Assembly (NCBI GenBank): GCA_964464605.1
Contig: CAYXJN010000003.1
Span: forward strand, 307,306-327,305
From: an uncultured Ignavibacteriales bacterium
GTDB taxonomy: Bacteria > Zixibacteria > MSB-5A5 > GN15 > FEB-12
Direction of reading: 5' to 3'
DNA: 20,000 nt
Below are positions 1 to 20,000 of the stretch, piece after piece; position 1 is the stretch's first letter, and each line of letters begins with the position of its first letter. Below the pieces are notes generated by a model. That model saw only the letters and a program-made list of their open reading frames with translations. It did no database searches and was not told the origin of the DNA. A program made the position numbers and the translations under genes.

Positions 1-523
1 TAACGCCGAAGAGCCTGAGAATAAACACGGCAACGCCGGAGAGCGCCTGCGAAATAAACGAGGTGCATTTGATAAAAATATGAATCGGCCGCGCGACAAA
101 AATCGCCCAGCTTTCCGGATGTGAAAGGGCCAGATATTTGGGAATCAATTCACCGAGCACCACCGATGCGACACTGATCGCCAGCGCCACGGAAATCATT
201 GCAATCAACCGCGCGCCATGGGCGATAAACTCAATAGATACCGTCGATAAGGTCGCTTCTAATTTACTGACTATCCCTGCGCCGCCGAATACACCGGCAA
301 GGGTACCCAAAAGCGTAATACCGACCTGGACAGTCGCAAGAAACTTTTCCGGATTTTGACTAAGCTGCTCGGCGATAGAGGCGCCGGCTTTTCCTTCCCG
401 CGCCTTTTGCCTGAGTTTGGTTTTTCGGCTGGCGATAACAGAGAATTCAGAGAGCGCAAAAAAACCATTCGCCAGTATCAAAACGACAATGGCGATGATT
501 TCGTAGGATAATCGACCCTCCAC
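1..523 (-). CDS. CNNM/DUF21 (hemolysin/CorC-like) family membrane protein, N-terminal part; runs off the left edge
   Basis: Not in the ORF track because no stop falls in the window. Manual translation from GTG at 523: MEGRLSYEIIAIVVLILANGFFALSEFSVIASRK...PEKFLATVQVGITLLGTLAG...VVLGELIPKYLAL, containing the family motifs NGFFALSE, FLATVQVGIT and GELIPK. GAGG-like SD upstream. Confidence 0.92.
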   Translation of the reverse strand, partial: MEGRLSYEIIAIVVLILANGFFALSEFSVIASRKTKLRQKAREGKAGASIAEQLSQNPEKFLATVQVGITLLGTLAGVFGGAGIVSKLEATLSTVSIEFIAHGARLIAMISVALAISVASVVLGELIPKYLALSHPESWAIFVARPIHIFIKCTSFISQALSGVAVFILRLFGV

Positions 524-577
524 CTCTTTTACCTCGCGCTGTTCGGTTGGATGTCAGCTATCAGGTATGCCGATGAA

Positions 578-1447
578 TTATCGGGCATAACCCTGCATGT
601 AGACGGCACTGGTAGCCAGTTCACGAAGACGGGCCACTCGCTTTTCCATCGGCGGGTGGGTGCTGAACAAATTGGTCAGGCCGCGACCCGAAAGCGGATT
701 GGCGATCATGAGATGCGCCGTCGCCGGATTTTCATCCAGATTCATCCGCACCGGTGCGCGATGCAGCTTTTCAAGCGCGGTGGCCAGCGGCAGATATTTA
801 CCGGTGATACGGCCTGCTGCTTCATCCGCTTTGTATTCACGTTGACGGGAAATAGCCATTTGAATAACCATCGCAATAATCGGCGCTAAGATCGCCATTA
901 CGATAAGCCCAATCGGACTCCCACCCCGCTCATCCCGATTACCGCCGCCGAAAATTGCAGCAAACTGTGCCATATGAGCAAGCATGCCGATAGCACCGGC
1001 TATCGTCGCTGCCATCGTGGCGATAAGCATATCACGATTGATAATATGACCGACTTCATGTCCGATGACCCCTTCGAGTTCATCATCGTTCAGAAGCTCT
1101 AAAATTCCTTCCGTGGCCGCAACCGCAGCATGTTCCGGATTTCGGCCGGTGGCAAATGCGTTCGGCGCCTTGGACGGAATGATGTACACTTTCGGCATCG
1201 GAATCATCGCCTTTTGCGCGACGCTTTTAGTTATCCGGTACAAACGGGGATGATCCGCTTCCTTGATCTCTTTCCCTTTGTACATGCTCAGGACAATCTT
1301 GTCCGAGAACCAGTACGACACCAAATTCATGACCGCCGCTATGACAAAGGCAATAATCATTCCGGTCTCGCGGCCAATCAAATACCCGACTGCCATAAAC
1401 AACAGCATCAGGCCGACCATAAGAACGAATGTTTTTACCGAATTCAT
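578..1447 (-). CDS. htpX: Zinc metalloprotease HtpX (peptidase M48)
   Basis: PNAFATGRNP, HEVGH (HExxH), ISRQREYKAD and FSTHPP motifs; two N-terminal TM helices. Confidence 0.97.
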   Translation of the reverse strand: MNSVKTFVLMVGLMLLFMAVGYLIGRETGMIIAFVIAAVMNLVSYWFSDKIVLSMYKGKEIKEADHPRLYRITKSVAQKAMIPMPKVYIIPSKAPNAFATGRNPEHAAVAATEGILELLNDDELEGVIGHEVGHIINRDMLIATMAATIAGAIGMLAHMAQFAAIFGGGNRDERGGSPIGLIVMAILAPIIAMVIQMAISRQREYKADEAAGRITGKYLPLATALEKLHRAPVRMNLDENPATAHLMIANPLSGRGLTNLFSTHPPMEKRVARLRELATSAVYMQGYAR

Positions 1448-1478
1448 ACGCTACTCTTTATTTCCTTTCTGTTTACCG

Positions 1479-1507
1479 ATTATACGAAAAAACCGGCTGT
1501 GCGTTGC
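1479..1507 (-). promoter_or_regulatory. Putative htpX promoter: GCAAC-N16-CGTA (ECF-like) overlapping a TATAAT -10
   Basis: The minus strand reads gcggcaac-gcacagccggtttttt-cgtataat, ~30 nt upstream of the ATG. Confidence 0.45.
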
Positions 1508-1556
1508 CGCACTCATACAATCGTTTTTTCGCGGGTAAAGTTCCCGCACAGGTTCG

Positions 1557-3563
1557 CTACTTACCCTGAGGGCGGCGTTTGCCGCGTCCGAAAGAAAGCT
1601 CTCCGGTAACTACCGATTCCTCTTCTGTATTTCCACTCGATGTCGATTCCGAGGTTGATTCACTCTTTACAAAATCCTGGCGCCGTCTGCCGCGACCGTA
1701 CGAGACTTCTCCACCATCGGTAGTTTCTTGTTCCGGAACATTCGGCCGATTTGTTTCGGAAGCGCTTGATTCTGAACCACCTTCCCGTTCAACATGTCTC
1801 GGGCGTGCAGAACGGCCATACGCGACCTGGGATGGTTCCTGTGCTTCCGGTTTATTTTCCTGTGGTGGCGTGTACCGACTTTCCGTTACTATTTCCGGCG
1901 TATGCTGAGCTACCGGTTCTTTTTCAGCAACCTCTGCGCCTGTTTCGGTAGTTTCACGTTCCTGCCGTTCACGCGGGAAACGACGGCGGTCATCACGGTT
2001 TTGGAATCGATTTGGGCGTTCTCCACCTTGAAAACGGCCGCGTCCTTGATGACGTTCACCCCGTTCGTTACGTTCACCACGCTCTTCACGATTCTCGCGT
2101 CCTTCACGCGGTTCTCTATTTTCCCGTCCCTCGCGTGAACGGAAACGGTCAGGACGATCTCCTCTTTCTTTATCACGATCTCTGCCATGACGACGTTCTT
2201 GTCCGCCGGGTGCGCTGCTGCGCTGTTCGGTTGAGCGTTCATCACGATGACGGCGTTCTCTTTGCTCCGAACCCTGATGCTGGCCGCGACGACGGTCATC
2301 CGGTCTGAATCCGGACGGACGATGCTGCGGCGTATGACGCGCTGTCTTTAAATCAAATGATCCGGCAACGACGGCTGCGGCTACGGCTGAACTCATTGTA
2401 TTGATCGGCGCAGCCAAACGGCTCATCAGCCAATCACCGCTCCAGATTACACCCAAAAGGGCGAATGCTTCTGCCGGAAAATTCAGCGCATGAAATAATC
2501 CACCCAACAACACTACCTGTGCCATCGGGAATCCAACCACACCAACCGGAATAAAAATGGCGGTAAGCGCGATAATCACATACTGCCAAATATCGAGTGA
2601 GATGCCTATTGCTTGTACAACAAACAACGTTAAAACAACAGTGAGAATCGTTGAGCCGTGTGTTCCTAAAAGCAAACCGAACGGAAGAGAAAGGCCGCTT
2701 GCACGGCTGTCATCACGCTGTTCAGAAACAGTATGAAACAGAATCGGAAATGCGGCAGTCGATGAACCGGAAGCAAACGCGGTTGCGAGCGCCGGTTTGA
2801 TATTGATCAGATATTTCAGCGGTGATTCTCCGGTCAACAGCCATTGGATTGCGGGAAGCAAAATTAATCCGAACACCCCTAACGCAATCAACAGCGTCGG
2901 TAAAACAGCTGACACAGAATCTAGCATACTCGAAAAAGATGCGGCATTTTTGGCTACGGCCGAGCCAATGATACAGAAAAGACCGATCGGTAGAATCAGA
3001 TTGATAAAATGAACAATCCGCTTCTGCAGGCCCAAAAAAATCGACAGCATATCCACAAACGGACGCCCTTTGAAACCGGCATGGATCAGCACAAGGCCGA
3101 TGGCAAAGCCGAAAAGGAGCAAACCGGCATAATAACCGCTACCGATAGAGCCCGGCAAATTGAGTGGAATGATTCCCTGCAAAATATCACCGAGGGAATG
3201 GGTGAGCGCTTCATCGAAATGCAACATCCCTGCCCCGCTGAACCAGGCGACACCTGTTCCCGGCTGTAAGATAGCGGCGAGTAACAGCGCTACCACGACG
3301 GCAACTGCACCGGTACCGAAGAAATACCAAATCAGCCGTAAAAACGAGCGACCAGCCTTGGCCATGTCGCCAAAGGAGGATACACCGACTACTATTGCCG
3401 TAAACAGTAACGGCGCTACCAACAACTGAAGCGCATGTTCAAACAGCGCTGCGGGGAATGAGGTATGAATCATTATTTGCGGAAAGAAAAGCCCGGCCAC
3501 CCAGCCGAACAGCACACCAGCCGCTACCCCTAAAATTGATCGAATCTGTAATTGATCATTCAT
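1557..3563 (-). CDS. Dicarboxylate/amino acid:cation symporter (DAACS/SDF) family protein, degenerate, with a long charged low-complexity C-terminal tail
   Basis: About 405 aa of DAACS-like membrane domain (LQLLVAPLLFTAIVVGV, QPGTG, LPIGLF, AFASGSSTAAFP), then ~260 aa rich in R/E/G/S. Confidence 0.85.
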   Translation of the reverse strand: MNDQLQIRSILGVAAGVLFGWVAGLFFPQIMIHTSFPAALFEHALQLLVAPLLFTAIVVGVSSFGDMAKAGRSFLRLIWYFFGTGAVAVVVALLLAAILQPGTGVAWFSGAGMLHFDEALTHSLGDILQGIIPLNLPGSIGSGYYAGLLLFGFAIGLVLIHAGFKGRPFVDMLSIFLGLQKRIVHFINLILPIGLFCIIGSAVAKNAASFSSMLDSVSAVLPTLLIALGVFGLILLPAIQWLLTGESPLKYLINIKPALATAFASGSSTAAFPILFHTVSEQRDDSRASGLSLPFGLLLGTHGSTILTVVLTLFVVQAIGISLDIWQYVIIALTAIFIPVGVVGFPMAQVVLLGGLFHALNFPAEAFALLGVIWSGDWLMSRLAAPINTMSSAVAAAVVAGSFDLKTARHTPQHRPSGFRPDDRRRGQHQGSEQRERRHRDERSTEQRSSAPGGQERRHGRDRDKERGDRPDRFRSREGRENREPREGRENREERGERNERGERHQGRGRFQGGERPNRFQNRDDRRRFPRERQERETTETGAEVAEKEPVAQHTPEIVTESRYTPPQENKPEAQEPSQVAYGRSARPRHVEREGGSESSASETNRPNVPEQETTDGGEVSYGRGRRRQDFVKSESTSESTSSGNTEEESVVTGELSFGRGKRRPQGK

Positions 3564-3636
3564 CTGATTGTTTAAAGACCTTTGTTCCTCTGTTTGAGCA
3601 TCATTTGCTCTTGTTTCACCACGTACAGGTGTATAT

Positions 3637-3678
3637 AAAAAATCCGGTCATAGCCCGCCTTCTTGACGGCCCGACCGG
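3637..3678 (-). terminator. Intrinsic terminator-like hairpin plus U-tract (dockerin-gene terminator or DAACS leader attenuator)
   Basis: Minus strand CCGGTC...GACCGG outer stem, CCGTC/GGCGG inner stem, followed by ATTTTTT. Confidence 0.5.
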
Positions 3679-3824
3679 TTATAACGCAACCTGCTACCGC
3701 GCTTGTATTTGCCATATCAGCAGGAGATAAAAATACGAGGAAACAAACCACGCCGCCAATGATTTTTCGAAATACCCCTAATTGATTAGTATACAGTCAG
3801 TTAGTAGAGCGAAACTGAGGTTGT

Positions 3825-4448
3825 TCAGCCTGCAAAAAGCCTGCGAACCAGCATGCTCACATCAGCAATCGTGATTTTCCCGTTATGGTTCATGTCGGCA
3901 GCACCCGGGTCGGCAAGTTGTGACCCACCGCGGAAAAGGTAGCTCGTCAGCTGCGTGAGATCGGCAATGTTCACCCGGTTGTCGGAATTGACGTCACCAG
4001 AAACATGCCCGCGCAACATAATTTCACCCGGAAAGGTAAAATCCAGATTTTGGTCACACTCAGCAGTTACGGTGTAGTCATGCAGCGTACTGTCGTAGAA
4101 TGGAAGGTACCATTCAATAAAATCAAAAATCGGATAGGTCAGTTGGTAGACCTCTCCGGTGAACCCTTCGTAGCCGGGGAGTTTTGTTACAGAAGTCGGA
4201 ATGATGTTTCCGTTGATGCGGAATGTATTCGGCAGAATGGCGTTGATGTTTCCACTTTGAAGATCGCCGACGATGATCGTTCCTTCACCCAGCGGCTCAA
4301 TAGATCCGGTGTAGTATGCATACAGAAGCGTCGGAGCAATTTCTGCACGGCCGGTAACATGTTCAGTCGCAAGCAGAGTAGTACATGACATAACGAGAAT
4401 GCCGATTGCCACTACGAAATTACGGAGTCTATTAGTTACGAGGCTCAT
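3825..4448 (-). CDS. Secreted protein with C-terminal dockerin type I-like domain
   Basis: GGAG SD 6 nt before ATG 4448; signal-peptide-like N-terminus; duplicated Ca-binding repeats GDVNSDNRVNIADLTQLTSYLF and ADMNHNGKITIADVSMLVRRLF. Confidence 0.85.
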   Translation of the reverse strand: MSLVTNRLRNFVVAIGILVMSCTTLLATEHVTGRAEIAPTLLYAYYTGSIEPLGEGTIIVGDLQSGNINAILPNTFRINGNIIPTSVTKLPGYEGFTGEVYQLTYPIFDFIEWYLPFYDSTLHDYTVTAECDQNLDFTFPGEIMLRGHVSGDVNSDNRVNIADLTQLTSYLFRGGSQLADPGAADMNHNGKITIADVSMLVRRLFAG

Positions 4449-4545
4449 GATTGTCTCCATCTGTTCAAACAACCGGCGCAAAATCAAAGACGCGGGCGTG
4501 AGGCAAACCGGTCATTGCGGCTTAGTAGTACACTTTGATACCCTA

Positions 4546-4573
4546 AAGATGCGCAACTATCCGAAACTGTCAA
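4546..4573 (-). promoter_or_regulatory. Putative sigma70 promoter for the dockerin gene (TTGACA-N16-CATCTT)
   Basis: Perfect -35, weak -10, about 100 nt upstream of ATG 4448. Confidence 0.35.
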
Positions 4574-4772
4574 GGAGATTCTTCCTGACGCACCTCCGAG
4601 CTGTGTCAGCAAATCTTAACTCCATTAGCACTTCCCAACATCATTACAGTTTGACAAATCACCTGGTATTTTGTCTATTTCATATACTGTACTATGAAAA
4701 TACGGCACCAACCGGGGTGGGAGCCGGGGGCTAATCCTGCGGAATGCAGGGTTGTATAACGGAGGAGGCATT

Positions 4773-6188
4773 ATGCTAAGAAAACAAAACCTTACACAAA
4801 TCTTTATCCTTCTGCTGCTCTTAGGGGTATGCAGAGGTGCCGGAAGGGCTTCAGGAGAAATGCCTGTCCGCTTTGGGTCTGATATTATCATCGATGAAAT
4901 CCCGCCAGATTTTCAGTCAGGATCGTTTGTGTGTCGAATCACTATCAGACCAGATTCAGGCAGTAAAATAAACCAAGTCGCTTTACACATTAAGGCTGTT
5001 GACCATCTTACCTATTCAGGTCCCTTGGATATTGTTTTATCTGCTTCACCCGCTAACCCCGCTGTTTTTGAATTGCCATTTGAAATGGTCAATTTGGATA
5101 CTGCAGGTATCAAGTATCACCTTGATATAGGTAACGGGAAATACTACTTGGATCACATGGAGCTTTATTGGATTTCCCGTGCTGATTCAGCCCAACGGTA
5201 TACTTCAAATCCGAGAGAATGGGCAAGAGTAAGATTCAAACAAGCACCGGTTGAACATAGATTTGACTATGATTCTATACAAGCTCAGTATGCTAAGATA
5301 CCAGCACAATCTATCACCGGTTTTGTTGATGACAATGGAAAGAAGATTTCCAAAGAGGAATGGAAACGCTTAAGACGCATTCAATATGGTTGGCCACCTG
5401 ACTATGAGCCACCTGATGAACGAATATGGCAATGGACGGATAAGAAAGGGCAACCTATTTTTGATGAAGCGGATTATAACCAATATTGGCTACAGGAACG
5501 TTTGAACGATCCGACCGAGATTTATGATCCGAAAGAAGATCCCAATGTCGTGATTGTGGTTGATAGTGCAACCGGTAAAGAAATGATTTACCACAAACTC
5601 TATTACCGGCGTATTCAGCAAGAAAAAGAGAATGCAATTGCGGACGCCAAACAGCAAGCCAAGATGGATAGCCTTCGCGTTCATTATGATACCTACATTG
5701 CACCTCAAAAGGCTGAGAAAGACTCCTTACATAAGCTTTTAGAAACGCCCGGCATAAATAAAGAGGAAGCCAAAAAGCAATGGAAGGAAAGAAAGCCATT
5801 GGACAAAAGAGAGATTGAGTACCATTGGGTGGACAGTGTCCTTTGGGTGAGAACATTTGGCGAATCAAAATTTAGAATTGCCGATAGGAAACCTTCTTTT
5901 AATAATACGTCGATTGATTCGTCCTTCAAGCACCCGACCTTCACAATCTGGGAAGGAGTTTTGGATTTAAGGACACAAGAAAACTTCAAGATTGCAAAAG
6001 AAATAGCGTTGACTATCAGACCCACAGATTCAACCGGATACTACTGGGTTGCTATGGACAATCAAGGCTTTAATTTATTGGTTAAAGAACGAAAGATTTC
6101 ATTTAAAAGCAAATTTGATAGTCAAATTACGAATAATAGCAGCGTCGGCGATTCATCAATATCCAAAGACAACGTAAAAAAAAAGTAA
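4773..6188 (+). CDS. Hypothetical secreted protein; N-terminal (0-frame) part of a probable frameshifted gene
   Basis: GGAGGAGG SD before ATG 4773; hydrophobic signal peptide; ends ...DNVKKK* inside an A9 run. Visibly more AT-rich than the flanks. Confidence 0.85.
   Translation: MLRKQNLTQIFILLLLLGVCRGAGRASGEMPVRFGSDIIIDEIPPDFQSGSFVCRITIRPDSGSKINQVALHIKAVDHLTYSGPLDIVLSASPANPAVFELPFEMVNLDTAGIKYHLDIGNGKYYLDHMELYWISRADSAQRYTSNPREWARVRFKQAPVEHRFDYDSIQAQYAKIPAQSITGFVDDNGKKISKEEWKRLRRIQYGWPPDYEPPDERIWQWTDKKGQPIFDEADYNQYWLQERLNDPTEIYDPKEDPNVVIVVDSATGKEMIYHKLYYRRIQQEKENAIADAKQQAKMDSLRVHYDTYIAPQKAEKDSLHKLLETPGINKEEAKKQWKERKPLDKREIEYHWVDSVLWVRTFGESKFRIADRKPSFNNTSIDSSFKHPTFTIWEGVLDLRTQENFKIAKEIALTIRPTDSTGYYWVAMDNQGFNLLVKERKISFKSKFDSQITNNSSVGDSSISKDNVKKK
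6176..6188 (+). other. Slippery site: A9 run / A_AAA_AAG heptamer immediately before the stop
   Basis: GTA AAA AAA AAG TAA; the -1 frame is open for 49 codons (6185-6331). Confidence 0.7.
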
Positions 6189-6816
6189 CTTCATTCGCTA
6201 ATTCTTCTCAATCTGTTCTTTTTAGTGAAGGTTTTGAAGCACCCGATGCACAATGGTACCTGAATTGGCCGACTAGGTATGATTATGATGCAGACAGTGG
6301 ACGGGATTACTGGGGTAGATCAAGTACCGGATGATATTAGTATTAAGATTAACGAAAATGTAATCGATTCAGTCTATCATTATCCAGATGGATACGGTGA
6401 TTCTATAACTGTACCCATCGACACAATTTTATCCGTCTTTGCCGATAGGACTATATAAAGGGGCAAATGACAGCATCGATCCGCCTGATAATTTTAATGA
6501 ATTTATACGGGCATGGTATGTTTACTTATCAAAAGGTCACCACAAAGCACTAGAGGACTTACGTGACGAGCATGGCGTAGACAGCTGGTGTTGTTTTGGT
6601 AATAGAGGTAATGTCAACAGTGACAACCAAGGAAGCACCTCAGTTGCAGATATTACTTTCCTTGTTAATTATATTTTCCATAATGGCCAAACACCTCCTT
6701 GCTTCGATGAAGCAAATGTGAATGGTGATGCAACAATAACCATTGCAGACATAAATGTGCTTGTTGGTTACCTATTCAATAACGGACCGGCTCCAGGGCC
6801 TTGTCCGACATACTAG
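6185..6816 (+). pseudogene. Fragmented C-terminal part of the secreted protein, ending in a dockerin-like domain
   Basis: Three protein-like pieces in three frames: VTSFANSSQSVLFSEGFE...DSGRDYWGRSSTG* (6185-6334); PDDISIK...DGYGDSITVPIDTILSVFADRTI* (~6327-6458); ...DPPDNFNEFIRAW...CCFGNRGNVNSD...VADITFLVNYIF...EANVNGD...IADINVLVGYLF...PGPCPTY* (to 6816). No convincing SD or start for the 6439 ORF. Confidence 0.65.
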
Positions 6817-6835
6817 GACTTTCCATATTCTTTAT

Positions 6836-6868
6836 AAGACCGCTTGAGCAATCAGGCGGTCTTTTTTT
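6836..6868 (+). terminator. Rho-independent terminator
   Basis: AAGACCGCTTGA-GCAA-TCAGGCGGTCTT followed by a T run. Confidence 0.9.
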
Positions 6869-6883
6869 GCCGTAAACATGTGA

Positions 6884-6912
6884 TTGTCAAAAGGATACCG
6901 AATCCATATACT
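6884..6912 (+). promoter_or_regulatory. sigma70 promoter, leaderless type (TTGTCA-17-TATACT-6-ATG)
   Basis: -35 at 6884-6889, -10 at 6907-6912, ATG at 6919, no SD. Confidence 0.75.
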
Positions 6913-6918
6913 TACAGT

Positions 6919-8283
6919 ATGGACCTCTTCGACAAATCCGAGGGGCTGACAAAAAAAGCAATCAATCCGCTTTCCCCCTTAGCCGATAAAATGCGTCCGC
7001 AGAGTTTTGATGAGTTTGTCGGACAGCAAAAAATAGTCGGCCCTAACTCCCCCCTACGCAAGGCTATTGATGCTGACCGGGTCAGTTCCTGCATCTTCTG
7101 GGGTCCCCCCGGCAGCGGCAAAACGACATTAGCCGAGCTGATTGCCAAAGCTACCAAAGGGCAGTTTATCCCCTTTTCGGCGGTAACATCGGGGATAAAA
7201 GAAATCAAAGAGGTCATTTCCAAAGCAGGCAGCTTCTACCAACTCAGCGGCAAACGAACTTATATCTTCGTCGATGAAATCCACCGTTTCAACCGCGCCC
7301 AGCAGGATGCCTTTTTACCGTATGTCGAAAAAGGAGATATCATTCTGATCGGGGCTACCACTGAGAATCCGTCCTTTGAGGTTAATTCCGCGCTTCTTTC
7401 CCGAATGCGGGTGTATGTACTTGAGCGACTCACTCCGGATGATATCAAGCAGATTATTCTTCGCGCTCTTTCTGACCCTGAGCGCGGTATCGCCAAACTG
7501 AATCTTACGCTTGGTGATCAAGCCTTAGATTTTATTGCCACTGCTGCCGATGGGGACGCTCGCCGAGGCCTGACGCTCTTGGAAGCGACAGCCGCTTTCC
7601 TGGGGGCAGAAAAGGAAGTAACCGTGGCTGCCCTTACCGAAGTACATCAGCGCGGGATGGCCCTGTACGACAAAGATCGGGAAGAACATTACAATATCAT
7701 TTCCGCCTTGCACAAAACGATTCGGGGGGGCGACCCGGACGCGGCCATCTATTGGCTGGCACGGATGCTCACGGCGGGTGAAGACCCGATGTATGTTCTG
7801 CGTCGGTTGATTCGATTTGCGGTTGAAGATATCGGCCTGGCCGACCCGTACGCGCTCACCCTGGCGTTGAATGCGAAAGAGACCTACGATTTCTTAGGCA
7901 CTCCCGAGGGTGAGCTGGCAATTACTATGCTGGTTATTTACATGGCCTGCGCTCCGAAATCGAATGCTGCCTATATCGCTCATGAAGAAGCCAAAAAAGA
8001 TGCAACGCAAAAAGGGTCGCTGCCGGTACCGATAGATATCCGCAATGCTCCAACTTCGCTGATGAAAGCAGTCGGATACGGTAAAGAATATAAGTATGCC
8101 CATGACTTCACCGATGCGATAACCGATCAAGAGTATTTCCCGTCCGAACTTAAAGGAACCCGCTACTACCACCCGACCGACCGGGGACGCGAATTGAAAA
8201 TCAAAGAATATTTGGGAAAATATCAGCAGATACGCACAGAGCTGATGAAGAAAACCGAATCCTCCTCAATAAAAAAGGGATAG
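6919..8283 (+). CDS. rarA: Replication-associated recombination protein A (MgsA/RarA AAA+ ATPase)
   Basis: PLADKMRP, Walker [37 protein letters not shown] and YKYAHD. Start re-called at MDLF (6919) because the 6844 TTG lies in the terminator. Confidence 0.97.
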
Positions 8284-8329
8284 CCTTTAGTTCGATATCG
8301 TACGCACCCTCTGATTTAATCCCTACCTC

Positions 8330-8440
8330 TGTACCAGATGGTACAAGCAAATAAATCTTCCTCCTGGCTTTTCATCGGTATAACATATAGACCGGCAAGC
8401 AGATGCTGTCCGTCCACCCGCCTTCGGCACAGCTATTGAT
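8330..8440 (+). promoter_or_regulatory. Putative sigma54-type promoter (8424-8440) with upstream palindromic TGT-N10-ACA activator site (8330-8345)
   Basis: TCGGCACAGCTATTGAT (GG-N10-GA instead of GG-N10-GC); TGTACC-AGAT-GGTACA about 80 bp upstream. Confidence 0.45.
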
Positions 8441-8496
8441 ACATGTTTAGTGTTGCAAAGAAGCATCTCTCGTTCATTCTTAGGAGGATACCACGT

Positions 8497-9639
8497 ATGA
8501 GAAATCGATTTTTACTGTTTAGCGCTCTGCTGGTTTTTCTCATGGCCTTAGGCTGTTCTGAAAAACCGAATGAAACCAGTTCAACAACTCCGCAGGAAGA
8601 AAACATCAATCTGGAAGATGAATTCGGCGGTTACACCGCTACCAATGAAGCACCTGCTTTCAACGACCCTGCATTGGCAGCAGAAGCAGAAGGGGAAGTT
8701 GCATACAGCGACCCAATGGAAAACGAGGATGAAGTTGAATCGATTTGCAATGATTCTTTGTCCGGTTGGTTCCATTTCCGCGCAATCTGGGGACATCTCC
8801 AATACGATTCCACCTCTACAAACCCGACTGATTGGACCGGTTCGTTAACAATCTCCCGCGGTGCGCTTTTGGTCCGCAGGATTATCCGCTTTGAACCGGC
8901 AACAGATACGCTTTTACCGCGTTCTGATCGAAAAGTGGTAGAGTGGGTGTCGCAAACAACAGTCCACAATGACGGCGTCGCTGTAGATGTCGTCGTACCA
9001 CGGCCAAAGCCAGTATTTGACACCACGGTCATTCCGCTTGTCGACTCGCTCGGCCAGCCGTATGACAGTCTGGTAATCGACACGAGTATCGACAATACGC
9101 CCGTAACGCTGACGTTTGCCACGGGTCCGTACTCACGTACCTTCACGCTGAATGAACTTTCCAAACTCGATACGATTATAGATCTCACGAATGATGTGTC
9201 GGTCGCGTTTGCTTCACACCGACGTGAGCGAGTCGGCTGCCCGAAAGGGTTCCTTGCCGGATTCTGGGGTCCTGACTCTACCGGCATGGGTGCATTCCGT
9301 GGTTATTGGGTAAGTAAATTTGGGCTTATCGACGGCTATTTACAGGGGCACTACGGAGTCGATAGCGCCGGTGAGCATGTATTCTTCGGCAAATGGATAT
9401 CAATGAGCGGTGAATTCGAAGGTTTTTTGCGCGGGACATACAAAGATGTGCCGAATACAAACTCGCACGCTGAAAATAATGGCTGGTTCCGCGGACAAAT
9501 ATACAATGCCGACACGGTAGCAATCGGCCAATTGCACGGTCATTATCTCTCTCGTCCGGTGCATGCAGGCAGGGGTTTCTTTGCCGGACGCTGGAAGCTT
9601 GACTGTGGAGAAGTCGAGGAATCTGATGACGGCTTCTAA
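8497..9639 (+). CDS. Hypothetical lipoprotein with C-terminal Gx[FL]xGx[WY] repeats
   Basis: AGGAGG at 8482-8487; MRNRFLLFSALLVFLMALGC lipobox; eight GxFxGxW-like repeats. Confidence 0.85.
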   Translation: MRNRFLLFSALLVFLMALGCSEKPNETSSTTPQEENINLEDEFGGYTATNEAPAFNDPALAAEAEGEVAYSDPMENEDEVESICNDSLSGWFHFRAIWGHLQYDSTSTNPTDWTGSLTISRGALLVRRIIRFEPATDTLLPRSDRKVVEWVSQTTVHNDGVAVDVVVPRPKPVFDTTVIPLVDSLGQPYDSLVIDTSIDNTPVTLTFATGPYSRTFTLNELSKLDTIIDLTNDVSVAFASHRRERVGCPKGFLAGFWGPDSTGMGAFRGYWVSKFGLIDGYLQGHYGVDSAGEHVFFGKWISMSGEFEGFLRGTYKDVPNTNSHAENNGWFRGQIYNADTVAIGQLHGHYLSRPVHAGRGFFAGRWKLDCGEVEESDDGF

Positions 9640-9668
9640 AACACTCTGGTAACTCTATGTCATATAAG

Positions 9669-9699
9669 CGAAAGAGGCCATGCGAGACGGCCTCTTTCG
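9669..9699 (+). terminator. Hairpin (probable terminator of the lipoprotein gene)
   Basis: CGAAAGAGGCC-N9-GGCCTCTTTCG, 30 nt after the stop. Confidence 0.6.
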
Positions 9700-9799
9700 A
9701 TATTTATGCGTACGACAAAATGACAGTTCCCCGGCATAAAAGTTTTTTAAAAAAATTCTTGTTAAAGTGAACCTTTTTATGATTATGTGAGTTTAACAA

Positions 9800-9892
9800 G
9801 ATAGATGGACGCAAACAAATAACCCCCCTCTGTCTCATCTAGAGACAACCCTGCGTTGGGCAGGATTAGCAATAATCCTGCCCTCTTTTTTT
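9800..9892 (+). ncRNA. Candidate small RNA (~95 nt)
   Basis: Upstream GAACCT-N16-GTTTAA; internal AACCCCCCTC and TGTCTC/GAGACA hairpin; own +strand terminator with no CDS to terminate. Confidence 0.45.
9858..9892 (+). terminator. Rho-independent terminator, + orientation
   Basis: GGGCAGGATTA-GCAA-TAATCCTGCCC then TCTTTTTTT. Confidence 0.9.
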
Positions 9893-9949
9893 GCCTGCTT
9901 TTTACCTATCAAATGAAATTATAAGAGAAGCTAAATGGACAACGGGCAG

Positions 9950-10804
9950 CTATTTAGTCCCGAGTTCGCTTTTCAACTGCGTAATCAAGCTATCCACACG
10001 CAGAGATTGCGCCGATTTATCCTGCAGCATCAGGTAGAGCTTGAGCGCTTCCTCCTTTTTACTTCGCTGCGGCTGCGATGCAAGCGCGTTCGCCAGATTC
10101 AGTTGATAAAAGAGCTTGTTGTTGACTGATGAATTAGCCAAACTCCGAAAAATAGATTCTGCTCCGGCGAAATCCCCCTTAAAGGTCATGAATACCCCTT
10201 TGTTGGAAAGGAATTCTTCCTTCGGTCCGAATTTCTCGATCGCTTTATCCATAATAACAATGGCCGTATCGGTCATTTCAAGCTGATGCGCCATCGATGA
10301 CAATTCGAGATATCTGGTTGGGTTCTCCGGGTCTGATTCGATCAGTTTTTGGCGATAATAGTATGTGGAAGCAAAATTCGAATCGAGCGAGCTAAGCGTG
10401 GCAAGCTCTTGATAATATTTTTCCGGCGCATCGCCGGTTTTGACCAGCACTGCTATTGCAGTTATTGCTGCCTGCCATTCTTTAATATCCGGTGCAATAC
10501 GGTAAATCTCCCGGTTGATCTCCCGATCATTGGGGTTCAGCAAATCCGCCCGTTTAAGAAAAAAGAAAGCGGAATCAAGCAGATAATCTTTAGCGTAACT
10601 CATCCCGAGCAGATACAGCGCCCGTTTATGAGATGCCTGCAGTTTCACCGCTTTGTTCAAATAGGTCCGCGCCTGTGGAAACTGCTCTTTGACATAGGCG
10701 GTTTCACCGGCCTGCAAAAGCTCGTCGAAGCTCGTCGGCTCTTTGGAACAGGAGGCCATAACTGCCAGTATAAAAAGACCAATGATTACTGCACGAATAC
10801 CCAT
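9950..10804 (-). CDS. Tetratricopeptide-repeat lipoprotein
   Basis: Start re-called at MGIRAVIIGLFILAVMASC (lipobox); TPR-like helices (ALYLLGMSY, KRADLLNPND, LNLANAL). The ORF-track extension to 11020 overlaps the divergent gene. Confidence 0.85.
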   Translation of the reverse strand: MGIRAVIIGLFILAVMASCSKEPTSFDELLQAGETAYVKEQFPQARTYLNKAVKLQASHKRALYLLGMSYAKDYLLDSAFFFLKRADLLNPNDREINREIYRIAPDIKEWQAAITAIAVLVKTGDAPEKYYQELATLSSLDSNFASTYYYRQKLIESDPENPTRYLELSSMAHQLEMTDTAIVIMDKAIEKFGPKEEFLSNKGVFMTFKGDFAGAESIFRSLANSSVNNKLFYQLNLANALASQPQRSKKEEALKLYLMLQDKSAQSLRVDSLITQLKSELGTK

Positions 10805-10812
10805 AGTGCCGG

Positions 10813-10841
10813 GAAACATACAGCATTTAGCTGTATGTTTC
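10813..10841. promoter_or_regulatory. Perfect 12-bp inverted repeat in the divergent promoter region
   Basis: GAAACATACAGC-ATTTA-GCTGTATGTTTC. Confidence 0.6.
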
Positions 10842-10868
10842 AAGCATGACAAAAAGTAAATTATTCGC

Positions 10869-11888
10869 ATGAAAATAACGACCTGGGTCTCTGTTGTTCT
10901 TGTGTTGACGGGCGTATCAGCTCTTTCCGCGCCACAACCCAAAGAAGCAGAACAAAAAATTACCTCGTTACCCTTTGTCTTTTTTATCGATTCATCCGTG
11001 ATTACCCGTTTTCCATCCACCTGGCAAACCCGACTTAAAGAGCTAAATCAGAAAACTTCATCTCAATTCGAACAGCAATTCGCAGTAGATTGTAATCTTA
11101 CAAAAGTCATCACCGTAAAAATGAAGCGGGACACGGCCATCACCGTCGATGCCGCTTTCAATGCCCTTGTCGGAAACCGGTATCCGGGTGGGGATACGAT
11201 TTCTGTTCTGTTGTATACGGACAGTATCATCAACGCGGATGCAGCCATCGGCGAAACGGAAATCGGCCGGAAACAAATTGCGCTTCGGGAAATCAGCTAT
11301 GCTGATTCATCGGATACAAAAGGTTGGGCAATCATACAAGCCCGTACGCTCTTACATGAACTCGGGCACTCGTTCGGCGCTATTCATGTGTCCGATATCC
11401 ATTCAGTAATGAACCACTCCCCCAGCCCGATCGGCGCCGTTTCATTCGATACGCTTAATGCACAGATTATTCAACAGGCATTACATGGCAATTTTGGATT
11501 CAGCGATCACAGTATGTATTTACAAACGGTTTCCCGTCTGCTTACAAAAGCAGGATATCGCTTAGCCGATTACCCAGGATTTTTCACTCATTATTTACCG
11601 GAAAATTCGGTCTTTCCGCCCACTGTGCAATCAGCTGTCGATTATGATTCTTTTATAATTGCTGCGCTGGGACTTCGTTTGCTCTCGCAAAATGATTCGA
11701 CTAAGGCGGTTGAACGTTTCGATTCAGCCTTAGCGATTGATTCCGCCATGGCTGTTCTCTGGTATTATCGCGGACTGGCGACATCGGATATCAGTGAAAG
11801 TAACCGTTACCTCAAACAAGCCGCAGAAATCGGCTATTACCTTGCTCAGGAATTGCTTACTAAGCGGGAAACAGAGACTGCACGCTAA
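10869..11888 (+). CDS. Secreted metzincin-type Zn metalloprotease (M12/matrixin-like) with C-terminal TPR
   Basis: Signal peptide; HELGHSFGAIH (HExxHxxGxxH) followed by an SVM Met-turn; TPR-like C-terminus. Confidence 0.85.
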   Translation: MKITTWVSVVLVLTGVSALSAPQPKEAEQKITSLPFVFFIDSSVITRFPSTWQTRLKELNQKTSSQFEQQFAVDCNLTKVITVKMKRDTAITVDAAFNALVGNRYPGGDTISVLLYTDSIINADAAIGETEIGRKQIALREISYADSSDTKGWAIIQARTLLHELGHSFGAIHVSDIHSVMNHSPSPIGAVSFDTLNAQIIQQALHGNFGFSDHSMYLQTVSRLLTKAGYRLADYPGFFTHYLPENSVFPPTVQSAVDYDSFIIAALGLRLLSQNDSTKAVERFDSALAIDSAMAVLWYYRGLATSDISESNRYLKQAAEIGYYLAQELLTKRETETAR

Positions 11889-11898
11889 TCCGCTTTTG

Positions 11899-11927
11899 TT
11901 GACCGTTTTCTTTGTGTCATATACATT
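11899..11927 (+). promoter_or_regulatory. sigma70 promoter, leaderless type (TTGACC-17-TACATT-5-ATG)
   Basis: -35 at 11899-11904, -10 at 11922-11927, ATG at 11933, no SD. Confidence 0.7.
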
Positions 11928-11932
11928 ACGCC

Positions 11933-12832
11933 ATGCAAAATACCGCCTCAGTTTCACCGACCACACAAGTATTGACCCTTGCCCGGATGCAGGAGATGAC
12001 TCCTCGTCTCTTTGATGCGCTCATGCAGCGTTTTGGCACACTCGAACGGCTCTACCGCGCCGATTCCGGCGCGATAATGGCGATTCAGGGGATGACGCCG
12101 CATATCGCCAATCAAGTCAGCAATGCCTCGGCAAAACTGCAGGAAACCGTCGAATTTCAAAAAGAACTCGAACGGTTGGAAATCAAGGTTGCCACCCGTT
12201 TCGATGAATCCTATACCGAATCGTTAAACGAACTGCATGATCCTCCGCTCGCTTTGTATTACCGTGGCTCACTACCTGACCCATCACAAAAATCAGTTTC
12301 ACTGGTCACGCCAAGCAATGCGCCGGAAGAAGCGATAGCCTTCACCAGCAATGCCGCCCGTCAGTTTGCATCTTCAGGCGTACAGATAATAGCACCGTTT
12401 TCAGCAGGAGCTGCGGCACACTTGGGCGCGAAAGCCGGAAATGGGAAATCGTTCGCCGTTTTAGAATCCGGGATTATGCATATCCATCCGCCGGAATATA
12501 TCTCCCTCGCTATCGATGTCGCCACAAGCGGCGGGGTAATCAGCGAATATCCACCGGATACGAAATACGCTGAACTTCGCTATACCGAAACCAATCGTCT
12601 CTTAGCCGCAATGCCGCAAGCGGTGGTCGTTACCGGTGTACGGGATGGGGCATCCGATATCGAAGATCTGCTGTTATGCTGCAGCCAGATCGGGAAACTT
12701 TGTTTCCTCTTAATTGACCCCCAGAATAAGTCACTCGTTGATGAAAAGGGATTCCATTCCGCCACCGTCCATGGCGCGATTCCGATTTTAGGACTGGAAA
12801 AACTCGATCAGATTGTTCAGTCATTGGTCTGA
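11933..12832 (+). CDS. DprA/Smf-like DNA-processing protein, divergent
   Basis: N-terminal SAM/HhH-like region; Y..L.ELHDPPLALYYRG, AAAHLGA, GGVISEYPP and NRLLAAM motifs; no C-terminal winged helix. Confidence 0.75.
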   Translation: MQNTASVSPTTQVLTLARMQEMTPRLFDALMQRFGTLERLYRADSGAIMAIQGMTPHIANQVSNASAKLQETVEFQKELERLEIKVATRFDESYTESLNELHDPPLALYYRGSLPDPSQKSVSLVTPSNAPEEAIAFTSNAARQFASSGVQIIAPFSAGAAAHLGAKAGNGKSFAVLESGIMHIHPPEYISLAIDVATSGGVISEYPPDTKYAELRYTETNRLLAAMPQAVVVTGVRDGASDIEDLLLCCSQIGKLCFLLIDPQNKSLVDEKGFHSATVHGAIPILGLEKLDQIVQSLV

Positions 12833-12837
12833 TCGGT

Positions 12838-13455
12838 ATGGATGATTCCTATCTGACTATCGACCACGCTGCAACGGCGGAAATCAAAGTCAAAGGATCA
12901 CGATTTATCGGCGAAGCCGGCTATGCCGGTTCTTTGGACGCGGCTACTGCTATACTTACACGAATCCAAAAACAATTCCATGATGCGACGCATCACTGTT
13001 TTGCTTATCGCTTCGGCGTTCCTGTCCCGACAACATTTAAATACTCCGATGACGGCGAGCCGAACGGCACCGCCGGCAAACCGATTTATGACTGTCTGAC
13101 TGGTCGAAACATTACCAACACCATAGTCGTCGTTACCCGCTATTTCGGTGGAACGGAGCTGGGCACCGGCGGATTGGTACGGGCATACAGTGATACGGCA
13201 ATAGCAACATTAGAAAGCGCCGGAACCAAAGAGTGTTTTATCACTGAATCGGTCACGGTTGAACTGCCGTTTTGGGCATATGATAACTTTGTAAGGCTGT
13301 TACAAAAATTCGATATCAAAAAGTATAACAGCTATTTTTCGGAGATCGTGCGTGTCACTATCAATGTTCGCTTGTCAAAAAAAGCTGAATTGATAAAACA
13401 ATTTGTCCAATTGACTGCCGGTAAAGGCGTGGTAAAAGAGAAAGCCGATGCTTGA
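12838..13455 (+). CDS. yigZ: YigZ/IMPACT family protein
   Basis: KGSRFIG, DATHHCFAYR, SDDGEPNGTAGKP and VVTRYFGGTELGTGGLVRAY motifs. Confidence 0.95.
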   Translation: MDDSYLTIDHAATAEIKVKGSRFIGEAGYAGSLDAATAILTRIQKQFHDATHHCFAYRFGVPVPTTFKYSDDGEPNGTAGKPIYDCLTGRNITNTIVVVTRYFGGTELGTGGLVRAYSDTAIATLESAGTKECFITESVTVELPFWAYDNFVRLLQKFDIKKYNSYFSEIVRVTINVRLSKKAELIKQFVQLTAGKGVVKEKADA

Positions 13456-14011
13456 GCAATTAGCACAAATAGATACCGCGCTGTTTCGCTTTATCAATTC
13501 GACGATCGCCAATCCGGTGACTGATTTTCTGATGCCGATTGTTACTTCCGACTGGAATCTGCACATTGCTTTCGGCTTAATTATGCTGATTATCCTGATC
13601 AAAGGCTCAACCCGCCTGCGCTGGTTGGTGCTCTTTGCGCTTTTAACTGTCGCGGCAACGGATCAGATTAACAGCGCTGTCTTAAAAACCTTTTTTGACC
13701 GTACCAGGCCATGTCATACGCTGAGTGACGTCCACCTGCTCGTCAACTGCGGGGCGGGAAAGTCGATGCCTTCCTCTCATTCCGCCAACAGTTTCGGACA
13801 GGCTATGCTGTTTGCGCTTATGTTTCCCCGTAAACGATGGTATCTGTTCTCAATTGCCGCGATTATCGCATTCAGCCGGGTATTTGTCGGGGTTCATTAC
13901 CCATTCGATGTGATAGTCGGCGCTCTGGTCGGCATGCTTTTGGGGTGGCTGATCTATCTTCTCTATCAAGCCTTCTGGCAGCGTTGGTCGCAAAACAGGC
14001 GCATCGCATAA
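13448..14011 (+). CDS. PAP2 family phosphatase (undecaprenyl-PP phosphatase-like)
   Basis: K-x6-RP, PSSHS and SRVFVGVHYPFD motifs; overlaps the yigZ stop. Confidence 0.93.
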   Translation: MLEQLAQIDTALFRFINSTIANPVTDFLMPIVTSDWNLHIAFGLIMLIILIKGSTRLRWLVLFALLTVAATDQINSAVLKTFFDRTRPCHTLSDVHLLVNCGAGKSMPSSHSANSFGQAMLFALMFPRKRWYLFSIAAIIAFSRVFVGVHYPFDVIVGALVGMLLGWLIYLLYQAFWQRWSQNRRIA

Positions 14012-14049
14012 TCGCCCACCACAAATTGTTGTCTTACATCTGTTTTTTA

Positions 14050-14078
14050 TTGCCGTTTTTGCATAGAGTGGTCATACT
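14050..14078 (+). promoter_or_regulatory. sigma70 promoter, leaderless type (TTGCCG-17-CATACT-6-ATG)
   Basis: -35 at 14050-14055, -10 at 14073-14078, ATG at 14085, no SD. Confidence 0.65.
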
Positions 14079-14084
14079 CCGTTT

Positions 14085-14447
14085 ATGCCACGGAAGGTAA
14101 AACAAAGTAAGTCGCTTTTTTCTCCGCTTGCCGAAAACTTCATGCAGCGGATCAGCAACGCCGACGGCCGGTTCCGCAAACGGCTGATGTGGGTCGCGGT
14201 CGCGTTGATTGTCGGACTTTCCGGCTGGTCGATTATGAGCGGCGAGTTCGGCATCCCCCGTATTGTCCGCCTTGAAATGCAGAAAAAGGCTTTAGTTGAA
14301 GCGAACCGGCAGTTGTATGCTGAGTTGGTCGATGCCGAACGAATCAAACTGCTCTTGCAAACTGATAAGCGATATATCGAGATGATCGCCCGGACCAAAT
14401 ATCATATGGTCTATCCGAACGAGACTCTCTACAAGTTCAATAAATAG
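14085..14447 (+). CDS. Septum formation initiator (FtsB/DivIC) family protein
   Basis: One TM helix, GEFG, a coiled coil and the YIEMIARTKYHMVYPNETLY C-terminal motif. Confidence 0.85.
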   Translation: MPRKVKQSKSLFSPLAENFMQRISNADGRFRKRLMWVAVALIVGLSGWSIMSGEFGIPRIVRLEMQKKALVEANRQLYAELVDAERIKLLLQTDKRYIEMIARTKYHMVYPNETLYKFNK

Positions 14448-14450
14448 CCG

Positions 14451-15251
14451 ATGCCCCTTGAGAAATCAGAGGGGATTCTGTTAAAAGCCCACAACTGGTC
14501 GGAATCCTCACGCACTCTTGTTTTTTTTACCAAACAATTCGGTAAACTGGCCTTAGTCGACAAGGGGGGCCGGGCAATCAGCTCCAAACGGGGACGCGCG
14601 CTGTCATTTGCCAAATTGGAGATATCTTTCTACTCCTCGCAAAAAGAATCGAACGGATATGTTTCCGATGTCGAATTGCTCGAAGAGTTTTCACTCACCA
14701 ACGATGGCGTACTCGGACGGCTCGCCTATGCCTCTGCCGCCTGCGAAACACTAAATGAACTTTTGGCCGAGCATGAACCGCAGCCGACGCTGTTTACCTA
14801 TTTCATAACATTCTTACAGCATATTAACACCGCTCCCAAAACGGCGCTGTCATCGCTGTTTATCACCTTTTTTCTCAGGATGCTCTCGACGTTGGGGTAT
14901 CACCCCTCACTTGCCTATTGTGTTTCCTGTGGAAAAACGATTGAGCAGTCGCTTGATACCGATGGATACGCGCTGTTCTCACCGGAGCGCGGCGGGTTGA
15001 TCTGCCCCTCTTGCGCCCGACCGACAGACTATTATATTCGATTTCACCGTGACCCATACATGATTATGGCGGCCTTACAAACCGCTTCTTTGGGGGAAGC
15101 GGTGGCGATGCCGACGGGACACGCCGACGCGCTCAGTTTGCTTGAAGGGTTGACTAAATTCCTCAGTTATCAGACCGGCGTTCGTTCCGAGCTTAAATCG
15201 CTGCAATTCTTAGAAAAATTACGTACCTCATTACAGGATAGCAAAACGTGA
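14451..15251 (+). CDS. recO: DNA repair protein RecO
   Basis: N-terminal OB fold (EGILLK...ESSR...FTKQFGKL); GYHPSLAYCVSCG...GGLICPSC Zn finger; LKSLQFL end. Confidence 0.93.
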   Translation: MPLEKSEGILLKAHNWSESSRTLVFFTKQFGKLALVDKGGRAISSKRGRALSFAKLEISFYSSQKESNGYVSDVELLEEFSLTNDGVLGRLAYASAACETLNELLAEHEPQPTLFTYFITFLQHINTAPKTALSSLFITFFLRMLSTLGYHPSLAYCVSCGKTIEQSLDTDGYALFSPERGGLICPSCARPTDYYIRFHRDPYMIMAALQTASLGEAVAMPTGHADALSLLEGLTKFLSYQTGVRSELKSLQFLEKLRTSLQDSKT

Positions 15252-16591
15252 CACAGAACAAACCGCATGCTGCTGATCTTATGAACAAGCTTATGTCGCT
15301 CTGTAAACGGCGCGGCTATGTGTTTCCGTCGTCTGAAATTTACGGTGGCCTCGGCTCCTGCTGGGATTACGGCCCGCTCGGCGCTGAACTGAAACGAAAT
15401 ATCAAAACCTATTGGTGGAATTCGATGACCAACCGACGGGATGATGTCGAAGGACTCGATGCCGCTATTCTCATGCATCCGCAGGTCTGGGTAACTTCCG
15501 GTCACGTCGCTGAGTTTACCGATCCGCTCGTTGACTGCAAAACCTGTAAGGCCCGTTTCCGCGCCGACAAAATGGCCGACAGCCAATGTGGGCGGAAACC
15601 ATCGAAAACTCCGCTGGAATGTGGCGGTGAGTTTACCGAAGCCCGTAATTTCAATCTTATGTTCAAAACCTTTATGGGTCCGGTGGAAGAAGCAGCCAAT
15701 ATCGTGTATATGCGCCCCGAAACTGCGCAGGGTATTTATGTCAACTTTTTGAATGTCAAAAACTCTTCACGGCAGAAAATCCCGTTCGGTATCGCGCAGA
15801 TCGGTAAAGCGTTCCGTAACGAAATCACGCCGGGTAACTTCATTTTCCGTACCCGCGAATTCGAACAGATGGAAATGCAATTCTTTATTCATCCGACTGA
15901 GGATGACCAGTGGTTTGAATACTGGCGGCAGGAACGCTGGAAATGGTATCAGGAGCTTGGCCTCAACATGCACCGCCTCCGTTGGCACCAACACGGCGAA
16001 GGTGAATTAGCCCACTACGCGAAAGCTGCATATGATATCGAATATGAATTCCCATTCGGCTGGCAGGAACTTGAAGGTATTCACAACCGTACCGATTTTG
16101 ATCTTGGCCGTCACAGCAAAGCGAGCGGCAAGGATATGAGCTATTTCGATGAACGCTTCACCGAAAAATTTATTCCGTACATCATTGAAACCTCCGCCGG
16201 ATGCGACCGTTCGTTGTTGACCATCTTAGTCGACGCATACGATGAAGTGGAAATTAACGGTGAGCAGCGCGTATTCTTGCGGCTCTCTCCGAAGATTTCG
16301 CCAATCAAAGCAGCTATTTTCCCATTGGTTAAAAAAGATGGAATGGCGGAATACGCAGATAAAGTCTATCAGGATTTGAAGAAGAAATTCAAAGTCTTCT
16401 ACGATGAGTCCGGTGCCGTCGGCCGTCGGTATGCCCGTATGGATGAGGCCGGTTGCCCGTATTGTATTACTGTCGATGGTCAGTCACTGCAGGATGATAC
16501 GATGACGCTGCGTGATCGGGATACCATGGAACAAAAGCGGATGAACGTAACCGAAATCACCGACTTCCTCGACAAACAAGTAAACGGGTAG
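15248..16591 (+). CDS. glyQS: Glycine--tRNA ligase, alpha2 (GlyQS) type
   Basis: SSEIYGG, YMRPETAQGI, GKAFRNEITP, FRTREFEQMEMQ and ELEGIHNRTDFDL motifs; GTG start overlapping the recO TGA. Confidence 0.98.
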   Translation: MTQNKPHAADLMNKLMSLCKRRGYVFPSSEIYGGLGSCWDYGPLGAELKRNIKTYWWNSMTNRRDDVEGLDAAILMHPQVWVTSGHVAEFTDPLVDCKTCKARFRADKMADSQCGRKPSKTPLECGGEFTEARNFNLMFKTFMGPVEEAANIVYMRPETAQGIYVNFLNVKNSSRQKIPFGIAQIGKAFRNEITPGNFIFRTREFEQMEMQFFIHPTEDDQWFEYWRQERWKWYQELGLNMHRLRWHQHGEGELAHYAKAAYDIEYEFPFGWQELEGIHNRTDFDLGRHSKASGKDMSYFDERFTEKFIPYIIETSAGCDRSLLTILVDAYDEVEINGEQRVFLRLSPKISPIKAAIFPLVKKDGMAEYADKVYQDLKKKFKVFYDESGAVGRRYARMDEAGCPYCITVDGQSLQDDTMTLRDRDTMEQKRMNVTEITDFLDKQVNG

Positions 16592-16702
16592 CGACGCTAC
16601 CTTTATTTCTACCTCGCACTCTTTTTGAGTGCGAGTGTGCTGATTGCGATATTAATCTTAGAGTCTCTCAAAAAACTCGGGTGGCACACCCTTTAGGGTG
16701 TG
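16587..16702. repeat. Cluster of three short hairpins downstream of glyQS
   Basis: GGTAGC/GCTACC (16587-16601), CTCGCACTC/GAGTGCGAG (16613-16635), CACACCC/GGGTGTG (16685-16702). Confidence 0.55.
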
Positions 16703-16723
16703 ATCCTATACGTTACCCTCGCT

Positions 16724-16752
16724 TTGACTTTATTCATATTTCTTCGTAATTT
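16724..16752 (+). promoter_or_regulatory. sigma70 promoter, leaderless type (TTGACT-17-TAATTT-6-ATG)
   Basis: -35 at 16724-16729, -10 at 16747-16752, ATG at 16759, preceded by CCTCCC (no SD). Confidence 0.7.
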
Positions 16753-16758
16753 CCTCCC

Positions 16759-17073
16759 ATGGCTGCTGAGGGATTACTCTGCTGGAACTGCGGGAAACCG
16801 ACCGGTATCAAAGACCGGGTGAACCGCGCTGATAGCTGCGTCAATTGTATGGCGGATCTTCGCTGCTGCCGAGGGTGCCGTCATTTTGATCCCACCCGCC
16901 GTTTTCAATGCAAAGAACCGATTGAGGCAAATATCCCAATCAAAGACAAATCAAATTTCTGTGACTTTTTCCAGATGCGTAACGTGATGAAAACCGCCGG
17001 GGGCGTACAAATCGACACGAAAGACACCAAAGACTCCCGCAAAAAACGGTTTGATGATTTGTTTGAGGATTGA
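16759..17073 (+). CDS. Small Cys-rich, probable Zn-binding hypothetical protein
   Basis: CxxC, CxxC, CCxxC and two more Cys (9 in total), with a NFCDFF motif. Confidence 0.8.
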   Translation: MAAEGLLCWNCGKPTGIKDRVNRADSCVNCMADLRCCRGCRHFDPTRRFQCKEPIEANIPIKDKSNFCDFFQMRNVMKTAGGVQIDTKDTKDSRKKRFDDLFED

Positions 17074-17173
17074 GAATAAAGTAGGAGACAAAAACTATTG
17101 ACTAAACATTATGAAGTTATATCTTTTCAGTTGTTATTGAATTAACGAACAATTGTTTTACGTCGGGGTGCTT

Positions 17174-17740
17174 ATGATCAAAGCTGGATTCCTAGTTCTT
17201 ATTCTTACATTAACATTGACTCCTGTTTTTGCAGCAGATGTAACTGTTAAACATGACGACTTCTACCAAACCACTATCTATGACATGACAAATAATAACC
17301 TATCTGGCTCTGGATTACTGAGCTCCAAATTGTCTCTTCAAGCTCGATCGGTTCTATTCGACGATACAACGAAACAACCACTTCACTTTCTAATATTAAA
17401 ATATACCAATGTAGATTGGCTCTTTATCGAGAAAATGATTATTAAAATTGATGGAGAGATTATTAGGCTCAATCATTCTGGCACTCCTAATAGACAAGTC
17501 CAAGGTGGAGGAAAGATTCAAGAAATTATCTTCTTTGACACTGAATTGGATTTCTTGGATAGAATTGCTAACGCACAAGAAATAGAAGTTAGAGCAGAAG
17601 GCCATCAATACTATACTGACAAAAAATTCAAAAAAGCAAATTTTGATAATTTCAAAAAATTCGTAGAGAAAGTTCAGATCGGCGTTGCACAAAAGGAAAA
17701 TAATTCCGATTCGATAAGCTCAAAAGAAGAGGGGGAATAG
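17174..17740 (+). CDS. Hypothetical secreted protein, AT-rich
   Basis: GGGGTG SD before ATG 17174; signal peptide ending VFA; upstream TTGACT-16-TATCTT (17098-17125). Confidence 0.8.
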   Translation: MIKAGFLVLILTLTLTPVFAADVTVKHDDFYQTTIYDMTNNNLSGSGLLSSKLSLQARSVLFDDTTKQPLHFLILKYTNVDWLFIEKMIIKIDGEIIRLNHSGTPNRQVQGGGKIQEIIFFDTELDFLDRIANAQEIEVRAEGHQYYTDKKFKKANFDNFKKFVEKVQIGVAQKENNSDSISSKEEGE

Positions 17741-17826
17741 ACATTTTTTTCATTCCCATCCAAGAACTAGGGCACCAAGGCAAGAATTCAGAATAGCTAC
17801 TCAATCAATTTCGTATCAGACAACTC

Positions 17827-18771
17827 TTAATAACTCAATCCATCAACCCACGTCGACAACAACCGCTGATAGTGGTCAGGGTTGAAATTCGTAATACCAA
17901 TTAGTTTGCCGTTCGCAAGGCCTGCCACTACTACCCCGGCTTTGGGGTGCACAAAGCGAACAGCATACCCTTCTTTGAATCCTAAATCGGCCGCGACCGG
18001 TTGAGTAGCTGGAGTTTTATCGGCATGGGCATTGAGCGCAGCAAAGTAAACGCCGGTGGTGTCCATCGTTAAAAAGAAAGTTGCATCATGCCCGGAGACA
18101 TCATAATCAGTCGCATAAATTTGATTCAAACCATCAATACCCAAGTATGATTTCGGATAATACCGATTCGTTCCGCCGACACGGCCGGAAAAGGGAAACA
18201 GCAAAAACATCGGCGGCGCGGAGGTGGCTTCACCAAAGCGTTGGAAAATTTTCTCAGCTAACATACTCTGCGCGGTCATAGACTTTGCATTTGCCGTTGC
18301 AGAAGTCACCCGAATCGCATACGGCCCGTTGGAAAACATCAGTACACTATCCATCGCGAAAGATTCCGACCCAAGCTGCAAAGTCGAACCAAGTTTCGGG
18401 CGGTTCGCCGCAACATAGCCATACGCGCTCATATCATCCGGAAACCGGAGCACACGAACAGTAAGCGGAGTGCCTTGGACGTTGTAGCTAGTAGTGGTAA
18501 TATCGACTAAGCCGTAATCGGTATAAAGTTTGTTCGTTTCAGCACCGGTAAGTTCCGGAAGCCGCTTGGCAACCGGTTCAGTGCTGCGAGTGATTTCATA
18601 TACGGTATCGACAGCGAACAACAATTCGGATGGTTCATTGATCGGCACAGCTTGAATCGGCTCAGGCTGCTCTTGTGTTTGCGGTTCTGCTTGTTTTGTT
18701 TCCTCTTTTTTTCCGCAGGAAACAATCGCGATACTCACGACGAGCAAAGAAACTATCAATTTTGTTTTCAT
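17827..18771 (-). CDS. Lipoprotein, possibly DUF6599-like
   Basis: MKTKLIVSLLVVSIAIVSC lipobox; ATGA overlap with the upstream UbiA-family stop. Confidence 0.8.
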   Translation of the reverse strand: MKTKLIVSLLVVSIAIVSCGKKEETKQAEPQTQEQPEPIQAVPINEPSELLFAVDTVYEITRSTEPVAKRLPELTGAETNKLYTDYGLVDITTTSYNVQGTPLTVRVLRFPDDMSAYGYVAANRPKLGSTLQLGSESFAMDSVLMFSNGPYAIRVTSATANAKSMTAQSMLAEKIFQRFGEATSAPPMFLLFPFSGRVGGTNRYYPKSYLGIDGLNQIYATDYDVSGHDATFFLTMDTTGVYFAALNAHADKTPATQPVAADLGFKEGYAVRFVHPKAGVVVAGLANGKLIGITNFNPDHYQRLLSTWVDGLSY

Positions 18772-19640
18772 AGTACGTACAACACCACTATTACGGTTAT
18801 AAGCCACAAAATTACGTTGATAAGCGTCGGGCGATCACTAAACAACACACGCGCCGGTGATCCGCCCTCCTGTTCTTTATGAATCAGATACAGATACCGG
18901 AAAACCCCGTACACGACAAACGGAATGGTAATAAACAGATTGGTCGTGCCAAGTTTGACCGCAGTTTCATCCGAAAAGGTATACAGCATATACACGACCA
19001 CCACCGAAGCAGTCACGACCCCAATCAGTTGATCCAATAGGTAGGGGGAATATTTATCGAGAATTTTCCGGTGGGCCGATGCTCCCTGCTCCAACAGCAT
19101 CAGTTCATGCCGCCGTTTTCCGAAGCCTAAAAAGAGCGCTAACAGAAAGGTATTGATAATAAGCCAGTGCGATGCCGGAACATTGATCGCAATAGCGCCG
19201 GCGTAGGCACGCACTACAAAATTCAGCGCGATCATCATGACATCCAGCACCACCACATTCTTAAGCCAAAAGCTATACAGGAAATTCAGTGCGACAAACC
19301 CCAGCGAGATATACAGAAAATTACAGCTAATCCACCATGCCGTTCCCAATCCGACTGCCGCGAGCCCAAACGCAAACAACCAGGCCGTGCTGACCGGAAG
19401 TTTCCCCGAAGCAACCGGCCGTTCTTTTTTTAGCGGATGTTGTTTGTCTTTTTCCCGGTCGATAATGTCGTTCACCGTGTACGCCATTGAAGAAAGCAAG
19501 CAGAATACAGCCATTGCCGCAAAGGCAAGCTCCACCATCGGCACTTCCGCCGCGCTACCGGCAAACACCAGCGCCGCGAGCACAACGCCGTTTTTCGGCC
19601 AGTGTCCGGGGCGGGCAACTTTAATCAGCGATTTTAACAT
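18768..19640 (-). CDS. UbiA-family prenyltransferase (decaprenyl-phosphate phosphoribosyltransferase-like)
   Basis: RPGHWPKN, YTVNDIIDREKDKQHPLKKERPVASG, YSFWLK, KRRHEL and YGVFRY motifs. Confidence 0.92.
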   Translation of the reverse strand: MLKSLIKVARPGHWPKNGVVLAALVFAGSAAEVPMVELAFAAMAVFCLLSSMAYTVNDIIDREKDKQHPLKKERPVASGKLPVSTAWLFAFGLAAVGLGTAWWISCNFLYISLGFVALNFLYSFWLKNVVVLDVMMIALNFVVRAYAGAIAINVPASHWLIINTFLLALFLGFGKRRHELMLLEQGASAHRKILDKYSPYLLDQLIGVVTASVVVVYMLYTFSDETAVKLGTTNLFITIPFVVYGVFRYLYLIHKEQEGGSPARVLFSDRPTLINVILWLITVIVVLYVL

Positions 19641-19648
19641 TGGTGGCA

Positions 19649-19677
19649 AAGATAGAGCCGGAAGCGGTCGACTTCAA
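19649..19677 (-). promoter_or_regulatory. sigma70 promoter, near-leaderless (TTGAAG-17-TATCTT-8-ATG)
   Basis: Fills the epsI-ubiA gap; no SD. Confidence 0.55.
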
Positions 19678-19678
19678 G

Positions 19679-20000
19679 TTAATTGCGAAAGGGCAACGAC
19701 TCACGAATAGAGGGGTAATAATAGCTGAAATAGTCGATAACGGTTCTGGTCGTCCCTTCGATATCGTTGTTTTCAATCGGAATAGTCAATCGCACGAAAG
19801 CCGCGTCGGTCGGACGCATCATTAGTGCGTTTTTCACCAGATCCCATTTCAGCGCGTATTCATTGGTCTGTTCGCCGCTTCGGGTTTCAAACCAGTAGAA
19901 CATCAATTGACGACGTTCTTCTTCTTTGATCGTCACCCGGTAAATCTGTCCCGGCGCACGGTTAGGAAACGGCATAGCGAACTCTTCGATTTTTTCAATC
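19679..20000 (-). CDS. EpsI family (exosortase-associated) protein, C-terminal part; start lies beyond the window
   Basis: LMFYWF...NEYALKWDLVKNAL..RPTDAAFVRL C-terminal signature. Confidence 0.8.
   Translation of the reverse strand, partial: IEKIEEFAMPFPNRAPGQIYRVTIKEEERRQLMFYWFETRSGEQTNEYALKWDLVKNALMMRPTDAAFVRLTIPIENNDIEGTTRTVIDYFSYYYPSIRESLPFRN

Follow-up and report, generated by a model that had tools for sequence, protein, structure and literature searches.

Transporters of the DAACS/SLC1 type (GltPh, GltP, DctA and the EAATs) share a fold that is trimeric in solved homologues, and the topology known from GltPh puts the C-terminal tail on the cytoplasmic side. In eukaryotic carriers and in RNase E, disordered tails that are long, conserved and tipped with docking peptides are a familiar feature. 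The eukaryotic EAAT/ASCT carriers have the same fold and a cytoplasmic C-terminal extension ending in a short docking peptide, and the YidC/Oxa1/Alb3 insertases are polytopic proteins whose positively charged cytoplasmic C-tail contacts the ribosome. A full-text literature search, including Zixibacteria and intrinsic disorder, found no description of a bacterial DAACS protein with a long disordered docking tail.

Here, we analyzed a 20,000-nucleotide stretch of DNA from an uncultured member of the Zixibacteria (the window), in which a single gene encodes an SDF membrane domain, a tail of at least 200 aa and a C-terminal [FYW]GR-polybasic peptide, the features by which we define a tailed DAACS protein. 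The C-tails of EAAT/ASCT proteins comprise tens of residues, end in PDZ-type ligands and belong to active carriers, whereas the window protein is bacterial, carries another motif and has a decayed transport site. The YidC/Oxa1/Alb3 insertases differ in fold, and their much shorter tails contain neither the acidic spacer nor the [FYW]GR motif.

Membrane domain and disordered tail of the window protein

The gene and its neighbors are arranged as follows (all on the minus strand):

1557..3563, minus strand: tailed DAACS/SLC1-fold protein (P0001), single open reading frame with ATG start, 668 aa plus stop
2364..3542, minus strand: SDF (PF00375) membrane domain, residues 8–400, Pfam E 4e-63
2652..2666, minus strand: GTHGS (residues 300–304) replacing NMDGT in TM7, from alignment to EAAT1 and the family alignment
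2388..2435, minus strand: TM8 stretch DWLMSRLAAPINTMSS (residues 377–392), from alignment to EAAT1 and the family alignment
1560..2351, minus strand: disordered tail, residues 405–668, 264 aa, from AF2 pLDDT and charge/hydrophobicity
1944..2348, minus strand: juxtamembrane KTAR, then Arg-rich mixed-charge block, residues 406–540, from the charge profile
1797..1829, minus strand: motif copy 1, QVAYGRSARPR (residues 579–589), from the translated frame
1680..1709, minus strand: motif copy 2, EVSYGRGRRR (residues 619–628), from the translated frame and alignment
1560..1601, minus strand: terminal motif ELSFGRGKRRPQGK-COOH (residues 655–668), near-universal [FYW]GR plus polybasic C-terminus
578..1447, minus strand: htpX, M48 zinc metalloprotease (Pfam PF01435, NCBIfam NF002826)
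2..523, minus strand: 5' portion of the gene for a membrane protein of the CNNM/CorC type (DUF21-CBS-CorC), Pfam CNNM E 1.5e-34

By sequence, the window protein is a full-length DAACS/SLC1 member, and its predicted helical architecture may correspond to the fold of eight TM helices with two re-entrant hairpins. It scores 214 bits against PF00375 (gathering score 27.9), with residues 8–400 covering profile positions 4–385 of 387, and its sequence matches in the PDB are EAAT1, EAAT3 and GltPh (E 1e-33 to 1e-27), with end-to-end alignment to the solved chains. AF2 predicts a confident all-helical membrane domain, with a pLDDT of about 80–95 over residues 1–407 except for a loop at 108–140. The protein stays far below the NCBIfam cut-offs for the DctA subfamily (114.7 bits vs 513), GltP (86.8 vs 638) and SstT (60.2 vs 308).

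Besides its 264-aa disordered tail, the protein differs from described members in the replacement of NMDGT and of the TM8 residues Asp, Arg, Thr and Asp. The NMDGT motif of coupled amino-acid/dicarboxylate carriers, which belongs to their cation sites, reads GTHGS in the window protein, and the family's TM8 stretch DWLLDRFRTMVNVLGD has become DWLMSRLAAPINTMSS, in which S takes the place of the D and also of the final D, and A that of R and T. We take the replaced TM8 residues to be the substrate and cation sites described for GltPh and the EAATs. The Asn of TM8 is kept, as is the Ser-rich HP1 motif (SGSST). The alignments to EAAT1 and to the family thus bear out the degenerate transport site of the original prediction, which had been made from the sequence of the window alone.

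Since PF00375 ends at residue 400, positions 1557–2350 of the window constitute the post-TM8 tail. A charged tail of about 260 aa fused to a DAACS domain had been predicted, and one 668-aa frame indeed holds every quoted string, including REGRENREPREGRENREERGERNERGER (residues 477–504 of the translated frame) and GRGRFQGG (507–514). The tail is the longest charged low-hydrophobicity stretch of the genome and contains 21% R, 16% E and 11% G. Beside the membrane lies the Arg-rich mixed-charge block (residues 406–540), which is rich in RD, RE and RG and net positive; it is followed by acidic Ser/Thr/Glu spacers bearing two to three short basic peptides. Orthologues repeat the composition of the Arg-rich block without its exact sequence, and TRF found no DNA-level tandem repeat behind the RE/RG block of the window protein. 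AF2 leaves residues 413–668 below a pLDDT of 50, with no confident secondary structure, as expected for the disorder assigned to the tail in the original prediction. Sequencing runs of three studies yielded contigs that contain the identical DNA without interruption, and the exact window protein was found on 11 contigs. One metatranscriptome run contained a 157-nt contig identical to window positions 2461–2617, which lie outside the tail; this is too little to claim transcription.

In its build, the tail resembles the C-terminal scaffold of RNase E, which is likewise long, disordered and membrane-attached, with Arg-rich and acidic blocks and short conserved peptides; in most orthologues of the DAACS tail, too, several peptides alternate with linkers. 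However, RNase E is anchored by an amphipathic helix, the window protein by a polytopic transporter fold. Of the RNase E/Rho-like character proposed for the tail, only the likeness in composition stands: there is no sequence homology, Pfam assigns PF00375 alone to the window protein and no RNase E/G catalytic domain (PF10150), and the PF10150 gene of the genome lies elsewhere. The public annotation of a tail fragment (P0023) as ‘ribonuclease E’ finds no support in its sequence, which is that of a piece of a tailed DAACS protein starting in TM8. The C-terminal extensions of RhlE-type helicases are basic disordered ends with [FY]GR and K/R clusters, as is found in the DAACS tail, which is, however, 3–5 times longer and contains acidic spacers. 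DEAD and Helicase_C domains are absent from the window protein according to Pfam.

The terminal peptide and the spread of the tail

All three copies of the predicted [YF]GR repeat were located in the tail of the window protein, compared to 0.22 occurrences of [FWY]GR expected (20,000 composition-preserving shuffles, P = 0.0007). Across 32 tails, 57 such tripeptides were counted, while 2.5 were expected. Conservation was strongest for the terminal copy, which a strict pattern detects in 27 of 32 orthologues (shuffle mean 0.006, maximum 1). The five misses are three variants (FGGR, RFGRSxRRG), one in-frame stop and one gene running off the contig end. The stop is found within the tail of orthologue L004, and both motifs are still in frame beyond it. 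Counting the variants and this stop, the terminal peptide is kept in essentially every complete orthologue.

At the level of single residues, G659 and R660 are conserved at 90% or more in 28 tailed proteins, and in the family of the window protein the terminal conservation extends to [FY][ST]xExx[ST]FGRxKRKR. This pattern resembles a peptide for specific docking to a protein more than it does non-specific electrostatics. The role as a docking motif suggested in the original prediction is supported insofar as the conservation resembles that of short linear docking motifs. Motif copy 2 corresponds to the penultimate [YFW]GR[ST][RK]SR[RK]G of the family, with alignment columns G25 and R26 invariant in 16/16 sequences, while copy 1 is peculiar to the window protein and most orthologues have two copies. 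Outside the terminal peptide, the tail changes freely between orthologues; the window protein lacks SPF[QEAD] and a TIERERAKIAAQLAxM-like helix, both of which are kept in most orthologues of its family.

Next, the two-motif module was searched with a profile built from 16 sequences, the window protein among them, so that its own match (E 6.9e-7, 1.84 billion proteins searched) is given by construction. An exhaustive search of 1.84 billion representatives returned 114 matches including the window protein. The other 113 comprise 60 proteins with a full SDF domain and tails of 230–485 aa, 8 with a partial SDF domain and 45 short tail-only pieces (SDF presence was judged by local phmmer, and the 45 short fragments were assigned as tail pieces by eye). 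The terminal motif lies within the last 16 residues in 112/113. In one match (P0259), which is probably spurious, the module is not C-terminal. Neither a word-indexed search (19 matches) nor the exhaustive profile search (114 matches, SDF-screened) revealed another domain context for the module, and the exhaustive search found none on helicases.

The statement that bacterial DAACS proteins end soon after TM8 holds among the 80 nearest DAACS loci of species-representative genomes: 29 or fewer residues follow the domain in 78 loci (including one frame running off its locus and one broken frame), 60 in one and 284 in one. The sole long tail in this set also comes from Zixibacteria, and no long-tailed DAACS protein from outside Zixibacteria was found among these 80 nearest canonical loci. 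Orthologues of the window protein, on the other hand, do not stop after TM8, as the tail measures 207–472 aa in each of the 32 tailed loci. Since the motif is conserved as well, neither of the outcomes named in the original prediction as its refutation was observed. Among the genomes listed, the 600–930 aa form (frame open for 600 aa or more) is present in 70/83 genomes of the same order, but in 0/68 genomes from different orders of this class. Among the genomes searched, the tailed family is confined to one order of Zixibacteria.

A scan of the proteome for a C-terminal [FWY]GR with at least three K/R (9,359 six-frame open reading frames of at least 80 aa) yielded only the window protein, ribosomal protein S9 and a 441-aa RhlE-like DEAD-box helicase. 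The coincidence of the terminal peptide with RNA-binding proteins within this genome comprises three proteins. In relatives, 9/26 helicase loci, from two paralogue groups, end in the terminal peptide, and 42/120 of the nearest helicase homologues carry [FWY]GR within the last 25 residues, compared to 1.3 expected; the motif is limited to about a third of the homologues. Sharing of the terminal peptide with RhlE-like helicases and S9 may be regarded as circumstantial support for a role linked to RNA or RNP.

Duplication and decay of the transport site

The original prediction had connected the tail with the degenerate transport site. This connection was not borne out, as three of the order's four families have tailed transporters with fully canonical motifs. 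NMDGT is kept in 0/20 tailed copies of the window's family, in 11/13 tailed copies of the other three families (f2–f4), which also keep DRCRTTVNVWGD, and in 14/14 short paralogues. In the phylogenetic tree, the tailed copies of the window's family group together on long branches, as a clade with support 99; the branch of the window protein measures 2.57 compared to a median of 0.31, and its copy is the most degenerate of the tailed copies. Nested within the tailed forms is another clade (support 95), that of the short canonical paralogues. In the window's family, a duplication gave rise to two copies, one a short transporter with canonical motifs, the other tailed and evolving fast; the degeneration came later and is limited to this duplicated copy. 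A canonical short paralogue was not found in the window genome (100% complete), which contains the tailed copy and a distant subfamily member only.

Since tail and motif are conserved in 20/20 copies with decayed motifs, selection maintains the tail in the absence of canonical transport. The order thus provides a natural experiment: three families have the same tail on working transporters, whereas in the fourth, following the duplication, it is attached to a progressively decaying transporter domain, so that its function is separable from transport.

Possible roles of the tail

We tentatively read the tail as a membrane-tethered docking arm for RNA or RNP, with the transport-decayed domain serving mainly as its anchor, a reading that is plausible but far from assured. 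Judged from the topology of the fold and the Arg content, the tail would be cytoplasmic, and the trimeric fold of the solved homologues would give three tails per trimer. It would act as a multivalent arm that docks a polyanionic partner, most probably RNA or an RNP such as the ribosome, via a contact peptide of the type in which the lineage's RhlE-like DEAD-box helicases end. Ancestrally, the tail would have been attached to a working transporter; after duplication, the short copy may have retained transport, with the cation and substrate residues being lost from the tailed one. The window protein has decayed furthest and no canonical short paralogue was found in its genome; its membrane domain is therefore probably mainly an anchor. 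Several points count against the docking of RNA or RNP: an aromatic residue with a polybasic cluster can also bind anionic lipids, DNA or polyphosphate, the extended terminal conservation points rather to docking of a protein, RNA-metabolism genes are absent from the conserved neighborhood, the window protein lacks SPF[QEAD] and the TIERERAKIAAQLAxM-like helix, and the shared terminal peptide concerns three proteins of the proteome and about a third of the helicase homologues. A more far-reaching version, which we consider rather doubtful, is that the transporter fold provides a trimeric anchor for a scaffold similar to the C-terminal domain of RNase E, whose tail would capture RNA, ribosomes or substrates of RhlE-type helicases in a membrane-tethered RNP hub or condensate, perhaps with turnover via HtpX. 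The window genome also has an RNase Y gene, and its RNase E/G-family gene occupies a frame of 519 aa, which leaves no room for a long scaffold.

Other explanations have to be weighed against the docking of RNA or RNP. The arm and its terminal peptide might recruit a protein for regulation or localization, or bend back onto the cytoplasmic side of the domain, and so control the carrier's activity, its clustering or its turnover, as is the case for eukaryotic EAAT C-tails; the window's copy would in that event be a remnant or a sensor that no longer transports. Since a tail on a canonical transporter is found in three of four families, its primary role could be the regulation of transport, and an ancestral tail on transporters with canonical motifs (the 11/13 copies mentioned above), the position-specific conservation around the terminal motif, which fits a protein-peptide contact, and the ion-transport and membrane-homeostasis genes in the conserved neighborhood are all in line with this. 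However, tail and motif persist in all 20 copies with decayed transport motifs, and AF2 docks no peptide on the membrane domain and gives low pLDDT (<50) nearly throughout the tail, so that regulation of transport is possible, but on the unlikely side. Binding of the peptides to anionic lipids, looping the tail onto the membrane, or an AT-hook-like tether to the nucleoid is unlikely as well. Clusters of aromatic and Lys/Arg residues are classic membrane-surface binders, GR-rich peptides bind nucleic-acid grooves, and some orthologues have WGRPKRK, which is near the AT-hook core. But the GRP core occurs in 0/3 motifs of the window protein, which has no Pfam AT-hook match at E ≤ 0.01, in this genome the terminal motif is otherwise carried by RNA-binding proteins and not by membrane or DNA proteins, and a membrane-binding peptide has no obvious use on an integral protein.

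The genomic context was considered for a link to proteolysis. The stop codon of the DAACS gene is followed after 110 nt by htpX on the same strand (HtpX equivalog NF002826, 376.6 bits vs cut-off 369), and no terminator-like site was found in between (1448–1556). HtpX cuts cytoplasmic parts of membrane proteins, and its gene lies directly downstream in 27/32 tailed loci from all four families (gaps of 41–477 nt in 26 loci and 1,068 nt in L029), but within 3 kb of 0/12 untailed DAACS genes of other orders. The CNNM/CorC gene, whose full-length orthologue has CNNM, CBS and CorC_HlyC domains, is the third in this conserved row and follows htpX in 16/32 loci, with many loci ending earlier. Together with a K+ channel, HtpX and CNNM/CorC make up a conserved neighborhood of membrane-homeostasis genes, and no RNA-metabolism genes were found among the conserved neighbors of the tailed loci. 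The tail might be a handle or cleavage substrate of HtpX, perhaps with FtsH, so that the arm is released or destroyed or the protease titrated. The support consists of synteny, which, as a single ancestral arrangement, counts as one event, and a degron needs no 200–470 residues with conserved terminal peptides; we therefore consider this link improbable. By far the least probable explanation is that the tail is an artefact or junk, arising by read-through, from a chimeric assembly or as a functionless low-complexity stretch that expanded neutrally. The sequence is of low complexity and evolves fast, and L004 has its in-frame stop within the tail; yet read-through and misassembly were ruled out by the identical contigs of three studies and a tail kept throughout the order, and both the excess of the terminal motif over the shuffles and the motifs beyond the stop of L004 speak against neutral expansion.

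In public annotation, the genes of this family carry the plain label ‘cation:dicarboxylate symporter’, and one fragment that of ‘ribonuclease E’, which is likely misleading for the decayed copies and for the fragment. If the tail binds RNA or ribosomes, as we tentatively propose, it would represent a new bacterial way to organize RNA biology at the membrane and, at the same time, a case in which a transporter fold has been put to use purely for anchoring.

A disordered tail confined to one Zixibacteria order

The window protein is a tailed member of the DAACS family (SLC1 fold):

1557..3563, (-): tailed DAACS ORF, one frame of 668 codons

Pfam assigns residues 8-400 to PF00375 (sodium:dicarboxylate symporter family, E 4e-63) and finds no other domain in the protein, and a PDB sequence search aligned residues 5-401 with chains of EAAT1, EAAT3, GltPh and GltTk (E 1e-33 to 1e-24). 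The tail after TM8 comprises 264 residues, and every string quoted from it in the original prediction lies where it had been placed. It is rich in Arg (21%), Glu (16%) and Gly (11%), with a net-positive mixed-charge block (residues 405-540) followed by a net-acidic part (545-668) holding three basic islands, Y582-G-R, Y622-G-R and F658-G-R. These three [FWY]GR copies compare with 0.22 expected by shuffling (P = 0.0007), and the tail-coding stretch shows no DNA tandem repeat. The proposed disorder is borne out by AlphaFold2 (28-sequence alignment), which models residues 1-407 confidently (blocks mostly of pLDDT 80-95) and gives pLDDT < 50 and no confident structure for 413-668. The tail lacks any hydrophobic segment and is the longest charged, low-hydrophobicity stretch of the genome. 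Other ORFs of this genome with charged low-hydrophobicity 100-aa stretches are only C2:190972-191955 (-), C2:127885-129444 (-), C4:37403-38200 (+) and C5:117977-118498 (-), whose segments include poly-Q/Gly-rich and Lys/Ala-rich (histone-H1-like) ones.

An artefactual origin of the tail is essentially excluded. A 2.3-kb stretch is identical, in single contigs, across runs of three studies (bioreactor, activated sludge, aquaculture), any of which may be the source of the genome assembly. The exact protein is recorded on 11 contigs. A 157-nt metatranscriptome contig from a biofilm matches window 2461..2617 exactly, within the membrane domain, and its length does not suffice to demonstrate that the gene or the tail is expressed.

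Matches were obtained in 39/41 related genomes; open frames of 600-900 aa occur in nearly all of them, and forms of about 410-470 aa in many as well. The 32 long forms extracted (L001-L032) carry tails of 207-472 aa, rich in R/K/E/D/S/T/P and barely alignable. Conservation of the tail in orthologues was counted across 151 genomes sampled from the whole phylum, using the matches listed and leaving aside 29 others: 70/83 genomes of the same order (families f1-f4; the window protein belongs to f1) have a frame of 600 aa or longer, and 0/68 genomes of other orders do. In a species-representative genome collection, the 80 nearest canonical DAACS loci include just one long tail (284 aa, ending DFWGRDKKKRPSR), that of L053, titled Candidatus Zixiibacteriota; one further locus has a 60-aa tail, and in 78 the domain is followed by at most 29 residues (among these 78 frames, one is broken and another runs past the end of its locus). 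The tailed homologues P0021, P0025, P0027 and P0031 bear Zixibacteria names at NCBI. Therefore, the genome, DAACS-locus and NCBI-name surveys together mark the tail as a trait of one Zixibacteria order. That it is a real, order-wide, disordered extension is firmly shown, and we take it to be cytoplasmic, as the fold topology in the GltPh literature would place the C-terminus of the window protein.

Conserved peptides in the tail and on RNA-binding proteins

Nearly all orthologues end in x[ST][FW]GRxK[KR]K[KR]xx, extended in f1 to [FY][ST]xExx[ST]FGRxKRKR, with a second copy, [YFW]GR[ST][RK]SR[RK]G, about 40 residues upstream. Most f1 orthologues also keep SPF[QEAD] and a helix resembling TIERERAKIAAQLAxMKEKE; the window protein has neither and carries a third [YF]GR copy instead. 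The f3 tails (L007, L009, L011, L015, L020, L027) have conserved internal peptides of their own that are absent from f1, such as FEVPKFPxxILDDL, DFSxLDxAVLG and an internal TFGRKRxRP. Short conserved peptides are thus strung along a variable disordered chain in the manner of a scaffold.

Conservation of the [YF]GR motif was assessed with a strict terminal pattern ([FWY]GR within the last 16 residues, then at least three K/R), which occurs in 27/32 tails against a shuffle mean of 0.006 and a maximum of 1 (1,000 shuffles); in total the 32 tails hold 57 [FWY]GR, compared with 2.5 expected. The misses read FGGRGRKRK (L008) or RFGRSxRRG (L022, L026), run off the contig (L014) or have an in-frame stop within the tail (L004). 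Past this last stop (L004:880-1420 (-), in a relative's genome, G001), some 150 further codons in frame encode the conserved helix motif, PVYGRPRTRR and a final VSFGRPSRRRTRR-stop; the interruption could reflect a sequencing error, a pseudogene of recent origin or read-through of the stop. An alignment of 28 tailed proteins has few columns that are at least 90% conserved, G659 and R660 being two of them. Strong selection on the terminal peptide is firmly shown.

With a profile built on the last 70 residues, we searched 5.8 billion proteins (word-indexed) and 1.84 billion cluster representatives (exhaustively). The word-indexed search gave 19 matches, 18 of them with PF00375, window protein included. 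The remaining one, P0023 (338 aa, a public metagenome protein), is a piece of a tailed DAACS that begins in TM8 and was cut by the end of its contig; one source's label 'ribonuclease E' for it is misleading and presumably due to its composition. The exhaustive search returned the window protein and 113 others (114 matches at E <= 0.001): 60 with a full SDF domain (tails 230-485 aa), 8 with a partial one and 45 short tail-only pieces. Here, [FWY]G(G)R falls within the last 16 residues in 112/113, and no further domain context appeared among the 114 matches.

Scanning the proteome for the motif, originally read as part of a possible RNA or RNP anchor, recovered a C-terminal [FWY]GR with at least three K/R in 3 of 9,359 six-frame ORFs (at least 80 aa): the window protein, ribosomal protein S9 and a 441-aa DEAD-box helicase, whose disordered Pro/Ser/Arg stretch runs into a terminal HFGRANKRRGPRGFGKR.

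G000:C1:166943-168265, (-): RhlE-like DEAD-box helicase in the genome of the window (L133; relatives L134-L158)

[FY]GR with a basic cluster ends 9/26 helicase loci of related genomes, in two paralogue groups (e.g. PSFGRKRTASTRKRRL); the rest end in GFRWRKRR, FWxxFKKKR types (one conserved ending in full: FWxxFKKKRxxKKKSxGQGxxRKKR) or purely basic runs. Several distinct conserved RhlE-like endings in the order suggest lineage-specific tail peptides. Among the 120 nearest public helicase homologues, 42 carry [FWY]GR among their C-terminal 25 residues, compared with 1.3 expected. Frames of 519 aa and 529 aa hold the genome's RNase E/G-family and RNase Y genes, respectively, and neither gives evidence of a long scaffold of the RNase E type.

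Carrier domain and gene neighbourhood

In the family alignment, NMDGT and DRCRTTVNVWGD are kept in 11/13 tailed f2-f4 forms, and 14/14 short f1 paralogues are canonical. NMDGT is kept in 0/20 tailed f1 copies, with the TM8 Asp in 13/20 and the Arg in 13/20 (our count from the alignment table). The transport site of the window protein, described from the outset as degenerate, indeed reads GTHGS and SRLAAPINTMSS, with TM8 Asp and Arg both gone, and its NCBIfam scores, roughly half as high as in canonical forms, fall far under every curated cut-off. A quick IQ-TREE phylogeny (SH-aLRT support) unites all tailed forms and the short f1 paralogues (96). Tailed f1 copies and P0002 form a long-branched clade (99), in which the window protein has the longest branch (2.57; median end branch 0.31), and the short f1 paralogues form another (95), grouped with f4 tailed forms (92). 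No short canonical DAACS copy was found in the window's genome, rated 100% complete; its sole other member belongs to a distant subfamily (C3:142239-143462). On the simplest reading, the tail would be ancestral to the order; a further copy would then have arisen in f1, shedding the tail while retaining transport, and the tailed f1 copy may have been freed from selection on transport, not from selection on the tail. That tail conservation is independent of the canonical transport residues is firmly shown.

Directly downstream on the same strand, htpX is found in 27/32 tailed loci, with all four families represented. A CNNM-CBS-CorC gene comes next in 16 (many loci end before that point), and 10 have a K+ channel gene (Ion_trans_2 + TrkA_N/C) on the upstream side. 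The row K+ channel - tailed DAACS - HtpX - CNNM/CBS/CorC recurs across the four families (window 2..3563 (-), L002-L032). The 3 kb on either side of 12 untailed DAACS genes of other orders contain none of these three neighbours, and the 110-nt gap before htpX in the window holds no terminator-like site. Further features of the window are:

3825..4487, (-): type I dockerin protein, 220 aa (dockerin domain E 1.8e-12), directly upstream of the DAACS gene
4752..6188, (+): 478-aa ORF without Pfam match, adjoining the dockerin gene
17153..17740: 195-aa ORF without Pfam match, near a GC dip

Two orthologous loci likewise have proteins with a dockerin on their upstream side, and the dip (17001..17500) has a GC content of 0.356, compared with about 0.48 for the whole window.

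Possible functions of the tail

Because the peptide type is common to RNA-binding proteins of this lineage and the membrane-proximal block is Arg-rich and of mixed charge, a membrane-tethered arm binding RNA or ribonucleoprotein is the likeliest function, at a probability somewhat short of even. That the tail regulates the carrier or docks a partner is rather unlikely; canonical transport sites in most tailed f2-f4 forms speak for it, and tail conservation in f1 copies with altered sites speaks against it. Improbable is a lipid or DNA binder, given that S9 and the helicase, which end in the same type of peptide in this genome, are RNA-binding proteins. A functional link to HtpX proteolysis, to which the recurrent htpX gene points, is about as improbable. 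The preferred RNA-binding arm agrees in part with the original prediction.

Public annotations list the tailed proteins as ordinary symporters, and full-text literature searches returned no paper combining Zixibacteria with 'intrinsically disordered', or DAACS with C-terminal, disordered and bacteria. These proteins form a DAACS subfamily whose hallmark is the conserved disordered tail and its terminal, putative docking peptides; in one lineage the carrier domain would be decaying into an anchor.
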